From: a virus
Reading direction: 5' to 3' (one strand)
DNA: 52,836 nt
IMG/VR virus record: IMGVR_UViG_3300025738_000002
Below the pieces are notes generated by a model. That model worked only from the letters and a program-made list of their open reading frames with translations. It had not been told where the DNA came from and made no database searches. Positions 1 to 52,836 of this stretch are shown here, one piece after another. Each line of letters begins with the position of its first letter. Position 1 is the stretch's first letter. The position numbers were made by a program, and so were the translations under genes.

Positions 1-127
1 CCTAGCGAAATTGGGTGCCATTTCAGTTAACGAAATACGAAAGAAATTCGGTATGAATACAGTTGAAGGCGCTGACGTATATCAAGTCATAACCAACAAC
101 GCAGAATTTGGCACATGGGAAGAAGCA
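1..127. repeat. Terminal overlap copy 1, identical to nt 52710-52836 (circular closure)
   Basis: Both window ends were compared base by base and share an identical 127-mer. The repeat lies inside the portal reading frame. Confidence 0.95.
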
Positions 128-229
128 GAAGAAATTAGAGCCGAAGCCCGCCAGATGGCGCAAGACGCACATCAACTCGCGATGAATCCGCCAGAACCGG
201 AGGCACAACCAAAACCTAAACCAGCATAA
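2..229 (+). CDS. Portal protein C-terminal part (same gene as 51643.., joined across the circular junction; about 431 aa in total)
   Basis: The frame of 51643 continues in phase into track ORF 11..229 once the 127-nt overlap is removed. Confidence 0.9.
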   Translation, partial: LAKLGAISVNEIRKKFGMNTVEGADVYQVITNNAEFGTWEEAEEIRAEARQMAQDAHQLAMNPPEPEAQPKPKPA

Positions 230-233
230 GGAA

Positions 234-932
234 ATGGCAATGAGCAATAAAACGTTACAAGCATCATTTGATGTTAAGAACGTATCGGATGAGGGCGTTA
301 TTGAAGGCTACGGAAACGTATTCGACGTGAAAGACCACGCCCTCGATATAACGATGAAAGGTGCGTTTACCAAGTCTTTACAATCAATCAAATTAAATGG
401 CAAGACATTGCCACTTCTATACCAACACAAAGCAGACGAACCAATCGGTGTTTTCACCGAGCTATCCGAAGACCAGCACGGCTTAAAAGTAAAAGCGCAG
501 ATTAACTTAGATACACAGAAAGGGCGTGAGGTTCTTTCTCTTATCAAACAGAAGGCCATAAGCGGCCTATCTATTGGATACCGAACCATTCGCGAGGAAT
601 GGGACAGTAAACAGAAAGCTAATCTACTGCACGAACTTGAAGTACATGAAATCAGCGCCGTTACATTCCCATGTAATGAGCATTCACGAATCGACCGAGT
701 TAAATCACTTCTAGAGCACAGTTGCTTACCCTCTCAGCCAGAGCTTGAAAAAGCCCTTAAAGAGATTGGTTTCACTAATTCTCAATCGAAGATGATCGTA
801 GCTAAGTATCGACCACAACAAAAAGACGTCAGCGAACTCTCTCAAGATGAACTCAAGGCACAGATCGACGAATGCCAATCGTTCCTTGCGAAGGAGGTTG
901 ATGTTTCCGAACTAAAGGCACTTTTCACATGA
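234..932 (+). CDS. Prohead serine protease, HK97/S78 family
   Basis: IEGYGNVFDVKDHALDITMKGAFTKSL matches the S78 N-terminal signature. The gene sits between portal and capsid. Confidence 0.85.
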   Translation: MAMSNKTLQASFDVKNVSDEGVIEGYGNVFDVKDHALDITMKGAFTKSLQSIKLNGKTLPLLYQHKADEPIGVFTELSEDQHGLKVKAQINLDTQKGREVLSLIKQKAISGLSIGYRTIREEWDSKQKANLLHELEVHEISAVTFPCNEHSRIDRVKSLLEHSCLPSQPELEKALKEIGFTNSQSKMIVAKYRPQQKDVSELSQDELKAQIDECQSFLAKEVDVSELKALFT

Positions 933-1054
933 CCACCGTAAAAGTCAAACGAAACGCTGACGGCGTGGAGATGATTGTTTCCGAAGCCAAGTACGAGCAA
1001 ATCAAGAATCGATTCACGCTCGTAAAGCCCATAAAGAAAACCACCAAGAAATAG
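929..1054 (+). CDS. Small basic hypothetical protein (41 aa; below the ORF-track cut-off)
   Basis: Its ATG overlaps the protease stop (ATGA). Product: MTTVKVKRNADGVEMIVSEAKYEQIKNRFTLVKPIKKTTKK. Coding status is uncertain. Confidence 0.3.
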   Translation: MTTVKVKRNADGVEMIVSEAKYEQIKNRFTLVKPIKKTTKK

Positions 1055-1073
1055 CCCATACGGGCTTTTTTTA
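1053..1073 (+). terminator. Short hairpin AGCCC/GGGCT followed by T7 (weak or leaky terminator)
   Basis: A 5-bp GC stem, 4-nt loop and T-run, read directly from the sequence. Confidence 0.4.
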
Positions 1074-1092
1074 TATCTGAAATTTAAGGAAT
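1068..1092 (+). promoter_or_regulatory. Shared 25-nt leader TTTTTATATCTGAAATTTAAGGAAT, copy 1 (upstream of the capsid gene)
   Basis: The exact 25-mer recurs at 20391-20415. It contains the SD AAGGA. Confidence 0.6.
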
Positions 1093-1096
1093 GAAC

Positions 1097-2320
1097 ATGG
1101 AACAGAAAGATATCAACGCGATCACTGATGGCGTGAAAAGCATTCAAGACGAAGCGCTAATTACTAAATCAACGCTTACGACTCAAGCACAAAAAATCGA
1201 AGACCTGAAAGAAGCAATTGCAGACCTAGAAGCTAAAGGCCAGCGACCAAACATCGAAGAAAAGGACACTGCAGAGATGAATCACTCAGCACGTAACCAG
1301 CTAGTAAAAGCTTGGTTAAAAGACGGCGAAAAAGATCTAGGCGTATTTGCATCTAAAGCAGCACAACTAGATACAGTTACACCGGCTAACGGTGGCATCG
1401 CGATTGAAGAAGAATTAGGCAAAGAGATCATCGAATTATCGCGTGAAGCTTTCCCTATTCTATCTGAAGTTGGTTCGCTATCTGTTGGTTCAAAAGACTA
1501 TCGCCAGCCGGTCTTGATTGGCCTACCGCAGGTTCTTGGTACAACGGAAAACGTTGCTGGTACTCAGCCTGCAGAAACAACTGTTGAGACATACACAGAA
1601 ATCACCGGTAAGTTCATCAAGGCGTATTCTCAGCCAAGATTTACGAACGAGGTTGCTATGGACCCTCACATCGATATCGTTGCTCACATGCGCTCATTAT
1701 TGGTTGAGATGGAATCTCGCTACATGGTTAACCAAGTACTATTTGGTGATGGCTCAAGTACTGGTATGCGCGGCATTTTAACTAAGCGTTGTGATTCTAC
1801 TAACGCATTCGCTGAAAGTCTTAAAGGCGATATCGCCCGTGACCCTGATTTCTACAAAGTACTGAAAAGTGGCAACGCATCTCTAATTGGCGCTGACTCT
1901 ACCGATATTATTGAAAACCTTATCGACATGACGATTGACCTTCCAACGGCATACGTTTCAGGTTCTAAATTTATCATGAACCGTCGCACGTTCGCTACGT
2001 TACGCAAGGTTGTAGATACTGCAGGCCGTCCGTTACTAACTAGCACTCAAGATCGCGGTTATGTAGGCGCGTCAGGCTTCGACATTATCGGCTTCCCTGT
2101 TCTTATCGATGACAATATGCCCGATGTAGCGGCTGATTCTACGCCTATTATCTTCGGTAATCTGGCTCAAGCATTCCGCTTGCTGCCTGTCGCCGGTTCG
2201 GATTTCATGGTACAGGACCAGATAACGAAAAAGGGTAATACGATTTTGTATCATGAGTGGTGGGTTGGCGATGTGATTTATCACAACGATGCAATTCGTG
2301 TAATGGCTATCGCTGCATAA
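1097..2320 (+). CDS. Major capsid protein, HK97 fold, with N-terminal coiled-coil delta/scaffold region
   Basis: Position after the protease, size of about 407 aa, and coiled-coil N-terminus (LKEAIADLEAKG). ATG 1097 is preferred over 1091 because AAGGA is then 6 nt upstream, as in leader copy 2. Confidence 0.9.
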   Translation: MEQKDINAITDGVKSIQDEALITKSTLTTQAQKIEDLKEAIADLEAKGQRPNIEEKDTAEMNHSARNQLVKAWLKDGEKDLGVFASKAAQLDTVTPANGGIAIEEELGKEIIELSREAFPILSEVGSLSVGSKDYRQPVLIGLPQVLGTTENVAGTQPAETTVETYTEITGKFIKAYSQPRFTNEVAMDPHIDIVAHMRSLLVEMESRYMVNQVLFGDGSSTGMRGILTKRCDSTNAFAESLKGDIARDPDFYKVLKSGNASLIGADSTDIIENLIDMTIDLPTAYVSGSKFIMNRRTFATLRKVVDTAGRPLLTSTQDRGYVGASGFDIIGFPVLIDDNMPDVAADSTPIIFGNLAQAFRLLPVAGSDFMVQDQITKKGNTILYHEWWVGDVIYHNDAIRVMAIAA

Positions 2321-2334
2321 GCGTAGGGGGTTAT

Positions 2335-2892
2335 GTGGATTACACGATACTTGAAAAAGGTATCGGGAACATACTAACCCTCGATCAGATTTCGCAACAC
2401 TTGCGGATTTACGATGAATATGACGAGCAATATCTGTTCCAATTACATGACGCTGCGGTTGACGCTGCAGAGTCATATATGAACCGAGTGATATTGCAAT
2501 CTAAAGTGATCATCGAAACTAACAACTTACTCGCTAAGTTACCGCAAGGCGTCGCTTCTGACGTGGATAGTATTACCTATGTTAACGACTCAGAACAACG
2601 AGTAAGTCTAACTGACTACACATTTAACACCATCACCAACAGAGTAGAGATTAATAAGGCAACGGCTTTAACCCTCAATTCAGCTAAGGCAAGTAAGTAC
2701 CAAATTACTTTCAATACTGGCTGGTATTTGGACGAAATACCAAGCGTTATTACTCAAGCTGTTCTTATCCTTATCGGTTCATTGTATGAAATGCGAGAGG
2801 ATGCGGTGGTAGGTCAAGGCGTGACTGTTAACAAAATCCCAAACACTCATAAGCAGCTTTTATCAAAGTATAAGATACGGAGATTAGGCTAA
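2335..2892 (+). CDS. Head-tail connector (gp6-like, Phage_connect_1 type)
   Basis: LTLDQISQHLRIYDEYDEQYLFQLHDAAVDAAESYMNRVI is the classic gp6-like motif. A GTG start at 2335 follows the RBS TAGGGGG. The track start at 2257 overlaps the capsid gene. Confidence 0.75.
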   Translation: MDYTILEKGIGNILTLDQISQHLRIYDEYDEQYLFQLHDAAVDAAESYMNRVILQSKVIIETNNLLAKLPQGVASDVDSITYVNDSEQRVSLTDYTFNTITNRVEINKATALTLNSAKASKYQITFNTGWYLDEIPSVITQAVLILIGSLYEMREDAVVGQGVTVNKIPNTHKQLLSKYKIRRLG

Positions 2893-3236
2893 TGCGGGCA
2901 GGTGAAATGCGCCATCGCGTACAAGTGTATAGACCAAGTTCAACTAAAGACGAATACGGTGAAGCACAGTACGTTCTATGGAATAAAAACGTTTATTGCG
3001 CAGCCAAAGCGAAAGACGCTTCCGAGCAGGTATTAGGTTCTGAATATTCAGCAGCAACTTTTGTTGATTTCAAAATCCGATATTCGAGGTCTGTTGAGAT
3101 GGAATACCAAGACATGATCATATTGTTTCGCGGTAAAGAGTTTCAAATAACAGGCGTTAGAAATATTGGATTTATGGACAAGGAACTAATGGTAGCAGGG
3201 GTGCATTTTGCAAATCAGCAGCGACTTAACCTATAA
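2892..3236 (+). CDS. Head closure / head-tail joining protein (SPP1 gp16 / HK97 gp9-like)
   Basis: MRHRVQVYRPSSTKDEYGE fits the Phage_H_T_join pattern. The ATGA overlap and gene order also fit. Confidence 0.7.
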   Translation: MRAGEMRHRVQVYRPSSTKDEYGEAQYVLWNKNVYCAAKAKDASEQVLGSEYSAATFVDFKIRYSRSVEMEYQDMIILFRGKEFQITGVRNIGFMDKELMVAGVHFANQQRLNL

Positions 3237-3789
3237 CGGCTCACGCAGCCTACCCGATATCTATAAAGAAATGGACAAGATGTGGAACCTAGTGGGCAAA
3301 GCTTACGAAAGTCCTAATAATCGAGCAGTTTTAGATATCAGGTACTCACTGCGAAAAGCCAACGAAGTTATATATAAACGTGCCTTATCACGCGCCCCTT
3401 CTATTAGATCTGAAATTAGAGATACCGAACCAGCATATCGAAAGGCGATATCTCTTAAAGATAAATCAGGTCTGCAAGAAAGAAGCGCAATGAGCAAACG
3501 CTTAATGAGCCGAGGAATTATAGCAAGACGGACCGTAGGCTCTGCAGGCTACGCATCGCAATATATTGCAGCCGTCGAGTATGGCCGTGATGAATTTGTG
3601 CAGCCTAGGACCAAAATTGTAAACGGAGCTGTCGAAGCAACGTTTAGAAAAATTGGTAAAGCAAAGGCACAACCATTCCTAAGACAAGCCTTGTTTAGTG
3701 GGGCGCAGCCAGCATATGACGTATTTACTAGCACATTAGAAAAGCGTTGGGCTGCAACCATGAAGAGGGTTGCAAGGATTAATCAATGA
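3208..3789 (+). CDS. HK97 gp10-family neck/tail-attachment protein
   Basis: AAVEYGRDEF...AKAQPFLRQAL matches the gp10-family signature. The true start may be ATG 3271; 3208 is a TTG. Confidence 0.65.
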   Translation: MQISSDLTYNGSRSLPDIYKEMDKMWNLVGKAYESPNNRAVLDIRYSLRKANEVIYKRALSRAPSIRSEIRDTEPAYRKAISLKDKSGLQERSAMSKRLMSRGIIARRTVGSAGYASQYIAAVEYGRDEFVQPRTKIVNGAVEATFRKIGKAKAQPFLRQALFSGAQPAYDVFTSTLEKRWAATMKRVARINQ

Positions 3790-4154
3790 ATCAAGAGTTA
3801 CTAGCATACCTAAACAGTCTGCTAGGTATAGACGGATACATAATCAGAAAACCAGAAAACACACCCTACCCCGCATTCGTTATATCAAATTCTATATCTA
3901 GAGACTTACCAATCTACGCCAATCAAGGGAAGCCTATGGGCTACACCTTTGGCATTCAAATAAATCTAATCGGCAACAGTTACAAAAGCATCTCGCCACA
4001 TGGCCAAACCATCATAGACGCATTAGATGGCTTCTCTGGTGATATCGGCGGCGTGACAGTAATTGACTCGACGATGAATGGTTACACGGAATTTCAGAAC
4101 AGTAACAAGAACTACGAACTAGTTATTGATTTTACTGTTCGCTCATTAAATTAA
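3786..4154 (+). CDS. Tail terminator/completion protein (DUF3168-like)
   Basis: Position upstream of the major tail gene, plus N-terminal LLAYLNSLLGIDGYIIRKPENTPYPAFVISN. Confidence 0.5.
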   Translation: MNQELLAYLNSLLGIDGYIIRKPENTPYPAFVISNSISRDLPIYANQGKPMGYTFGIQINLIGNSYKSISPHGQTIIDALDGFSGDIGGVTVIDSTMNGYTEFQNSNKNYELVIDFTVRSLN

Positions 4155-4164
4155 GGAGCCTTAA

Positions 4165-4614
4165 ATGGCAGGTATTGGACGCGGTACTCGCGGTATTAAC
4201 ACGAAACTTTTATACAGCTTAACGACAGGTGCTGTAGACCCTTCAACATTCACTTTGCCTGTTGGCGACGTTGTATCAATGGGCGACTTAGCTGACGCCG
4301 CTAATACAACGGAGGTAACTATTTACGGCGAAGGTTATGTAAACACATTCACAACCACTAAAAATATTGGTCAGTTAGATTTTGAATTTCTGGCTAACAC
4401 CACTGATACAGGCCAAACAGCTTTAGAGCTGCTGTATAAAAATGGTGACACTGCCTCTTTCGACTTGCGCTATTCAGACGGCACCGGCGAGAGTGATTAC
4501 ATGTTCGACGGTCAAGTGTCGGCATTTGGTATCTCTGCTGCTGCAGATGACATTGTGCGATACACAGTATCAATCGTTGTCCACGGCGCAGCAACCAAAG
4601 TAAATAAAACATAG
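4165..4614 (+). CDS. Major tail (tube) protein
   Basis: A 149-aa ORF with a good RBS (AAGGAG), immediately upstream of the chaperone/frameshift pair and the tape measure gene. Confidence 0.6.
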   Translation: MAGIGRGTRGINTKLLYSLTTGAVDPSTFTLPVGDVVSMGDLADAANTTEVTIYGEGYVNTFTTTKNIGQLDFEFLANTTDTGQTALELLYKNGDTASFDLRYSDGTGESDYMFDGQVSAFGISAAADDIVRYTVSIVVHGAATKVNKT

Positions 4615-4622
4615 TACTACTT

Positions 4623-4640
4623 GGAGGGGTTCGCCCCTCC
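4623..4640 (+). promoter_or_regulatory. GC-rich hairpin GGAGGGG-TTCG-CCCCTCC just after the major tail gene (no T-run)
   Basis: Perfect 7-bp stem with a UUCG tetraloop. This is a plausible transcript 3-prime stabiliser or attenuator. Confidence 0.4.
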
Positions 4641-4659
4641 CATTAATCAAGGAACAAAC

Positions 4660-4848
4660 ATGATCAAGATTACGCAAGTGACAGAGGCTAGTAAAAAGGC
4701 GATAAGTGAAGTTATTGCAGCTATATCAAACAAGACACAAGTAAGCATCAACGGCTTTGATTTTTACCCAAAACAGGCCAGCGTAGACGAGCACAAACAG
4801 CTATATGTAGAAGGCTTTATTAAGGAACGAAACAATGAATGCAAGTAG
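4660..4848 (+). CDS. Hypothetical protein (62 aa)
   Basis: ATG 4660 lies 7 nt after AAGGA. The track start at 4621 is a TTG inside the hairpin. Confidence 0.5.
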   Translation: MIKITQVTEASKKAISEVIAAISNKTQVSINGFDFYPKQASVDEHKQLYVEGFIKERNNECK

Positions 4849-5155
4849 CCTATTAAAAACACTAAAACGCAAAACAGAGACTATCGAGGTTGAAGGCTTT
4901 GGGGAATTTAACGTTGTAGGTCTGACAGTTAGCCAGTTTTTCGATGCTTCTCAACACTCAGATAACCAGGACATGTTTTTTGCTACGGCAATCGTCCACG
5001 GCGTACTCGATGACAAGGGTAAAAAGGTGTTCAAACCAGAACACGCCAAGGAGTTATCAAACTCATCAAATGTTAACTTTATTATCACGCTAGGCTCTAA
5101 AATATTAGAGTTATCACAGCCGGTGGTAGCTAACGAGAAAGCCGCAAAAAAGTAA
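4835..5155 (+). CDS. Tail assembly chaperone (gpG analogue)
   Basis: Located between the major tail and tape measure genes. It ends with the slippery heptamer A_AAA_AAG. Confidence 0.7.
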   Translation: MNASSLLKTLKRKTETIEVEGFGEFNVVGLTVSQFFDASQHSDNQDMFFATAIVHGVLDDKGKKVFKPEHAKELSNSSNVNFIITLGSKILELSQPVVANEKAAKK

Positions 5156-5496
5156 TAAGCGATTTCAAGAAAGACAAGTTTAGACAATTCACATTAGAGT
5201 TAATGGTGTTCTGGGGATTAACGCCAGAACAGTTTTCAGAAGTACCTTACAACACCCTGCACGAACTAAACCTACTACAACAACAAAACCCATTCTTACC
5301 TAGTTCAAGTTGGATTCAAAGCGGCACAATTGCAAGCTGCATCATGAATGCACAACGAACTAAAAAGGATCAAAAGGTACTGGCCTTCGATGATATTTAC
5401 CCTTTCTTGAAAGATGCTAAAGAAGTTGATTTGGACGATTTGGACAATGAAAGCCAAGCGGCCATAGGCAATAAAATACGCAATATATTTGGATAA
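4835..5496 (+). CDS. Tail assembly chaperone G-T fusion product (via -1 frameshift at 5146-5152)
   Basis: The 17 codons between the slip site and ATG 5203 contain no stop and are in phase with 5203..5496. Confidence 0.65.
5146..5152 (+). promoter_or_regulatory. Programmed -1 ribosomal frameshift site A_AAA_AAG
   Basis: In the zero frame the sequence reads gcA AAA AAG taa. The -1 frame is open (gta ata agc ... tta atg) and runs directly into ORF 5203..5496. Confidence 0.7.
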
Positions 5497-5500
5497 AAAC

Positions 5501-5525
5501 AGGGTGCCTTACGGCATCCTTTTTC
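5501..5525 (+). terminator. Hairpin AGGGTGCC/GGCATCCT followed by T5
   Basis: An 8-bp stem (one G-U pair), TTAC loop and T-run. Confidence 0.5.
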
Positions 5526-5540
5526 AATTAGGTGGGATAG

Positions 5541-7871
5541 ATGGCAAAGACTGTCACGGTAGGTTCAGTCAATATTGATATGAACGTTAGTGCTAATAAG
5601 CTTGTACTCCAAGTTAAAAAGGCAGAGCAGACATATAATAAATCTCTGAAAAAGATGATCAAACAATCAAAGGCTTTAGCGTTAACCACAGCTAAAGTTA
5701 CTAAGAAAATAGCTAAGTTTGCCGTTGTTTCAAAGACTCTAGGCGCTGTTGGTCTTGCCGTATTTACAGTTAAAACGTATGAAGCGCAGCGAGAAATGCA
5801 ACGGCTTTCAGATCAAGCCGGTGTGTCTCTTGAGAAGTTCACACAAATGTCTCACGTTACTAATGCGCTTGGCCTGCAGACAGAGTACTTAGCCGATGGC
5901 ATGAAGGATCTTAACGCTCGAATTGTTGACGCTGCGAAAGGCGGCGGCACGATGGTTAACTTCTTCACACGTATAGGACAGTCAGCTAAAAGCTGGGCAG
6001 ACCTAAAGCCTGCAGAGCAGATAGACCGGTTTACTGCAGAGCTAGATAAGATGACTACTAGTGAGGCTAGTTTCTGGGCTGATGAGATCAACGACTCGAT
6101 GTTTCGCCTAAGCTCTACGCTTTCACGTTCTGGTAAATCTCTTCAAGAATTCCAAGATAGAGCCAAGGAATTAGGGGCCGGTACTAGCGCTCAATTCATT
6201 GGTGAAGTTAACGGCATGTACGAAAGCTTTTACGAGCTTAAAATTTTATGGGATGAATTAGCCGGTAGTACGCTGGGGATCTTGGCCACAACGTTTAAAA
6301 AGACATTTGGAACACTTACAGAGCAAGCCGAGAAAGCGTTAAAAAAACTTGGTGGCGGAAACTTACAGCAGGGAATATTAGTCGCTGCTAAAACGTTTGC
6401 GTCAGTTGTTCTAGGCGCAATCGCAAAGGTCGCGCAAGGCATACAAGCATTATTAAACTCGCTTCCTTCAAGCGTTACCGGTAAAGGTGAGGGCGACGCA
6501 GACACCGGCGAGGTTGACGCTAAAATAAACGCTGAATTACAGAAAAGACGCGCATTACAAATTAGGATTTCTGAGGCCAAGAAACTATCTAACCAAGATG
6601 GTGAAAAAGAAGTTAAGTTGATTAACTACCTTAATGGCCAGTTAGATGAATCAATAAATAAAACAAAGTCACTTAACAAAGAAAGAACAGAGATAACAAA
6701 GTCTCACGAACAGTTTAACTTTGCTGATTCAATAACAAGCTATGCAGACATGGCTCAAGAATCCCTTGACGGCCTAGACGTTAAGCTTGAAGAGATATCT
6801 AAAAAAGCTGACAAAACGGTAGTCATAGATGAAGGTAAGCTTAGAACTGACGCAGAGAAAATAAAAGGCATTCTAGACGGATTCTCAACCGGCGAAGATG
6901 ACTCATTGATGAAACGCCTTAGCCTGCAAATGAAAACCATTCGAGACTTTATCAAAGAAGCGACCACCCTAAAAGAATCACTAGGCGACGCTAAAACTCC
7001 TCAATTAGATGCACAGCTTGCAACAGCTAACGCTGCCAGTGACGCCGTAGCAAAAGCAATGTCCGACCAGCAGGTAGTGCTTGACGATAAGCTTTACCAA
7101 GATAAGTTGGCGGCTTTCGTAAAGTACAGCACAGATAAACAATCCGTACTTACTGCTGAGTATGAGCTTGAAAAAATAGCGCTTGATGCTGCATTTGAGG
7201 GTGAGCTAGAAAATAAAGCTCTACACAATGCCGCAAAGATAGAACTAGATAAGCAGTACGCAGAAGACTCAACTCAAATTCAGATAGACGCTAAAAATAA
7301 AGTTGATTATGCGAATAGACAATCGCTAGACGCGCTAGCAGGCGCAGCGAATGCGGCTATGGGAATAATCGGGCAAGTTAACGAAGAAAGTTCAGCCGGT
7401 GCAAAAGCTGCATTTTTGGCAACTCAAGGGCTTGCATTTGCTCAAGCAATTATGAATTCAAACTTAGCTTATGCACAAGCGCTCGCTTATAACAGTAACC
7501 AATCAGTACCGGAAGCGATGGTAAATGCAGAGCTTATCAGGGGTTTGGGTTATGCGTCAGCAGGCATGATCGCAGGGCAAGCTCTGGCCGGTGTATTCCA
7601 TGACGGTACGCCTATGGGCGGCGTTCCTACAGATGGTACGTACATGTTAGAAAAAGGTGAGATGGTCATGTCTAAGTCTAACGTTAAGAAGTTCGGCGAT
7701 GACATGCCCAGCAGTGCCGGTGGAAGTATAACGATAAACGCACCCATGAACGTATCAGGCAACGTAACCGATCAGAAGTGGTTCCAAAGCGAACTAGTTA
7801 AGCATCGAAATACAATTATGAACAGCGTCAATAAAGCTAAAAAAGAGCGGCCTAAAAGCTCGAAGCGCTAA
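5541..7871 (+). CDS. Tape measure protein
   Basis: 776 aa, largely helical and coiled-coil, with a Gly/Ala-rich hydrophobic C-terminal segment. The position is canonical. Confidence 0.85.
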   Translation: MAKTVTVGSVNIDMNVSANKLVLQVKKAEQTYNKSLKKMIKQSKALALTTAKVTKKIAKFAVVSKTLGAVGLAVFTVKTYEAQREMQRLSDQAGVSLEKFTQMSHVTNALGLQTEYLADGMKDLNARIVDAAKGGGTMVNFFTRIGQSAKSWADLKPAEQIDRFTAELDKMTTSEASFWADEINDSMFRLSSTLSRSGKSLQEFQDRAKELGAGTSAQFIGEVNGMYESFYELKILWDELAGSTLGILATTFKKTFGTLTEQAEKALKKLGGGNLQQGILVAAKTFASVVLGAIAKVAQGIQALLNSLPSSVTGKGEGDADTGEVDAKINAELQKRRALQIRISEAKKLSNQDGEKEVKLINYLNGQLDESINKTKSLNKERTEITKSHEQFNFADSITSYADMAQESLDGLDVKLEEISKKADKTVVIDEGKLRTDAEKIKGILDGFSTGEDDSLMKRLSLQMKTIRDFIKEATTLKESLGDAKTPQLDAQLATANAASDAVAKAMSDQQVVLDDKLYQDKLAAFVKYSTDKQSVLTAEYELEKIALDAAFEGELENKALHNAAKIELDKQYAEDSTQIQIDAKNKVDYANRQSLDALAGAANAAMGIIGQVNEESSAGAKAAFLATQGLAFAQAIMNSNLAYAQALAYNSNQSVPEAMVNAELIRGLGYASAGMIAGQALAGVFHDGTPMGGVPTDGTYMLEKGEMVMSKSNVKKFGDDMPSSAGGSITINAPMNVSGNVTDQKWFQSELVKHRNTIMNSVNKAKKERPKSSKR

Positions 7872-7887
7872 CCAAGGAGACAAACCA

Positions 7888-8463
7888 ATGGCCATAACAT
7901 TCCCCACCGGTGCAATGATTACCAATGTATCAGTAACTCATAACATCCCTACATTCACAACCGAATCACTTAGCCTGAAAGAGAAGTCGAAGCACCGAAA
8001 TACGCACCGGCTAGAAGGTTCTTTGGATGTAAGCTTATATGGTTTAACCAATCAAAAAGCATGGCAAGCGTTCATTGTAAAATGTAAGGGTAGAAGCGAA
8101 TCAATCACGTTAGATTTACCGCTTCACTTCAAATCATCAACATTAAGATCCGCCCCGACCATTTCAACCGCTGCAGGAATAGGGATAACGCAAGTCACCT
8201 TATCCGCCTTTGGTGGACATATCGAGGCCGGTTCGGTTGTTACATTCTTAAATGACACTAAAACCTATGTTGTTGAAGATGACGTTTCCAGCGGTGGGAT
8301 TATGAAGTTCTTTCCTCCGCTAAGGCAAGCGCAGCTAATTAACTCACTGGTTGAAGGTATTAACCCCGTAATGAATGTTCGATTAGAAAACGACATGCAA
8401 GAAATTGATTACGGTGACGGGCATCTTATGTCAGTTAAAATGAAATTTAAGGAGGCTTTATGA
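7888..8463 (+). CDS. Distal tail protein (Dit / GTA g12-like, by position)
   Basis: First gene after the tape measure gene. The assignment rests on synteny only. Confidence 0.45.
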   Translation: MAITFPTGAMITNVSVTHNIPTFTTESLSLKEKSKHRNTHRLEGSLDVSLYGLTNQKAWQAFIVKCKGRSESITLDLPLHFKSSTLRSAPTISTAAGIGITQVTLSAFGGHIEAGSVVTFLNDTKTYVVEDDVSSGGIMKFFPPLRQAQLINSLVEGINPVMNVRLENDMQEIDYGDGHLMSVKMKFKEAL

Positions 8464-8990
8464 TAGACGTAGTATTGCTCTCGTTAGATTTAACAGCCGC
8501 ACCGTCGGGCAATGTTCATCGACTAACATCAAACTCTTTCGACATTGAATACAACGGCCATAACTATTCAGCCGTTGGCGACCTTATCGGTATGGAGTCA
8601 ATCGAAAACATGGCCGAACTAACTTCTATCGGCATGTCTATTTCATTAAGCGGAATCGACCCAGCGTACAGGCAAGAAATTGATAATGGCGGGTTCTTGC
8701 GCGCCCCTATTGATATTTCAATTGCTCAACTTCCAGATAACACAAACGTCGTACCAGACAATACCGCTGCGTTTTTTCATCGTGGAACTTGCGACACACC
8801 TAATACTGAAATTGATTACGATGCGGGAACTATGTCTATCAATATTGGTACTCAATCCGTATTCGGAAATTTAGATAAGATCCCCGACTTGTGCAGAACA
8901 AGCCAAAGCTCACATAAGGCGCGTCATGCTGGTGATGACTTTTTTAAATACGTTGCAAGTATTGCTCAAGAAGAAATCTGGAAGTCGTAA
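8460..8990 (+). CDS. Tail tip/hub protein (GTA g13-like, by position)
   Basis: Translationally coupled (ATGA overlap). The assignment rests on synteny only. Confidence 0.4.
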   Translation: MIDVVLLSLDLTAAPSGNVHRLTSNSFDIEYNGHNYSAVGDLIGMESIENMAELTSIGMSISLSGIDPAYRQEIDNGGFLRAPIDISIAQLPDNTNVVPDNTAAFFHRGTCDTPNTEIDYDAGTMSINIGTQSVFGNLDKIPDLCRTSQSSHKARHAGDDFFKYVASIAQEEIWKS

Positions 8991-9385
8991 TGAACAAACA
9001 AACAATGATTAAAACGCTATCAGGATACAGAGGCAAAACGCATCAGTACGGAAAGTATTGCTGCAACCTTATGTTTTTAGAAGTATACGAACCAGAGATG
9101 TACGAGATCATTAAAGGCCGGTACACGACAGCTATTGGTGGAGCGCGGGTAGCGAGAAAAGAATTTGGCTATTCATCTATCGAGCAGTTCATTGAGTCGT
9201 CAGATAACTACGAAGAGATACCGCCAGAATTTGCCTCTCTAGGAGATGTATTTGTAAGCGGCTCACACGTAAGCATGTGTCTTGGGTATAAAACATTCGG
9301 CATGACTAATGATGTTTATACATTGATAGACACTAAGCACTTTCTAAATAAAACAGCATATAGGAATGTAACATGCCTGACGTAA
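8990..9385 (+). CDS. Putative NlpC/P60-type tail peptidase (lambda gpK C-domain / GTA g14-like)
   Basis: YRGKTHQYGKYCCNLMFLEVY supplies the Cys and GDVFVSGSHVSMCLG the His. This resembles the papain-like Cys/His pattern, and the position precedes the J-like gene. Confidence 0.5.
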   Translation: MNKQTMIKTLSGYRGKTHQYGKYCCNLMFLEVYEPEMYEIIKGRYTTAIGGARVARKEFGYSSIEQFIESSDNYEEIPPEFASLGDVFVSGSHVSMCLGYKTFGMTNDVYTLIDTKHFLNKTAYRNVTCLT

Positions 9386-12300
9386 TTATATATGCACTAG
9401 TAAGTGCGGTTGTATCTTTCGCAGTGACCGAGTTATTAGCCCCCGACATTGAAGGGGCAGAGGATAACGGGGCCACAGTCAATAAGTCGGGTACGTCTGC
9501 AAGTCGTAATCCGGTATATGGAACATGCATCACCGGCGCAGTACCTTGCTGGAATAATGTATCTAACAATAATTCAGAGGTACTTGTTAATGTATTTGCT
9601 TGCGGCATAGGTGTAACCAATGTTCGCCAAGTTATCATTGATGACGTTGAGGTTCTGCTTGCTGAGCGTGCATACCGAGAGACTTCAACCGGTGGCAATG
9701 GCCAGTTAACATTTTCTGATTCCGATTTAAAAAATGGATTCGAGAAGCAGTGCTCAATCCAAATCAGGGCGGGACTAGATACAGGGGTTCCGTTAGGACT
9801 TGCCATTGATAACGGCGATGGAGAGTGGACAGCAGACATGCGCGGCGACAGAGTTTGCGCAGTTGCTATAAAGTCAAAACGAATTACAGATGAAGATGGC
9901 ATTAGAATTGTTTCAGATTCATTTAAAATGAATCTGTTAGTGGATGGTTTAGCCTTGTATGACCCACGCTTTCACTCTACAGGTGAAAGAGAGTTTACGC
10001 ATTCAGATCCAAGCGTGCCGACGATTAACAGAGAGTGTGGCCGTAATCCGGCGCTGGCTTTGATGGATTATCTAGTGGACGATTATTATGGGTTATCAAT
10101 CGATTTTAAATACATCGACTTAGCTTCATTCATCTCAGCCGCAAACTGGTGCGACAACAACACAGTTAAAATAGACGGTCAGATTGATAACTCAAGCAGT
10201 TTCAGTAATGCTATTGAAGCGATTTGCAAATCAGGCGGTTTAACTGTATTCGTTGAAAACGGATTCATTACAGTTAAATATGAAGACGTTGAAATGGCAT
10301 CTCATGACTTCAATGAAGACAATATAATCAATGGTACATTTGGCATCGTAGAGCAGTCTTCGTCTAACTACGCGAACTGTGTTGAGGTTGAGTTTAAGAA
10401 CACAGACCTTAATGATGAGCAGGACACGTACACGTTACCTGCTGATGTAATAACAGACCCCACAATCATTGCAGACGGAAGAATTCAGGTAGAAACGTTA
10501 TCGATGCCTATGACCCGTAGCTCAAGCGGTGGCCTAGATTCCTCTTCAATTAAATTGTTCGCAAACAGAACGCTAAGAAAGAATAAGTTTCAAAAGCAAG
10601 TCGAGTTCGATTGCGACCTGCTTGAAGATAACGTTAAAATATTCGAAGTGATCACAGTTACAGATGTGAATCTAAACTGGAATAAAAAAGAATTCCGAGT
10701 AACAAGTATTAAGAAATCTGTAAATGCTGAGAAGATGAATATTGCTACGCTTAGTTGCGTTGAATATGACCCAAGTGTTTACACCGGTTCGGCTGATGGC
10801 GGCGGCGGCGGTTCAAAGCCAAGCAAGCCTGTTATCGTTTCACCGCCTACAAATATAACTTTCAAGCTGCATGATTTAATCACCACAGGCAGCTCGACGT
10901 TGGCTTGGTCAAGAACTTGGTACGAGACTGAGTCACAGTTCGATGTAGAAATTAAAACCGCTTCAAGTAGCTCATGGAAAACGCTGGGCCGTACATCATC
11001 TGCTGAGTGGAAGCTGCCTAACCTATATCCTGACACATACGATTTCAGGGTTAGAACATGGTCAAATCTTTACGGAAACTCAAACTGGACGCAGCTATTA
11101 AATCAGGTGGTTAGTCAGCTTGCTACCTTCCCGCCTGTAACCGGTCTTTCATGTGACGCAACGACCCGTGATTTTTATTGGTCTTGGGATGACATGCTGG
11201 GGCAATCGGTAGTTCTTCCTATTGATGTAGACCCGACCAGCCCTAACAATCCAATTGTTAGAGATTACTTCTCTCACTATCAGATTGATATTTTAAACGG
11301 TTCTACTTTGCTTGCTTCGTTTCAAGCCGCATCTAATGAATACATCTTCACGTTCGAGCAGAACACCGCAAGAATAAGACAGTTAACCGCGAACGTTTAT
11401 ATCGTGGCACTCGACGGGAGTAAGTCACAGCTCGATATAGGTTCTGTGTTTACAGAAACTAACAATCAGTGTATTGCACCGGCGGGAATAGTAGATACAA
11501 CAGCGTTGCAAACAACGATTATAACTTGGGATACCGTCCCTGAAAGTGATTACAGGGCAACTAGGTTTTACACATCGACAACCGCAGGCTTCACCCCTGA
11601 CGATACAAGCTTTCTAAAGGAACAGGTAGGCAATTTATTCACTCACATCTGGCCTGACGAGTTAAATCATTACATCCGTTTTGCTCATGTTGATTTGTTC
11701 GGTAACGACAGTTTAGTTTTGTCGCCTGAAATAACGGTTATACCAACGACTATTGATCTTGAGCTTCCGATAGATCCGCGCTTCGATGAGATAAGAAACC
11801 CAGAAGGGGCCGAAGGTTCAGAGCAAGTATTTAAGTCTGCTGATGGTGATTACGTTACTGGTATAGGCATATATGCAGATGCTGCAACGGAAGACACAAC
11901 AGTTTTAATCGCTGCCAACCAATTGTTAATGGGTGTAGGTGGTAGACCTTATTACTTCCACTCAACCCCTTATTTTGTAGGCGACAAAGTCTTATACGAG
12001 CATACGCCTAAAATTACAGGTCTGTACGAATGTAAGTCTATATCAGTTGGTTTCTTGCCAACTGATACCGCTCATTGGACTGTACTGCAGAGCAACGTAA
12101 ACAAGGCTGTTTTCTCAGTTGAAGAAGATGGGCGGGTGTTAATTAAGAACGCATTAATTGAGAATTTAAACGGCAATAAGATTACAGCCGATTCAATTAC
12201 AGCGCGTGAAATTGATGCGGATACAATCACCGGCAACGAGATCTCATCGGCCACGACAATAACTGCAGGCTCAGGTAATAACGTTGGCGTGCTGGATGGC

Positions 12301-13137
12301 ACAGGAACATGGAGAATATACGCTGGACATGCAACGCCAACAAGCGCACCTTTCCGAGTTGATCAAATTGGTAACATGTATGCATCCAGAGCGGATATTA
12401 CAGGTGAGATCAATGCTACATCTGGGAGTATAACAGGCACATTGACGGTCGGACGTTCAACATCATCAAGTAACTACGTTAGATTTTCAGGAGCCGGCGC
12501 AGCAGGTTCAAGTAATGAATTTATGCGAGTTCAAGACGGTGGTTATAGACGTGTTCACTGGGGCTACGATGGCCGATTAATAATGTATGCTGGCAACTCA
12601 AATACTTCTGTTTTAGATTTTAACCCTGCAGCTAACACCTATATTTTTAAAGGTACAGTACAAGCAGATAAGATAGATTCCGATGTTGTTTCCGCTACAG
12701 TAAAAAGTATAGCCGCTTATGATTCAGGTGCAGTGCATAATTTCTACAAGACGCTGTACTCAGGCAGTATAGGGGCGTCTGCATCATCAGCGTCAAGAAT
12801 ATTGGTCTTACCTTCCATTCAGTTAGATTCGTATGGGGCTACAAATTCAAACTCAACTAAACGCACCACTGTAGGGTTAAGATTTCAAGTCAAAATTGAT
12901 AGTGGCGCTTGGGTTAATGCTACTCAAAAAACCGCAACCTCTTCAAGTGCTGGCTCTGGTGTGTATAGAACTGATCCTAACATTCCATTTTATTCGGTTG
13001 TTATCAATGGTAACGCTCATACTTACCAGACTAGGTTTTATTTATATGAGATATCGTATACCAATACTGAAAGTATGTCTTGGTCAGCACAAAATATACT
13101 ACCTCAAATATTCAGGCAAGGTAGTTCAATTACATAA
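9373..13137 (+). CDS. Central tail fibre / host specificity protein (lambda J / GTA g15-like) with FN3-like domains
   Basis: 1254 aa. NPALALMDYLVDDYYGLSI fits the Phage-tail_3 motif. An FN3-like segment reads PTNITFKL...WKLPNLYPDTYDFRVRTWS. Confidence 0.8.
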   Translation: MPDVIIYALVSAVVSFAVTELLAPDIEGAEDNGATVNKSGTSASRNPVYGTCITGAVPCWNNVSNNNSEVLVNVFACGIGVTNVRQVIIDDVEVLLAERAYRETSTGGNGQLTFSDSDLKNGFEKQCSIQIRAGLDTGVPLGLAIDNGDGEWTADMRGDRVCAVAIKSKRITDEDGIRIVSDSFKMNLLVDGLALYDPRFHSTGEREFTHSDPSVPTINRECGRNPALALMDYLVDDYYGLSIDFKYIDLASFISAANWCDNNTVKIDGQIDNSSSFSNAIEAICKSGGLTVFVENGFITVKYEDVEMASHDFNEDNIINGTFGIVEQSSSNYANCVEVEFKNTDLNDEQDTYTLPADVITDPTIIADGRIQVETLSMPMTRSSSGGLDSSSIKLFANRTLRKNKFQKQVEFDCDLLEDNVKIFEVITVTDVNLNWNKKEFRVTSIKKSVNAEKMNIATLSCVEYDPSVYTGSADGGGGGSKPSKPVIVSPPTNITFKLHDLITTGSSTLAWSRTWYETESQFDVEIKTASSSSWKTLGRTSSAEWKLPNLYPDTYDFRVRTWSNLYGNSNWTQLLNQVVSQLATFPPVTGLSCDATTRDFYWSWDDMLGQSVVLPIDVDPTSPNNPIVRDYFSHYQIDILNGSTLLASFQAASNEYIFTFEQNTARIRQLTANVYIVALDGSKSQLDIGSVFTETNNQCIAPAGIVDTTALQTTIITWDTVPESDYRATRFYTSTTAGFTPDDTSFLKEQVGNLFTHIWPDELNHYIRFAHVDLFGNDSLVLSPEITVIPTTIDLELPIDPRFDEIRNPEGAEGSEQVFKSADGDYVTGIGIYADAATEDTTVLIAANQLLMGVGGRPYYFHSTPYFVGDKVLYEHTPKITGLYECKSISVGFLPTDTAHWTVLQSNVNKAVFSVEEDGRVLIKNALIENLNGNKITADSITAREIDADTITGNEISSATTITAGSGNNVGVLDGTGTWRIYAGHATPTSAPFRVDQIGNMYASRADITGEINATSGSITGTLTVGRSTSSSNYVRFSGAGAAGSSNEFMRVQDGGYRRVHWGYDGRLIMYAGNSNTSVLDFNPAANTYIFKGTVQADKIDSDVVSATVKSIAAYDSGAVHNFYKTLYSGSIGASASSASRILVLPSIQLDSYGATNSNSTKRTTVGLRFQVKIDSGAWVNATQKTATSSSAGSGVYRTDPNIPFYSVVINGNAHTYQTRFYLYEISYTNTESMSWSAQNILPQIFRQGSSIT

Positions 13138-13151
13138 CTAAAGATAAACAC

Positions 13152-13179
13152 AGGCCACTCGATTGAGTGGCCTTTTTTA
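13152..13179 (+). terminator. Rho-independent terminator AGGCCACTC-GATT-GAGTGGCCT followed by T6
   Basis: Perfect 9-bp stem and T-run. Confidence 0.8.
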
Positions 13180-13204
13180 TACCTGAATTTTACTAGGGGG
13201 TTAA

Positions 13205-13657
13205 ATGATTATAGCTGCAGAAATACCGATCAAGATAAGACGAAACGATACGTCACGACATACATTCACGATGACAAATATAGCCGATGACGGAACAAGA
13301 CTGCCATTTGATTTAACTGACTGGGTGATACTTGGCCAAGCAAAGCACACTGAATCAAGTTTGTTTTTTGAATTCCCGATAACCAAGATTGACGCTGTAA
13401 ATGGAAAGCTTGGCTTCTCGATTACCAAGGCAATCGGGGAGACATTATTGCCGTTAGGATCTGGTGATTCAATAACAGTGCCGTATGAGATACAAGGCAC
13501 TATTAATAGTGGAACCCCGATAGCACAAACAGGCACGTTTATAACTGGTACGTTTGAAGTAATAGCCGATCTAGTTGAAGACGGAAGAATGAAATCAGGA
13601 TTCGAAGTAGACGGATTTATATTCAGAAATACACAAGTAAATAAAATAACATTATAG
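13205..13657 (+). CDS. Small fibre-associated protein (beta-sandwich-like pattern, possible BppU_N-like)
   Basis: Good RBS (TAGGGGG). It precedes a large fibre gene. The residue pattern resembles that of 17983..18306. Confidence 0.4.
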   Translation: MIIAAEIPIKIRRNDTSRHTFTMTNIADDGTRLPFDLTDWVILGQAKHTESSLFFEFPITKIDAVNGKLGFSITKAIGETLLPLGSGDSITVPYEIQGTINSGTPIAQTGTFITGTFEVIADLVEDGRMKSGFEVDGFIFRNTQVNKITL

Positions 13658-13668
13658 AGGGTTAAGCT

Positions 13669-16308
13669 ATGCCTATTGAGGTTGTATATGAAGAGGTAAA
13701 CCTGATAACCGACCCTTCAAGTCCTATCGTAAATGCCACAATTGTAGATTACGTTGACGGATTAATAGTACCAACTAGCATCGATTCTTTAACTGATACG
13801 CCAGAGGTAAAATCTGCAAGTTCATTTATGGCCGTAAATAGGGTTGGCGACTTAATGGAATATGTTAAGCCTGCACTTAACCAAGGTGACGGCATTGATA
13901 TTACCAGTCCACAATTAATAGATAGCCCGACGGTTTCAGTTGATAGCACTGTGGTAAGAACGTCACGACAGATTATTTCGGGTGAGGGGCTTAGCGGCGG
14001 TGGTGATTTAGCTTCGAATAGGACTATTCAGGTAAACACTGATCGCGGGTTAAATATAGCAAGCGATAAAGTTGGAGTTAACACACCATTAAACAGTGGC
14101 CTTTCTGCAGGTGTTGATTTAAAAGTTGATATAGGGAATACATCAGAAACAACAACGGCTAACGGGTCAGACGTTTTATTAATAGAGCAGCCTAGCGGAA
14201 TCAAAAAACGCATTACTCGCGATAATTTATTCGCAGGTTTTGGTAGTGGCTCAGAGCTTAGAGGCTCAGTTAATCCAAGGTCTACAGACCCAACGCCGAT
14301 TACGACGCTAACGGTGAGCGGAGATCCAAATAACCCCAACATCATGCAAGGCGTTGCGCCTACCGGTCCTATTCCAAGTGGTTACACGTATGTAGTCCTG
14401 CTTGACGCTGCAGATAAGTCAACAGGCGTCACGGTTAGAATGGGCGGCACGTCTGGTTCTGCTACCGATTATATCGTATTCGATCAAGATCAACTTGTAT
14501 GGGCAGGTTCCGGTGGTGTTGGTGCCTTTGTTCATCTACAGACTGGTGACGCAGTAATATCTGTTCATGGCCGTCAAGGTGTGATCGTAGGTGACAACGG
14601 TGATTACACCGCCTCGCAGATAGTTAATATCCCTCATGATGATATTACAGAAAGCAACGCTCAAGCAGCGATTGATCAAGTAGCAGATAACCGAGTTAAA
14701 AAGTCTGGCGACACTATGACAGGGCCATTAATTTCGTCTAGATACGGTCGGTTTGATGGCGGTATTTATGTTGATGGAACAGGCGCTAGCAACTTAGCAA
14801 TTTCATCTAACAATAGCTTTCATAATGTAAGCGCTCTTAGTAATACTAAAAAATACTGTTTGTGGGGAGACTCATCAACATACACGATTGGTATGTCAGA
14901 CGCTTATGACTACGGCGCGGTTACAGCTCATGCAACAACATTTACAATGGGAAATCCTGATCAAGGCTGGATATTTAGACGCAGCACGAACCCAACCGGA
15001 CAAGCTGCAATGTCTTTATCTGGTGACGGTCAAATGAAAGTTGATAGCACTGTAACCGCGCCGTTATTTGTCGGTAGTGTTACAGCGCCAACAGTCACAG
15101 CGGTAAGCAAGTTAATCGTTCCTGTTGAAGGTGCGACGGCAGGCGTTAAGGCTCAATTCCGATATAACGATACAGAAGGCTTCCAAGGCCATAACGGAAC
15201 CGAGTGGGGTTCTATTGGTGGCGGTGGCGTACCTGACTTCGAAGTGATAGCGGCATCTGCTATTTCTGCAGAGGCAAAAAATGCGTATTCATTCGACGTT
15301 ACTTTAAGAGATTGCACCGTCACAGCGCCGACCAAGAAGGTTAATGATTGGTTCGTTACTGGTATCTATGGCGATAGCTCAGCCGGTGGCAATAATATGA
15401 TTCTTACATCCACCGATAAGATCATGGGTAGTGATGAAGATTTTACGCTATCAACAGAATACGCATACATATACTGGTCGTACCTTGATGACGTACTAGG
15501 CTGGGTAATCGTTAATGCAGTAGGTGAGTCAGAAGCGCCACAGGCAATTAAAACTCAAGTTAAAAACACATTCGCTATCGGTACTGATACGTTTTCGATT
15601 GATTACGATTTAGGTTTTGTTGACGTATACATTAACGGTTACAAGCTTCCTGAAACAGAATTCAATGCGGCAACAGGAACGAACGTTGTTCTAAATACAC
15701 CGCTATCCCGTGAGTCATATGTTTATATCGTAGCGTGGAATCACTTGCTTGAGTCAGACGTTAAAGCGTCAATGGTGTCTACTGATTCTGGTGATACAGT
15801 TCAAACTGAGTTGAATATGGTAAAGGCTAAAGCTGATTCGATTCAAGACTGGATTGATAAAACTCATGGCATAGGTTCAGTTGTTTTAAGAATGGATGCG
15901 ATTAACCCGAGTACTTTATTTGGCGGCACTTGGGCGTTAATCACTGGTGATGCTTCGTTAAGTTTTGGTAATGGCTCAAACCAATCAGGTACAGCTAGCG
16001 GTAGTAATAATCCAGCAGTGCCGGTGGTTCAGCATAGACACGGGATCAGTCATAACCACCCAGCCGCAACAACCAGTTCAGACACCCATAACCACACATT
16101 TACAATTGTTGGCGATGGTGGTTCTGGCTACGCTGACGCAGGCGGATCGTCAAATCTAGGTAACGCAACAACGTCAAGCGACACGCACAACCACACTTTT
16201 AACGTTCCTAATTATAGCGGTTATTCAGCCTACACTGGTTCGTCAGGTGCAACTTTGAACGTTCGAGGCGCGCAGATTGATATTAACGTCTGGAAGCGCA
16301 CAGCATAG
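13669..16308 (+). CDS. Tail fibre protein with C-terminal HxH repeat tip
   Basis: Contains the fibre motif KKSGDTMTGPL, Gly-rich repeats, and a C-terminal LFGGTWALITGD followed by a duplicated TTSSDTHNHTF. Confidence 0.8.
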   Translation: MPIEVVYEEVNLITDPSSPIVNATIVDYVDGLIVPTSIDSLTDTPEVKSASSFMAVNRVGDLMEYVKPALNQGDGIDITSPQLIDSPTVSVDSTVVRTSRQIISGEGLSGGGDLASNRTIQVNTDRGLNIASDKVGVNTPLNSGLSAGVDLKVDIGNTSETTTANGSDVLLIEQPSGIKKRITRDNLFAGFGSGSELRGSVNPRSTDPTPITTLTVSGDPNNPNIMQGVAPTGPIPSGYTYVVLLDAADKSTGVTVRMGGTSGSATDYIVFDQDQLVWAGSGGVGAFVHLQTGDAVISVHGRQGVIVGDNGDYTASQIVNIPHDDITESNAQAAIDQVADNRVKKSGDTMTGPLISSRYGRFDGGIYVDGTGASNLAISSNNSFHNVSALSNTKKYCLWGDSSTYTIGMSDAYDYGAVTAHATTFTMGNPDQGWIFRRSTNPTGQAAMSLSGDGQMKVDSTVTAPLFVGSVTAPTVTAVSKLIVPVEGATAGVKAQFRYNDTEGFQGHNGTEWGSIGGGGVPDFEVIAASAISAEAKNAYSFDVTLRDCTVTAPTKKVNDWFVTGIYGDSSAGGNNMILTSTDKIMGSDEDFTLSTEYAYIYWSYLDDVLGWVIVNAVGESEAPQAIKTQVKNTFAIGTDTFSIDYDLGFVDVYINGYKLPETEFNAATGTNVVLNTPLSRESYVYIVAWNHLLESDVKASMVSTDSGDTVQTELNMVKAKADSIQDWIDKTHGIGSVVLRMDAINPSTLFGGTWALITGDASLSFGNGSNQSGTASGSNNPAVPVVQHRHGISHNHPAATTSSDTHNHTFTIVGDGGSGYADAGGSSNLGNATTSSDTHNHTFNVPNYSGYSAYTGSSGATLNVRGAQIDINVWKRTA

Positions 16309-16316
16309 GAATCAAA

Positions 16317-17231
16317 ATGACAATTCAAACACAATCGCAATTAGGTCTGCGTAGTAATCCTAACCTGCTTATCAACGGTGATTTTTCAGTATGGCAACGT
16401 GGTACTTATCAAGATACAGCAGGCTATGGTTCGGCCGATAGATTTAGAGCTGTACTTGCAAACTCGGCAACTATGGCAATTAGTAGAAATGAACAAGCTA
16501 ATGGTCACTTAGTTGAAAACCAAAGGGTTAGAACATCAGCGCGTATTATATACACAACCGCCACTGAACAATCTTATGGATCTGACTGCACTGTCCGTCA
16601 AGTTATAGAGGACGGTGGGATGTTGACATCAGGAGAATCAGTAACGGTTGGGGTATGGCTATATACAACGAGCAATGCAGGTGATGAATTTATAATTGAT
16701 TATTCCGATGAATTTGAAAAGCACACTATTATTTATGGTTGGAATTATTATTCAAGTACATTTGCAGCAAAGGATAGGTTAGGAAGCCCATTGTTCCCTG
16801 ATTCATTCGTAGATATTTCGTTCATAGGTTCAGGTGACGTTAATATCACCCAAGTAAAAGCAGAAGTAAGTTCAGTCGCTACCCCATTCGAGCCAGACGA
16901 TCCACAGACTAACTTAGCTAAGTGTCAGCGGTACTATCAAGGTTTTGGGTTTATCAGAATGCCATTCGCCGTGTATGCTTCTGGTTATGCTGCTATTCCC
17001 TATCTTTCATTTAATACAGCTATGCGAAAAGGTGATGAAAACTCTATAGCATGGGCAACGGGGCAAGGTTCACCATCTACAGGCTGGGTAGAAGAAAGAG
17101 ATCGAATCGTGCCTCACTATAATAATGGGGATATGATTGGATTTGATTGCATTGTAAGAAATACCAGCATTTCCACGCATGGTAATGGCTGGTACGCATA
17201 CGGCGGTTTAACTATTGATTGCGAACTATAA
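16317..17231 (+). CDS. Putative receptor-binding/fibre-associated protein
   Basis: Embedded among fibre genes, with a good RBS. I recognise no domain with confidence. Confidence 0.4.
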   Translation: MTIQTQSQLGLRSNPNLLINGDFSVWQRGTYQDTAGYGSADRFRAVLANSATMAISRNEQANGHLVENQRVRTSARIIYTTATEQSYGSDCTVRQVIEDGGMLTSGESVTVGVWLYTTSNAGDEFIIDYSDEFEKHTIIYGWNYYSSTFAAKDRLGSPLFPDSFVDISFIGSGDVNITQVKAEVSSVATPFEPDDPQTNLAKCQRYYQGFGFIRMPFAVYASGYAAIPYLSFNTAMRKGDENSIAWATGQGSPSTGWVEERDRIVPHYNNGDMIGFDCIVRNTSISTHGNGWYAYGGLTIDCEL

Positions 17232-17241
17232 GGATATCTAA

Positions 17242-17877
17242 ATGAGTTCAACAGATAATTTTTTCTCTGGCGGTGGTACTTATGCAAATCGTATGCAAGC
17301 CATCGAACAGCAGATGACACAGCTTAACGCTATGTTTATCGGGCAAGAGATTTCACTACCACCAAAGACCGTAAACGCTAACAGCGGATTGATTGAGAAG
17401 AACGGCACTGAGTTAAGTCGTACAACTTATGCGGCATTGTGGGCATGGTTACAGTTACACCCAGAGAACTTAACGTCTGAATTTAATTATAGTTCAATCG
17501 TTATATCGTCCCCTATTAGCTCATGCAGCTTATATTCAACCGGCAATGGTTCAACTACATTCAGAGTGCCTACAGTTGGCGGCGGTGGGTTCAGTCGTTC
17601 GGCTAATGGTAGTGAGTCAGATTTAGATCAGGGTTTTCAAGATCAGATCCAGAATATTACAGGCTCTTTTGTTGGGATTAATAAGATACCAGATATGGAC
17701 CTTGGCGCAATATCGTTTGGTTCTGGATTAACGTCAGGGGGTTACTCGTCAGGAACAAGTGGCACAAACTTATACTTCGACGCCTCTCGCGTAGTCCGAA
17801 CAGGCACAGAAACACACCCACAAGGTTTCTATAATAAAACGTATATATATACGGGTAACATCGTTTCTAACCTGTAA
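17242..17877 (+). CDS. Phage tail collar-domain fibre protein
   Basis: NGTELSRTTYAALWAWL...GNGSTTFRVPTVGGGGFSRS matches the Collar (PF07484-type) consensus. Confidence 0.75.
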   Translation: MSSTDNFFSGGGTYANRMQAIEQQMTQLNAMFIGQEISLPPKTVNANSGLIEKNGTELSRTTYAALWAWLQLHPENLTSEFNYSSIVISSPISSCSLYSTGNGSTTFRVPTVGGGGFSRSANGSESDLDQGFQDQIQNITGSFVGINKIPDMDLGAISFGSGLTSGGYSSGTSGTNLYFDASRVVRTGTETHPQGFYNKTYIYTGNIVSNL

Positions 17878-17937
17878 GAATAATATCCCGTAAAAATACA
17901 TCCTGGTCAAACGTGTGACAGGACAAAATACCGTAAT

Positions 17938-17957
17938 CCGCTTTAGGCGGTTTTTTT
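17938..17957 (+). terminator. Short hairpin CCGC/GCGG followed by T7
   Basis: The stem is only 4-5 bp but the T-run is strong. A second hairpin lies upstream at 17901-17923. Confidence 0.45.
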
Positions 17958-17982
17958 ATGCCTAAAATAAATTGGACACATT

Positions 17983-18306
17983 ATGCCTTCAAACAAATTT
18001 TACAGAGATTCGTTATACCGTGGCGAAGATTGGCACATCGATTTAGCCGAAGAGGTTAACGGTGTCGAAAAAAGCTTTATTGGCGCAACCATTAGCGGCG
18101 GAGTTAGAGAGGGGTTTTCATCTAGCGTAACAGAGTTCAACTTTGAATTACTTGATTCATTTAACGTTCGAGCATCTCTTGATCAGAACCAGACAGCACC
18201 GTTAGAAGCTGGCGATTACAACATGGGGGTAAGGGTCAAGTATTCAGATGATGATGACGTAATACTTATCCACGGAATACTTACAGTTAAAGAAACTCTG
18301 TTTTAA
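17983..18306 (+). CDS. Small fibre-associated protein (possible paralogue of 13205..13657)
   Basis: YRGEDWHIDL...GDYNMGVRV...IHGILTV follows the same pattern as the 13205 product. It precedes a large fibre-like gene. Confidence 0.4.
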   Translation: MPSNKFYRDSLYRGEDWHIDLAEEVNGVEKSFIGATISGGVREGFSSSVTEFNFELLDSFNVRASLDQNQTAPLEAGDYNMGVRVKYSDDDDVILIHGILTVKETLF

Positions 18307-18315
18307 GGACTCCCG

Positions 18316-20334
18316 ATGTCAGATAGAAGAACATCAAAAATCACGCAAGTTGAACACAATGTAAAAGTAAAAAACACAACTCAAAGAGTGACAAAAGTAA
18401 AGCACGGAGTATTTCAAGGCGCTACTGTAGAGGATGTTTCTTATGATTCAGATGGCCGACTAATAGAAGCTAAAACAAGTGGTCCGACAGTAATAAATAT
18501 CAACCCTAATGAAGTCCCTCTATCTCGTAACGAAGGCCAAGTGATGAGCGTTGACGCTTCTAACAACTTGGTGTTCATTGATAGTTCGTCAGGGATAGTA
18601 GTTCAGGATGTGTCTTACGACGCCAGTGGCCGACTAGTTGAAAGCAAAACAGGACAGCCACCTATAGTGAACATCAACCCTAACGAGGTTCCGCTTACCA
18701 GAACTGACGGGCAAGTACTAAGTGTTGACGGCACTGACAGTTTAATTTTTATAGACCCCCCGTCTGGCGGCGGTGGTTCTGCTGTTAACCTTAGTGGTGA
18801 TACAGAGGTATATCGTGGCGCAACTAACTACTGGACGATTACCAACTTAGATTCTTTTTCTAATTATACTCTTACTACCCCAAATAATGTTACAGGGTCT
18901 ATCAATGGTAATTTATTACTTATGGTTGTAGACGTTGCTTTTACTGGATCAGATCTTATATTCATAGTCAGTAAGAATGGCGAAGATTCAGAGTTCACAG
19001 CGACAGTAATTGATGAGGGGATTGTTGTTCCGATTATTACAAATCCCACAGCCAATGAAGAGATTGTAGACACAACACCATTAATTCGTGCGACTGGATT
19101 TCAGGCAGTCCCTGATGGGCGAGTCGTTCACACAAGTTCCCAATTTCAAATATCAGAGACAATTGATTTCGCTGTTATCCGTGATGATTCAGGTGTGCTG
19201 CCACCTATATCTGTATGGGACACAGGTATAGCGGGTATCACGCCGCTTGAGGCAGGTAAAGTTTACTTTGTTCGGGTTCGGTACACGGGGACAACGTTAA
19301 GAACCCGTGCAGTTATCACGACAGACTGGTCGCCTATTCATGGATTCAGTATATTCCAAATAGGCGTCCAATCATGGAAGCAACGAGCCGCCGCTCAAAA
19401 TACAGTATCTTCATCAAGATTTACAAAACACGTAGCTATATCTAAAGACTTTAGAACCATAATTGCTATGGAGGTTCACGCAACTGGATCTTCAATAGGG
19501 ACCCTAAAGGTTTTCCGTGATGGCTTGCTAAATAAAGAGGTAAGCATTACAGCGGAGGGGTATCGAGCTAGGTTCACGGATAATTCTGGTATTGAGTCTA
19601 TGGTGACAGATGACGAGATAATACTTGTAGGTGGTTCATCAAACACAGACTCAAACAGCGGCGCTAGATGCGCTGCATTTGCTGCCACATTAAGCCTAAA
19701 GACATTCGACATAAACATCCAGCAATATACAGAAGATGCAACGCCATCATCCAGAACGGATATGGTGAGCTATTTTACTAATGGTGTTGATGAGTATGGG
19801 ACTGGGTTTATAGTTGGCTTTGTTCCTCAGTCTGGTTCGGGAGCCGGTGCAAGAGCTTACTTCTATGACTTGTCTACTCGCGTATGGTCGTACATTGACC
19901 CGCAAGCAGGGTCAAGTACATACTCAAGATTAAGAGCAACGCTTAGAACTGAGTCAGGAATGCTTGAAGTCACAGGGGATGGTACTAGATCATACTTCTA
20001 CGGCATGGGGCATAGAGTGGGTGAGACTTATGACAACCCATGCATTAACTTCATAGCTCCGACCCTAGATACAAGATACTCAAAAGCCGTAGGCGTTGGT
20101 GAGGGTATTGTCGTGATCGGCAGTAACTCTAGTGGCGTTACACACCCTCAATATTTACCTAAGCCAAATATAGGCGATACTGGGATTTGGATTCCTCTAA
20201 ATATACCAATCGACACTATCTCAGGCTCTACTGCTGGATGTTTTTCATATGACTATAGCAGAAACGCGCTTATTTATTCATATCAAGACACCGTAAACAA
20301 CATACTTCAAGTATGGGAGTTAAGCGGTGGATAG
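18316..20334 (+). CDS. Fibre/tail-spike-like structural protein with an N-terminal 58-aa tandem repeat
   Basis: Residues 38-93 and 96-151 are clear repeats (V[EQ]DVSYD.SGRL[IV]E.KT....NINPNEVPL.R..GQV.SVD). A GGGGS linker follows. Confidence 0.55.
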   Translation: MSDRRTSKITQVEHNVKVKNTTQRVTKVKHGVFQGATVEDVSYDSDGRLIEAKTSGPTVININPNEVPLSRNEGQVMSVDASNNLVFIDSSSGIVVQDVSYDASGRLVESKTGQPPIVNINPNEVPLTRTDGQVLSVDGTDSLIFIDPPSGGGGSAVNLSGDTEVYRGATNYWTITNLDSFSNYTLTTPNNVTGSINGNLLLMVVDVAFTGSDLIFIVSKNGEDSEFTATVIDEGIVVPIITNPTANEEIVDTTPLIRATGFQAVPDGRVVHTSSQFQISETIDFAVIRDDSGVLPPISVWDTGIAGITPLEAGKVYFVRVRYTGTTLRTRAVITTDWSPIHGFSIFQIGVQSWKQRAAAQNTVSSSRFTKHVAISKDFRTIIAMEVHATGSSIGTLKVFRDGLLNKEVSITAEGYRARFTDNSGIESMVTDDEIILVGGSSNTDSNSGARCAAFAATLSLKTFDINIQQYTEDATPSSRTDMVSYFTNGVDEYGTGFIVGFVPQSGSGAGARAYFYDLSTRVWSYIDPQAGSSTYSRLRATLRTESGMLEVTGDGTRSYFYGMGHRVGETYDNPCINFIAPTLDTRYSKAVGVGEGIVVIGSNSSGVTHPQYLPKPNIGDTGIWIPLNIPIDTISGSTAGCFSYDYSRNALIYSYQDTVNNILQVWELSGG

Positions 20335-20369
20335 CACGAAGCTTAACTAACCATAAAATAAAAAATAAC

Positions 20370-20396
20370 AGCCTCGCTATATGCGGGGCTTTTTTA
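20370..20396 (+). terminator. Terminator AGCCTCGC-TATAT-GCGGGGCT followed by T6
   Basis: An 8-bp stem (one G-U pair) and T-run. Confidence 0.7.
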
Positions 20397-20415
20397 TATC
20401 TGAAATTTAAGGAAT
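20391..20415 (+). promoter_or_regulatory. Shared 25-nt leader TTTTTATATCTGAAATTTAAGGAAT, copy 2
   Basis: Exact match to 1068-1092. The SD lies 6 nt upstream of ATG 20420. Confidence 0.6.
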
Positions 20416-20419
20416 TCAA

Positions 20420-20728
20420 ATGGCGAATATACGCGAACACAAATTTACAAACGCAGCCGGCTCATCAGAGCAAGTTCAAATCGTTGACCGATCACCTACT
20501 GGCCGTGAGCAGCTATCAATTTTCGGGACGCTTGGCGGCGGCACGATATTCATTAAAAAGCAGCTCGTATTATCTGACGGAACAACAAGCAGCGTCACAG
20601 AGATAGCGGAATACAGCGACGAAATAAACATACAAATGGCCGTAGGCAAAGACAACAACATATTTGTCGAGGTTACAGGCATGAGCGTAGCAACAGACCT
20701 AATAGCAAAATCAACGCCACTTAACTAA
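20420..20728 (+). CDS. Hypothetical 102-aa protein, probably abundantly expressed (shares the capsid-gene leader)
   Basis: Upstream element is identical to that of the capsid gene. I recognise no domain. Confidence 0.5.
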   Translation: MANIREHKFTNAAGSSEQVQIVDRSPTGREQLSIFGTLGGGTIFIKKQLVLSDGTTSSVTEIAEYSDEINIQMAVGKDNNIFVEVTGMSVATDLIAKSTPLN

Positions 20729-20739
20729 GGAGTATAAAC

Positions 20740-23700
20740 ATGTTTGATAATACTATAAGCCCCGTTCTTGGTGGTTCTGGCGGCGGTGGTTCTGCCGTTC
20801 CTTTCGTACCTAGCGTTTCACCATTCACAGATGAAGCGGGCCGCGACACTTGGGGCGCAGCTAACCTAGACCAACTATTTAACAATACTAATAAGTTCAC
20901 GCAAATTGAAGTCGGTGTAGAGTCAGAGCGTTGGGGCGGTGAAGACATGCCTTCAACTTACGACGCTACAAAGTGGATACCGGCAAGCGTAGGCGATACC
21001 GCTGGAACGATCCGAAATAAATTAGAGTCGCTAGCCGGTGACAATCGCTTAGATGCAACAGCCATTAAAGATCTCGATGTATCAGCAAAAGGGTTACTTG
21101 CTAAAGTCTACGAGGTTGCACAAGCAGAAAAGCTTTCGCATGGTGATTCATTTTCAGAAAGCGGAGCTAACGATTTCATTAAGCAAATCGGGCTACCGGC
21201 TAGCTTTTCTACTGTGTCAACTAGACAAAAACCGATTTACTACAGCTCAGGCGGTAGCGTTGGTTTCTTTGGTGGCAATGGTGACGATCCAACAGATCCA
21301 GCATCGACATTAATGGAGATTGTAGTACCTAAAGAGTTCTTCACTAAGTCGCAAGAGATACGAATCACGTCTTCACGTTCTTCGGCAAACGAAACTAGAA
21401 AGATATGGGCTTACAATGGTGATGCGACAGCCGGTGGCACAGAGTTGCCTATAACGCTAGGCGAACAGGTTAACGCTACAACAAACTCTAGAACTCGTTA
21501 TTTTAATATCCCTGCAAGCTCTGATGATGTGCATATATACGTGTCACGACAGATCATTACAGATATCGCACTTCCTAATAAAGTAGCTCGCTGGGGTTCT
21601 ATTTTAGCCGGAACTAAATTAAGTGCGGCAACCGCATTTGCCGTAAGTGCTGCTAATTTTGCTCATGGTGAGACACTAAGTTTTGCAGACGCTGACTCAG
21701 GCATTCTAGGGATGGGACTAGGCGCTTCTTGGCGTAGAACAAATGATCGTATCGCTCCTAATGTTTATCATTCAAGCTCTAGATTTGGCGTGTATGGTGG
21801 TGCGGCCAATGCTGATGAAACCGGCGACGTTCAAATCATGGAAATCATAATCCCTGCATTTAGCTTGCAGCACGATATGGTTTTGGAGATGCACCGCGAA
21901 GCAGTATCAAGCGGTGTTAATGGCCAGAAAATAACAGTCTATTCAGGCGACCCAACAACGACAGGCGTTAAGCTAACACCTATACATGGTAATGAAGAAC
22001 ATACAGCTATAAACACTCAGTCAACAATTAGCTGGAACGTATCCACAACCCCAGATGCTGAAAGCTATATTTCTCAAGACTTGCATATCTGTATAGGTGG
22101 TCAAGTAGTTTATTCAATCGACATTTTAAAATCGACTCATGACGCAGCTACAGTTGATCATGTTGATGAATTGCGCGGCGGCCCACAGCCTGCAGCTTAT
22201 AGTACATCAACTACATACAATACAGATGACGAGGTGTTGCACTTAGGTTATTCGTGGACTTGTAAACAAAATGCCGTTACCGGTGTTTGGGATGCGACAA
22301 AGTGGGAGAAAGCGACAATACTAGATGCCGCTAAACACTTAAACTCTATTGATATCGAAGTAAATGAACTGCGCGGCTCATCTGAATATGACGTATATGA
22401 TGCAACTGCTACAGATTATAGCGCGGGTGATTTCGTACACGAACCAACGACAGGTAAGAACTGGAAGTCAAAGAACGCGATAACCTCCCCTGCCGGTGCG
22501 TTCGATTCATCACTTTGGTTTGAAGCGTCAGTAGAGTCAACAGTAAACCCAACGCAACACGTAGAGCTATTAGAGTCATTAGCCGGTGACAATCGCTTAG
22601 ATGCAACAGCCATTAAAGGCGTAACAAATGGATTACTCCCTAGGATTTACAATGTAGCTACGCGAGAAAGCTTGATTCATGAGCAGGACTTTTCGTATTC
22701 AGGAATGAATGAGTTTATTCAAGGCATGGGCGTCCCTGCCCGTTTCGATACTGCGCTTGGCCGTGTTCGCCCTCGATTTTACTCAGTAGATGGTGACATA
22801 GGGTTCACAACTGGTTACGGCGCTGATGACCCAACAGATCCGAACTTAGCATTTGTTGAAATACATATAGAGAATCAGTATTTTACTGAGGCCAATAAGT
22901 TCTACGCTACCGCTAAATCCACTTCTAGCAGCGGGGATCGTAGAATATGGGTGTTCAACGGTAATGCGACCACAGGCGGCACCGAGATAACTCCGTCATA
23001 TGGCAACAGTATCAATGAAGATGAAGTGAACTTCAAAACTGTAGTTTATGACATACCGAAAGACTGTGATGACCTATATATCTATGTAACACGACAAGTA
23101 ATAGTAGACTTGGGGTTCATTAATAAAGACGCTGTAATTGGCGACCTTACGCACAACAAGGTAGTTAAAGAGCAGAACCCTAATAACCGCTGGGTTAACT
23201 TGGCATCTTGGGATGCAATCGCAACAGGTACGGCGGATGCACTAACTGCCAGTCTAGTTATTTATGGTAAAAGCACCACTTCAAATCTTCTAATAGAGCT
23301 TCAACTAAGAGCTTATGCAGGCCGAGGTATAGATCATTTCGGTGGGCTGTCAGTAACCAATCGCGTATCTAACTTTCCAGAAGGTACAGCAGAAGAGTAT
23401 CGACTATTAAGAGAGTCATCAACAACCACTGATAAAGTCCATTTACAGTTCTTACTCGATATAGACGAGACATTCACTTGGACTATAGTTAATAGCTTAC
23501 CAGTTAAGTATGGTTCCGATGCGTCATTCGGCTCGCTCGATATACACACCCCTATCGCGGGTGAAGTAGTAATTAAGAAAATAGATGTATCAGGCTGGGT
23601 CGATGAGGATATATCAACCGGTGTTACTGGTGGTATCGAATGTGACTTCGTAGGCAACCCATCGGCAACTGGATCAAACATACAGTTTCATGATGACCGT

Positions 23701-25647
23701 GTAATTCATCGAGTGGGCCAGTCTAAGACGCTAGAAGCATTTGAGCATGGTTTGCTTGTATCAGGTTCTGCTACCACTACGCATGATTCACCAGCATATC
23801 GTTACGACAGTAGTGCCACTCCAAATATTAATATTATCGATACTGAGTTTGGCACTCTATCAATGGATGTGGACGAGGGCGCGACTGGCTGGGTTTCTGA
23901 TCTTCACCAGCATTTAGGTGGTGATACAGTGCCAGGATTTACCATGCCATCAGCGACCCCTAGAATGACATTTACAGTACCCGCTGTTACGTTACTTGTT
24001 CCTGATATAACAGCCACTCTTACGGTAGGTGTAACAACTAGTTTTGTCGCACAAGGTGCAGCTGGCGTAATAGAATTCCTTGATTCAAGCGATAACAGCT
24101 TGCAAGTAATCACTGTGAATCAACCAACAAACAAAGGGGAATACCAGCTAATAACTATCGACTACCCTACAGATGGAATCATTAAGGTTAAGCGTGGCGC
24201 TAGTGGTGGTGTATACATTGGTATTCTAAGCGCTTCATGGTCTTTAGTTCAACTACCGAAGAACAAGAGCGACCACTTGGTTTTAGATGTGCGATCTAAC
24301 ACTCGCGCCCTAGGCTTACCAAAAGCTATCGACTTTGGTGACAAGACGTTCGAAGAAGGCAACCTACGTGCAGACCCGTTAACAGGCCGAGCGCAGACAT
24401 ACGTTGCAGGTGGTTGGAACTATTTAGAATCAATACGCGCTGCTACAGTTATAGCCCCTTATTCTGCATCTTATTATGCGGATGTAGGCACGGGCCTTAT
24501 AGATGAGCAAGGCGACTGGGAGTTAAACGCCAGTGATACAGGCGGGCATGTAACGGTTGTAGAAAATCAGTATGGTTATGACCAACTTCTACACATCGTT
24601 GACAACACAACCGCATATCCGGTAGGGATTCATCACAACTTATCTAGTGAAGCTCAAGTGAATATGGGTACTAGAGGTTTCCGATGGGACTTTAGCGCTC
24701 GTATTGATGCAGGTAGCACAACTCAATACATCCAAGTGACTGATGATTTCAAAGGCACTGCAGGCCGTTGGTTGTTGTTCATGGCCGTTTCTGGTGATGA
24801 CTTGACGATTACTGCAGAGACAGGCGGTGGCACTGCTATTATACCTGCTTCTGCATTTCATACGTATAGCGTAATTCTTGGTGCTGGCGATACGGAAGCA
24901 AGGTTATATATTGACGGTGTTCAATCGTTTGGAATACCATTCAATACGGCAAGTTATACAACAAGTTTTATTATCCACTCGTCAGGATCAACATCGTCTG
25001 CCGATGAAGATTTTTGGATAAGAGATACAACTTTCTTCACTGCGACAAATAGCAGCAGAACATTTCATCGTGAGGATATAGAGGCGAGCATTCGCTTTAA
25101 CATCCCTACCATTCCCAATGAAGTCACCATGTACATGCCTAAAGGGACTTTTGCAGTAGGCACTCAATTCACTATTGTAAATGGCTCCAACCTCCCTGCT
25201 ACCCTTGAATCACAGGTGGGCGATATACACTTGTTCGAAGGTGAATCCTCAATCGAGGTGAATCCTAATAATGAACTTGTGTTTACGCAGTCAGCCTCAC
25301 CTCGCGGCTGTACTTGGACTACATTAGGCGGCCACCGGAAAACTACTGTGCATAGTATGGGCCATTCTTTACAGATGACCGTATCGTCTACAGGCGCATT
25401 GTTAAGTCGTCACGGGTCATACACAGGTAACATAAATATTGTCAAGCTTACAACTGGGCAGTATCAATTACAGGTTGGGTCTTTCGTCTTTGCTAATTCA
25501 AATTCGACTCTTATTCCCTCAGCGCATCATGGCAGTGTGGCCCATGTAGCTGTTGGTGATTACACTGGTGGTTATCCAGAAGTCAGAATATTTGACTTCT
25601 CAGCCGCTCAGGTAGATACCGATTTCACAGTAGCTTTATACTGGTAA
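20740..25647 (+). CDS. Giant (1635 aa) fibre/adhesin-like structural protein with internal module triplication, two CBM5/12-like repeats and a LamG-like C-terminal region
   Basis: RBS AAGGAG. Internal repeats were seen by eye (LESLAGDNRLDATAIK occurs twice). YSTSTTYNTDDEVLHLGYSWTCKQN...WDATKWEKA and YDATATDYSAGDFVHEPTTGKNWKSKN...SSLWFEA resemble chitin-binding type-3 repeats. FHTYSVILGAGDTEARLYIDGV is LamG-like. Confidence 0.7.
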   Translation: MFDNTISPVLGGSGGGGSAVPFVPSVSPFTDEAGRDTWGAANLDQLFNNTNKFTQIEVGVESERWGGEDMPSTYDATKWIPASVGDTAGTIRNKLESLAGDNRLDATAIKDLDVSAKGLLAKVYEVAQAEKLSHGDSFSESGANDFIKQIGLPASFSTVSTRQKPIYYSSGGSVGFFGGNGDDPTDPASTLMEIVVPKEFFTKSQEIRITSSRSSANETRKIWAYNGDATAGGTELPITLGEQVNATTNSRTRYFNIPASSDDVHIYVSRQIITDIALPNKVARWGSILAGTKLSAATAFAVSAANFAHGETLSFADADSGILGMGLGASWRRTNDRIAPNVYHSSSRFGVYGGAANADETGDVQIMEIIIPAFSLQHDMVLEMHREAVSSGVNGQKITVYSGDPTTTGVKLTPIHGNEEHTAINTQSTISWNVSTTPDAESYISQDLHICIGGQVVYSIDILKSTHDAATVDHVDELRGGPQPAAYSTSTTYNTDDEVLHLGYSWTCKQNAVTGVWDATKWEKATILDAAKHLNSIDIEVNELRGSSEYDVYDATATDYSAGDFVHEPTTGKNWKSKNAITSPAGAFDSSLWFEASVESTVNPTQHVELLESLAGDNRLDATAIKGVTNGLLPRIYNVATRESLIHEQDFSYSGMNEFIQGMGVPARFDTALGRVRPRFYSVDGDIGFTTGYGADDPTDPNLAFVEIHIENQYFTEANKFYATAKSTSSSGDRRIWVFNGNATTGGTEITPSYGNSINEDEVNFKTVVYDIPKDCDDLYIYVTRQVIVDLGFINKDAVIGDLTHNKVVKEQNPNNRWVNLASWDAIATGTADALTASLVIYGKSTTSNLLIELQLRAYAGRGIDHFGGLSVTNRVSNFPEGTAEEYRLLRESSTTTDKVHLQFLLDIDETFTWTIVNSLPVKYGSDASFGSLDIHTPIAGEVVIKKIDVSGWVDEDISTGVTGGIECDFVGNPSATGSNIQFHDDRVIHRVGQSKTLEAFEHGLLVSGSATTTHDSPAYRYDSSATPNINIIDTEFGTLSMDVDEGATGWVSDLHQHLGGDTVPGFTMPSATPRMTFTVPAVTLLVPDITATLTVGVTTSFVAQGAAGVIEFLDSSDNSLQVITVNQPTNKGEYQLITIDYPTDGIIKVKRGASGGVYIGILSASWSLVQLPKNKSDHLVLDVRSNTRALGLPKAIDFGDKTFEEGNLRADPLTGRAQTYVAGGWNYLESIRAATVIAPYSASYYADVGTGLIDEQGDWELNASDTGGHVTVVENQYGYDQLLHIVDNTTAYPVGIHHNLSSEAQVNMGTRGFRWDFSARIDAGSTTQYIQVTDDFKGTAGRWLLFMAVSGDDLTITAETGGGTAIIPASAFHTYSVILGAGDTEARLYIDGVQSFGIPFNTASYTTSFIIHSSGSTSSADEDFWIRDTTFFTATNSSRTFHREDIEASIRFNIPTIPNEVTMYMPKGTFAVGTQFTIVNGSNLPATLESQVGDIHLFEGESSIEVNPNNELVFTQSASPRGCTWTTLGGHRKTTVHSMGHSLQMTVSSTGALLSRHGSYTGNINIVKLTTGQYQLQVGSFVFANSNSTLIPSAHHGSVAHVAVGDYTGGYPEVRIFDFSAAQVDTDFTVALYW

Positions 25648-25652
25648 TAAAA

Positions 25653-25674
25653 AGCCCCGCTTCATTGCGGGGCT
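25653..25674. terminator. Bidirectional terminator AGCCCCGC-TTCATT-GCGGGGCT between convergent operons
   Basis: Perfect 8-bp stem. There is a T5 run on the minus side and a T-rich run on the plus side. Confidence 0.8.
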
Positions 25675-25681
25675 AATTTAT

Positions 25682-26098
25682 TTAAGAATAAGTTCTTGAT
25701 TCTATATACTTTTTAACTGGCTTATCTGATCCCGCATGGTACTCAGAGCAACCATCTTTTTCACGGTCAATAATTAAATTCCCTTCAACTTCCAAAGAAG
25801 CAAACCCAACCACTAGAAATATAAATACAGTTTGATCAACAACAACATCAGCTAGACCTACCGCGCATTTATTTTGCTCAATTGCATTATCGACAGCTTC
25901 TTTTACGTTTGGAGTCCCAATCGGGATTATAATAATTGGCACAGAGTCTTCATCTTTAACCCTGCCACCTACGACTAAACCATTTGATTTTAGATTCATA
26001 TTCTTACTTGACGCTATAGTTAAATCTGCAATTCTAGTGGTACAGCCAGATAAAGTTAAGGCAGAAATAACAGCAATGCAGGTTAGTAATTTTTTCAT
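25682..26098 (-). CDS. Lipoprotein (candidate receptor-masking / superinfection-exclusion moron)
   Basis: MKKLLTCIAVISALTLSGC is a signal peptide with lipobox LSGC. The gene is convergent with the last fibre gene. Confidence 0.8.
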   Translation of the reverse strand: MKKLLTCIAVISALTLSGCTTRIADLTIASSKNMNLKSNGLVVGGRVKDEDSVPIIIIPIGTPNVKEAVDNAIEQNKCAVGLADVVVDQTVFIFLVVGFASLEVEGNLIIDREKDGCSEYHAGSDKPVKKYIESRTYS

Positions 26099-26134
26099 TT
26101 TTTTCTCATTGTTTAGTTAATTAGTTTATAAATA

Positions 26135-26422
26135 TTAAAATTCGTAATCCACTTCTATATATTGTTCTACGCCACCATGTAACCTTTCGATTACATCATT
26201 ACGCCTATCGTTAAACAGCCCCATACAACACCCTGCCCCGAATGCCGGTGATACCTTAGAGCTAGGACATTTCATAATCTCTTCTGCAATTGAGCAGTTT
26301 GATTGCCCTTTATCATCAAAGACAACATACACGCACCCGTTATGATCATCAGCCTTCTTACCAAATCCGCAAGGTGATTTTAAGCAGCAAAAACCAGAGT
26401 TAACACATGCTTTAATCAGCAT
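26135..26422 (-). CDS. Cysteine-rich hypothetical protein (95 aa, 11 Cys)
   Basis: CC and C-x-C clusters (GFCCLKSPCGFG, GAGCCMG). Overlaps the upstream gene, as expected in an operon. Confidence 0.55.
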   Translation of the reverse strand: MLIKACVNSGFCCLKSPCGFGKKADDHNGCVYVVFDDKGQSNCSIAEEIMKCPSSKVSPAFGAGCCMGLFNDRRNDVIERLHGGVEQYIEVDYEF

Positions 26423-26630
26423 CAGACCACACGCCGCCTATTCTAGTTGAAAGCAACTTACCTTCCACTGCTGTCTCGCGAATATAAATAATAGTGTGCT
26501 TATTATCCGCATTACGAGCTGCTTTCGCTTTAGCCTTTGATAAGTTTTCCGCCTCGTAAAACTCATCAAATTCTAGCTTAACTTTGTTTTTAACTACTAT
26601 GTCGAATTCCATTATAGAAACCTCGCGCAA
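26412..26630 (-). CDS. Hypothetical protein (72 aa)
   Basis: Overlaps both neighbours (coupled). I recognise no domain. Confidence 0.5.
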   Translation of the reverse strand: MREVSIMEFDIVVKNKVKLEFDEFYEAENLSKAKAKAARNADNKHTIIYIRETAVEGKLLSTRIGGVWSDAD

Positions 26631-27580
26631 TTTCTGTCTGCGTAGTTTTCTTTTCTAACCTGATCTCTTGATTTACCGGTTGTCATCATCTGCTGCTTTC
26701 TGAAACCCCGACCTTGGAATTCATACGCATCCATTTCGAATGTTGGAAGGTGGTCATACTTATTAGTCCAAACGGTTTTCATCGCATTATAAGAGTTGTA
26801 TCCATGTACAAATGACGCATCAACGCACACCGCTAAATTAAATCTTTCTGCATTGACAGCCATTGCAGGTGAAGATGTTGCGGCCAACAGGCCAGCGCCG
26901 ATTAATAATTTCTTCATTTTAGTTTCCTTTAGTTTTTTAGTTTGCTTAACAACAGGCTTAACCGGTGCTGCAGTTTCTTTGTTAGTTGATAAAAGACTTA
27001 GCGCAATCGTTGTCGCTATGGTCAGCAGTTCAATAATCACAGCGGCGGCCACGGCAATTTGTTTACCAAACTGGTCAGCAATGCTATCCGTTGTTAATGA
27101 TGCACGGGTATCAATAAGAGATGCTATATCGTTTTCAATAGATGCAGCCTTGTCGTTTAACCGTTCACGCTTGGTTATGTAGTTAACAGGCAGGCCAGCC
27201 GCTTGCTCTGTCACACGTTTAGCTTGGGTCGAAAGCATCTCTATGCGCTGATTTATCGCTAGAAACTCTGCTGATTCCTTACGATTCTTATCGAATCCGG
27301 TATCAACAGCGATAAATGACGCTGTAAAGCTCATGGCGATCAACAGTAGTCCGATTGAAGATAACACATAGCCACGCATTCTTTTGTCCGCCTTGAACGC
27401 ATACAGGACGATCATTGGAAGAAAGAATTTGATAAATTCGAATAATATGCCGATCTTGCCTAATGTAGGCGATAGGTCTGACATAAATTGATAAGTAAGC
27501 GTTCCGCTGTAATAAGCAACTACAGCACCAGTGATAAAGATTGACGCTTTTAAAAAATTAGCATTATGTGTATCATTCAT
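26612..27580 (-). CDS. Multi-pass membrane protein with a central coiled coil and a C-terminal domain preceded by a signal-peptide-like segment
   Basis: Three N-terminal hydrophobic helices, a coiled coil (AINQRIEMLSTQAKRVTEQA...), a fourth TM helix, then MKKLLIGAGLLAATSSPAMA with its own SD. Confidence 0.65.
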   Translation of the reverse strand: MNDTHNANFLKASIFITGAVVAYYSGTLTYQFMSDLSPTLGKIGILFEFIKFFLPMIVLYAFKADKRMRGYVLSSIGLLLIAMSFTASFIAVDTGFDKNRKESAEFLAINQRIEMLSTQAKRVTEQAAGLPVNYITKRERLNDKAASIENDIASLIDTRASLTTDSIADQFGKQIAVAAAVIIELLTIATTIALSLLSTNKETAAPVKPVVKQTKKLKETKMKKLLIGAGLLAATSSPAMAVNAERFNLAVCVDASFVHGYNSYNAMKTVWTNKYDHLPTFEMDAYEFQGRGFRKQQMMTTGKSRDQVRKENYADRNCARFL

Positions 27581-27640
27581 GTGTCAGTTTTTCCATATAG
27601 ACTTATTGACGTCATTATTTGCGCATGGATGCGCCACCTA

Positions 27641-27676
27641 AGCCCCGCGAGTCTGTTCACTTTCGGGGCTTTTTTG
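27641..27676 (+). terminator. Hairpin AGCCCCG...CGGGGCT followed by T6 (plus-oriented)
   Basis: A 7-bp GC stem, 16-nt loop and T-run on the plus strand. Its orientation is odd for this location. Confidence 0.35.
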
Positions 27677-27681
27677 TGGGC

Positions 27682-27719
27682 GTAATAAAAATGGCCCGTA
27701 TCCGTTAAGACAGGGCCAT
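27682..27719 (-). terminator. Terminator of the par operon (ATGGCCC...GGGCCAT, then T-run on the minus strand)
   Basis: A 7-bp stem. On the minus strand it is followed by TTTTTATT. Confidence 0.6.
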
Positions 27720-27752
27720 TATACACACATCGTGTGCCAAAGGTAAAGCATT

Positions 27753-27771
27753 ACGCACACACCGTGTGTCA
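27753..27771. promoter_or_regulatory. Palindromic box (ACGCACAC-ACC-GTGTGTCA), downstream of the par operon
   Basis: Member of the GACACAC-N3-GTGTGTC family. A degenerate copy lies at 27722-27739. Confidence 0.6.
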
Positions 27772-27784
27772 TTTTCTTATAAAA

Positions 27785-27803
27785 TGACACACACCGTGTG
27801 TCA
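27785..27803. promoter_or_regulatory. Palindromic box TGACACAC-ACC-GTGTGTCA (8-bp arms)
   Basis: Perfect inverted repeat overlapping the stop codon of the ParG-like gene. Confidence 0.65.
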
Positions 27804-28175
27804 CTTCCATTCTGTACTTGTTTCTTCTTCTATTAACGCCTCAAGTCCGATGGCGATAGCTTGGATTAAAACGCCATGCGTTGTATTTGGTGATATATTG
27901 CTATTTGCAGCAAACCAAGTTGCAACTTCATAATGCCATTCAGGGCAACGGACATTTGTTCTAGTGCCGATTTGAGGCAGCGCCTTCTCATCGCTCTTCG
28001 CCTGAAAAGATTTAGCTAATGAATCATCGCGCCAAGGATACTTAACAGCATTCTCGCTACCCTTTGAATCATCAGAGCCAAGCATAAAAGTGCTTTCTTC
28101 ATTAGTTAATTCGTCATCAAGTTTGTTTTTATTCTTCTTCTTCATGATTCCGTCTAACGATGGTTTATTACTCAT
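27801..28175 (-). CDS. Putative centromere-binding protein (ParG/ParB analogue of a type-Ib system)
   Basis: Small and charged, with a disordered N-terminus. It is translationally coupled downstream of ParA. The C-terminal TRTNVRCPEWHYEVATWFAANSNISPNTTHGVLIQAIAIGL is compatible with a ribbon-helix-helix fold. Confidence 0.5.
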   Translation of the reverse strand: MSNKPSLDGIMKKKNKNKLDDELTNEESTFMLGSDDSKGSENAVKYPWRDDSLAKSFQAKSDEKALPQIGTRTNVRCPEWHYEVATWFAANSNISPNTTHGVLIQAIAIGLEALIEEETSTEWK

Positions 28176-28810
28176 TTGAAAATAACCTTAAATAGTGATT
28201 CAATTTCTTCTTTAGCTTGTTTGTTTTTCATCTCGTAAACACCTTCACCAGTTAAAAGGCAATCACGATAAGCCTTACGATCATAAATATTAGGCGCTAA
28301 TTCGAATACATCAATTTGCTCTAATATTTCTCGCCATTGTCTATTTTCATGTTTATTGGTAACGGATGTATTACACATGTTAAGCATAGCAACAGCCCTA
28401 AGCTTCGGGTTTATCTCTGCCACTTCTTCTAAAGCTTCCAACATGTCCGGTATAGTTCCAAAATCACCCTTTGACGGTTTGAAAGGCATGACCATAACAT
28501 CTGCCACCATCATTGCTGATCTCATTTCATCTGAGTTACGGCCGGCAACATCAACTACCACATGATCATACTTTTTAGCTAGTTCAACAATCGTGTTTTT
28601 AATCTTCCCGTATTTCTGAACTAAGGGGATATACTTTAAATCGCTTTCGTTCTCTTCTCTATCTTCCGTCCAGTTAGACGCTGTTTCCTGCCTATCAGAA
28701 TCTAATATCACCAAGCTAGACTTCATATTGTTTTTTACATGCGCGGCAAGATTTACGCATATAGTTGACTTACCGCAACCACCCTTTCTATTACCAAGTA
28801 AAATAATCAT
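28172..28810 (-). CDS. parA: ParA-family partition ATPase (small, type Ib)
   Basis: Deviant Walker A LGNRKGGCGKST lies at the N-terminus when the start is ATG 28810. The track start at 28870 would run through the operator palindrome. Confidence 0.85.
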   Translation of the reverse strand: MIILLGNRKGGCGKSTICVNLAAHVKNNMKSSLVILDSDRQETASNWTEDREENESDLKYIPLVQKYGKIKNTIVELAKKYDHVVVDVAGRNSDEMRSAMMVADVMVMPFKPSKGDFGTIPDMLEALEEVAEINPKLRAVAMLNMCNTSVTNKHENRQWREILEQIDVFELAPNIYDRKAYRDCLLTGEGVYEMKNKQAKEEIESLFKVIFK

Positions 28811-28839
28811 GATCCAGATCCCATTTATTAACCATAACG

Positions 28840-28858
28840 TGACACACAGTGTGTGTCC
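28840..28858. promoter_or_regulatory. Palindromic box GACACAC-AGT-GTGTGTC in the parA leader/promoter
   Basis: Perfect 7-bp arms. It lies just downstream of a TATTAT -10-like hexamer on the minus strand. Confidence 0.65.
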
Positions 28859-28891
28859 AATGTGTGCCATAATACACTAAATAGAGGCGTT

Positions 28892-28909
28892 TGACACACA
28901 CCGTGTGTA
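28892..28909. promoter_or_regulatory. Palindromic box TGACACAC-ACC-GTGTGTAA at the parA -35 region
   Basis: Same family. It overlaps a TGTCAA -35-like hexamer (minus strand), 16 nt from TATTAT. Confidence 0.6.
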
Positions 28910-28983
28910 ATTTATTGGTGTTTTATTGAAAATAAAGATCTTGATCAATTATAAAGGATCATATAGGATGCGTTTTGAAGACG

Positions 28984-29020
28984 AAAAAAAAGCCGACTCG
29001 TTAGAATCAGCTTTTCTTTT
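28984..29020. terminator. Bidirectional terminator (A8, then GCCGACTC-GTTA-GAATCAGC, then TTTTCTTTT)
   Basis: An 8-bp stem with two G-U pairs, flanked by an A-run and a T-run. Confidence 0.6.
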
Positions 29021-30039
29021 CAATCGTTTTTTACCAATCAAATAACTCATTCTTGGTCGGATCGTTTTATTTGAAAGGTTACAAGCAGCGTATAGATAGA
29101 GCGCTCAAGAGGTGAGCTGAATTGTATCTATAAGATGTTTTGTCCTGTAATTATATAGACAACTCCTCTTTTAGTCCAATTTAGTTTCAATAAAACCCCT
29201 CTAAAAAACATAGATGCCTGATATTTAAGGTATTTGATTAAATGTTTATCTATCTCTTTTGCAATGAATCCTACAACTTAGAGTGCTTTCGGGGTAAATT
29301 CCCGACTGTAGAACGTCAGCCAGCAAGACCGGATGATTGGAAAAACGATATTTTGTACCTAACCCAGAATGAGCGGATTAGGAAACGCGGTTGCAGTCGT
29401 AGTGGAAAGCGTGAGGGTAGCCCGTGGTAACGATAAACAGAACTGAGCAATATTAATGGCCAGCCACGGAAACACTAGACATGCCACAAACTCAAAAACC
29501 GCTCACAGGATCGATGTTAATAGTATTAACAGACAGTACCCAGTGTGGACGAACGAGGTCTAGGGCATTTTAATGATGCTGAATCGTCCAACTGTTAGCG
29601 CTTAAACGACTAACAGAGTTCACTTACAAAAGTGTACTAATAGTGGCAACCTTTAGCTAAATAGCTAAGGGTAGCTACGCTATTGAGTTTTGGGGGCCAA
29701 TCGCCGTCTTTTAGGTTTCTTTACCAATTAAACTAACGCATCAGCGTTACGTTACGGACGTTGACCACGATGGCAGCCCTTGCAGTTTTGACAAAGAAAC
29801 GTCAAAGCTTCCAGTGCTCATTATCAAACATAGTATCAAATCGATACTATGTCATGCACTGAAATAGATGTGAGACTGACTGAGAGTGTCGTGATTTGAG
29901 TTTTCTTCCTCAAATCTAGGCGACACGGTTTAGGCAGTGGGCAAGCGTAGCGCTGGCAATTTTAAATCAAAACGAATCAAACACATACAACATACATATG
30001 TTTATTGTTTAGCCTGTTTTAGATAAAATATGCTATATC

Positions 30040-30077
30040 GATCACAAACTGATCTCGTATTCGATCAATATCTGATC
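30040..30077. repeat. Four GATC sites spaced 11, 12 and 11 bp apart (helically phased Dam-type sites)
   Basis: GATC begins at 30040, 30051, 30063 and 30074, within alternating TCGATCA / CTGATC units. Confidence 0.8.
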
Positions 30078-30120
30078 ACATATGAATATTAGTATATGAA
30101 CACTATCTGTTCAAATACCT

Positions 30121-30161
30121 GATTAATATTTACCCACAGGGGATATTAATCGATATTAATC
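30121..30161. repeat. Iteron-like 10-mers: GATTAATATT (inverted), then tandem GATATTAATC x2
   Basis: Read directly. They lie 90-130 bp upstream of ATG 30249 in very AT-rich DNA. Confidence 0.7.
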
Positions 30162-30248
30162 AATTTTTTTATTGAGTTCCTTACAAAATATAAACTTTCA
30201 AGTTATCTTATAAAGAATCACTAACCAACAAAATCAGGTATTTAAACT

Positions 30249-31283
30249 ATGAATCTAAATTCAGTGGGTATAACAGACAGGAAGGATATGCTGTGCAAGC
30301 TGCTTTTAAACAAGCAAACCATGCAGCAGATATTTAGAGAATTCGATAGTGAAGAATCATTGGCCAAGTTTAAAGATAAGTTTTTAAATGGGATCGAGGG
30401 CATTATTGATGAGAAGAACAAGGCCGAGTCAGACCGATGGAAGAAAATAGAAGAGTCAACAGAAATATTAAATCTTCTAAAAGAGCGCGGCCTAACCATT
30501 GACGACTTGCACTCAGCAACAAATATTAATCGCTCACGATGCTTAGACACTAAAATACCTATTCACAGAAAGCTAACCCATAAACTAGCCAACCTAGGGA
30601 CTCTAACAAACCCTAAGTACAATGGGGCGTTCTATAATATAGATGGAAAGCTGGTCAACGTGGTCCACCGTCTAGAACCTTCATCGCTTCGTAAAGATAT
30701 GGTAGCGGTAATAAATGCAACTGGCATAACTCGCAAAGAATTCATTCATAACGCTAAACAGTTGTTTTTAGACTTAGAGCAAAACAAAGACGGCGAGATC
30801 CGAAACCCGCCTAATTACATTCGTTCGCAGCAAAAAAAGCCAAAAATAACGCCTCTTATAGATATGGATTTACACTTAGAACACCACGACGACAACGCAG
30901 ATATTCTTAACTCGTTAGATATTGACCAAAGTGACGAGGGTGAGTCTCAACTGCTGTTTCTTGAGCCTAAAGAAACCGCCATCGTTGATCCGGTAGAACA
31001 AGATGAGCAAGTAACAAAACAAAAGCAGCTTACGTCACCACTCAAGCAGGTGATCATAGCGGACCTTGGTAATGTCGTTATTAACACAGATAAGAAAATC
31101 AGCCTAAAACTGCATTACAAAGCAATTGACTACATTCGCGCAGCCTTAAACGGCAAGATGAACTTTATGAAGCTTAAAGGTAGCGGACATTACTGCTTAA
31201 ACGTGGGCCAAACAATTCGCATAATCACCGAAGACAAGCACGATTTCCGCATCATGGACGTTAAAACATTTAATAAACTATAA
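30249..31283 (+). CDS. Hypothetical 344-aa protein (candidate Rep-like or toxin-domain protein; acidic central linker; RelE/ParE-like C-terminal pattern)
   Basis: AT-rich island. C-terminal KLKGSGHYCLNVGQTIRIITEDKHDFRIMDV resembles the RelE/ParE core. I can confirm no domain. Confidence 0.55.
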   Translation: MNLNSVGITDRKDMLCKLLLNKQTMQQIFREFDSEESLAKFKDKFLNGIEGIIDEKNKAESDRWKKIEESTEILNLLKERGLTIDDLHSATNINRSRCLDTKIPIHRKLTHKLANLGTLTNPKYNGAFYNIDGKLVNVVHRLEPSSLRKDMVAVINATGITRKEFIHNAKQLFLDLEQNKDGEIRNPPNYIRSQQKKPKITPLIDMDLHLEHHDDNADILNSLDIDQSDEGESQLLFLEPKETAIVDPVEQDEQVTKQKQLTSPLKQVIIADLGNVVINTDKKISLKLHYKAIDYIRAALNGKMNFMKLKGSGHYCLNVGQTIRIITEDKHDFRIMDVKTFNKL

Positions 31284-31376
31284 ATGCTATTTTGATGCTT
31301 GGAGTAATTTATTTTGATTCCCTATGTTTGTATGGTATATATATAGACATTAGGGCTTCAAAATTAGGTTTTTATA

Positions 31377-32888
31377 ATGGAAAACAACATAATTCTCTAC
31401 AGGTCTTTTGTAGACGGATCGAACATCTCTAAGAAAGAATCAGAGTGGGTTAAGAATTCCGGCTTTGAAAACTTGGGTATTTCGAGGAGGGTAAATAGAT
31501 ACTGCCTCGATTCATTAATATGTATAAAAACATTTATCTATGAGCATTTATTAGAACCTATCACCTTAACCATCTTGATTAGCGAGATGAACTGTATTGA
31601 AAAGCATGACGCATCAAAGGTTTACGAAGAGCTTAAGTTGCTAATAGGAACAGGGGTTAAATTCTCAATCGTAGGTAATGAGACTATATACTCTAGAGAA
31701 AATATATCCGAAGCGATGAATCTCGTCTTGTGCATGTTCGAGCTTTGGGAAGCTAAAAGCGAATCAATCAAAAAATCAAATTCAGCAACTAAGATATGGA
31801 GTAAGAAAAGGGAACTTATAGAGAGGGGAGAAAAGCCAAAGCTCAAAAGTCCGTCATGGTTCTCTTATGACGATATTAATAAAAAATATATTTTAAATGA
31901 TTTATCTGTGTCAGTTAAATTATGCTTTGAAAAGTACCTAGAAACTAAATCAATGTCTGCAACCGCAAAGCTCCTTAATAAGTTAAATGTTAAGACTTTA
32001 GGGTCAGCTAAAGCGTGGGGCCAAACATCAGTTAGGCAGGTTTTAATTAGCCAATCATCATACGGCCTGCTTGAAGCTAGGACATTTCAGTACGATAATT
32101 TTTATCCAGCCGTCATTTCAAAAGAGCTATTTTATTTGGTTCAAGCTGAAATTAAAAAGCGGTCAACAAAAAACACCGAGCCAATAAAGGCAAATTTAAA
32201 GACGGCAAACCTGTTAACTAAGATCGCAAAATGTGGGGTTTGTGGCTCAAGCATATTCATGCACGGAAAAAGAAAAGAGATACTAAATGGCACCATTCAG
32301 GATTATCGATATCTCAATTGTTCTAGCCGTAAATACCATGACAAAAAATGTTCACTGCCTAGCTTTAGATATAAATACGTTGAGGCAATAGTCATCGTTA
32401 TAGCTGGACTGCTTGATAAAATGCCAACGCAAAACGAAACTATTGAACGTGTCGGATACCTTCAAGGTAGGCTGATGGCATTAAAAGAAAGTAAACGATT
32501 ACTAGAGTCTAAAATAGAAACTCTCACCGAAATAATATCAGAATTACCGAGTGATATTATCAAAGAGAAATTAAGAACTAACAGCATGGAATTAGAGGTC
32601 GCTGGCGATGAAATAAGCGAGGTTAAGCAGGAGATATCTGTAATAAATCAGGTTGGTGGCCGTGAAGATCTGTATAAGAAAATCACCGAGCTATCTAAAG
32701 ATTTAACCATTGATGATAATCGAGCGGAATTCATTATTAACCTGTCAAAGATATTTGATATCTGCAATTTTAACGAAGATGGTTCCATTTATATTCAGTC
32801 TATGAAAAATGAGATTAGAGTCAATAAAACCAAGGGCGACGTTAAAATTAACACCCCTGAATTTGAGCTGTCGGTTCACGTATCTTAA
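31377..32888 (+). CDS. Large-serine-recombinase-like protein with apparently degenerate catalytic motifs
   Basis: Recombinase-domain pattern (SMSATAKLLNKLNVKTLGSAKAWGQTSVRQVLISQSSYG), zinc-ribbon (CGVCGSS...YRYLNCSSRKYHDKKC) and coiled coil are present. The N-terminus has YRS instead of Y-x-R-x-S, and NCIEK where DRLxR is expected. Confidence 0.65.
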   Translation: MENNIILYRSFVDGSNISKKESEWVKNSGFENLGISRRVNRYCLDSLICIKTFIYEHLLEPITLTILISEMNCIEKHDASKVYEELKLLIGTGVKFSIVGNETIYSRENISEAMNLVLCMFELWEAKSESIKKSNSATKIWSKKRELIERGEKPKLKSPSWFSYDDINKKYILNDLSVSVKLCFEKYLETKSMSATAKLLNKLNVKTLGSAKAWGQTSVRQVLISQSSYGLLEARTFQYDNFYPAVISKELFYLVQAEIKKRSTKNTEPIKANLKTANLLTKIAKCGVCGSSIFMHGKRKEILNGTIQDYRYLNCSSRKYHDKKCSLPSFRYKYVEAIVIVIAGLLDKMPTQNETIERVGYLQGRLMALKESKRLLESKIETLTEIISELPSDIIKEKLRTNSMELEVAGDEISEVKQEISVINQVGGREDLYKKITELSKDLTIDDNRAEFIINLSKIFDICNFNEDGSIYIQSMKNEIRVNKTKGDVKINTPEFELSVHVS

Positions 32889-33053
32889 TAATTAACCTTG
32901 TTTGAACATCTTTAATCCTGCAGTCTGTATTCAGATTTATGGATAGGTGTTCTTTTAAAATATGGATTGTTACTCAGAAAATGACGAGGTGATCATAGAA
33001 CACCTCAACGTAAAAATTAAGATTATCGACTTTAAAATTAAATAAGCACCACT

Positions 33054-33083
33054 AACCAGTAACTCACGTTACTGGTTTTTTTG
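33054..33083 (+). terminator. Strong terminator AACCAGTAAC-TCAC-GTTACTGGTT followed by T7
   Basis: Perfect 10-bp stem and T-run. Confidence 0.85.
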
Positions 33084-33121
33084 TCGGTTTAAATCAGTTA
33101 CCAAAATTACACGGGAGTTAA

Positions 33122-33775
33122 ATGGCTGTACTAGCGTTAATAATTGGCGGCTCTGGCAGTGGTAAGAGTGCGTCATTAAGAAATCAAGATGCCAAACACT
33201 CACTACTAATTCAGCCTAACAAGGGTAAGTCACTGCCCTTTAAATCTGCAGAGTGGCGTAAGAAGTTCAACTCAAAAAACACAGCTGGTTCGCTATACAT
33301 CAGCGACAACTACGCAATGATACACAAGGTTATCGACGCTGCAGTTAAGGCCGGTAAGAAGACGATCATCGTGGATGATTCAAACTACTTCATGCAAAAC
33401 GAATCACTACGTCGTGTCGATGAAACTGGCTACACCAAGTTCACTGCTATGGCCAAGAGCTATATAGGCTTAATCGAGCATTGCAGCTCATTATCTGACG
33501 ATGTGACTGTTTATATTATGTCGCATATCCAAGAAGATGATCACGGTAATATCAAACCTAAAACAGTTGGTAAGTTGATTGATAATCAAGTCTGCCTTGA
33601 GGGTTTATTTACTATCGTGTTCCGTTGTTACGAACGTGATGGAAAGCATTACTTTAGCACCAAAACGAACGGCCTAGACTGCGTTAAGACGCCGATGGGT
33701 ATGTTTGAAGACGAAGAGATAGACAACGATTTAGCGGCAGTTGATGCCATCATTAGAGAATACGAAGGAATATAA
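33122..33775 (+). CDS. P-loop ATPase, Sak4/AAA_24-like recombination protein
   Basis: Walker A IIGGSGSGKS and Walker B TIIVDD. Paired with a downstream SSB-like gene. Confidence 0.55.
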   Translation: MAVLALIIGGSGSGKSASLRNQDAKHSLLIQPNKGKSLPFKSAEWRKKFNSKNTAGSLYISDNYAMIHKVIDAAVKAGKKTIIVDDSNYFMQNESLRRVDETGYTKFTAMAKSYIGLIEHCSSLSDDVTVYIMSHIQEDDHGNIKPKTVGKLIDNQVCLEGLFTIVFRCYERDGKHYFSTKTNGLDCVKTPMGMFEDEEIDNDLAAVDAIIREYEGI

Positions 33776-33779
33776 TTAA

Positions 33780-34361
33780 ATGAAATTTAACCAAGAACAA
33801 GCACAGAAAGCAGGCCAGCAAGGTTTTCAAACTGGTAAGCATATCGGCAAGTTAACAGCTAAGAAAATTATTGCTGGTACAGGCACAAAGGGTGTTCAAT
33901 TCTCTCTATGGCCAACGTCAGAACAGTCTATTGATTACCTGTCAGTTTATTATGAAAAAGCAGATGGTACAGCGATTAAAGGCGGTACAAATATCATCAT
34001 GGCAATCATGGGCCTTCTTAAGCTTAATGAGATTCAGCTAGACAATCTAGGCCACGAACAGCCAGTAGATGAGTTCTTAGGCAAAGAAATAGGCTTCGTT
34101 CTGCAGAAGGTTTTATACACTAAGCAAGACGGCGGCGACGGTTACAAGTTTGATATTAAAATTCCATTTTCTGCACGTACCGGTGCAACGTTTAAAGAGG
34201 CTGTAAACAAAGAGCCAGCGCTTCACGTTGACGAGATTGTTAACGCACTTGAAGACAAAGACGAACGCACACCGACGAACATGGGTGCAGTGTCTAATCA
34301 AGGTTGGAGCCAGCCAGCACCGGCATCATCAAGCAATTTTGATGACGATATTGATTTCTAG
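33780..34361 (+). CDS. SSB-like protein (DUF669-type) with an acidic C-terminal tip
   Basis: Ends in NFDDDIDF, which resembles the bacterial SSB tip DDDIPF. Synteny with the Sak4-like ATPase also fits. Confidence 0.5.
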   Translation: MKFNQEQAQKAGQQGFQTGKHIGKLTAKKIIAGTGTKGVQFSLWPTSEQSIDYLSVYYEKADGTAIKGGTNIIMAIMGLLKLNEIQLDNLGHEQPVDEFLGKEIGFVLQKVLYTKQDGGDGYKFDIKIPFSARTGATFKEAVNKEPALHVDEIVNALEDKDERTPTNMGAVSNQGWSQPAPASSSNFDDDIDF

Positions 34362-34385
34362 CTTTCAGTTATCAAAATAGCATTG

Positions 34386-34410
34386 AGCCTCGTTATTCGG
34401 GGCTTTTTTA
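34386..34410 (+). terminator. Hairpin AGCCTCG/CGGGGCT followed by T6
   Basis: A 7-bp stem (one G-U pair) and T-run. Confidence 0.55.
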
Positions 34411-34421
34411 TGGGAGGGATT

Positions 34422-36092
34422 ATGAAGCTTAGACGCTATCAAGAAGAGATGGTAGAGAAGTCGTTAGAAGCGTTAATGAATCATCAAGGCGTTGCATGTG
34501 TCGCGGCTACAGGTGCCGGTAAAACTTGTGTCCTGTCATACATAGCTGCACAGTTTAGCCGAGTCCTGGTACTTCAACATTTAGACGAACTAAAGCAACA
34601 GAACGCGGAAACATTCGGATGGGTTAACCCTAATCTGGATTATGGTTTCATTGACCCCGACCACAACGACTTCGATAAACCTTACGCTTTCGGCATGATG
34701 CAAACGGTTGTTAACCGACTAGATGATATGACGCATTATGACCTAATCATAATTGACGAATGCCACAGATTAGGCGCGGCCAGTTATGAAAAGATTATCG
34801 AACGGGCCAGAGAAATAAACCCAGAATGCAAAATTTATGGTACGTCAGCAACCATCGAAAGACGCGACCAGAAATCACTATCCAAATATCTAGATGTTGT
34901 CGCTCATCAGGTCCAATTAGATGACTTGATTCGCCAAGGCTATCTTGTGCCACCTCGCGCATTTATCGTCACAGTTGATGGTGTGGCCGCTGCTGCAGAC
35001 GCCAAAGATGATGAACAAGTAGAAGCAATTCTTAACACAGATATTACCAATCAGCGAATCGTTGACGAATGGCGTGACCGGTCATCAGATCGTTTAACCG
35101 TAGCTTTTTGCCAAACGGTAAACCACGCCAAAGACGTTGCCGAAGCATTTAATAAAAACGGTATCCCTGCAACATATGTAAGCGGGGCCATGAAACCACG
35201 CGAACGAAAACGAAGACTTAAAGCCTTCGACCGTGGTGAATATCGAATACTAACAAACGCAACATTACTGACCGAAGGATGGAACTGCCAGCCTGCAGCC
35301 TGCTTGCTATTGTTACGCGCTTCATCAAGCAAGGGCGCGCTTATCCAAATGGCAGGGCGCGTACTTCGTAAAGTGGATATAAATAAATACCCGACCGTAG
35401 TTAAGCATGACGCGCTGATATTAGATTTTGGTGTATCGCTACTTCGTCACGGTAATTTGAACGCTGGCGACCGCCTGACGTTTGATAAAGACGACTACGA
35501 CGCAGAGATTGACGCTGCTTTGCAATGTCCTGCGTGTGGTTCAGCGATAGAGCCATCAGTTAAGCAATGCCCGCAATGCTTATACGTTATCGAGAAAGAC
35601 GCCCAAGGCCGAATTATTGACAACGGCAAGAGCCAATTAACTAACTTCACCATGACCGAAAAAGAGATTTTCGCGCTGGCCCGTTTCAGTTACGAATCAT
35701 TTAGACGCGGCGACATTCTAGTTTCTCATGGCTGGGACGCATGGGTTCTTGTTTACCGTAAAGGTGATGTGTTCTACACGGTAGGCGCAAAGAAAAAATG
35801 TAAGCACCGGTTGCTTGGTTGCACACCGAACAAAGTTGAAGCGTTAGCCACTGCAGATGATTTTGTATCTCAACATGGACAACCAGACCTAGCAGGTAAA
35901 CAGCGTCAATGGTTACGCGAACACGCCACCGAAGCGCAATTACTTCGCTTACCGGAAGAATACCACTTCATGCGAATTAGCAAACACCAAGCCAGTTGCT
36001 TAATGGTCCTTACCAATGAAGCGCGATGGGAGAAAATCGAAAATGAGATCGAAAGTCACTATCAAAAAGTCGGACGACTTAATGCCGAATAA
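34422..36092 (+). CDS. SF2 DEAD/DEAH-type helicase with a C-terminal zinc ribbon
   Basis: Motifs ATGAGKT, DECH and a C-terminal helicase-domain pattern, plus CPACGS...CPQC. ATG 34422 follows the RBS GGGAGGG. Confidence 0.8.
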   Translation: MKLRRYQEEMVEKSLEALMNHQGVACVAATGAGKTCVLSYIAAQFSRVLVLQHLDELKQQNAETFGWVNPNLDYGFIDPDHNDFDKPYAFGMMQTVVNRLDDMTHYDLIIIDECHRLGAASYEKIIERAREINPECKIYGTSATIERRDQKSLSKYLDVVAHQVQLDDLIRQGYLVPPRAFIVTVDGVAAAADAKDDEQVEAILNTDITNQRIVDEWRDRSSDRLTVAFCQTVNHAKDVAEAFNKNGIPATYVSGAMKPRERKRRLKAFDRGEYRILTNATLLTEGWNCQPAACLLLLRASSSKGALIQMAGRVLRKVDINKYPTVVKHDALILDFGVSLLRHGNLNAGDRLTFDKDDYDAEIDAALQCPACGSAIEPSVKQCPQCLYVIEKDAQGRIIDNGKSQLTNFTMTEKEIFALARFSYESFRRGDILVSHGWDAWVLVYRKGDVFYTVGAKKKCKHRLLGCTPNKVEALATADDFVSQHGQPDLAGKQRQWLREHATEAQLLRLPEEYHFMRISKHQASCLMVLTNEARWEKIENEIESHYQKVGRLNAE

Positions 36093-36324
36093 AAAGCACA
36101 TGGATACTTACGAAAAGAAAGTCGAAATACAGAGCATGACTGATGATATTAAGCGCGAGATAGGGGCGGATAGACTAAATATTTATATCACCCACAGCGG
36201 CATTAAATTCATTATGACTAAAGAAAAGCACTATCGAAAACTTACTTTAGAAAATGATTACATCAGCAAATATAAGCTTCAATGCTTAGTCAGTGAAATT
36301 AAAACTACGTTGGTGATCTCATGA
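36082..36324 (+). CDS. Hypothetical protein (start uncertain)
   Basis: Overlaps the helicase 3-prime end. I recognise no domain. Confidence 0.4.
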   Translation: MPNKKHMDTYEKKVEIQSMTDDIKREIGADRLNIYITHSGIKFIMTKEKHYRKLTLENDYISKYKLQCLVSEIKTTLVIS

Positions 36325-36959
36325 TTGTTCATACAACGTTAGTTCAAGGGTCTGATGAGTGGCTTAAAATACGCCTAGGTAAAATCACCGGCTCAATGGT
36401 TCATAACATTATGAGCAATGGCCGAGGTGGTAAGCCATCGGCCATGACGCAAAGCTACATGATGCAGCTTATTGCTGACAAGCTGACAGGGAAGCCACCG
36501 GAGCAATTCAAGTCAAAAGAAATGCAGTGGGGCAACGATTACGAAGATGAAGCCCGCGAACGGTACAAATTTGAATCAGGAAATGATGTGACCGAAATCG
36601 GATTTTACGAGCTGAATGATTATGTTGGCTATAGCCCAGATGGGGTTATATCAGATGATGGCCTGTTAGAAATCAAGTGTCCAAAATCCACAACTCAGGT
36701 AAATCGATTCTTTAATAGCCTTGTTAGCGGTAACAACGTAGCAGATGAGTACAAGCCACAAATCCAGTTCGGTTTGATGGTAACATCGCGAAAGTTTTGC
36801 GACTTCGTTTCGTATGATCCACGCTTACCAGAAAAGACCGGATACTTAGTAAATCGCGTCTATCGTGACGAAGAATACATACAAGATATGCAGGCAAGAA
36901 TAATTAAATTCACAGAAAAAATGAAAGGGTTGGTACAGCTAGCGAACGTCGAACAATAA
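36321..36959 (+). CDS. YqaJ-type (lambda Exo-like) recombination exonuclease
   Basis: GSDEWLKIRLGKITGSMVHNI and LEIKCPKS (the E-x-K of the PD-(D/E)XK motif). Confidence 0.8.
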   Translation: MIVHTTLVQGSDEWLKIRLGKITGSMVHNIMSNGRGGKPSAMTQSYMMQLIADKLTGKPPEQFKSKEMQWGNDYEDEARERYKFESGNDVTEIGFYELNDYVGYSPDGVISDDGLLEIKCPKSTTQVNRFFNSLVSGNNVADEYKPQIQFGLMVTSRKFCDFVSYDPRLPEKTGYLVNRVYRDEEYIQDMQARIIKFTEKMKGLVQLANVEQ

Positions 36960-36988
36960 TACACACCATCTATTACGGATAAACTCAC

Positions 36989-39856
36989 ATGGACATGTCA
37001 TCAAACAGGTACGTTATTGCAAAGGGCTTAGACAGGCTCAACATGTCCGGTGTTACACTCCGTTGCAATGATGCAACCAATGATCGCCGGACTGATTTGT
37101 CGGGGCAGTATCTCGCCCGTGAGATATTTACTCTTTCTTTCGGAAAGTGTGGTGAAGAGTGGATTTTCACCGATGGCAAGCGAACCATGCTCGATGCGGC
37201 GTACAAAACACATCAAGATACCTCACCAAGATTTACACCTATTGGGTGTCATTTTCAGCAAGCCGGTTCATATAATAAATTTATTATCACCGGAGGATTT
37301 GCGGATGGTGTGACCGTTTGGAATGCTCTTGGATGCCCTGATGATATCTGTGTATTGGCCATTGTCGGTGAGAAAAACGCGCCGAATTTGGTTAAGCAAT
37401 TGAAGCAAATAAGGCCAAATTCAAGCGTGACAGTTGCCTTAGATAACGACTCAAAATCACGAACCGGACAGCGCGTTTGCATGGAATCTGCGACCCGATG
37501 GGTTGTGCCTTCCGGCCCTGGTGATTGGAGTGATATTTTTTTAAAAAGTGGTTTAAAATCAGTAGCTAAGGAGATCGACCATGTGCGTGAACCGCTTCCT
37601 GACTTCAATATGTGGCAAATTAAGCCGCTAGAAAGTGATGATGGCCGCAACAAAAAGAAGATGATTGAACTGCTGTCAGCACTATCACCCGATGACCCTT
37701 TTATGATTGCCCGAACTGCCATAACCCTGCTGACTAGATGCCAGTCAGATATCTTTACAGTGCATGGTGGTGAGCGCCAGTTTTTTAACTGGTTGGTCTG
37801 CCTGAATCCGTTTATGTCGATGGAAACATACGAGTCATTAAAGCGTCGTATCGAGATAGTTAGCCGTGACATAGCACGAAGCGCAAAAGAACAAATCAGC
37901 ATAAGCAAAGAGGCATCAAGCCGTCACAACCATACCAAATATAAAAACATATCAGGGGCCGTTAATTCAGCTCTTAATCACTTTGGCCTAACAATGGTTA
38001 AGGCACCTCATGCCGGTGGTAAAACTTCCGTGTTGGGCATTCCGTTTTTTAACGAGGCTAAAGCGCGTGGTGAATATATAACAGTTCTTGCACACCTTAG
38101 AACGCTGGTTGCTGACCTAGTTAATAAGTTCAAAACTAACCATTACGATGATGTGAAAGAAGAATCTATAATACTTGGTTTACAGCTTACCGAGCATACA
38201 AACAAGTACACAGAGATAGCCACTTGCCTACCATCAATCGTTAAGGCCATCGAGAAATTAGTAGACAGAACACAGGTACTAATCATCGATGAGGTTAGCC
38301 AAGTTATTCGAATGGTCACGGCTAGGCTAGGCGGAATGAATAACATTGCCGTGTATGAAAAGCTTAAACAGATTATTCGAAACGCTGCCTCAGTTCTTGT
38401 TCTAGACGCTGACTTGGACACGGCAACGCTTGAATTTTTAGAGCAGTGCAGACCTAACGAGCGATTTAATATTATCTCAGTGGCCAACCCTACGCCGCTT
38501 GAATCTGGCCTGTCATGCGACTGGTTCTATGGGAATGGTTATGGTGATTATGTAGCGAACAGCATTAAAACATCACTGGAAAACGGACAGCGCTCGATCA
38601 TAGCTTGTGACTGGTGTAGCACCTCTGAAAAGCTTCACAGCATGTTATCTAACGAATACCCCGATAAATGCTTTCTACTCGTAACGAGTAAGACCACTGA
38701 CAAGCCATACAAACCAGCATCTAAATTCATGGCTGACGCTAACAACGAAGCAGCTAAATACGATTGCATCATTCACAGCCCATCAATCCGATCAGGTCTG
38801 TCGATTACCGATATTAAATTCGATATCGGATTTGCACTGTTTGGCGGTAGTTCGATTATTCCACAAGATTGTATACAAATGTTAAGGCGGGCAAGGATGG
38901 TTAAGCACTGGATCATAGGTGTTGCAGAAACATATAGCGCACTGCTAGATGATGAGTGGTTGCTCAACGAACAGCAAAAGATATTAGGCGCTGAATCAAA
39001 ATCGAATTACGGCGTGATGGCCAGCGCCCACGACTTCGACCGAATCAAAAACAAAATCGAGTCGAAGGAGTCACGCGCCAAGAATAATTTCTCTGCGTAC
39101 CTGTACGTGATGCTAGGTGTATATGGAATCAAAGTGAATATGATTGATGTATCCAAGGTTGACCAAGCCGATTGCTTCGAGCAGTTCAGCAAAGAATATA
39201 ACGAAGAATTCAAGGCCGCAATTATCGCCGCTGATATGCCAACCGATGACGAATACGAACGGCTTACAGATTTAGGCAATCCAACGCTGGTCGATGATGC
39301 TGCCATCGCCTGTTACATCATTTGCAAATCATGCGGCATTGAATCGGTTTGTGATGACTGGTTATCATTTTATCGTGATCGCGGTGTGGTTAGAGCTAAA
39401 CGAATGATGTGGTCGAAGTACTTAGTCGAACTATCCGAAGACGATAGTGAAGCCTCAAGCCTTCACAGTTTTAATAAAGTCCGTGGCGCAGAAGTTAAAA
39501 AGATGATGGTCGTTATAGATTACCGATATCAAGACGATTACGAACTAACCGAGCGTAACGCAGAAAGACTCATCGAACACATGTGGGAACGTAAAGACCG
39601 TTTAATATTTCTTGGCCTGTTATCGCCACAATATTCGACCAAGCGATACGAGACTAAATCAGTTGAAAAGCCACGACCAAAGAAGCCAATTAAATTCTCT
39701 AAAGATACGTTGTTAAGGTTCGGCGTGATGACGAATACAAAACGACGCAGAACCGGAGGCGATGAAGCGCGACCATATTTACTAACTAACCACGAAAAGC
39801 AAAGCATGATCGACCACGTTGTTGAGCATCAATTCAGGCACCTAAATAATCATTAA
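36989..39856 (+). CDS. Toprim-domain primase fused to a P-loop NTPase (replicative primase/helicase or origin-binding protein)
   Basis: Toprim-like GEKNAP...VALDNDSKSRTGQR, Walker A APHAGGKTS and Walker B LIIDEVSQ. Confidence 0.6.
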   Translation: MDMSSNRYVIAKGLDRLNMSGVTLRCNDATNDRRTDLSGQYLAREIFTLSFGKCGEEWIFTDGKRTMLDAAYKTHQDTSPRFTPIGCHFQQAGSYNKFIITGGFADGVTVWNALGCPDDICVLAIVGEKNAPNLVKQLKQIRPNSSVTVALDNDSKSRTGQRVCMESATRWVVPSGPGDWSDIFLKSGLKSVAKEIDHVREPLPDFNMWQIKPLESDDGRNKKKMIELLSALSPDDPFMIARTAITLLTRCQSDIFTVHGGERQFFNWLVCLNPFMSMETYESLKRRIEIVSRDIARSAKEQISISKEASSRHNHTKYKNISGAVNSALNHFGLTMVKAPHAGGKTSVLGIPFFNEAKARGEYITVLAHLRTLVADLVNKFKTNHYDDVKEESIILGLQLTEHTNKYTEIATCLPSIVKAIEKLVDRTQVLIIDEVSQVIRMVTARLGGMNNIAVYEKLKQIIRNAASVLVLDADLDTATLEFLEQCRPNERFNIISVANPTPLESGLSCDWFYGNGYGDYVANSIKTSLENGQRSIIACDWCSTSEKLHSMLSNEYPDKCFLLVTSKTTDKPYKPASKFMADANNEAAKYDCIIHSPSIRSGLSITDIKFDIGFALFGGSSIIPQDCIQMLRRARMVKHWIIGVAETYSALLDDEWLLNEQQKILGAESKSNYGVMASAHDFDRIKNKIESKESRAKNNFSAYLYVMLGVYGIKVNMIDVSKVDQADCFEQFSKEYNEEFKAAIIAADMPTDDEYERLTDLGNPTLVDDAAIACYIICKSCGIESVCDDWLSFYRDRGVVRAKRMMWSKYLVELSEDDSEASSLHSFNKVRGAEVKKMMVVIDYRYQDDYELTERNAERLIEHMWERKDRLIFLGLLSPQYSTKRYETKSVEKPRPKKPIKFSKDTLLRFGVMTNTKRRRTGGDEARPYLLTNHEKQSMIDHVVEHQFRHLNNH

Positions 39857-39858
39857 AC

Positions 39859-39906
39859 GTGCAGAATGGTATGCATACTATATACAGAATATGCACCATT
39901 CTGCAC
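39859..39906 (+). promoter_or_regulatory. Long hairpin (12-bp perfect GTGCAGAATGGT/ACCATTCTGCAC plus an inner 5-bp stem) abutting the RBS of the next gene
   Basis: Read directly. There is no T-run, and GGAAGGAGG follows immediately. Confidence 0.6.
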
Positions 39907-39922
39907 GGAAGGAGGACATATT

Positions 39923-40264
39923 ATGTCGGGACTAGAAGCTCGAATACAGGCAGATATCATCAACTTTTTGATACGCGATAATCGTATCGGCTGGGTGCAT
40001 CGATGCAACACAGGTAAAGCGTTAGTTAATGGCCGTATGGTCGAATTCGGATTAGGCAAAGGGACGGCTGATATTATTGGCATGACCTCAAGCGGTAATT
40101 TTTTAGCTATCGAAGTTAAAACCCCGACAGGCCGAGTTAGTGAACATCAGCGACTATGGCTAAAACGTGTTGCATTGCATGGCGGTCTTTCTGCAGTGGT
40201 TCGCAGTGTGGATGATGTTCGTAATGCTCTAAATTCAGGTTGTGGGGTCGCTCATGGACTTTGA
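39923..40264 (+). CDS. VRR-NUC domain nuclease
   Basis: GTADIIGM...LAIEVKTPTGRVSEHQRLW matches the VRR-NUC (PD-(D/E)XK) core. ATG 39923 follows GGAAGGAGG. Confidence 0.75.
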   Translation: MSGLEARIQADIINFLIRDNRIGWVHRCNTGKALVNGRMVEFGLGKGTADIIGMTSSGNFLAIEVKTPTGRVSEHQRLWLKRVALHGGLSAVVRSVDDVRNALNSGCGVAHGL

Positions 40265-40616
40265 GGGGCAGTTAGACTTATTTGCTTACTGGTTACGAAA
40301 TGATAAATGCATCTCAAGTCGTGAGGTAAGCGGACTAAACCAAGGCTACCAAGTCCAAGCCGGTGAGAACAAAGGTGCTAAGAAATCTGGTACTGATGGT
40401 GCTTACCTATCCGCACACTTAAAATACATTAACCGAATATATTTAACGCTGACAGTTAAGCAGCGGGCGGTTTTTGATATTGAATACGGGGTTGCAAATG
40501 ACCAGCCATGTCATAACCAGCTCGAACGCGCTGACCATCTTGGCCTGTCGATCATGGCATATAAAAAACGCCTCCGTAATTGCAGGATCACATTTAGAGA
40601 TCAGTTATCAAAATAA
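40254..40616 (+). CDS. Putative HTH transcription regulator (sigma-70 region-4-like)
   Basis: LTVKQRAVFDIEYGV...ERADHLGLSIMAYKKRLRNCRITFRDQL resembles a region-4 / LuxR-type HTH. Confidence 0.4.
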   Translation: MDFEGQLDLFAYWLRNDKCISSREVSGLNQGYQVQAGENKGAKKSGTDGAYLSAHLKYINRIYLTLTVKQRAVFDIEYGVANDQPCHNQLERADHLGLSIMAYKKRLRNCRITFRDQLSK

Positions 40617-40659
40617 CAATTGACGATATAGGGTATCTTGTTTACTATAAATGCTTATT

Positions 40660-40740
40660 GTCGGTGTAGCTCAGTTGGTAGAGCGTGAGGGTTTTTAATA
40701 GTCTCCCTTAAGGTCGTTTGTTCAATTCAAATCACCGGCG
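40660..40740 (+). tRNA. tRNA-like gene with canonical acceptor, D and T arms but a 13-15-nt anticodon loop (contains the Lys-UUU-type loop TTTTTAA plus an insertion)
   Basis: Hand fold: GTCGGTG/CACCGGC acceptor, GCTC-AGTTGGTA-GAGC D arm, TGAGG/CCTTA anticodon stem, loop GTTTTTAATAGTCTC, variable AGGTC, and GTTTG-TTCAATT-CAAAT T arm. No CCA is encoded. Confidence 0.55.
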
Positions 40741-40745
40741 CAAAA

Positions 40746-40830
40746 TATTTTTATGGTGTCACTGATTTTTAAATCGAATGTTTCCTGACTTCTTGTATTT
40801 ATTGAGCCTGTCAGTGACACCATAAAAATA
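40746..40830 (+). ncRNA. 20-bp perfect inverted repeat (TATTTTTATGGTGTCACTGA / TCAGTGACACCATAAAAATA) around a 45-nt loop
   Basis: The arms at 40746-40765 and 40811-40830 are exact reverse complements. Confidence 0.5.
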
Positions 40831-40839
40831 ACTAACAAT

Positions 40840-40886
40840 GGGATAACGCACTGGTTTCATGTCCGGTGGAAAAGGTTATCCCGCCA
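40840..40886 (+). ncRNA. CCA-terminated mini-helix A (47 nt): 8-bp terminal stem, internal hairpin, GAAAAG, then GCCA
   Basis: GGGATAAC...GTTATCCC-GCCA. The inner stem CACTGG/CCGGTG carries the loop TTTCATGT. Confidence 0.45.
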
Positions 40887-40892
40887 AATTAT

Positions 40893-40959
40893 GGGACAGT
40901 TTCAGAGTTCGATCTGATCGTTTCGCTCTGTTTATCCGCTGCGTGGAGCTGTCCCGCCA
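40893..40959 (+). ncRNA. CCA-terminated tRNA-like element B (67 nt)
   Basis: GGGACAG...CTGTCCC-GCCA. It contains a T-arm-like TCAGA-GTTCGA-TCTGA but I could not fold a canonical cloverleaf. Confidence 0.4.
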
Positions 40960-40965
40960 GATTGT

Positions 40966-41055
40966 AGAGAATTGGCCGAGTGGCTTATGGTAGCCCCTTG
41001 CTAAGGGGCCGGTGATTAAAATTACCCGTGGGTTCGAATCCTACATTCTCTGCCA
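40966..41055 (+). tRNA. tRNA-Ser (anticodon GCT), class II with a long variable arm, CCA encoded
   Basis: Hand fold: AGAGAAT/ATTCTCT acceptor, GCCCC-TTGCTAA-GGGGC anticodon arm, variable arm GGTGAT-TAAA-ATTACC, T loop TTCGAAT, then G-CCA. Confidence 0.85.
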
Positions 41056-41061
41056 AATTAT

Positions 41062-41117
41062 GCATTCCCCTAAATCCACCAAGATTGTCGTGATGAAAAG
41101 CGGCGGGGAGTGCGCCA
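41062..41117 (+). ncRNA. CCA-terminated mini-helix C (56 nt)
   Basis: GCATTCCCC...GGGGAGTGC-GCCA. A GAAAAG motif precedes the 3-prime strand, as in element A. Confidence 0.4.
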
Positions 41118-41121
41118 CATT

Positions 41122-41197
41122 GGGCCTGTAACTCAGGGGTTAGAGTGTTCGACTCATAATCGAAGCGTCGCTAGTTCAAATCTAGCTAGGCCCACCA
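41122..41197 (+). tRNA. tRNA-Met (anticodon CAT; elongator Met, or Ile2 if lysidinylated), CCA encoded
   Basis: A perfect 76-nt cloverleaf by hand: GGGCCTG/TAGGCCC, ACTC-AGGGGTTA-GAGT, TTCGA-CTCATAA-TCGAA, GCGTC, GCTAG-TTCAAAT-CTAGC, then A-CCA. Confidence 0.9.
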
Positions 41198-41205
41198 AGA
41201 TATCA

Positions 41206-41264
41206 AACGGGTAGCAATCAGTTGATAGGTTCATTCAGTCGTACCGATTTCACTGCTACCCGTT
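41206..41264 (+). ncRNA. Hairpin element D (11-bp stem AACGGGTAGCA/TGCTACCCGTT, 37-nt loop, no CCA)
   Basis: Read directly. It closes the tRNA array. Confidence 0.4.
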
Positions 41265-41382
41265 AGATATATCCAAGGTAAGCCGATGTAGTTGGTTTAT
41301 CAGGTGCTAATAGAATCATCTTAAATTGTGGTGCTTTTTATTATACGTTCTATTAGCATCTGATAAATTAATTAGGTATGTC

Positions 41383-41742
41383 ATGACTAAAAAATGTAGC
41401 TCTTGTGGGGTCGTTAAGCCAAGAATTGAATTCTATAAGAACAAACAACGTTATGACGGCCTGCAGAATAATTGCATACCTTGCTCTAAGATTGCCGCTA
41501 GAGTAAACAGGGCTAAAAACCCTGATATCGGCAAGCCAAAAACCATAACGACTAAGGCCCAGCGCCTAGAGTATCAGCGAGAATATCAGCGCAAAAGACG
41601 CGCAAGCATTCCAAAAAAACCACGCGTTAATGCAGTTTCAACAGATAAATATTATTTGAAATATCTTGAGGCTGACAGAAAGTTATTAACTCATAGCCAA
41701 CTGTACCGGAAAATACTAATGATGATGCCAGTTACATGTTAA
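41383..41742 (+). CDS. Zinc-ribbon basic protein, paralogue 1
   Basis: CSSCGVVKPRIEFYKNKQRYDGLQNNCIPC. Same C-x2-C...DGLQN.C..C motif as the next gene. Confidence 0.55.
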   Translation: MTKKCSSCGVVKPRIEFYKNKQRYDGLQNNCIPCSKIAARVNRAKNPDIGKPKTITTKAQRLEYQREYQRKRRASIPKKPRVNAVSTDKYYLKYLEADRKLLTHSQLYRKILMMMPVTC

Positions 41743-42113
41743 AGCGATGCAATAAATGCGAAGAGTTTAAGCCGCGTTATGAATTCAGTAAACGGGCCAT
41801 GACTAAAGGCGATGGCCTGCAGAATAGATGCAAATCATGCGCCGCTGCATATCACGCTAACCGCTTAAGTTTAGGTATTAAAAATAAGCGCGCTAAGGTC
41901 AGCGTCGAAGCATCCAAGCGGTACAGAATAAAGAACGCTGAGAAAATAGCTGAGTATCAACGCGCCTACCAAGCACGGAAGAAAAAGCCAGAAATCAAGC
42001 CTGATGACAACGATTACCACTACAACAAAGTTGAAACCAAGCAGAATAAAGAAGACAGGCTGTATCGCTCTGTTATTTTTGGTATGCCTTCAATCCCTGT
42101 GTCCGGTTCGTGA
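41736..42113 (+). CDS. Zinc-ribbon basic protein, paralogue 2
   Basis: CNKCEEFKPRYEFSKRAMTKGDGLQNRCKSC. Both paralogues also share an EYQR.YQ.+++ basic tail. Confidence 0.55.
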   Translation: MLKRCNKCEEFKPRYEFSKRAMTKGDGLQNRCKSCAAAYHANRLSLGIKNKRAKVSVEASKRYRIKNAEKIAEYQRAYQARKKKPEIKPDDNDYHYNKVETKQNKEDRLYRSVIFGMPSIPVSGS

Positions 42114-42171
42114 CATATACTGAGAACAGTTATTGTTACCATGACGAATTTACAGTCAGGGGATAATTAGC

Positions 42172-49248: not shown

Positions 49249-49525
49249 ATTGTGTGGTGTGTGTGTGCATGAATGTTATATGTGCGTGCCTATGTATGAG
49301 TGTATAGCACTGAGTGTGATGACATATTATATCTATCTATTTGTTGGTACTAGTGAGTGAGTGTGTAAATCACAGACATGATAAATAATATATATTTATC
49401 AATAACTTACAGCGGGGGAGGGTGCGGAGTGGTCACTAACCTATCAAGATTGCACCATTTGGCTGTTCTCACGTTATTTCAAACTTACGGGCGTTCCCCA
49501 AAACCCACAAACTAAAGGACATTGT

Positions 49526-49852
49526 ATGTATAACAACATGTCAGAGCGGCAAAGTGAGCTGTTCGCGGCGGTTAAAGACCACCTTAGCGACGACAACGTA
49601 ATTGATAATTCATTGGCCGCTAATATGGCGATCCTAATGGACACCATCGAGAAAGCAAACGCGCACGTAAATGAAAACGGCGCGGTGTTAGAACAGACCG
49701 GCGATAAAGGTCAAACCAGATTTATAGCTAATCCAGCCGTCGCCCAGCGGGACGCAGCAATTAAGCAAATCAATGTGCATGTACGCACACTCAAGATTGA
49801 AACTCAGGTTTTGGAAGAAGAAAGCGAACTAGCTAAATTCCTTAAAACATAA
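49526..49852 (+). CDS. Terminase small subunit, P27 family
   Basis: GQTRFIANPAVAQRDAAIKQINVHVRTLKIE fits the P27-family C-terminal pattern. The gene immediately precedes large terminase. Confidence 0.7.
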   Translation: MYNNMSERQSELFAAVKDHLSDDNVIDNSLAANMAILMDTIEKANAHVNENGAVLEQTGDKGQTRFIANPAVAQRDAAIKQINVHVRTLKIETQVLEEESELAKFLKT

Positions 49853-49867
49853 TTAACAGGGGGATTA

Positions 49868-51634
49868 ATGGCCATTAAAAAACTGCACCACAAAAAACTA
49901 ACTCAATACATTGATTCCTTAAATATCCCAGAGTTCAGCCTGCTAGACCAGCATCCGAAGCAAGTACACCGTTACGCTGCAGATATCGTTAACGGAAATA
50001 TATTGGCATGTAAGTGGATCAAGCTGGCTGCAGAACGACACTTTAATGATCTCTACCGTTCACAGCATGACAGCTCATATCCATATGAATTTAGCGAAGC
50101 AAAAGCAAAGAAGATTATCGACTTCTACAAGTTCATTAAGCACACCAAAGGCGTACTTGCTAGAACGTCAATTCAATTACTACCTTGGCAACAATTTACG
50201 CTAGGTTCGCTAATTGGCTGGGTTCGTAAAGATAATGGCCTGCGCCGGTTTAAGCAGTCAAATATTTGGGTTGCACGTAAAAATGGCAAATCAACGATTG
50301 CCTCCGGTTTAGCGCTTTATCTGCTGATTGCTGATGGTGAAACTGGTGCGGAAATTTATTCGGTTGCCACAAAAGTCGATCAAGCGAGGATCGTCTGGGA
50401 CGATGCTGTTCGTATGCTTGGTATGTCAAAACTTAAAGACATGCTGAAAATTCGTAAAGGCCGTAACGAAATCCTTAGCGACGAAACATTTTCAAAATTT
50501 ACCCCACTTTCCAGTGACTCAAACTCTCTAGATGGCCTTAACATCCACTGCTTCATCGCTGACGAAATTCACGCATGGAAAGATAGGAATCTATATGGTG
50601 TGCTTGAAACGGCCACAGGGTCGCGTACACAGCCAATCGCGTTCACAATTTCTACAGCCGGTTGGATACTCGATGGCGTTGGTAAAGATATTTTTGACGA
50701 TGGCCTAAGCATTTTACAAGACTACGGCTGTGAAGAAGAGATATTCACGCTCAACTATACGATCGATGATAAAGACAAATGGAACGATCCTACCGTATGG
50801 ATCAAGAGTAACCCTTGCCTTGGTGCTTCGGTCCAAGTTGATGACATTTTAAGGCTGTGTCGTAAGGCAGAACGACTAACCAGTGAGCGCCCCAACTTCC
50901 TGACCAAGCGACTTAATATTTTCGTTAATAATGCGGAAGCATATTTCGATCAAACTAAGGTTTACGCTTGCGCAGACCCGACAGCCAAGATTGAAGACTT
51001 CAAAGGCCGTGAATGCTACATAGGCATCGATTTTGCCGAATATGTGGATTTAGCGTCAGTTTGCTACCTTTTCCCGAACTCTAACGGCAGTTTTAACGTG
51101 TTTTACGACAATTTCCTCCCACATTCTGCATTAGACAAAGTGTCCGAGCAGATGAGGCAACGATATTACGCATTAGACGATGAAGGTTATCTAAATATCT
51201 TGAGTGGCGACGTAATGGACCACGCCACGCTCGAAGGTGTTCTACGTGAAGCGAAAGAAAATTACGATTTAAAAAGTATTGCATACGATCCCTACCATCT
51301 AACCCAAATCGCCAACCAGTTAGAGAAAGAACGTTACCCGATGGTTTCAGTTACCCAAACAATAGCGAACTTATCCGAAGCGGCCAAGCTCATGTCTAAG
51401 TACATAGAGAGTAAACAGCTAATTTACAACGGTGATAAGACCTTTGAATGGTGTTGCTCGAACACTATGGCCAAAGTCGATGACAAGGCCAACGTTAAGC
51501 TATTTCGTGAAAATCCAAGGGTACACAAAATTGATGCGGTAATCGCGACTGTGATTGCGATTTCGATGGCTGAGATACAAGAGAAGCCTGTTGACTCGCC
51601 GTACAAGCAGAGAGGTTTCAGAGTGCTTTATTAA
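49868..51634 (+). CDS. Terminase large subunit (Terminase_1 / HK97 gp2-like)
   Basis: LLPWQQFTLGSLIGW...IWVARKNGKSTIASGLALYLL (Walker A region)...EIYSVATKVDQARIVWDDA. Confidence 0.9.
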   Translation: MAIKKLHHKKLTQYIDSLNIPEFSLLDQHPKQVHRYAADIVNGNILACKWIKLAAERHFNDLYRSQHDSSYPYEFSEAKAKKIIDFYKFIKHTKGVLARTSIQLLPWQQFTLGSLIGWVRKDNGLRRFKQSNIWVARKNGKSTIASGLALYLLIADGETGAEIYSVATKVDQARIVWDDAVRMLGMSKLKDMLKIRKGRNEILSDETFSKFTPLSSDSNSLDGLNIHCFIADEIHAWKDRNLYGVLETATGSRTQPIAFTISTAGWILDGVGKDIFDDGLSILQDYGCEEEIFTLNYTIDDKDKWNDPTVWIKSNPCLGASVQVDDILRLCRKAERLTSERPNFLTKRLNIFVNNAEAYFDQTKVYACADPTAKIEDFKGRECYIGIDFAEYVDLASVCYLFPNSNGSFNVFYDNFLPHSALDKVSEQMRQRYYALDDEGYLNILSGDVMDHATLEGVLREAKENYDLKSIAYDPYHLTQIANQLEKERYPMVSVTQTIANLSEAAKLMSKYIESKQLIYNGDKTFEWCCSNTMAKVDDKANVKLFRENPRVHKIDAVIATVIAISMAEIQEKPVDSPYKQRGFRVLY

Positions 51635-51642
51635 GGAAGGTT

Positions 51643-52836
51643 ATGTTTAATAAATTAAAGAAATGGCTGGGCCATGAAGAGAAGGCTTACACCGTAGACG
51701 AGTATATCCGAAGAACAACGCAAAACAGAGAATTCGCCGGCGTTAACGTTTCCCCCAGTACATCCCTAAGACAGGCAGATGTGTACGCCTGCATAAAAAT
51801 CATTGCAGAAAGTATCGGTATGATGCCGTTGAAGGTATACAAGCAAGATGAAGATAATTTAGTTGAAGTGCCTAATACGCACCGGCTATACAAAATCTAT
51901 TCAAAACGACCTACTGACTTCGTAACCACGCAAGAGCTAATCGAAACCATAATAACCAACCTACTTACATTCGGTAATTCGTATTGCTACCTGAATCGCC
52001 GTCCTGATGGGAAAGTCGTTGAGATAATCCCATTCCAGCATCCCAACTCTGTTGCGGTGGATATGGACAATCAAGGCCGTGTTTACTACACGTATTCGAC
52101 GAATGACCATCAAACGCGAAACAAGATTTTTGTACAAGATGAGATCTTGCATATCAAGCTTAATTCGCAGAATGGCTACGAAGGTATGTCACCAATCGAT
52201 AAGGCTGCTGAAAGCATCGGTATTAGCATAGCTAACGCCCGTTACACGTCAAAGACCTTTGAAAATGCGGCGATGACTTCCGGTGTCCTGTCAGTGGGTA
52301 ATGACCAAGAACTTACCGACGAACAGTACTCACGACTGCAGGATTCATACGAAGATTACCGAGGTGTTAACGCAGCCGGTAAAATTTTGATTCTTGAAGG
52401 TGGAGCTACGTTCCAAGCGACTAGCCAATCAAATCAGCAAGCTCAAGTTCTTGAGTTGGCCAAGTACAGCAGGGAGCAAATAAGCTCAATTTTCAGAGTG
52501 CCTACGAACATGCTAGGTGATACCGCAGCGCAGACCTACAACAACGTAGAAAACAACGCGATTAACTTCCTTCGTCATACATTACTGCCACACATCACCA
52601 AGATTGAAACGGCACTAAATGACCTTATCGATAACGGTTACGAAGTGAAATTCGACACTAACGAGTTCTTGCGTGGTGACAGTAAAACTCAAGTGGAAGT
52701 ATGCGACGGCCTAGCGAAATTGGGTGCCATTTCAGTTAACGAAATACGAAAGAAATTCGGTATGAATACAGTTGAAGGCGCTGACGTATATCAAGTCATA
52801 ACCAACAACGCAGAATTTGGCACATGGGAAGAAGCA
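51643..52836 (+). CDS. Portal protein, HK97 family (N-terminal about 398 codons; the ORF runs off the window and continues at nt 128-229)
   Basis: ATG at 51643 follows RBS AAGGAAGG. My hand translation is open to the window end (MFNKLKKWLGHEEKAY...REQISSIFRVPTNMLGD...). The gene lies directly after large terminase. It is missing from the ORF track because there is no stop inside the window. Confidence 0.9.
   Translation, partial: MFNKLKKWLGHEEKAYTVDEYIRRTTQNREFAGVNVSPSTSLRQADVYACIKIIAESIGMMPLKVYKQDEDNLVEVPNTHRLYKIYSKRPTDFVTTQELIETIITNLLTFGNSYCYLNRRPDGKVVEIIPFQHPNSVAVDMDNQGRVYYTYSTNDHQTRNKIFVQDEILHIKLNSQNGYEGMSPIDKAAESIGISIANARYTSKTFENAAMTSGVLSVGNDQELTDEQYSRLQDSYEDYRGVNAAGKILILEGGATFQATSQSNQQAQVLELAKYSREQISSIFRVPTNMLGDTAAQTYNNVENNAINFLRHTLLPHITKIETALNDLIDNGYEVKFDTNEFLRGDSKTQVEVCDGLAKLGAISVNEIRKKFGMNTVEGADVYQVITNNAEFGTWEEA
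52710..52836. repeat. Terminal overlap copy 2, identical to nt 1-127
   Basis: Same 127-mer as the window start. The unique genome length is 52,709 bp. Confidence 0.95.

Follow-up and report, generated by a model that had tools for sequence, protein, structure and literature searches.

The phage genome described here probably carries an active type Ib partition cassette, similar to ParF/ParG and to par2 of pB171, and the phage itself is most likely maintained as a low-copy circular plasmid prophage. The system is of a well known type, and what is new is its previously unannotated candidate DNA-binding partner.

The phage genome

The DNA analyzed is IMG/VR record IMGVR_UViG_3300025738_000002 ("the window" below refers to this whole stretch of 52,836 nucleotides). 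Its two ends overlap by 127 bp, and 52,832-bp contigs of the same phage from different samples begin at different points (two are shown among the seven read). The ∼52.7 kb genome of this marine, tailed, siphovirus-like phage is complete and assembles as a circle; virion DNA would equally give circular metagenome assemblies, which counts against using the circle as support for a plasmid prophage. Genes for TerS and TerL, protease, capsid, tape measure and tail proteins were found, a portal is visible in its relatives, and the structural module is of the HK97-like siphovirus type. Megablast found zero matches in phage records for the 3 kb around the cassette and for window positions 1–25,000, and zero matches in plasmid records for positions 25,001–50,000. 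A repressor or lysogeny switch was looked for in this phage and none was identified.

The par operon

A preliminary description of this DNA had proposed a partition cassette, and all of the elements it listed are present. They, and those added here, are as follows.

28892–28910: box U1, minus-strand TTACACAC-GGT-GTGTGTCA, one mismatch; overlaps the parA −35
28869..28897, minus strand: candidate parA promoter, GTGTCA-17-TATTAT (from a promoter scan)
28861–28868: extra half-site GGCACACA, adjoining U2; U2 and half-site together span 28840..28868
28840–28858: box U2, one mismatch; with the half-site covers the predicted transcription start and leader
28172..28810, minus strand: parA, 212-aa type Ib (ParF-like) Walker ATPase without an N-terminal DNA-binding domain
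27801..28175, minus strand: gene for the candidate centromere-binding and repressor protein, 124 aa (ParG/ParB analog); ATGA overlap with parA
27785–27803: box D1, perfect; includes the stop codon of the 124-aa gene
27753–27771: box D2, three mismatches
27721–27739: box D3, three mismatches; the downstream cluster D1–D3 spans 27721..27803
27686..27720, minus strand: Rho-independent par terminator directly after D3, a strong hairpin (−17.1 kcal/mol, z −3.7) with a U-run behind it
49230..49248: isolated near-perfect sixth box copy upstream of terS, which may be outside the system

The parA gene starts with the ATG at 28810 and stops at 28174–28172. The N-terminus of its product is MIILLGNRKGGCGKST, and the deviant Walker A motif (KGGxxK[ST]) that the preliminary description had noted at the N-terminus of a small ParA begins at residue 9 (residues 9–16 are KGGCGKST). 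The protein aligns over its full length with ParF of TP228 (4dzz; residues 3–210, E 6.6e-14), and it matches phrog_164 (E 2.2e-41), the Pfam families MipZ, AAA_31 and CbiA, and positions 1–202 of the 203 of NF041546 ParA_partition (E 1.8e-42, at 145 bits, which is below the equivalog cut-off of 180). It has no N-terminal HTH or regulatory domain, and its 212 aa lie in the ∼200–230 aa range of ParAs of this kind. Parallel gene calls in relatives give 212 aa (L001) and 211 aa (L016); an alternative 232-aa reading frame would cross box U2. At least 5000 plasmid records contain homologs, the best at 44–48% identity, and the nearest phage ParAs are those of D6 (42%) and SSU5 (32%), followed by KS14 and phiSG1. 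By sequence, then, this is a small ParF-like type Ib partition ATPase. The start of the 124-aa gene overlaps the parA stop codon within an ATGA motif, which bears out the proposed coupling of the two genes and indicates that it is translational; a parA gene paired with a gene of the 124-aa type was found in five lineages.

Palindromic boxes on both sides of the operon

The window was searched for GACACAC-N3-GTGTGTC with three or fewer mismatches, and 100 dinucleotide shuffles served as controls. Nine matches were found, against 1.24 ± 1.15 in the shuffles, none of which reached nine. Written as 19-mers the boxes have the form TGACACAC-N3-GTGTGTCA, and five of them bracket the par operon, two on the promoter and three between the stop codon of the 124-aa gene and the terminator. 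U1 and U2 are 52 bp apart, and D1–D2 and D2–D3 are each 32 bp apart, all of these being whole helical turns. Given the position of the candidate promoter (28897–28869), its −35 hexamer is the right arm of U1; its −10 is kept in relatives (as TACAAT and TATAAT). The suggestion that the upstream repeats lie over the −35 and leader of a plausible parA promoter is thus correct, U1 being on the −35 and U2 on the start region. The isolated copy at 49230 was considered as a conserved third centromere and rejected, since it is missing in related phage L012 although the flanks align.

It is very improbable that the palindromes are RNA or DNA hairpins (terminators or attenuators), or chance occurrences in CA/GT-rich sequence, rather than protein sites. 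D1, with AUUUUAU behind it, can fold at −14.7 kcal/mol, and a terminator scan flagged U1 and D2 as hairpins, but the shuffles never gave the observed number of boxes, the sites are phased in helical turns, and the box sequence changes together with the protein of the cassette (below). Moreover, some conserved copies, namely D2 of L001 and the combination of half-site and U2, consist of one half-site only or of two in direct orientation, which cannot form hairpins.

The position of the boxes also allows a chiefly transcriptional module, in which the 124-aa protein is a repressor whose operators control the parA promoter and transcription or read-through into the downstream moron block (27580–25682) and ParA has some role other than plasmid inheritance, such as positioning replicating phage DNA in lytic growth or interfering with the host. 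U1 coincides exactly with the −35 and U2 with the start site, D3 overlaps a promoter-like TTTACC-18-TATAAT, and a TGTGTAT(A/G)ATGGCC string is conserved in L001 and L018. Since the downstream boxes are in the 3′ UTR, with D1 able to form an RNA hairpin and D3 on this promoter-like element, they could act transcriptionally, either instead of or in addition to serving as a centromere. Some phages that bear par genes are, in addition, not known as plasmids (PMC7969092). However, a strong terminator directly follows the putative downstream −10, which makes a promoter there unlikely; the downstream boxes of L016 lie beyond terminators and ahead of an unrelated gene; the two-sided arrangement recurs with different repeats in the phage of Moritella sp. 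PE36, as would be expected of centromeres; and the relatives of this ParA are overwhelmingly plasmid-borne. We therefore consider a chiefly transcriptional role unlikely and retain the partition cassette as the better explanation.

Conservation, transfer and replacement of the cassette

The 124-aa proteins of L001 and of L003/L004 are 54–62% identical to that of the window, and their boxes are at the same positions in flanking intergenic DNA that has diverged. The 52 bp U1–U2 spacing is common to the window, L001 and L003, the 32 bp D1–D2 spacing is kept in L001, L003 and L004, and the position of U1 is conserved in L001, L003 and L016. L016 is an unrelated, nonsyntenic element of ∼37 kb whose partner protein is 46% identical, and it has two boxes upstream and two downstream of the cassette, both of the latter perfect. 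Next to the most diverged homolog (33% identical) the box units become AAAGTGTCAT, and in that protein the putative strand GTRTNIRC has become GLKTNIRL.

A sister phage from the isolate Moritella sp. PE36 has a different type Ib cassette at the same genome position, with a ParA that is 32% identical, a 142-aa partner protein (which has a subthreshold match to RHH_5, E 0.23) and CTACAAACATAC repeats on both sides. The box type of the window is not present in the PE36 phage and the PE36 repeat type is not present in the window phage; thus, the binding protein must be encoded inside the cassette. The inverted repeats reported on both sides of the operon are therefore real and conserved, and they travel or co-vary with it. 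Their conservation, their co-transfer and co-variation with the protein, and the exchange of whole cassettes together indicate that the boxes are functional and not due to chance, and at the comparative level they behave as repeated cis sites specific to a cognate binding protein. The divergent gene upstream was rejected as a part of the module, since the proteins it encodes in L016, L018, PE36 and the window are not related to one another.

The 124-aa partner protein

The 124-aa protein is of basic/acidic character; its N-terminal half is basic and disordered, and its C-terminal segment is predicted to form a strand followed by two helices. The family has a conserved C-terminal motif, IGTRTNIRCPEW, followed by predicted helices at residues 79–91 and 99–122, and the conserved extended segment TRTNIRCPEW precedes these two helices. 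No family matched in Pfam, PHROGs or NCBIfam scans, phmmer and profile searches of the PDB gave no match, and hhalign against ParG returned a probability of 0.2. Two AlphaFold runs had low confidence (pLDDT 48 and 60), and Foldseek found nothing in the PDB with the resulting models. Because these fold searches and models gave nothing usable, we only infer that this putative DNA binder has a ribbon-helix-helix fold. Thus, of the ParF/ParG-type pair in the preliminary description, the ParF-like ParA stands, with its HMM matches to NF041546, phrog_164 and Pfam; the assignment of the partner to the ParG/omega type is tentative, as the protein matches no family and the PDB, hhalign and Foldseek comparisons lend it no support.

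This family is very rare and was previously unannotated. It has five members among 1.8 billion representatives; IMG/VR held no further relatives, GTDB genomes only a NORP54 MAG contig, and the JGI metagenome collection only L003, and tblastn with the protein against 50,697 phage and 72,556 plasmid records found no homolog. A structural or binding study would therefore define a new pair of centromere-binding protein and site.

Replication and lifestyle

The 955-aa Rep protein matches NF042913 (CyRepA1 plasmid Rep) at 200.8 bits and so passes the curated cut-off of 200; it is ∼24% identical to RepA of N15, VP882, phiHAP-1, phiKO2 and PY54. Neither a tyrosine integrase nor a protelomerase was found among the scanned ORFs. 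The one candidate for an integration enzyme is as follows.

31377–32888: large serine recombinase homolog, 503 aa, with Recombinase and Zn-ribbon domains

Residues 1–174 of this protein have no Resolvase (PF00239) match even at E ≤ 10. An alignment of its clade has R9-x-F11, an invariant Phe where the Ser nucleophile is expected (at the presumed place of the R-x-S motif), and its DR..R motif is not conserved. The homolog thus has no recognizable N-terminal catalytic domain with R-x-S, and the earlier statement that the phage has no visible integrase whose active site is intact holds only in part; a 503-aa homolog does exist, which may be inactive.

The phage might be an ordinary integrating temperate phage in which this protein, despite its atypical N-terminal domain, works as an integrase and par is a recent passenger or has only a transient part to play, for instance during pseudolysogeny or ahead of integration. 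Its retention in four phages (54–59% identity) fits that possibility, as does the location of a more distant homolog, P0012 (36% identity), at a prophage–chromosome junction, and in P88 the integrated and plasmid states can coexist (PMC7969092). Partition genes, moreover, occur in phages reported to be integrated or virulent, such as P88 and the BigBertha group (PMC7969092). Against it, in addition to the missing Resolvase match and the replaced nucleophile, no host flanks are present on the contigs listed for this phage or on those of its relatives, and in the Moritella isolate the recombinase gene is internal to a 21.5-kb phage-only stretch. The PE36 phage is a stand-alone contig of 50.7 kb, about the size of the phage, in the isolate assembly; its size and synteny suggest that it is phage throughout. 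Integration is, in our view, quite improbable.

A plasmid-type segregation cassette in a phage genome suggests instead that this phage probably persists as a plasmid. It has the full phage genes together with plasmid replication and/or partition genes that were the basis of a published phage-plasmid screen (PMC7969092). The phage-plasmid lifestyle put forward in the preliminary description is well supported, though not proven, by the CyRepA1-type Rep, its homology to RepA and the phage-plasmid relatives of ParA; the scan that found no tyrosine integrase or protelomerase points the same way, and the circular assembly and the stand-alone PE36 contig are indirect evidence. The episomal state itself is probable, and the lack of an identified repressor counts against it.

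Comparison with known systems

The cassette is like TP228 ParF-ParG-parH in its small ParA, which has no DNA-binding domain and can be aligned with the whole of ParF, in its small downstream partner with a flexible N-terminal half and what appears to be a short C-terminal DNA-binding part, and in sites that overlap the promoter and so imply autoregulation. It differs in that the partner has no detectable similarity to ParG and is longer (124 vs. 76 aa), and whereas parH of TP228 is an upstream array of 4-bp boxes, the sites here are a few 19-bp palindromes on both sides of the operon. In the delta-omega system of the Firmicutes plasmid pSM19035, omega is a ribbon-helix-helix repressor and centromere-binding protein partnered by a small ParA, and it binds short direct or inverted repeats (7-bp heptads) at three separate promoters; PDB searches detected no similarity between it and the 124-aa protein. 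The parC1 and parC2 sites of pB171 par2 comprise 17 and 18 6-bp direct repeats, as compared with two or three long palindromes per side here, and beyond ParA the proteins of the two systems have no detectable relationship. The two do share centromere-like repeat clusters on either side of a type Ib parAB operon, with the upstream cluster over the promoter, and the likeness claimed earlier is borne out by the parC1-parA-parB-parC2 layout given in construct descriptions (PMC4270457).

Among phage-plasmids, D6, SSU5, KS14 and phiSG1 have type Ib ParAs, which are the best phage matches to this one, and in D6, too, parA is followed by a small gene that overlaps it; those of the N15/VP882 type have a RepA homologous to the 955-aa Rep. 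Unlike these phage-plasmids, this marine phage has an HK97-like siphovirus structural module and a circularly assembling genome with no protelomerase found, as well as a 124-aa partner that their records lack. It would add a marine siphovirus lineage to a group known mostly from enterobacteria, Vibrio and a few other clades.

A model for partition and its context

In the model that we favor, dimers of the 124-aa protein would bind half-sites containing TGACAC, two dimers per 19-bp palindrome, with 11 bp between the centers of the two arms. The five boxes, phased on one helix face and lying on both sides of the operon, would nucleate a partition complex; the N-terminal half of the protein, which is basic and disordered, would then stimulate the ATPase of nucleoid-bound ParA, so that plasmid copies become equally spaced. 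The parA promoter would also be repressed when U1, over the −35, and U2 and the half-site, over the start, are occupied.

A broader and more tentative possibility is that these phages are circular marine phage-plasmids with Moritella-like, Dam+ gammaproteobacteria as hosts, and that they form a group not described before, which has abandoned integration and combines an N15/CyRepA1-type Rep with an exchangeable, "plug-in" partition module. In this scheme the large serine recombinase would have decayed into a conserved noncatalytic DNA-binding protein, and the module would consist of the type Ib ParA, an orphan centromere-binding family that recognizes the 19-bp palindromes on both sides of the operon, clustered Dam sites and a small RNA that is conserved upstream. 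A structured noncoding element of ∼0.8 kb, adjacent to the cassette and unmatched in Rfam, could represent a large RNA of a new kind with a part in copy-number or immunity control. In IMG/VR, the PE36 phage alone matched a 24-nt block of the neighboring noncoding region, and this block had no match in the metagenome collection. The candidate small RNA is predicted to be 160 nt long (29143→28983). A trans site complementary to its loop over at least 12 contiguous bases was not found, and an 11/12 match at 29362–29373 was rejected as its target, as it is not kept in relatives.

The sister phages, with type Ib cassettes swapped at one locus and each with its own repeats, and the diverged 124-aa homologs with their matching box changes, constitute a natural experiment on centromere specificity. 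At 1.25 kb, the cassette is also a compact candidate stabilizer for vectors in marine gammaproteobacteria.

Genome organization and gene content

An exact 127-bp direct repeat lies at the two ends of the window (bp 1-127 and 52710-52836) and is typical of circular assembly overlap. Seven JGI metagenome contigs encode an identical copy of the 124-aa protein (see below); two of these, both 52,832 bp long and from other samples, have the same sequence with different start points. The terminal repeat and the differing contig starts thus indicate that the window is a complete genome of ~52.7 kb that assembles as a circle. Megablast searches of regions of the window against phage and plasmid records returned no similar sequence. 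The genes form the set of an HK97-like siphovirus, arranged as follows:

49526-51634, TerS and TerL
0.2-25.6 kb, plus strand, prohead protease, major capsid, adaptor, major tail, tape measure and distal tail proteins and J-like fibre
28870-25682, minus strand, short block between the structural and early modules that holds the par cassette
30.2-40.6 kb, plus strand, early module

The early module encodes a protein with an H-NS-like N-terminal domain, a large-serine-recombinase homologue, Sak4, SSB, an SF2 helicase, a YqaJ exonuclease, a 955-aa replication protein and a resolvase. ARAGORN also predicts a tRNA with anticodon UUA (40660-40741, plus strand), which would read UAA stop codons in the manner of a suppressor and adjoins tRNA-Ser(GCU) and tRNA-Met(CAU) genes; the Rfam tRNA model at its gathering score reports only the latter two.

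The partition cassette

The par operon and its associated sites are arranged as follows:

28897-28869, candidate parA promoter GTGTCA-17-TATTAT, from a promoter scan
28892-28910, box U1, one mismatch (19-mer)
28861-28868, half-site, an additional copy beside U2
28840-28858, box U2, one mismatch (19-mer)
28810-28172, minus strand, parA, 212 aa, N-terminus MIILLGNRKGGCGKST
28175-27801, minus strand, 124-aa ORF, starting within the ParA stop codon (ATGA)
27785-27803, box D1, perfect, containing the stop codon of the 124-aa gene
27753-27771, box D2, three mismatches
27721-27739, box D3, three mismatches
27686-27720, terminator hairpin and U-run (-17.1 kcal/mol) just after D3, ending the operon

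The preliminary description of a small ParA gene coupled to a 124-aa gene, with palindromes on both sides of the operon, is borne out by these features. Sequences matching GACACAC-N3-GTGTGTC with no more than three mismatches occur nine times in the window, against 1.24 ± 1.15 in shuffled sequences, and none of 100 shuffles reached nine. U1 and U2 are 52 bp apart and the D boxes 32 bp apart, both near whole helical turns. If the candidate promoter is correct, its -35 hexamer is supplied by U1, and its start region is covered by the half-site and U2.

ParA aligns over its full length to TP228 ParF (4dzz; E = 6.6e-14). In the profile searches that had been proposed for both proteins of the operon, it matches phrog_164 (2.2e-41) and the NCBIfam model NF041546 "ParA family partition ATPase" (1.8e-42, but with 145 bits, below the equivalog cut-off of 180), while the 124-aa protein matches no family in Pfam, PHROGs or NCBIfam. 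At least 5000 plasmid records contain ParA homologues, the best of them 44-48% identical and carried by Vibrio, Thiothrix, Agarilytica and Photobacterium plasmids. The best phage matches are D6 (42%), then SSU5 and its Klebsiella relatives (32%), followed by Zymomonas elements, KS14 and phiSG1; D6 and SSU5 have been named as phage-plasmids and KS14 is listed as one (PMC7969092). Judged by the sequence of its ParA, the cassette belongs to the type-Ib partition loci.

Box-like sequences also lie outside the operon. A solitary near-perfect box (TGACACAC-GCT-GTGTGTCT) is present at 49230-49248 in a repeat-rich region upstream of terS; it is missing at the homologous position of a related phage, although the flanks align. 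A degenerate sequence, TGACACCCAATAGGTGTAA (TGACAC-N7-GTGT), lies inside the replication protein gene (37233-37251) and is identical in the related phage L001 (its bp 496-514), an identity that may reflect coding conservation only.

Exchange of the cassette together with its boxes

Two syntenic relatives, L001/L002 (a contig of 53 kb from the bin of a Robiginitomaculum MAG) and L003/L004, encode homologues that are 54 and 62% identical, respectively, to the 124-aa protein. Both carry the same boxes in the same places, with U1 and U2 52 bp apart, D1 abutting the stop codon and D1 and D2 32 bp apart, and the remaining intergenic DNA has diverged. A 46% identical homologue is found on the non-syntenic ~37-kb contig PYOL01000034.1 (L016/L017), where an HTH antitoxin-like gene, a Dam methylase gene and a HicB-like gene neighbour the cassette; the same boxes again flank it, with one perfect copy and one with two mismatches upstream and two perfect copies downstream. 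The most diverged homologue (33% identical; L018/L019) is accompanied by about five upstream and three to four downstream repeats, AAAGTGTCAT units that keep the TGACAC core, and its candidate DNA-reading strand differs, being GLKTNIRL versus GTRTNIRC.

The sister phage on Moritella sp. PE36 contig ABCQ01000032.1 (50,709 bp; L008) shares early genes with the window at 54-55% identity and has an upstream noncoding region that is in part nearly identical. At the same genomic position (L008 6650-7990), it carries a different type-Ib cassette, which encodes a 229-aa ParA (32% identical) and a partner of 142 aa and has CTACAAACATAC repeats both upstream and downstream of it. The window's box was not found in the PE36 phage, nor was the CTACAAACATAC repeat found in the window. 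Since the PE36 cassette is flanked on both sides by its own repeats, cassette and cognate repeats were exchanged together. The repeats follow the cassette rather than the remaining phage genome, so the box-binding protein must be encoded by the cassette, and because a type-Ib ParA has no specific DNA-binding domain, the small protein is left as the box binder. This comparative evidence argues that the boxes have a function and are part of the cassette. Type-Ib partners and centromeres are well known for their diversity, and phage-plasmids are common; what is new here is the partner protein family with its 19-bp palindromic boxes, and the natural exchange of cassettes among sister phages.

The 124-aa partner protein

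The 124-aa protein has no match among PDB sequences and none among 50,697 phage and 72,556 plasmid records. Relatives are very few: among 1.84 billion cluster representatives, a profile search gave five proteins, two of which are low-complexity matches in long proteins. In the alignment, the N-terminal half is variable and basic, with conserved SDDxKG and FPW motifs, and is followed by the conserved C-terminal part LPQIGTRTNIRCPEWDYEVAxWFAKNS..NTTHGVLMQAIAIGLEALIE. The ribbon-helix-helix pattern of Arc and ParG consists of an extended strand, a proline, a helix, a loop and a long helix. For the C-terminal part, the AlphaFold models show only two helices (79-91 and 99-122), with no structure in the conserved segment before them, and their confidence is low (pLDDT of 48 for the full protein, 60 for the domain). 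A comparison with ParG by hhalign yields a probability of 0.2, and Foldseek returned nothing. Since neither gave confirmation, we infer, and do not assign, a ribbon-helix-helix fold.

Proposed partition mechanism

The anatomy of the cassette and knowledge of the type-Ib systems TP228 ParFG, pB171 par2 and pSM19035 delta-omega lead to a mechanism whose sequence-level parts are those observed here and whose remaining steps are proposed. The centres of the box arms are separated by 11 bp, a spacing shared with Arc-type operators, and each half-site would be occupied by a dimer of the 124-aa protein. Dimers on the phased boxes would build a partition complex to either side of the operon and would also repress the parA promoter; the flexible basic N-terminus of the protein would activate nucleoid-bound ParA-ATP and so space the plasmid copies. 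The cassette is thus predicted to work like other type-Ib loci, and its two-sided layout of sites is the same as that of pB171 par2, the arrangement to which it had been likened.

Replication, recombination and lifestyle

The 955-aa Rep (36989-39856) scores 200.8 bits against a curated cut-off of 200 for NF042913 "plasmid replication protein, CyRepA1 family" and matches phrog_4913 at 2e-218. It is 23-26% identical to RepA of N15, VP882, phiHAP-1, phiKO2 and PY54, and likewise to CyRepA1 proteins from plasmids of Acinetobacter and Pseudomonas. Among the ORFs scanned, no tyrosine integrase, transposase or protelomerase was found. The only recombinase is a 503-aa ORF (31377-32888, plus strand) with Recombinase and Zn-ribbon domains as in large serine recombinases; its residues 1-174 give no Resolvase match even at E <= 10. 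In its four-member clade, the position expected to hold the Ser nucleophile, two residues past an invariant Arg, is an invariant Phe, and the clade does not keep the DR..R motif. Conservation of the protein among the sister phages is nevertheless 54-59%, and it may be a non-catalytic, exapted recombinase. The earlier statement that no integrase with an intact active site is visible therefore holds for tyrosine integrases and needs qualification for the serine family, as a homologue is present with its Resolvase domain undetected.

In the PE36 isolate assembly, the recombinase gene lies within a 21.5-kb stretch of phage DNA; the contig is roughly as long as a phage genome of this kind and has been entered in IMG/VR as a viral genome. 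Taken at the sequence level, the phage probably has a plasmid prophage lifestyle. Against certainty on this point, circular assemblies arise from virion DNA too, no repressor was found, and par-carrying phages can be integrated or virulent (PMC7969092).

Noncoding elements upstream of parA

Downstream of a conserved sigma-70 promoter (TGGACT-17-TATAAT, 29178-29150) come a conserved stem-loop (TCAAATAA/TTATTTGA, whose loop UCCGNCCAAGA is conserved as well) and a terminator that shows compensatory changes; together these predict a small RNA of ~160 nt that is read toward parA (29143->28983, minus strand). The candidate is present in L001, L003 and the PE36 phage, and similar hairpin and terminator units precede the par cassette in L016 and L018. 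A search for its target found none. Upstream of it lies a hairpin-packed noncoding region of ~770 nt (29190-29960) with higher G+C and fold z-scores of -3.5 on the minus and -5.4 on the plus strand. L001 and the PE36 phage keep a co-varying hairpin and the 5' block (GCCTAAACCGTGTCGCCTAGAT...) of this region, for which Rfam gives no match at any threshold; L018, with its short intergenic region, lacks it.

Just upstream of U1, all syntenic relatives (L001, L003, PE36 and L018) retain the core GATCAAGATCT, which is extended to TGATCAAGATCTTTATTT in all but L003, where the first position differs; this includes the phage with the different par cassette. GATC is under-represented genome-wide (143 observed, 195 expected), and clusters of this Dam site lie at 28937-28960, at the parA start (28811-28820) and at 30040-30077, which suggests Dam/SeqA-linked control or an origin-like element.

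Follow-up and report, generated by a model that had tools for sequence, protein, structure and literature searches.

A gene-free region with candidate regulatory RNAs between the parA/parB and early operons of a marine temperate phage-plasmid

The source of the window (the whole stretch of viral DNA analysed here, 52,836 nucleotides) is a rare marine temperate phage-plasmid, whose host is probably Moritella-like. The ~52.8-kb genome is tightly packed, as a preliminary description of it had noted, and its largest gene-free gap (28871-30248, 1.38 kb) separates a leftward parA/parB operon from a rightward early/replication operon; the second-largest, of 709 nt, contains the tRNAs. ParA, encoded left of the gap with a start at 28810/28870, was assigned by Pfam. 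The next gene rightwards starts at 30249, and this side encodes an H-NS_N-like protein, a recombinase-like protein, Sak4, SSB, a helicase, an exonuclease and an N15/VP882-type RepA. No CI-type repressor gene was recognised adjoining the region or the early operon. Within the gap, the preliminary description had marked 29012-29966 as a hairpin-dense block without genes. The features recognised in and around this block are:

28830-28919, unstranded: par operator or centromere-like inverted repeats (TGACACAC..GTGTGTC; repeats D2, D3 and I2), upstream of parA and outside the block
28937-28960, unstranded: cluster of three GATC sites inside a AAATAAAGATCTTGATC motif that is conserved in L008, L006 and L003
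28977-29143, minus strand: candidate small RNA of ~165 nt, with conserved promoter and terminator, a stem-loop and no conserved ORF
28984-29020, unstranded: bidirectional intrinsic terminator (A run, stem-loop, T-rich run), seen in the sequence and as a 16-bp terminal stem in the minus-strand RNA fold
29088-29258, unstranded: lineage-specific short repeats of the TATAGATA type, including repeat I9; candidate operators or iterons
29150-29178, minus strand: sigma-70-type promoter TGGACT-17-TATAAT, directed towards parA; a joint-best promoter-like site
29287-29304, plus strand: anchor motif TTCGGGGTAAAT in a small CGGGG/CCCCG-type hairpin, matching at 12/12 nt between the window and L008 and colinear
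29305-29500, plus strand: 5' half of the variable core, with GGAAA(C/G) at ~29337, 29381, 29404 and 29468; no local excess of structure
29546-29590, plus strand: nested hairpin found in folds (outer stem GGACGA/TCGTCC, inner stem GGCAT/ATGCT, conserved loop UUUAAUG)
29592-29749, plus strand: window-specific stable hairpins at 29592-29616, 29621-29634, 29650-29671 and 29734-29749, including repeat I8
29747-29960, plus strand: conserved 3' module, 75% identical to L008 over 207 nt
29875-29938, plus strand: long bulged hairpin (~24 bp), better conserved than any other element here
29960-30248, unstranded: AT-rich right flank (25-29% GC) with tandem repeats and GATC sites

The collections searched contained four relatives only: a contig of Moritella sp. 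PE36, a cultured strain in which this relative is resident, and L003, L006 and L002. Blastn of the region, in both its window and its Moritella versions, against GenBank phages and PLSDB plasmids gave no match, and protein-seeded searches of IMG/VR with two flanking genes returned nothing. A recombinase profile run on IMG/VR, JGI metagenomes and a set of 5.8 billion proteins led to the same four loci only. A more distant match to this profile, P0053, was rejected as an ordinary integrated-prophage integrase in another context, and so were L004/L005, which have a ParA relative at 75% identity but in an unrelated context without the region. Among DNA seeds, the small-RNA core gave five chance matches with no similarity beyond the seed, a window-specific 19-mer found nothing, and the 19-mer CTAGGCGACACGGTTTAGG of the long hairpin recovered only this family (the Moritella contig and L003). 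The pattern GCATN{1,3}TAATGATGCT proved too unspecific to serve as a seed.

The region is non-coding. Between the parA start and 30249 no ORF on either strand exceeds 62 aa and none is conserved in the relatives, in agreement with the earlier reading of the block. That a small protein gene accounts for the region is very improbable. It could be a 62-codon ORF at 29242-29430, but this is not conserved, and the regional ORFs of L008 are all ≤46 aa. L008 and L006 also share a 31-codon, TTG-started frame over the TTCGGGGTAAAT motif (translated by hand), but 8/31 of its residues differ (8 non-synonymous vs 1 synonymous changes) and two of the changes form one compensatory base pair. The substitutions in the L008/L006 alignment fall 22/23/23 across the three codon positions, without periodicity, and its indels are of 1-2 nt.

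The preliminary description had recognised no known RNA family in the block, and the Rfam searches bear this out for the window and its relatives alike. Rfam 15 at gathering score returned only two tRNAs from the whole window, both elsewhere; at E ≤ 10, 28800-30300 gave terminator-driven matches only, far under gathering scores, and the relatives L002, L003, L004, L006 and L008 gave nothing in the region. Families without a match here include GOLLD, ROOL, C4, RNAI, group I/II introns, RNase P and tmRNA, and ARAGORN found no tRNA or tmRNA in the region. A hammerhead-like CUGANGA core was dismissed, as it has no GAAA or stem III and no Rfam match.

At the left end, the sigma-70-type promoter occurs at the equivalent place and in the same direction in the window, L008, L003 and L006, each time with 10/12 matches, and in these four sequences a terminator lies 130-200 nt beyond it. 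The window's terminator, correctly recognised before as bidirectional, has an A8 run, a 12-16-bp stem and a T-rich tail; L003 and L006 have terminators of different sequence at the equivalent position. The combination of a conserved promoter, a terminator at short distance and no conserved ORF is that of an intrinsic-terminator-bounded small RNA gene, and on these sequence features a terminated small RNA of antisense style is likely here. The left 130 nt of the block (29012-29143) belong to this separate minus-strand unit. The predicted RNA starts at its 5' end with a variable hairpin, continues with the conserved stem-loop and an A-rich linker, and closes with the terminator. In the stem-loop, TCAAATAA at 29038-29045 pairs with TTATTTGA at 29067-29074 around the loop CCGNCCAAGAWWGAG (as read on the RNA strand), and the helix contains one G-U pair that is valid only on the minus strand and one compensatory pair.

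When both strands of the window were scanned for duplexes with the small-RNA loop, the sole outlier was the RNA's own antisense locus, and no conserved target in trans emerged. Pairing in trans with 29717-29732 was considered and rejected, as the similarity of that segment to 29027-29042 (repeat D4) is not kept in L006 or L003; mimicry of the early-gene start region by the small RNA was likewise rejected, its short matches being unconserved across relatives. The search for a plus-strand promoter between 29020 and 29145 gave none, and plus-strand reading that arrives from the left is likewise halted at the shared terminator, so that an overlap of the small RNA with a plus-strand transcript is not demonstrable.

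Around the promoter lie the short repeats. The window has TATAGATA-type copies at 29088-29099, 29122-29133, 29153-29163 and 29247-29258, and each relative has a repeat of its own at the same place (TTCTATTGAT in L006, CATAAGAGTGA in L003 and CAGGGAAAATA in L008). Nearer parA, the TGACACAC..GTGTGTC motif of the inverted repeats is also found upstream of the homologous parA in L006 and L003.

Compared with shuffled sequences, 29240-29970 folds with z = -5.35 on the plus strand and -3.46 on the minus strand. At a window size of 150 nt the excess is confined to 29500-29950, with plus-strand z < -3 in 5/9 windows and a minimum of -4.3, against a genome background with a mean z of -0.43 (sd 1.3) in which 3-6% of windows fall below -3; 29250-29500 gives z of about 0 to +0.9. 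The earlier picture of a hairpin-dense block thus stands for 29500-29950, which folds beyond chance, but not for 29250-29500. All hairpins that had been listed are present to within 1-2 nt: CTGTTAG/CTAACAG at 29592-29616, CCTTTAGCT/AGCTAAGGG at 29650-29671, TAACGC/GCGTTA at 29734-29749, one at 29784-29809, a perfect 10-bp stem at 29828-29852, and an interrupted hairpin at 29886-29926, which is the upper part of the longer one at 29875-29938. The GGAAA(C/G) motifs at 29335-29410 had been taken for GNRA-like loops; they are without flanking complementarity and are therefore not GNRA tetraloops closed by stems. Motifs of the AAAGCG type recur in the relatives.

The core, about 29290-29746, is unalignable between lineages and has conserved modules on both sides. 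The anchor motif TTCGGGGTAAAT, with the counterpart TTCGGGATAAAT in L006, is one of only two motifs common to the lineage-specific cores. In the nested hairpin the loop TTAATG is kept on swapped stems (AGCAT/ATGCT in L008 and L006, GTTAGAA/TTCTAAC in L003), and the hairpin is stabler on the plus strand in the window, L008 and L006. The run of hairpins at 29592-29749 is absent from the relatives; plus-strand 150-nt windows starting at 29500-29600 have z of -3.5 to -4.2. The L008 and L006 cores are 83% identical and their alignment folds with z = -6.1 on the plus strand and -3.4 on the minus strand. It holds 8 compensatory pairs vs 3.3 ± 1.6 in column shuffles (0/100 shuffles reach 8), a count that describes one sequence pair from a lineage other than the window's, the window-type core being a single representative. 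In this L008/L006 version a long-range helix of 11 bp, which has compensatory support, closes a multi-stem domain. When single-sequence MFE folds were projected between the two cores, 16 pairs were broken and 11-12 were kept through change. No convincing sigma-70 promoter for a plus-strand RNA was found in the window, L008, L003 or L006.

The conserved 3' module contains the hairpin at 29784-29809, in which the G-C pair 29791/29802 is U-A in L008, and a stem (29812-29817/29856-29861) that encloses the perfect hairpin at 29828-29852. Its alignment folds with z of -4.1 on the plus strand; on the minus strand z is -3.8 (window and L008) or -2.2 (with L003). Identity to L008 is 85% in the 5' module and about 93% in the long hairpin, and 69-76% in the DNA of the neighbouring genes. 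The long hairpin has an energy of -27.2 kcal/mol on the plus strand vs -20.8 on the minus strand, and -14.3 vs -5.0 in the alignment fold; this 6-9 kcal/mol advantage is due to G-U pairs that are valid only on the plus strand. Its apical stem has compensatory changes. There is one copy in the window, one in L008 and two in L003, where they flank an 84-aa ORF; because this same-strand ORF begins ~30 nt after the first hairpin, rightward transcripts of L003 must cross the hairpin there. In L002 the corresponding hairpin is a weak one, at -10 kcal/mol and with z about 0.

Two other roles for the long hairpin were examined and rejected. Further copies acting as intercistronic sites were sought with a covariance model, which finds none elsewhere in the window. 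An att/res site for the neighbouring recombinase-like protein is contradicted by a sequence that does not track that protein's divergence, and also by the outer pairs, which are G-U, so that the hairpin is not palindromic in DNA. For the region as such, a telomere-resolution site, as found at the equivalent position in N15, was also rejected, since there is no long perfect palindrome.

The preliminary description had left the transcript orientation undecided; plus-strand reading is now favoured for the core and 3' module, minus-strand reading for the small RNA. Comparison of the relatives brought out RNA-type structure with compensatory changes, in the L008/L006 core and in the apical stem of the long hairpin. 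At the right boundary (29941-29966) the weak hairpin and AATTTT are indeed present, but as a transcript end they fail, since this weak terminator is unconserved.

These results bear on whether the block is one molecule. A single ornate RNA of ~1 kb had been put forward as one possibility, and this is not supported: the block is a mosaic of the small RNA unit, operator-like repeats, the unalignable core and the 3' hairpin module. A discrete ornate RNA of the GOLLD/ROOL type, acting in trans and confined to about 29290-29960, would have the right size (0.5-0.7 kb) and phage setting, and could draw on the fold of the whole block (z -5.35) and on the multi-stem domain of L008/L006 with its closing helix. 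We nevertheless consider it quite unlikely, as no Rfam family matches even at E ≤ 10, the core is unalignable although its flanks are 75-85% identical, unlike conserved ornate RNAs, half of the window's core is without excess structure, the 3' end has no conserved terminator, and the L003 transcript has to continue into an ORF. Compared directly, GOLLD and ROOL share with the present region the 0.5-0.8 kb size class, the phage context and the multi-stem architecture of the L008/L006 version. They differ in that there is no covariance-model match, the RNA here is unconserved across relatives and unstructured in the window's 5' half, and it would lie in a control region between divergent operons rather than beside tRNAs.

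The core might instead be a functionless mosaic joint or decayed remnant, in which case only the promoter, the terminator and the hairpin adjacent to the early genes would matter. Its wholesale replacement among relatives fits this, as does the 5' half of the window's core, which has a coding-like GC content and no structure signal. On the other hand, compensatory pairs are in excess in the 83%-identical L008/L006 cores, the genome background is far poorer in hairpins than 29500-29950, and all lineages retain 0.4-0.65 kb of non-coding DNA here when other intergenic gaps are mostly <100 nt. We regard a remnant as unlikely.

The main rival involves the right flank as well. Here a pair of 23-nt tandem repeats (30038-30083) carries four GATC sites at a spacing of 11-12 nt, and there is also a GATATTAATC tandem. 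A further 16 nt (30109-30124) are complementary to 30232-30247, the region where translation of the first early gene starts. The GATC clusters are kept in L002, L003 and L008. The whole region could be a replication origin or incompatibility region that works at the level of DNA: iterons or operators would be supplied by the short repeats, unwinding and SeqA sequestration would take place in the AT-rich stretch with its phased GATC sites, and the hairpins would be signals in single-stranded DNA or cruciforms, or have no RNA role. Each lineage's own short repeat at the same place, the helically phased and conserved GATC sites in 25-29% GC DNA, and the position, in a plasmid-like prophage and directly ahead of its replication genes, all suit such an origin. 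The Watson-Crick compensations, moreover, equally fit the minus strand or single-stranded DNA, and do not distinguish RNA from DNA hairpins. Against it, no DnaA box (TTWTNCACA) was found within 28870-30250, and the short repeats are few and of mixed orientation around the promoter, which makes them more operator-like than iteron-like; the AT-rich part of an iteron/DnaA-type origin does have a counterpart here, in the stretch with phased GATC sites. The G-U pairs consistently favour one strand in the helices, and the origin-like stretch lies outside the flagged block. In addition, N15-type RepA proteins have their origin inside repA. We consider a DNA-level origin rather less likely than not.

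The reading we favour, and hold tentatively at somewhat less than even confidence, is an RNA-based control region made up of the small RNA and a structured plus-strand leader, as adjacent units most of which would act as RNA. Transcription of any part, the start of the plus-strand RNA and every functional role are here inferred from sequence comparison. Counting against this reading are the negative promoter search for the plus-strand RNA, the 5' half of the window's core with its chance-level folding, core covariation that comes from one sequence pair, the pairs broken in the projected MFE folds, Watson-Crick compensations that fit DNA equally well, a small RNA whose scans gave no conserved target in trans, and the weak L002 hairpin. 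The minus-strand promoter at 29178-29150 would drive the ~165-nt small RNA, which would end at the terminator at 29020-28977, and a phage-specific DNA-binding regulator may act at the lineage-specific repeats around the promoter. Rightward transcription of about 29290-29960 would give a long structured leader or a non-coding RNA, composed of a cassette-like lineage-specific core and the conserved 3' module. Its long bulged hairpin would stand immediately upstream of an AT/GATC-rich promoter or origin region and the early genes, and may serve the rightward transcript as a signal for processing, stability or antitermination. Together, the small RNA and the variable core would fix the level of early/replication gene expression allowed in the plasmid state, and could form an immunity or copy-control determinant comparable to P1 c4, P4 CI or ColE1 RNAI/RNAII. 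The control-region reading already offered in the preliminary description is retained to this extent: the region is that of a plasmid-like prophage beside an origin-like AT/GATC-rich stretch, with a terminated antisense-style small RNA likely at its left end; target boxes of the P1 c4 kind were not found.

A bolder extension, which we think doubtful, is that core and small RNA are an exchangeable immunity/incompatibility cassette belonging to an undescribed class of structured regulatory RNA of 0.45-0.65 kb, swapped between joints at the terminator/small RNA and at the long hairpin, and determining with which relatives a cell can be shared and by which it can be superinfected.

It is increasingly appreciated that phage-plasmids are common, and to our knowledge the control of the plasmid state is not known for most of them outside the P1, N15 and SSU5-like models. 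This lineage keeps >1 kb of non-coding DNA with RNA-type constraints in place of a recognisable CI-type repressor beside the early operon. Should the switch consist of the small RNA and the structured leader, they would represent a new RNA-based control of lysogeny and copy number and would clearly exemplify how a non-coding specificity determinant is exchanged as a module; were the region no more than an origin or operator region, the finding would be an ordinary one. As one relative resides in the cultured Moritella sp. PE36, the idea is directly testable.

Comparison with known systems gives partial likenesses. As in ColE1 RNAI/RNAII, a structured RNA of several hundred nt would point to an AT-rich region upstream of replication functions, with an opposite RNA of ~100-170 nt that has its own promoter and an intrinsic terminator at the upstream end, and lineage-specific sequence would give incompatibility specificity. 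There is, however, no similarity in sequence or to the covariance model, no promoter for the large RNA was found here, and overlap of the small and large RNAs is not demonstrable. The N15/VP882-type RepA primase-helicase encoded here means that an RNA primer is not required, which argues against a ColE1-type dependence.

P1/P7 c4, N15 and the P4 CI RNA (Rfam C4) resemble the present case in the temperate plasmid-prophage setting, a non-coding regulator upstream of early genes, cassette-like replacement as in heteroimmune phages and no adjoining CI-type repressor gene. Unlike them, the region has no Rfam match at E ≤ 10, a search for repeated target boxes that could pair with the small RNA gave none, and the structured part exceeds theirs 5-10 times in length. 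GATC-phased origins and Dam-controlled promoters such as those of oriC and P1 oriR likewise have helically spaced GATC sites, here four in AT-rich tandem repeats beside replication genes, but no DnaA box or iteron array was recognised and the feature lies right of the flagged block.

The long hairpin has its own parallels. It differs from RNase III sites in its almost invariant sequence (about 93%), since such sites need no near-invariant sequence, and from the T7 R sites, the lambda N leader and HK022 put in having one copy per genome (window, L008) and a putative role. Like the RNase III hairpins of T7 (R sites) and the lambda N leader, and like HK022 put, it is a bulged sense-strand stem-loop (~24 bp, 29875-29938) just upstream of early genes, and L003, with a copy on each side of its ORF, recalls the intercistronic sites of T7.

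The window comes from JGI metagenome sample 3300008251 as a contig of 52.8 kb and is a temperate phage of plasmid-like character; the block at 29012-29966 is a divergent control region between its par operon and its early/replication operon. To the left lie a small ParA of the MipZ/CbiA type, similar to the ParA proteins of D6, SSU5 and other known phage-plasmids, and a 124-aa partner. To the right are an H-NS N-terminal-domain protein, a recombinase-like protein, Sak4, SSB, a helicase, an exonuclease and a 955-aa primase-helicase that is a distant relative of RepA of N15, VP882 and phiHAP-1; structural genes and terminase make up the remainder.

From the parA start (28810; 28870 if the longest frame is taken) to the following gene at 30249, neither strand has an ORF longer than 62 aa. 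This bears out the preliminary description, which had reported no credible ORF in the block, and a small protein is among the less likely explanations of the region. In a greedy ORF map this 1.38-kb gap is the window's largest: most others are below 100 nt; next in size is a 709-nt gap that contains tRNAs. An ochre-suppressor tRNA (anticodon UUA) is also predicted by ARAGORN at 40660-40741, beside tRNA-Ser and tRNA-Met; this call is uncertain, as the Rfam tRNA model at gathering score gives tRNA-Ser and tRNA-Met only.

Searches with ParA homologues, first-early-gene homologues, a recombinase profile and a 19-mer from the conserved long hairpin (29875-29938) revealed a very small family of four relatives, with nothing similar to the region in GenBank phages or PLSDB plasmids.

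Relatives of the region
L008/L012: 50.7-kb contig, Moritella sp. PE36
L003/L010: contig of 53 kb, assigned to a Robiginitomaculum bin
L006/L007: truncated
L002: coverage limited to the 432 nt preceding the early gene

Related elements of ~50-53 kb form whole assembly contigs in L008/L009 (Moritella sp. PE36, NZ_ABCQ01000032.1) and L003/L010 (a MAG), consistent with an extrachromosomal prophage. The gammaproteobacterium Moritella is the only cultured host, and the alphaproteobacterial bin of L003/L010 may be a binning artefact. Upstream of parA are repeats that are probably a ParB operator or centromere:

28830-28919, inverted repeats TGACACAC..GTGTGTC

They are common to the window, L006 and L003; L008 has CATACTACAAA repeats instead, and a different ParA.

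Comparison with Moritella (L008) showed 85% identity at 28930-29075 and 75% at 29747-29953, with the long hairpin reaching ~93%; DNA identity in the neighbouring genes is 69-76%. The ~670 nt between these conserved stretches are unalignable except for two colinear 12-nt anchors:

TTCGGGGTAAAT, first anchor
GCATTT(T)AATGATGCT, second anchor, a hairpin

The L006 core is of the Moritella type (83% identity over 456 nt), and that of L003 is a third, shorter type. Since the ends are conserved and the cores unalignable and different between lineages, the block is, as judged by alignment, a mosaic: two conserved joints flank a lineage-specific core. In the window, each edge of the variable core has one copy of a 16-nt direct repeat (29027-29042 and 29717-29732; TTTTTTACCAATCAAA and TTCTTTACCAATTAAA, 88% identical), which has a weaker counterpart in L008 and none in L006 or L003; it could be either chance or a trace of core exchange.

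All hairpins listed in the preliminary description were found, at most 1-2 nt from their reported positions, as was the bidirectional terminator at 28984-29020. The weak hairpin with AATTTT at 29941-29966 is also present; its use as the right boundary is not supported as a transcript end, the weak terminator not being conserved in relatives. For 29240-29970 the folding energy is -223.5 kcal/mol (z = -5.35) for the plus strand and -212.2 kcal/mol (z = -3.46) for the minus strand. Across 150-nt windows, plus-strand z fell below -3 in five of nine at 29500-29950 (lowest -4.3) and lay between 0 and +0.9 at 29250-29500, against a genome-wide mean of -0.43 (sd 1.3; 3-6% of windows below -3). The GGAAA(C/G) motifs occur at 29337-29475 and are not the GNRA-like loops proposed for them, because closing stems are absent. 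The structure excess is thus uneven and these motifs unclosed, so the description of a hairpin-dense block is right for the right-hand half and overstated for the left. A single ornate RNA is a less likely explanation.

The core is, on sequence criteria, non-coding. In the L008/L006 alignment, indels are 1-2 nt, substitutions number 22, 23 and 23 over the three phases, and the sole shared 31-codon frame (translated by hand) carries eight replacements versus one silent change. The alignment folds at -112.4 kcal/mol on the strand equivalent to window plus (z = -6.1, column shuffles) and at -96.8 kcal/mol on the other (z = -3.4). It contains eight compensatory pairs versus 3.3 +/- 1.6 expected, a number reached in 0 of 100 shuffles; two are adjacent in one helix (CCAGG/CCTGG to CTGGG/CCCAG). 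The core of this lineage is under RNA-type constraint, as read from covariation between two sequences only; a functionless mosaic joint is a less likely account of the region. Projecting single-sequence folds between L008 and L006 breaks as many pairs as it keeps. A nested hairpin retains its UUAAUG loop while its stems differ among the window, L008/L006 and L003, the plus strand being more stable in three of four sequences. The window-type core has a single representative, with many near-perfect hairpins at 29592-29749.

At the left joint, a promoter scan found a 10/12 site directed at parA in the equivalent place in all four sequences, ranking joint top in L006 and top in the other three. 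Short repeats, particular to each lineage, flank it:

Window, 29178-29150, minus strand: promoter TGGACT-17-TATAAT; repeats TATAGATA
L008: promoter TTGGAA-18-TATAAT; repeats CAGGGAAAATA
L003: promoter TTGATT-17-TATAAT; repeats CATAAGAGTGA
L006: promoter TTGATT-17-TATAAT; repeats TTCTATTGAT

The promoter has an intrinsic terminator 130-200 nt downstream of it, conserved in form and varying in sequence by lineage. Between the two there is no conserved ORF; all four sequences share an 8-bp helix (TCAAATAA/TTATTTGA) whose loop is conserved. One of its pairs changes from A-U to G-U, which is valid on the minus strand only, and the extension of the helix shows one compensatory pair. A ~165-nt minus-strand RNA (29143-28977) is likely, because promoter, terminator and helix motifs point to it. 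The lineage-specific repeats suggest a lineage-specific DNA-binding regulator.

At the right joint, alignment folding of the 3' module (29747-29960) gave a plus-strand z of -4.1, versus -3.8 and -2.2 for the minus strand, and its hairpin at 29784-29809 shows one G-C to U-A compensation. The module ends in the long hairpin, a bulged element of ~24 bp in which several plus-strand G-U pairs would be A-C on the opposite strand (consensus energy -14.3 plus vs -5.0 minus; single-sequence -27.2 vs -20.8 kcal/mol). Copies of it carry swapped apical stems (UUGAG/CUCAA vs UAGCG/UGCUA). A covariance model found one copy in the window, one in L008, two in L003 and none elsewhere; L002 has a weak counterpart only. 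In L003 (6724-7197), two copies in direct orientation, with identities of 85-88% to the window's, enclose an inserted 84-aa ORF on the same strand; this insert looks like a gene cassette acquired with, or through duplication of, the hairpin. Only ~30 nt separate the first copy from the start codon, so rightward transcription across the hairpin is required in L003.

The right flank (29960-30248) has 25-29% GC and a GATATTAATC tandem; it is a candidate for an origin or for a Dam/SeqA-sensitive early promoter. GATC, present once per ~370 nt on genome average, is clustered twice:

28937-28960, left cluster: three sites in 24 nt, within conserved motif AAATAAAGATCTTGATC
30038-30083, right cluster: four sites 11-12 nt apart in two 23-nt tandem repeats

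Lying on either side of the non-coding region, both clusters are conserved in relatives, the right one in L002, L003 and L008; they suggest Dam/SeqA control of a promoter or origin. The main rival explanation, a DNA-level origin or incompatibility region, draws on this GATC/AT-rich stretch and on the lineage-specific repeats, but the helices are strand-asymmetric and the region has neither DnaA boxes nor iteron arrays. Within the 5' UTR, 30109-30124 (16 nt) is 94% complementary to 30232-30247, directly before the first early gene's ATG (30249), and this pairing could sequester its ribosome-binding site.

Our tentative reading, the best fit to the evidence, is of a composite control region acting largely through RNA. 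It would comprise a terminated minus-strand small RNA; a rightward structured leader or ncRNA, whose variable core could hold lineage specificity and for which no promoter was found; and a conserved terminal hairpin, which could signal processing, stability or antitermination before the early genes. Similar working is known from the RNA-based controls of P1 (c4), P4 (CI) and ColE1 (RNAI/RNAII), but membership in those families is unsupported: the region has no Rfam match, lacks repeated target boxes, and any overlap of its two candidate RNAs is hypothetical. As a general kind, phage control regions that combine a small RNA with a structured leader are familiar; this region itself corresponds to no RNA family or annotated feature described so far. 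Unusual are its non-coding length, the wholesale replacement of the core between conserved joints, and the long hairpin, which is near-invariant and in L003 occurs as a duplicate on both sides of a cassette. Interest is moderate with four relatives, and would grow if the core were an exchangeable RNA specificity determinant.

The adjoining 'recombinase' (503-512 aa) is represented by four homologues, the window's included:

Window, 31377-32888
L002, 1589-3100
L003, 4073-5611
L008, 14-1552

Their matches to large serine recombinases are confined to the Recombinase and zinc-ribbon domains, at residues ~111-496. No N-terminal Resolvase catalytic domain was detected in any of the four, which may be non-catalytic DNA-binding derivatives. 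A more distant relative, P0053, is an integrated-prophage integrase that retains the Resolvase domain.

What the first reader, a model, noticed from the sequence alone, without database searches (positions are those of the whole stretch)
31377..32888. Large-serine-recombinase look-alike with an apparently dead catalytic centre
The middle and C-terminal parts carry the hallmarks of large serine integrases: a recombinase-domain pattern, a Cys4 zinc ribbon and a long coiled coil. The N-terminal about 130 aa keeps a resolvase-like hydrophobic pattern, but the catalytic signatures are off:
- YRS(10) replaces the canonical Y-x-R-x-S.
- The D-R-L-x-R motif (R68/R71 of gamma-delta resolvase) reads N-C-I-E-K, or E-M-N-C-I in the other register.
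- The E-R pairs of helix E are replaced by K/S.

The gene lies in an AT-rich island. My spot counts of single 60-nt lines give about 33% GC here versus about 45% in the capsid gene. The island adjoins the par and origin-like elements. The protein could be a very divergent active integrase. It could also be a domesticated DNA-synapsing or DNA-binding protein, such as a regulator, a dimer-resolution remnant or a defence component.
Basis: partly seen in the sequence, partly recalled or inferred. Interest (0 to 1): 0.7.

Follow-up and report, generated by a model that had tools for sequence, protein, structure and literature searches.

The report
Catalytically dead phage serine integrase
A marine phage that seems to persist as a plasmid rather than insert into its host chromosome has kept its integrase gene under selection but lost nearly all the residues needed to cut DNA, so the protein probably now only binds or pairs DNA.

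Summary
ORF 31377-32888 (+, 503 aa) is a large serine recombinase (LSR) homologue. Its recombinase domain, Cys4 zinc ribbon, coiled coil and C-terminal tail are intact; its catalytic domain is degenerate.

- **Catalytic residues:** five of the six residues crucial in Tn3 resolvase are gone (R8→S, S10→V, D36 lost, R68→C, R71→K). PF00239 is undetectable.
- **Profile test:** an HMM of 141 canonical relatives scores the query 32 bits; sister proteins that look active score about 200.
- **Conserved columns:** 25 of 30 in the catalytic core are lost, but 22 of 25 elsewhere are kept.

Comparative context explains it. The active-looking sisters sit at the edges of integrated prophages in *Vibrio harveyi* (inside hutU) and *Shewanella submarina*. 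The degenerate clade sits in self-contained 50-53 kb phage contigs with a ParA operon and no other integrase. The window itself is a closed genome with a 127-bp terminal overlap.

The gene is not decaying:
- It is full length in four phages only 54-58% identical.
- dN/dS is about 0.13.
- Its promoter-like element and terminator are conserved.

The most likely reading is an integrase inactivated after a switch to episomal lysogeny and kept as a site-specific DNA-binding or synapsing protein. Its actual role is unknown. I rate it a new variant of a known kind, of moderate to high interest.

The parts
31377..32888 (+). Gene for the 503-aa LSR-like protein with a degenerate catalytic domain
   Evidence: ORF. 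Pfam PF07508 and PF13408 but no PF00239. Top Foldseek matches are SPbeta, LI, phiC31 and Bxb1 integrases.
31377..31694 (+). Degenerate N-terminal catalytic-domain remnant (aa 1-106); an alpha/beta fold is still predicted
   Evidence: 25 of 30 conserved core columns are lost. The first ~80 positions of the canonical profile cannot be aligned. Pairwise identity within the clade is 29-45%, against 54-56% between active sisters. AF2 pLDDT is 65-92. The TP901-1 catalytic domain 3bvp matches only at TM 0.51, E=0.43.
31398..31412 (+). Y8-R9-S10-F11-V12, in place of the Y-x-R-x-S nucleophile motif (S at the R8 position, V at the Ser nucleophile position)
   Evidence: Alignments. In 144 other LSRs these columns are R or S wherever the N-terminus is present.
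31590..31604 (+). N72-C73-I74-E75-K76, in place of D67-R68-L-x-R71
   Evidence: The HMM alignment places vLlveslDRLsRe opposite TILISEMNCIEKH. R68 and R71 are 100% conserved in 144 relatives.
31695..31823 (+). Long helix E (aa 107-149), strongly conserved within the clade
   Evidence: AF2 helix 107-149. Identity within the clade is 68-86% over aa 121-170. E129, S130, K133, S134 and W141 are kept; two conserved Arg are lost (E125, S136).
31911..32162 (+). Recombinase domain (RD), one of the two DNA-binding domains
   Evidence: PF07508 E=3.9e-14. Identity within the clade is 61-87%. N201, W214, L223, G230 and P244 are kept.
32211..32396 (+). Zinc-ribbon domain (ZD) with the Cys4 site
   Evidence: PF13408 E=2.4e-9. 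C286, C289, C315 and C325 are kept.
32436..32651 (+). Coiled-coil motif (two long helices, aa 354-387 and 393-425)
   Evidence: AF2 model, pLDDT about 87-94.
32712..32885 (+). C-terminal beta-rich tail (aa 446-503), shared with the active sisters P0007, P0008 and P0010
   Evidence: Alignment shows the shared motif FNxDGSIxI...KGxVxI. AF2 predicts strands across 460-502.
31286..31350 (+). Conserved promoter-like element upstream of the gene (TTGATT ... TGgTATATA)
   Evidence: Conserved in all four phages although coding synonymous sites are saturated (sequence). The simple consensus scan did not flag it, so it remains an inferred promoter.
33054..33085 (+). Intrinsic terminator closing the transcription unit (AACCAGTAAC-loop-GTTACTGGTT + T-run)
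   Evidence: The terminator scan finds a 10-bp stem. The stem and T-run are conserved in all four phages.
32915..33045 (+). Conserved non-coding block between the stop codon and the terminator; candidate 3'UTR element, small RNA or protein-binding site
   Evidence: About 85-90% DNA identity across three phages. It folds well, z = -3.96, but shows no covariation with three sequences and has no Rfam match.
30249..31283 (+). Upstream neighbour: 344-aa protein with an H-NS-type N-terminal domain; two allelic forms among the related phages
   Evidence: PF22470 E=3e-7. 46% identical to the neighbour of P0003; replaced by 233-aa proteins in the other two phages.
28871..30248 (.). 1.4-kb non-coding region with a GATC cluster, a covarying hairpin and palindromes at the parA start (origin- or centromere-like)
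27801..28870 (-). Partition operon: ParA (28172-28870) plus a 124-aa downstream partner (27801-28175)
   Evidence: phrog_164 ParA-like, E=2.6e-41. The partner has no family match. The operon is in the same position in the Moritella and MAG phages.

Best explanation
The gene encodes a descendant of a phage serine integrase that can no longer cut DNA. It has been kept by selection as a sequence-specific DNA-binding, and probably DNA-pairing, protein.

Its ancestors were ordinary integrases. They sat at the edge of prophages and inserted the phage into a host gene. This phage lineage carries a ParA partition operon and no working integrase, so it most likely maintains its prophage as a plasmid. 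Strand exchange then became dispensable, or even harmful, and the active-site residues were lost.

The parts that dimerise (helix E), read DNA (recombinase and zinc-ribbon domains) and link DNA-bound dimers (coiled coil) stayed under strong constraint. The protein therefore most likely binds one or more att-like sites as a dimer and may bridge two sites without cleaving them. In that way it could act as a regulator or maintenance factor of the episomal prophage, expressed from its own promoter-to-terminator unit.

**Shown:** loss of the catalytic residues, retention of and selection on the remaining domains, the integrated setting of the active-looking sisters, and the ParA-bearing, self-contained setting of the degenerate clade.

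**Inferred:** the plasmid state, DNA binding by this particular protein, and any specific role.
For: **1. Catalysis is lost.**
- No PF00239 match at E<=1.
- A custom HMM of 141 canonical catalytic domains gives 191-202 bits to sisters P0007, P0008 and P0010. It gives 32 bits to the query, aligned only from node 81 onward, with NCIEK opposite DRLsR.
- Of the six residues whose mutation most strongly reduces Tn3 resolvase cleavage and recombination (Y6, R8, S10, D36, R68, R71; PMC2794168), only Y6 is kept.
- 25 of 30 conserved core columns are lost, against 3 of 25 elsewhere.
- No other serine-recombinase catalytic domain exists in any frame of the genome.

**2. The gene is still selected.**
- It is full length in four phages only 54-58% identical.
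- dN/dS is about 0.13 for the least saturated pair.
- RD and ZD are 61-87% identical and helix E 68-86%, against 29-45% for the core. This is the reverse of the active sisters, where the core is 54-56% and RD/ZD 32-43%.
- A promoter-like element and an intrinsic terminator are conserved.
- The AF2 model is confident and LSR-like.

**3. Lifestyle contrast.**
- P0008 (V. harveyi 1DA3) abuts a truncated hutU, and homology to intact hutU ends about 90 bp upstream of the int start.
- P0007 (S. submarina) lies at a prophage edge in a 401-kb contig, with the same downstream replication module.
- The degenerate clade lies next to a ParA operon in contigs of 50.7-53 kb that consist of the phage alone.
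- The window has a 127-bp terminal overlap.
- No tyrosine integrase was found.

**4. Polarity.** In a tree built on non-catalytic residues, the degenerate clade nests inside an active-looking subfamily (bootstrap 89-100).

**5. Plausibility of a non-catalytic role.**
- A Ser-to-Ala LSR still binds attP and blocks a reporter in vivo (PMC9638900).
- The phiC31 C-terminal domain alone binds att sites cooperatively and synapses attP with attB through the coiled coil (PMC2724291).
Against: - No binding site has been identified. The region upstream of the gene shows no resemblance to the sister's attL arm.
- The plasmid state is inferred, not observed. No close relative is in PLSDB or in the GenBank phage collection.
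- I could not determine whether the integrated sister prophages also carry a par operon at their far end, so the link between ParA and loss of catalysis rests on few genomes.
- Only about six degenerate sequences are known in 15 billion proteins, so the sample is small.
- Synonymous sites are largely saturated, which makes dN/dS imprecise.
- The catalytic core still evolves under some constraint, which I attribute to fold and dimerisation without proof.
Confidence: 0.7

Rival explanations
1. It is still an active integrase or resolvase that uses a non-canonical active site. One possibility is the query's own Ser10 next to the invariant Arg9. The phage would then integrate, or resolve plasmid dimers, with it.
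For: - Y8 and R9 are conserved, and the query has a Ser at position 10.
- The N-terminal domain is retained and not evolving neutrally.
- A phage-plasmid would benefit from a multimer-resolution function.
- P0005, which is partly degenerate, lies at a prophage edge.
Against: - Position 10 reads S/N/A/Y and position 12 reads V/V/S/I across the clade, so no Ser is conserved.
- R8, D36, D67 and R68 are all lost, and the R71 position varies (K/R/E/R).
- About 8 residues after the nucleophile loop, including the conserved Q14/Q19 region, are deleted.
- Single mutations at R8, S10, D36, R68 or R71 already cripple Tn3 resolvase (PMC2794168).
- The core is the fastest-evolving domain.
- No integrated copy of these phages was found.
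Confidence: 0.05
2. It is a functionless relic: an integrase gene left over after the switch to plasmid maintenance, decaying slowly but not yet disrupted.
For: - The catalytic residues are gone and the core evolves about 4 times faster than RD and ZD.
- P0005 in V. aestivus looks like exactly such a decaying copy: the ORF is shortened to 428 aa while similarity continues to query residue 494, and it sits in a reduced prophage.
- The family is very rare.
Against: - Four phages whose synonymous sites are saturated (pS 0.65-0.8) all keep an intact 503-512 aa frame.
- They keep 22 of 25 conserved non-core residues, including the Cys4 site.
- dN/dS is about 0.06-0.14 in helix E, RD and ZD.
- The promoter-like element and terminator are conserved.
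- A neutral relic would have accumulated stops and frameshifts over that divergence.
Confidence: 0.12
3. It is a weapon or shield against related phages. A dead integrase could occupy the att sites of integrating relatives, or form inactive mixed tetramers with their integrases. It would then act as a dominant-negative exclusion factor and not as a regulator of its own genome.
For: - Helix E (the dimer and tetramer interface) and the coiled coil are well conserved.
- Active sisters with the same architecture circulate in the same kinds of marine hosts: Vibrio, Shewanella and Moritella.
- The gene is a self-contained promoter-terminator unit, like many lysogenic-conversion genes.
Against: - There is no PADLOC match and no direct evidence of interaction.
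- RD and ZD are only 44-50% identical to the sisters, so shared site specificity is doubtful.
- The gene sits at the ancestral integrase position in every member and not in a variable hotspot.
Confidence: 0.1

Closest known systems
Sister integrases P0007 (WP_248936468.1, Shewanella submarina) and P0008 (EEZ85528.1, Vibrio harveyi 1DA3)
   Same: - Same subfamily (bootstrap 89-100).
- Same length and domain order, including the distinctive C-terminal beta tail.
- Same position immediately upstream of a Sak4-SSB-helicase module.
   Different: - They keep every catalytic residue and score about 200 bits on the catalytic-domain profile.
- They lie at the borders of integrated prophages. The V. harveyi one interrupts hutU.
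- Their catalytic core is their most conserved domain.
- Neither has been studied experimentally, as far as I could find.
YbcK-type 'recombinase family proteins' of lambdoid coliphages and the E. coli DLP12 prophage
   Same: They are the closest relatives in the annotated phage collection: 27% identity over aa 22-340. They have the same RD and ZD architecture.
   Different: - They have a bona fide PF00239 domain (E=8e-19) with all catalytic residues.
- They sit in the nin region of phages that have their own integrase elsewhere.
- Their function is also uncharacterised. A search for 'YbcK' found 35 papers; none of the 15 listed concerns its function as a recombinase.
Characterised large serine integrases (Listeria LI/A118, SPbeta SprA, phiC31, Bxb1, TP901-1)
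   Same: They are the best structural matches to the model: 9dxd, 9y66, 4kis, 9rah, 4bqq and 9iu9, with E from 1e-12 to 4e-5. They share helix E, RD, the Cys4 ZD and the coiled coil.
   Different: All are active enzymes with the Y-x-R-x-S and D-R-L-x-R motifs. The query's N-terminal domain matches the TP901-1 catalytic domain only weakly (TM 0.51, E=0.43). Sequence identity is 12-22%.
Engineered catalytically dead LSRs (PLE Int S12A; isolated phiC31 C-terminal domain)
   Same: They show what such a protein can still do. It binds attP specifically and can block transcription as a roadblock (PMC9638900). It can also bind att sites cooperatively and synapse them through the coiled coil (PMC2724291). 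The query plausibly works like these.
   Different: They are laboratory point mutants or truncations of active enzymes. The query is a natural lineage that has lost most of the active site and remodelled the N-terminal domain.
Phage-plasmids and integrase/partition swaps (P1, N15, SSU5 groups; cluster A mycobacteriophages)
   Same: It is a temperate-type phage genome with a ParA partition operon and no functional integrase. Conversions between phage-plasmids and integrative prophages are documented for P1-like elements (PMC10879196). From my own knowledge, not checked here: cluster A mycobacteriophages carry either an integrase or a parABS cassette at the same locus.
   Different: In those cases the integrase is absent or replaced. 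Here it is retained, inactivated and conserved alongside the partition genes. The episomal state of this phage has not been demonstrated.

Membership tests
Large serine recombinase / serine integrase | N-terminal resolvase-type catalytic domain (PF00239) with the Ser nucleophile and conserved Y6, R8, D36, R68, R71 | tested here: not met
   No PF00239 match at E<=1. Custom profile: 32 bits against about 200 for the sisters, with only the C-terminal half aligned. The positions read R8->S, S10->V, D36 lost, R68->C, R71->K.
Large serine recombinase / serine integrase | Recombinase domain (PF07508) | tested here: met
   E=3.9e-14, aa 179-262. Conserved residues are kept.
Large serine recombinase / serine integrase | Zinc-ribbon domain (PF13408) with four Cys ligands | tested here: met
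   E=2.4e-9, aa 279-340. C286, C289, C315 and C325 are present.
Large serine recombinase / serine integrase | Coiled-coil motif emerging from the zinc-ribbon domain, and a long helix E joining the catalytic domain to RD | tested here: met
   The AF2 model has helix 107-149 and paired helices 354-387 and 393-425 at high pLDDT. This is a prediction only.
Large serine recombinase / serine integrase | Catalyses attP x attB recombination; the gene lies next to attP or at a prophage border | not testable with these tools
   No att sites were identified. All copies of the degenerate clade are on phage-only contigs. The sisters do lie at prophage borders.
Small serine recombinases (resolvase/invertase) | Catalytic domain followed by a short C-terminal helix-turn-helix; total length about 180-200 aa | tested here: not met
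   The protein has 503 aa with RD, ZD and a coiled coil, and no PF00239 or HTH_7-type hit.
Phage-plasmid (episomal prophage) | Complete phage structural and packaging genes in the same replicon | tested here: met
   Terminase large and small subunits, portal, protease, major head, adaptor, tail tube and tail fibres are present. The contig closes on itself with a 127-bp overlap.
Phage-plasmid (episomal prophage) | Plasmid-type partition and/or replication functions | tested here: met
   ParA, phrog_164 E=2.6e-41. The 124-aa partner and the centromere are unverified. There is also a 955-aa replication protein, phrog_4913.
Phage-plasmid (episomal prophage) | No functional integrase | tested here: met
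   No other serine-recombinase domain in six frames. No Phage_integrase hit in the ORFs scanned.
Phage-plasmid (episomal prophage) | Physically extrachromosomal in lysogens | not testable with these tools
   Only indirect evidence: the Moritella sp. PE36 isolate assembly holds the related phage as its own 50.7-kb contig. No relative is in PLSDB.
Known anti-phage defence systems (PADLOC) | Match to a defence-system protein model | tested here: not met
   No PADLOC family at E<=0.1 for this protein or its upstream neighbour.

The most novel reading that the evidence does not exclude
The dead integrase has been repurposed as a master DNA-pairing regulator of an episomal prophage. It would bind att-derived sites in the phage genome. 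Through its coiled coil it would bridge them, within one copy or between copies. That bridging would repress lytic or replication genes, or control plasmid copy number or pairing. This would fill the role of the CI-type repressor that I could not find in this genome. It would be the first natural example of a serine integrase scaffold turned into a non-catalytic DNA-synapsing regulator.
Probability: 0.3. Interest if true: 0.75.

Novelty: new variant of a known kind. Interest (0 to 1): 0.6.

Why it matters
Serine integrases are studied intensively as genome-engineering tools. In every characterised case known to me they are active enzymes. I found no report of a natural lineage that lost catalysis yet is kept by selection.

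This small family gives a clean evolutionary series, all in the same genomic slot:
- active integrases at prophage borders;
- a freshly decaying copy;
- an old, conserved, inactive form in ParA-bearing phages.

It therefore makes two questions directly testable. The first is what happens to an integrase when a temperate phage switches from chromosomal integration to plasmid maintenance. The second is what the DNA-binding and coiled-coil machinery of these proteins can do on its own in nature.

If the protein proves to be a regulator or pairing factor, it would add a new functional class to the family. It would also provide a natural, sequence-specific, non-cutting DNA-synapsing module.

Tried and rejected
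**Searches that found few or no close relatives**
- Megablast of the region against GenBank phages gave no match. tblastn against phages and PLSDB plasmids gave only distant relatives (<=29% identity), all listed as recombinase or integrase where annotated.
- The indexed protein search, with the single sequence and with a profile, found only five relatives. The exhaustive profile search was needed to find the informative sisters.
With A1 it returned only known members. The metagenome-contig scan returned only distant LSRs. The exact look-up of the query protein found no record.
- ParA-anchored loci in IMG/VR belonged to unrelated phages with no LSR-like gene nearby.

**Attempts that did not work**
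- I tried to walk along the V. harveyi prophage contig by exact DNA anchors, to see whether it also has par. Each step gained only about 2.5 kb, so I abandoned it.
- I looked for an attP remnant by comparing the query's upstream spacer with the sister's attL arm, and saw no resemblance.

**Ideas considered and set aside**
- The AT-rich composition as a sign of recent foreign origin: rejected, because the active sisters are equally AT-rich.
- A defence-system assignment: no PADLOC match.
- A separate trans-acting catalytic subunit: none in any frame.
- The conserved downstream block as a known RNA: no Rfam hit and no covariation with three sequences.
- The 23-nt repeat at 29139 and 31327 as a binding site: the copy at 31327 coincides with the conserved -10-like promoter element, so a promoter-type similarity is the simpler reading.
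Full report
**1. What is there**

The ORF at 31377..32888 (+) exists as described and encodes 503 aa. Pfam recognises a Recombinase domain (PF07508, aa 179-262, E=3.9e-14) and a recombinase zinc ribbon (PF13408, aa 279-340, E=2.4e-9). It finds no Resolvase catalytic domain (PF00239), even at E<=1. The PHROG integrase family phrog_95 aligns only from residue 111. NCBIfam gives only weak partial matches to CcrA, CcrB and XisF over the C-terminal domains. PADLOC gives nothing.

An AlphaFold2 model built on a 99-sequence alignment is confident (mean pLDDT 87.8). It shows an alpha/beta N-terminal domain, a long helix E (107-149), the recombinase domain, the zinc ribbon, a two-helix coiled coil (354-387 and 393-425) and a C-terminal beta-rich tail. 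Its best matches among solved structures are all large serine integrases: SPbeta, LI, phiC31 and Bxb1, with E from 1e-12 to 4e-5. The isolated TP901-1 catalytic domain matches only weakly (TM 0.51, E=0.43).

**2. Is the catalytic centre really degenerate?**

The family is very small. The indexed search of 5.8 billion proteins found only four relatives besides the query itself. An exhaustive profile search of 1.84 billion representatives added five more, P0007 to P0011. After them the score falls steeply to ordinary LSRs.

P0007, P0008, P0010 and P0011 have textbook motifs: Y-x-R-F-S, (E)N(L/I)DRL(G/S)R and ARANEES..KS.R. They also share the query's unusual C-terminal tail. They therefore fix the alignment register. 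In the query:
- Y8 corresponds to Y6 of Tn3/gamma-delta resolvase.
- S10 lies at the R8 position.
- V12 lies at the nucleophile S10 position.
- N72, C73 and K76 lie at D67, R68 and R71.
- About eight residues after the nucleophile loop, including the conserved Q14/Q19 region, are deleted.

In 144 other LSRs these columns are essentially invariant (R68 and R71 100%, D67 99%; R8 and S10 in every sequence that covers the N-terminus).

Three formal tests agree:
- An HMM built from 141 canonical catalytic domains scores the sisters 191-202 bits, P0005 114 bits, and the query, P0002-P0004 and P0009 only 28-37 bits. The query's alignment starts at profile node 81 and places NCIEK opposite DRLsR.
- Across all columns that are at least 85% conserved in the non-degenerate relatives, the query keeps 5 of 30 in the catalytic core. 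It keeps 22 of 25 in helix E, RD, ZD and beyond, including all four Cys.
- Olorunniji and Stark showed that mutating Y6, R8, S10, D36, R68 or R71 greatly reduces cleavage and recombination without abolishing DNA binding (PMC2794168). The query retains only Y6.

Nor is position 12 (V/V/S/I). No other serine-recombinase catalytic domain is encoded in any of the six frames of the window.

**3. Is it a decaying gene?**

No. Four phages carry intact 503-512 aa versions that are 54-58% identical, while synonymous sites between them are saturated (pS 0.65-0.8). For the least saturated pair, dN/dS is about 0.13 overall and 0.06-0.09 in helix E, RD and ZD.

The pattern of constraint is inverted relative to the active sisters. 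Among P0007, P0008 and P0010, the catalytic core is the most conserved part (54-56% identity, against 32-43% in RD and ZD). Within the degenerate clade it is the least conserved (29-45%, against 61-87%), and helix E is 68-86% identical.

The gene also has a conserved upstream promoter-like element (TTGATT ... TGgTATATA; not flagged by the simple scan). It has a conserved intrinsic terminator at 33054-33085. It is therefore a self-contained transcription unit.

By contrast, P0005 in Vibrio aestivus looks like a true relic. Its ORF is cut to 428 aa while similarity continues to query residue 494. It retains a recognisable but damaged catalytic domain (114 bits) and sits in a reduced prophage.

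**4. Genomic setting**

The window ends in an exact 127-bp direct repeat, which is the signature of a closed or circularly permuted genome of about 52.7 kb. It encodes:
- a full siphovirus-like structural and packaging set;
- a Sak4-SSB-helicase-exonuclease-replication module directly downstream of the gene;
- on the other side, a divergent ParA operon (phrog_164, E=2.6e-41), separated by 1.4 kb of non-coding DNA and an H-NS-like gene.

I found no tyrosine integrase and no CI/Cro-type repressor among the ORFs scanned.

The same arrangement holds for P0004 in Moritella sp. PE36 and for P0002 in a MAG. The order is ParA operon, gap, variable H-NS-like gene, dead LSR, Sak4, SSB, helicase. In the PE36 isolate assembly the phage forms its own 50.7-kb contig. 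The MAG contigs are 52.7-53 kb. P0003 shares the arrangement as far as its 6-kb contig reaches.

The active-looking sisters are found differently:
- P0008 (Vibrio harveyi 1DA3) lies directly beside a truncated urocanase gene and hutH. Homology to an uninterrupted hutU stops about 90 bp upstream of its start codon, which marks attL.
- P0007 (Shewanella submarina) lies at the border between chromosomal genes and a prophage, with the same downstream replication module as the window.

A neighbour-joining tree on residues 121-345 only, so not influenced by the catalytic domain, gives these bootstrap values:
- 100% for the query clade;
- 89-100% for the subfamily;
- 74% for P0005 with P0008;
- 66% for P0009 with the query clade;
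- 17% for a single origin of all degenerate members.

Activity is therefore ancestral, and it was lost at least twice.

**5. Most likely mechanism**

Established work shows that LSR catalysis and DNA binding are separable. A Ser-to-Ala LSR still binds attP in vitro and blocks a reporter in vivo (PMC9638900). The C-terminal domain of phiC31 integrase alone binds att sites cooperatively and synapses attP with attB through the coiled coil (PMC2724291).

The query keeps exactly those parts under strong constraint. I therefore infer that it binds one or more att-derived sites as a dimer and may bridge sites without cutting. I also infer that it was retained after the lineage took up ParA-based episomal maintenance.

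What it regulates is unknown. Candidates are its own promoter, the downstream replication operon behind the terminator, or the conserved non-coding blocks in the par-proximal region. No binding site could be identified, and the query's upstream spacer does not resemble the sister's attL arm.

**6. Rivals**

- **An active enzyme with an unconventional site.** This is very unlikely given the clade-wide loss of five of six crucial residues and the relaxed core.
- **A functionless relic.** This is contradicted by intact frames and strong purifying selection across deep divergence.
- **A dominant-negative or exclusion factor against integrating relatives.** This is compatible with the data but untested.
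- **A dimer-resolution role.** This would require catalysis.
- **A known defence system.** There is no match.

**7. Composition**

The gene has 36.0% GC, against 42.4% for the genome and 45.0% for the capsid gene. It is in the lowest 1.4% of same-length windows (profile). The orthologues in the other phages (33-34% against about 41.5% downstream) and the active sisters (for example 41% against 50% in S. submarina) are similarly AT-rich. This is a lineage trait of the gene and not evidence of recent import.

**8. Novelty**

Neither the phage nor the plasmid collection holds a close relative. Full-text searches found no report of a naturally inactive large serine recombinase. The nearest annotated relatives, YbcK-type proteins, are themselves uncharacterised as recombinases.

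I classify this as a new variant of a known kind: the LSR scaffold without its enzyme. Caveats:
- The sample is small.
- Everything about function is inferred.
- The episomal state is not demonstrated.
- I could not check whether the integrated sisters also carry par genes.

Noticed in passing
window 32915-33045 (with terminator 33054-33085): A non-coding block of about 130 nt between the LSR-like stop codon and a conserved terminator. It is about 85-90% identical at the DNA level in three phages whose coding genes have saturated synonymous sites, and it is absent from the P0003 contig. It folds stably (z = -3.96). It may be a small RNA, a 3'UTR element or a protein-binding site.
   Followed up: partly
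window ~29864-29949: A conserved hairpin in the par-proximal non-coding region: GAGTGTCGTGATTTGAG-loop-CTCAAATCTAGGCGACAC. Its inner stem covaries between phages (TTGAG/CTCAA against TAGCG/CGCTA), and it is duplicated in the MAG phage. It is a candidate structured RNA, for example a copy-control or antisense RNA. There is no Rfam match.
   Followed up: partly
window ~28930-29075: A conserved block with clustered GATC sites (AAAGATCTTGATCAATTAT..GGATC), followed by an A-run and a hairpin. It looks origin-like and is 85% identical to the Moritella phage.
   Followed up: partly
window 28840-28856 and 28892-28908: Two near-identical palindromes (TGACACACAGTGTGTGT and TGACACACACCGTGTGT) straddle the parA start codon. 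A related motif occurs in the MAG phage. They are probably the par operator or centromere.
   Followed up: no
window 1-127 and 52710-52836: An exact 127-bp terminal direct repeat. The contig is therefore a closed or circularly permuted complete genome of about 52.7 kb. The portal gene runs across the junction.
   Followed up: yes
window 30249-31283: The gene just upstream encodes a 344-aa protein with an H-NS-type N-terminal dimerisation domain (PF22470, E=3e-7) and a phrog_1525-like C-terminus. Related phages carry either this form (352 aa, 46% identical) or an unalignable 233-aa form with a similar N-terminal motif.
   Followed up: partly
whole window: No CI/Cro-type helix-turn-helix repressor or antirepressor was detectable by Pfam or PHROGs in this temperate-looking genome. 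Its lysogeny control is therefore unexplained.
   Followed up: partly
L044 ~9911 (Vibrio harveyi 1DA3, ACZC01000073.1): The prophage carrying the active sister integrase interrupts the urocanase gene hutU. Homology to intact hutU ends about 90 bp upstream of int, which gives a candidate attL and attB for an uncharacterised serine integrase. The V. aestivus relic (P0005) also lies in the hut locus, next to hutC.
   Followed up: partly
window 40966-41052 and 41122-41194: Two tRNA genes lie in the early region (Rfam RF00005, 46.6 and 63.8 bits).
   Followed up: no
window 42172-42684 and 25682-27580 (- strand): Possible lysogenic-conversion cargo. One ORF has a type IV pilin-like N-terminus (phrog_3433). 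Beside the par operon there is a minus-strand cluster: a lipoprotein-like 138-aa protein (phrog_7441), a Cys-rich 95-aa protein and a 322-aa membrane protein. In the relatives the corresponding slot holds OMP or YadA-anchor genes.
   Followed up: no

Follow-up and report, generated by a model that had tools for sequence, protein, structure and literature searches.

Candidate genes for small, CCA-ended, tRNA-like RNAs in the tRNA array of a marine phage

Extra stable RNAs have been known from the tRNA regions of phages since the 1970s and, to our knowledge, their function has never been found; they lie outside Rfam and are ignored by annotation pipelines. A small marine phage raises the question of these RNAs again, in an unusually reduced form. 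In its tRNA array, located in the 52.8-kb window (the whole stretch of DNA analyzed), two canonical tRNA genes are interleaved with three short elements, A, B and C, that end like tRNAs. Are these elements the debris of former tRNAs, a by-product of the processing of their neighbors, or genes for RNAs in their own right?

Anatomy of the array

Five units lie head to tail on the + strand, in the order A, B, tRNA-Ser(GCU), C and tRNA(CAU). All five have a terminal stem of 7-9 bp, a discriminator base and an encoded CCA, and they are separated by AU-rich spacers of 4-6 nt (AATTAT, GATTGT, AATTAT and CATT, in array order). Their exact boundaries, which bear out the five consecutive (G/A)CCA-ended units of the first-pass annotation, are as follows.

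40840..40886, + strand: element A, 47 nt; stem GGGAUAAC/GUUAUCCC, then G, then CCA
40887..40892, + strand: spacer AAUUAU, which supplies the U at position -1 of B
40893..40959, + strand: element B, 67 nt; stem GGGACAG(U)/(G)CUGUCCC, then G, then CCA
40960..40965, + strand: spacer GAUUGU, read in the same way as the spacer at 40887-40892
40966..41055, + strand: tRNA-Ser(GCU), canonical type II, with G73 and CCA (ARAGORN; Rfam tRNA, 46.6 bits)
41056..41061, + strand: spacer AAUUAU (direct reading)
41062..41117, + strand: element C, 56 nt; stem GCAUUCCCC/GGGGAGUGC, then G, then CCA
41118..41121, + strand: spacer CAUU (direct reading)
41122..41197, + strand: tRNA with anticodon CAU and an ACCA end (ARAGORN; Rfam tRNA, 63.8 bits)

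The ARAGORN calls and the scores with the Rfam tRNA model confirm that both tRNAs are genuine, the second being a tRNA-Met, or a tRNA-Ile2 if lysidinylated. The spacers are indeed short and similar, as originally described, but the final G or A then assigned to them is nucleotide +1 of the next unit. The end of the array had also been placed too far downstream (at 41264), which extends it into a different hairpin (41200-41270) outside the series of CCA units.

The predicted folds comprise a closing stem and a free NCCA tail, with one hairpin inside A and two inside B and C. They agree with the acceptor-like stems followed by G and CCA that had been proposed for the three elements (8, 7-8 and 9 bp, respectively). 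In A, the 8-bp terminal stem encloses a 6-bp internal hairpin and a GGAAAAG linker before the G and CCA. In B, the 8-bp terminal stem is followed by hairpin 1 and by hairpin 2, which stacks against the stem's 3' strand; C has a 9-bp terminal stem, a hairpin AAUC-CACCAA-GAUU and a second hairpin stacked on the stem.

The chaining of such stem-plus-NCCA units is far beyond chance. A scan of the window for a 7-bp stem followed by any nucleotide and CCA returned 17-20 matches per strand; matches no more than 10 nt apart were found only at the array, with four chained units, whereas 100 Markov simulations averaged 0.04 and never exceeded 1.

Two other readings of the same DNA were rejected. A minus-strand terminator overlapping C (scan match 41118-41100) was neither kept in the related phages described below nor above the shuffle expectation. 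Small ORFs across the block (e.g. 40859-40993) were dismissed because indels of 1-2 nt between the phages break any frame.

The conserved block in two related phages

Apart from the window, the array was found only in L001 (a Moritella sp. PE36 contig) and L004 (a metagenome/MAG phage), giving three distinct versions in all collections searched. A blastn search with the whole block against 50,697 GenBank phage records matched only the two tRNAs, and a protein-guided scan of IMG/VR yielded one locus. The rep protein, searched against 5.8 billion proteins, had five relatives, only two of them with the array; more distant relatives sharing the replication module are without the block. Exact-pattern scans for B and C in viral, metagenome and genome collections returned the same two phages and chance matches only (coding DNA, L002 and L024). 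In a search for the same layout elsewhere, the pattern GCCAAATTATG...GCCAAATT occurred at 13 loci, 12 by chance and one in a standard tRNA array whose spacers match, and an exact-protein look-up of a flanking ORF found nothing. The comparison of the three versions includes the following features around the array.

40620..40648, + strand: sigma-70-like promoter TTGACG-17-TACTAT, 5' of the array (consensus scan)
40660..40741, + strand: element 0, an aberrant tRNA-like gene (ARAGORN 'tRNA-Stop(tta)'; Rfam tRNA, 49.8 bits)
40746..40832, + strand: long hairpin separating element 0 from A, stem ~21 bp (fold)
41200..41270, + strand: hairpin 3' of the last tRNA (fold z = -5.7)
41291..41372, + strand: long hairpin of ~26 bp, directly 5' of the ribosome-binding site of the next gene (fold z = -6.6)
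41383-41742 and 41736-42113, + strand: two paralogous small basic CxxC...CxxC zinc-ribbon ORFs (phrog_30859)

The promoter scan alone performed no better than shuffle expectation; both relatives, however, keep TTGAC(G/T)-17-TA(C/A)(T/G)AT with an inverted repeat upstream. The promoter and the array of L001 are separated by an ORF and a terminator-like hairpin. Element 0 folds as a cloverleaf with a 13-nt anticodon loop (a 12-nt insertion relative to the Rfam tRNA model) and ends in GCA in place of CCA. Its homologue in L004 has a 7-nt loop with anticodon AAA, and that in L001 a 12-nt loop and two compensatory changes in the acceptor stem. The hairpin at 40746-40832 (-30.8 kcal/mol, z = -7.9) is kept in both relatives with G.U pairs on the + strand, and together with element 0 it is part of the same conserved block as the array. 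In the slot of the hairpin at 41200-41270, L001 and L004 have a hairpin of other sequence, and the one at 41291-41372 is kept in both with a G.U pair and compensatory changes.

The gene set of the phage is temperate or plasmid-like (a ParA-type ATPase, a serine recombinase), with an origin-binding-helicase-like gene (phrog_4913) ~0.8 kb upstream of the block. No tRNA-related enzyme (CCA-adding enzyme, ligase or transferase) or partner protein is encoded in the window. The zinc-ribbon ORFs, whose paralogy is evident from their alignment, flank the array as context and are not part of the RNAs. They have weaker matches to endonuclease VII / HNH PHROGs, and relatives of their domain sit within multi-tRNA arrays of other phages. 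We considered them as specific RNA partners and set this aside, as they more likely travel with tRNA arrays generally, as passengers of homing-endonuclease type.

In the neighboring rep gene, four-fold codon sites are 37-50% identical between the three phages, as compared to 78-90% for B and 89-100% for C; B and C are thus conserved well above the neutral level. C is 89% identical to its counterparts in L001 and L004, with one difference in the first 30 nt, and the loop GAUCGUUUC of B is invariant in the three phages. All 19 pairs of B are standard in all three sequences, three of them with compensatory changes, while slid controls are 33-49% paired. The slot of tRNA-Ser is occupied in L001 and L004 by a hairpin E and a further GCCA-ended element, D, whose stem records a compensatory substitution, a paired deletion and a change from G-C to G.U. 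The coaxial helix before the discriminator and CCA is 13 bp in B, 14 bp in C and 10-11 bp in D, and the four elements A-D span 47-71 nt. A closing stem, one or more hairpins and a free NCCA are predicted for every element in all three phages, with at least eight G.U pairs and zero A.C mismatches on the + strand.

The proposed check of conservation and covariation in relatives thus came out positively, the stems being kept with compensatory changes in the two array carriers. The covariation statistics (23 of 500 shuffles reach the observed value) are weak because only three array versions exist in the collections searched. The array is also a mosaic: L001 and L004 share nearly the same A' and C' (the counterparts of A and C; 97-100% identity) despite different flanks, so part of this high identity may reflect recent exchange rather than selection.

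Element A behaves differently. In L001 and L004 its place is taken by an element of the same order (stem, hairpin, linker, stem) that ends in UAUCCCGCCA and is only ~50% identical to A, no better than neutral; only the architecture and the 3' end are kept, and in A' the GCCA can pair into a longer stem. The original claim that the elements are not random decay is supported by the above-neutral identity and compensatory stem changes of B and C, and none of the three matches a full-length tRNA with a simple internal deletion. The GAAAAG architecture described as common to A and C is not kept in L001 and L004, and its sharing is a coincidence of this genome.

Relation to tRNAs and to other small RNAs

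The three elements are not tRNAs. The Rfam tRNA model (RF00005) matched none of them at the gathering score or at E <= 10 with permissive filters, and ARAGORN called none in bacterial or mitochondrial mode, nor at a lowered threshold, in line with the view that they are too short and too different for a cloverleaf. Of the features of RF00005 they have the acceptor-like stem, the discriminator base and the 3' CCA; no conserved UUCRANY T-loop was found in any of them. In the region 40600-41400, no known Rfam family matched A, B or C at E <= 10. Their origin as tRNA deletion derivatives was rejected, as no significant alignment was obtained to any of 47 tRNAs and stable RNAs (from the array, T4 and T5). 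An armless tRNA of mitochondrial type was rejected likewise: the default -mt setting gave no call, and an anticodon loop is not conserved. Lowering it to -ps80 produced, per 650-800 nt, 15-16 calls that overlapped, fell on both strands and disagreed between the phages, and are noise. Armless mitochondrial tRNAs of nematodes and arachnids do resemble A-C in length (42-60 nt), acceptor stem and reduced body, but they keep a 7-nt anticodon loop and decode.

A closer precedent, overlooked by the first-pass annotation, is provided by the stable or tRNA-like RNAs annotated in the tRNA regions of T4 and T5. A, B and C appear to belong to the same kind as T4 rnaC and rnaD and T5 RNA I, RNA III and rna1-3. 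In T5 (NC_005859), RNA I, III, IV and rna1-3 are annotated as 'stable RNA' or 'tRNA-like RNA' of unknown function and, like A-C, are non-decoding and located between tRNA genes on the same strand. T5 RNA I shares the stem-plus-GCCA layout of the array units (GGCUC...GAGCC-G-CCA). The 73-nt rna3, with two hairpins inside a closing stem and a UACCA tail, follows the plan of B and C, and homing-endonuclease-type ORFs are interspersed in the T5 region, comparable to the zinc-ribbon ORFs here. On the other hand, the T5 RNAs are mostly 100-170 nt, rna1 and rna2 retain a true T-arm (GGUUCGAAUCC) that A-D are without, and the T5 species, in contrast to the predicted RNAs A-D, were seen experimentally.

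The T4 species 1/2 RNAs (rnaC and rnaD), unrepresented in Rfam, are also on the same strand within a tRNA cluster, and their function has been unknown for decades. T4 rnaD ends in ...GCGCACCA (ACCA), followed by a spacer AAUUAU identical to that of the array and then by rnaC. These RNAs are longer (119 and 139 nt), rnaC has a canonical T-arm, unlike A-D, and the 5' end of rnaD has no predicted pairing to its 3' end. The folds of A-D, of T5 RNA I, III, IV, rna2 and rna3, and of T4 rnaC have in common that the 5' and 3' ends pair into a terminal stem. No sequence similarity was detected between A-C and the T4/T5 stable RNAs by blastn, nor by local alignments, which were not above shuffles. A, B and C would thus represent a minimal form of these RNAs, with little beyond an acceptor-like helix with CCA. 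They are hosted by a small temperate-type marine phage and provide a comparison that indicates helices under selection. Overall, we regard A, B and C as a real and selected miniature form of a known, unexplained kind of RNA.

Two further groups of RNAs are relevant for comparison. C4 RNA of P1/P7 and CI RNA of P4 are phage RNAs of ~77-79 nt, matured by RNase P into antisense RNAs and built from a closing stem, a pair of hairpins and a short 3' tail. They reside in an immunity operon leader, whereas A-C are embedded among tRNAs. Acceptor/T-arm minihelices, which share with B-D a coaxial helix of ~12-14 bp, discriminator and CCA, are model substrates for RNase P, the CCA-adding enzyme, aminoacyl-tRNA synthetases and acceptor-end toxins. 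They are laboratory constructs with a T-loop; A-D, in contrast, are natural genes with no T-loop motif and with an extra 5'-side hairpin or bulges. FaRel2, an antiphage toxSAS that reads base pairs 1, 2, 4 and 5 plus CCA, readily modifies a synthetic acceptor minihelix (PMC11559606), and RNase P cleaves such helices (PMC11143913).

Processing signals and possible roles

All five units have U at -1, and four of the five have G at +1 and GCCA. A, B and C conform by sequence to the substrate rules of bacterial type A RNase P (U-1, G+1-C72, GCCA), and the proposed compatibility of their ends with RNase P and CCA holds for the full expected signal set. Pairing of RCCA with P15 and the identity of N-1 matter to the enzyme, and hairpin model substrates are cleaved efficiently (PMC11143913). 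The E. coli RNase E rule is (A/G)N|AU, and real tRNA trailers include CCA|AAUUCG (PMC5291269); the array spacers fit this motif 1 nt past CCA. AATTAT is found also 3' of T4 rnaD and between ordinary tRNAs of the phage array L018. The array reads, on these signals, as a putative single operon of tRNA-like RNAs with RNase P and RNase E sites.

From established tRNA-processing rules we infer the following pathway. Transcription from the promoter at 40620-40648 would produce a polycistronic precursor extending from element 0 through the CAU tRNA. RNase E would cut within each AU-rich spacer ~1 nt past CCA (motif A76-N|AU). Every unit would also be cut by RNase P at the U(-1)/G(+1) junction, a site that the enzyme would locate through the acceptor-like helix and through base pairing of its P15-loop GGU with the GCCA tail. 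Trimming by 3' exonucleases to CCA would then leave CCA-ended products of 47 (A), 67 (B) and 56 nt (C), expected to be stable. The second hairpin of B and of C is predicted to stack on the terminal stem into a helix of 13-14 bp, which may be likened to the acceptor/T-arm half of a tRNA without its T-loop. The final step is speculative: the helices and particular loops would be under selection, most likely to offer an acceptor end and a specific loop to a tRNA-end-binding protein, as a mimic, sponge or decoy; the activity of FaRel2 on a synthetic minihelix speaks in its favor. The roles suggested in the first-pass annotation (decoy, repair substrate or primer) are likewise speculative. We somewhat favor, on balance, the view that A, B and C (with D in the relatives) are genes for small non-decoding tRNA-like RNAs in a tRNA operon and candidates for such an acceptor-end role. 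Against it stand the weak covariation statistics, the mosaic array, the ~50% identity of A, the pairable GCCA of A', the terminator-like hairpin and ORF of L001, and a window that encodes no partner protein.

Other explanations have to be weighed against it. The null hypothesis of the first-pass annotation, that A-C are internally deleted tRNA pseudogenes in neutral decay, draws on their location in a tRNA array, their tRNA-like ends, and the ability of array members to drift, as seen in element 0 and A. It is opposed by the identity of B and C (78-100% against 37-50% at four-fold sites), the compensatory stem changes in B and D, the lack of a significant alignment to any of the 47 tRNAs and stable RNAs, and the silence of both the tRNA model (E <= 10) and ARAGORN in its bacterial and mitochondrial modes. 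We consider this reading very improbable, and largely refuted for B, C and D. A more serious contender, although still unlikely, is a passive role as punctuation, with A-C as inert remnants of former tRNAs kept for clean folding and cutting of the precursor; their helices, CCA and standard spacers would protect the maturation of the neighboring real tRNAs. Such a role would be consistent with end signals and spacers being the best-kept shared features, with slots swapping between phages (tRNA-Ser versus hairpin E and D), with A retaining little besides its architecture and 3' end, and with the graded loss of tRNA features in element 0 across the three phages. It does not account for loops that are invariant, and a 5' half of C that is nearly so, while neutral sites are saturated, nor for internal hairpins that processing does not need and that are nevertheless kept by compensatory changes. 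Moreover, with phage genomes constrained in size, simple deletion of a dead tRNA would do as much for processing.

The elements might alternatively be RNase P-processed antisense RNAs of the C4 or CI type, in which stem and CCA serve maturation only and the conserved loops would pair with phage or host mRNA. B and C resemble C4/CI in overall plan, with two hairpins within a closing stem and an NCCA tail, and the invariant loops and the temperate or plasmid-like gene set point the same way. However, neither C4 nor any other Rfam family matched at E <= 10 in 40600-41400, and a scan of the 52.8-kb phage window for sites complementary to the loops (up to three mismatches for C and two for B) gave only self-matches and nothing beyond chance, which makes this account rather doubtful. 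Least probable by far is the idea that these are DNA-level elements (an origin, cruciforms or protein-binding inverted repeats near a replication gene) and not RNAs. The block is rich in inverted repeats and lies ~0.8 kb downstream of the phrog_4913 gene, but its G.U pairs are confined to the + strand, its substitutions preserve RNA pairing, its NCCA ends are phased with true tRNAs, which would be meaningless for DNA, and distant relatives have the same replication module without the block.

Returning to the favored view of non-decoding tRNA-like RNAs, a more specific version of it is that the mini-helices are decoys for immune effectors that read the first acceptor pairs and CCA. Several antiphage toxins recognize only the acceptor stem and CCA end of tRNA, and minimal mimics would therefore offer a compact, testable handle on this RNA class. 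Produced in large amounts by the machinery that processes tRNAs, the decoys would soak up host effectors and so spare the real tRNAs; candidate targets would include the CCA-pyrophosphorylating toxSAS (CapRel, FaRel2), MenT/AbiEii-type nucleotidyltransferases and acceptor-end nucleases. A and B share one end (GGGA.../...UCCC-G-CCA) and those of C and D differ, so that the set would cover several tRNA identities. Although we regard this version as a long shot, it would, if true, define a new class of RNA-only anti-defense genes and possibly explain the 'stable RNAs' of T4 and T5. Should the elements be mere processing relics, they would call for caution in tRNA annotation and provide natural minimal substrates of RNase P. 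A generic acceptor-end decoy, on the other hand, would have no need of invariant loops such as GAUCGUUUC of B or of the conserved 5' half of C, which counts against such a role.

Layout of the array

The layout of the + strand at 40600-41400 was derived from direct reading combined with ARAGORN and Rfam; A, B and C denote the short units formed by a stem and a GCCA end.

Features of the array region in the window
40620-40648, +, sigma-70-like promoter (consensus-like site)
40660-40741, +, element 0, an aberrant tRNA-like gene (ARAGORN, Rfam)
40746-40832, +, long hairpin (fold)
40840-40886, +, element A, then spacer AATTAT
40893-40959, +, element B, then spacer GATTGT
40966-41055, +, tRNA-Ser(GCU), then spacer AATTAT
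41062-41117, +, element C, then spacer CATT
41122-41197, +, tRNA(CAU) (ARAGORN, Rfam)
41200-41270 and 41291-41372, +, two further hairpins 3′ of tRNA(CAU) (fold)
41383 (start), +, next ORF downstream of the array

The first-pass annotation had set the limits at 40840 and 41264; the block in fact reaches upstream to 40620, and the 3′ limit takes in an unrelated hairpin. The short spacers it described are present, but the final base assigned to each is nucleotide +1 of the following unit.

A mechanical scan of both strands of the window for the pattern "7 paired bases ... N CCA" returned 17 (+) and 20 (−) matches, so that a lone match of this type is meaningless. Successive units no more than 10 nt apart occur only at this array (4 chained units, none on the minus strand of the window), whereas 100 first-order Markov simulations averaged 0.04 chained units and never exceeded 1; this confirms the array of CCA-ended stem units among two tRNAs. 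The view that A, B and C are not cloverleaf tRNAs also holds: neither tRNA nor any other Rfam family was hit by them, even when filters were permissive and the limit was E ≤ 10, and they are not called by ARAGORN at lowered thresholds or in the mitochondrial (armless) mode. The 15-16 overlapping "genes" returned by ARAGORN on both strands at a very lax setting were dismissed as noise.

Folding predicts terminal stems of 8 bp in A, 7-8 bp in B and 9 bp in C, which leave G + CCA unpaired and enclose one hairpin in A and two in both B and C. In the latter two, the predicted hairpin 2 adjoins the 3′ strand of the terminal stem to give a 13-14-bp stack similar to the acceptor/T-arm half of tRNA, although its loops (UGC and GAUGAAAA) differ from T-loops. 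The hexaloop CACCAA of element C (41072-41087), invariant among the three phages carrying the array, displays a second ACCA, and the 5′ half of C (30 nt) has a single variable position among them. The GAAAAG of the common architecture proposed for A and C is present in both within the window but absent in the relatives.

The three long hairpins flanking the array (40746-40832, 41200-41270 and 41291-41372) have stems of up to ~26 bp and z-scores between −5.7 and −7.9. Conservation in the relatives, marked by G.U pairs and compensatory changes, was seen for the first and the last, and the last ends immediately 5′ of the next gene's ribosome-binding site. Possible roles of these hairpins are as RNase III sites or in the control of translation or termination. 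A conserved inverted repeat, CAGTTAnCAAAATAACnnTTG, is located 5′ of the promoter-like site and overlaps the −35 hexamer in 3 of 3 phages (window 40600-40648; L001, the Moritella contig, 13600-13650; L004, the metagenome phage, 13560-13612); it is a candidate operator. Downstream of the L001 promoter lies a terminator-like hairpin (CCCGC...GCGGGTTTTTT).

Relatives, conservation and mosaicism

Beyond the two tRNAs, no counterpart of the array block was found among 50,697 GenBank phage records. The neighbouring replication protein (phrog_4913) has 5 relatives among 5.8 billion proteins, and 2 of the 5 are accompanied by the array: one on a 50.7-kb contig of Moritella sp. PE36 (L001, identical to L003, L008 and L026) and the other on a 53-kb metagenome scaffold and a MAG contig (L004, identical to L009). 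The three remoter relatives (38-48% identity; two are prophages, one in Shewanella submarina) have no tRNA genes in their loci. The array is absent from both prophage loci, which span 10 kb downstream and on which its absence rests, as the third locus stops right after the replication gene. Exact-pattern scans of viral, metagenome and genome collections revealed no further carriers.

At its four-fold degenerate sites, the replication gene is 37-50% identical among the three phages, which amounts to essential saturation. Conservation and covariation, which the first-pass annotation had suggested looking for in related phages, were both observed: B is 78-90% and C 89-100% identical, and 19 of 19 proposed pairs of B are standard in all three sequences (33-49% with a slid partner). 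Three pairs of B are altered on both sides, hairpin 1 changing from CAGAG/CUCUG to CAAGG/CCUUG and hairpin 2 from C-G to U-A, and three more show one-sided changes via G.U; this covariation rests on three versions, and its value was matched or exceeded in 23 of 500 shuffles. The stems contain at least 8 G.U pairs and zero A.C mismatches on the + strand, which identifies this strand as that of the RNA. Overall, the comparative evidence points to selection on the units.

Identity of element A to its counterpart (A′) in the two relatives is ~50%; A′ retains the plan stem / hairpin / 6-7-nt linker / stem, plus 3′ UAUCCCGCCA; in L001 the A′ stem is longer, with GCCA paired and a second CCA following (GCCACCCA). 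The tRNA-Ser is absent in both relatives, its slot (window 40966-41055; L001 14389-14539; L004 13920-14062) being occupied by a CCA-less hairpin, E, ending in ...CGUCUUCU-AUCU, and then by a rod-like unit, D, with a 10-11-bp stem, G + CCA and the spacer AATTATG. Three differences separate the D stems of L001 and L004: a compensatory substitution, a paired deletion and a change of G-C to G.U. The array is mosaic, as the window and L004 have in common the acceptor stem of element 0 and the type of CAU-tRNA, and the two relatives have in common A′, B′, E, D and C′ (A′ and C′ being 97-100% identical); recent exchange therefore inflates some of the identities. The AU-rich spacers seem to be the points at which units of the array are exchanged as cassettes.

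Element 0 (~40660-40740), a tRNA-like cloverleaf heading the array, matches Rfam tRNA with 49.8 bits and a 12-nt insertion in the anticodon loop. This loop is different in each phage: 13 nt in the window (ARAGORN "tRNA-Stop tta", 3′ end GCA), a normal 7 nt with anticodon AAA in L004 (13625-13700, 3′ end UCA) and 12 nt in L001 (14077-14163, degenerate D- and T-loops, 3′ end ACCA). The acceptor stem shows two compensatory changes among the phages, and element 0 looks like a tRNA no longer decoding yet still maintained.

Predicted processing, known stable RNAs and possible function

By direct reading, U is found at −1 in 5 of 5 units, G at +1 in 4 and GCCA in 4. Bacterial RNase P, according to PMC11143913, reads the N-1/A248 contact, the G+1/C+72 pair and the pairing of RCCA with the P15 GGU, and efficiently cuts hairpin model substrates. 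The E. coli RNase E motif (A/G)N↓AU occurs in every spacer, with the predicted cut 1-2 nt after CCA (in order, CCA-A↓AU, CCA-G↓AU, CCA-A↓AU, CCA-C↓AU and CCA-AG↓AU); RNase E sites of tRNA operons in E. coli lie 1-3 nt 3′ of CCA, for example in the trailer CCA↓AAUUCG (PMC5291269). The AATTAT spacer is also present 3′ of T4 rnaD and between ordinary tRNAs of an unrelated IMG/VR phage (L018). From these RNase P features and RNase E motifs we infer a single precursor spanning the array; its cleavage by the two enzymes, followed by trimming to CCA, would yield RNAs of 47 (A), 67 (B) and 56 (C) nt.

Additional non-decoding, tRNA-end-bearing RNAs in phage tRNA clusters are a known kind. In the T4 GenBank record (L010, NC_000866 70908-71247), rnaC (species 1) and rnaD (species 2) adjoin tRNAs, and the 3′ end of rnaD is ACCA followed by AAUUAU, as in two of the window spacers. 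The T5 record (L025, NC_005859 30284-33949) has eight "stable RNA"/"tRNA-like RNA" genes "with unknown functions" among tRNAs, with HNH endonuclease genes annotated among the same tRNAs. The predicted folds of T5 RNA I, rna3, RNA III and RNA IV are closed by a terminal stem, in some cases followed by an NCCA tail; that of RNA I (GGCUC...GAGCC-G-CCA) resembles the stem + GCCA units, and that of rna3 (73 nt; closing stem, two hairpins, UACCA) follows the plan of B and C. Sequence comparisons with A-D (phage records, local alignments) detected no T4/T5 stable RNA, and T4 stable RNAs have no Rfam match at gathering thresholds. To our knowledge, a covariance-model survey of T4/T5-type stable RNAs has never been curated. 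The feature is real, and a variant of a known yet unexplained kind; new here are the miniature size of the units, the presence of four within one short array, their occurrence in a 52-kb temperate- or plasmid-type phage, and the comparative evidence for selection.

As to function, we prefer the speculative reading that the products would show a tRNA-like acceptor end and a specific loop to a tRNA-end-recognising protein. Its plausibility stems from at least one antiphage toxin, FaRel2 (PMC11559606), for which acceptor minihelices suffice as substrates, and the invariant loops point to a partner more specific than a generic decoy requires. The same loops, along with the compensatory changes of internal hairpins, are left unexplained if A, B and C are passive processing punctuation, an unlikely alternative that does account for the well-conserved ends and the interchangeable slots. 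A C4/CI-like antisense RNA, compatible with the architecture of the units, is a distinctly doubtful proposal: the units have no Rfam match, and no complementary site was found within the phage (in the window, for the invariant loops of B and C).

Local alignments of A-E against 47 tRNAs and stable RNAs (array, relatives, T4, T5) gave none above shuffles, and simple tRNA deletion was rejected on this ground as the origin of A, B and C. Neutral decay to internally deleted tRNA pseudogenes, the original null, is very improbable overall: it is contradicted for B, C and D by this result, by conservation and by compensatory stem changes, and may still apply to A. An action of the block at the DNA level is hardly credible, being at odds with G.U pairs confined to the + strand and with CCA ends that keep phase with the true tRNAs.

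Flanking ORFs and possible phage lifestyle

Paralogous small basic zinc-ribbon ORFs (phrog_30859; motif C-x2-C ... EF ... DG-Q-x2-C-x2-C) flank the array (window 41383-41742 and 41736-42113; L001 13733-14071, 14858-15196 and 15193-15537), with one copy in L001 inserted within it. Of the 79 IMG/VR loci with zinc-ribbon-domain relatives, 13 show tRNAs at a distance of no more than 3 kb; the ORF lies inside a multi-tRNA array in 5 loci. This proximity suggests that these ORFs are homing-endonuclease-type passengers of tRNA clusters, similar in this respect to T4 segB and T5 hegA-E; such passengers could account for the mosaic cassette exchange.

The ParA/MipZ-type ATPase, H-NS-like protein, large serine recombinase and pilin-like ORF (jointly, 28172-28870 (−), 30249-31283, 31377-32888 and 42172-42684), as well as the stand-alone nature of the 50.7-kb Moritella contig, suggest from gene content that the phage may be temperate or a phage-plasmid. 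The pilin-like ORF of the window has an N-terminal methylation motif.
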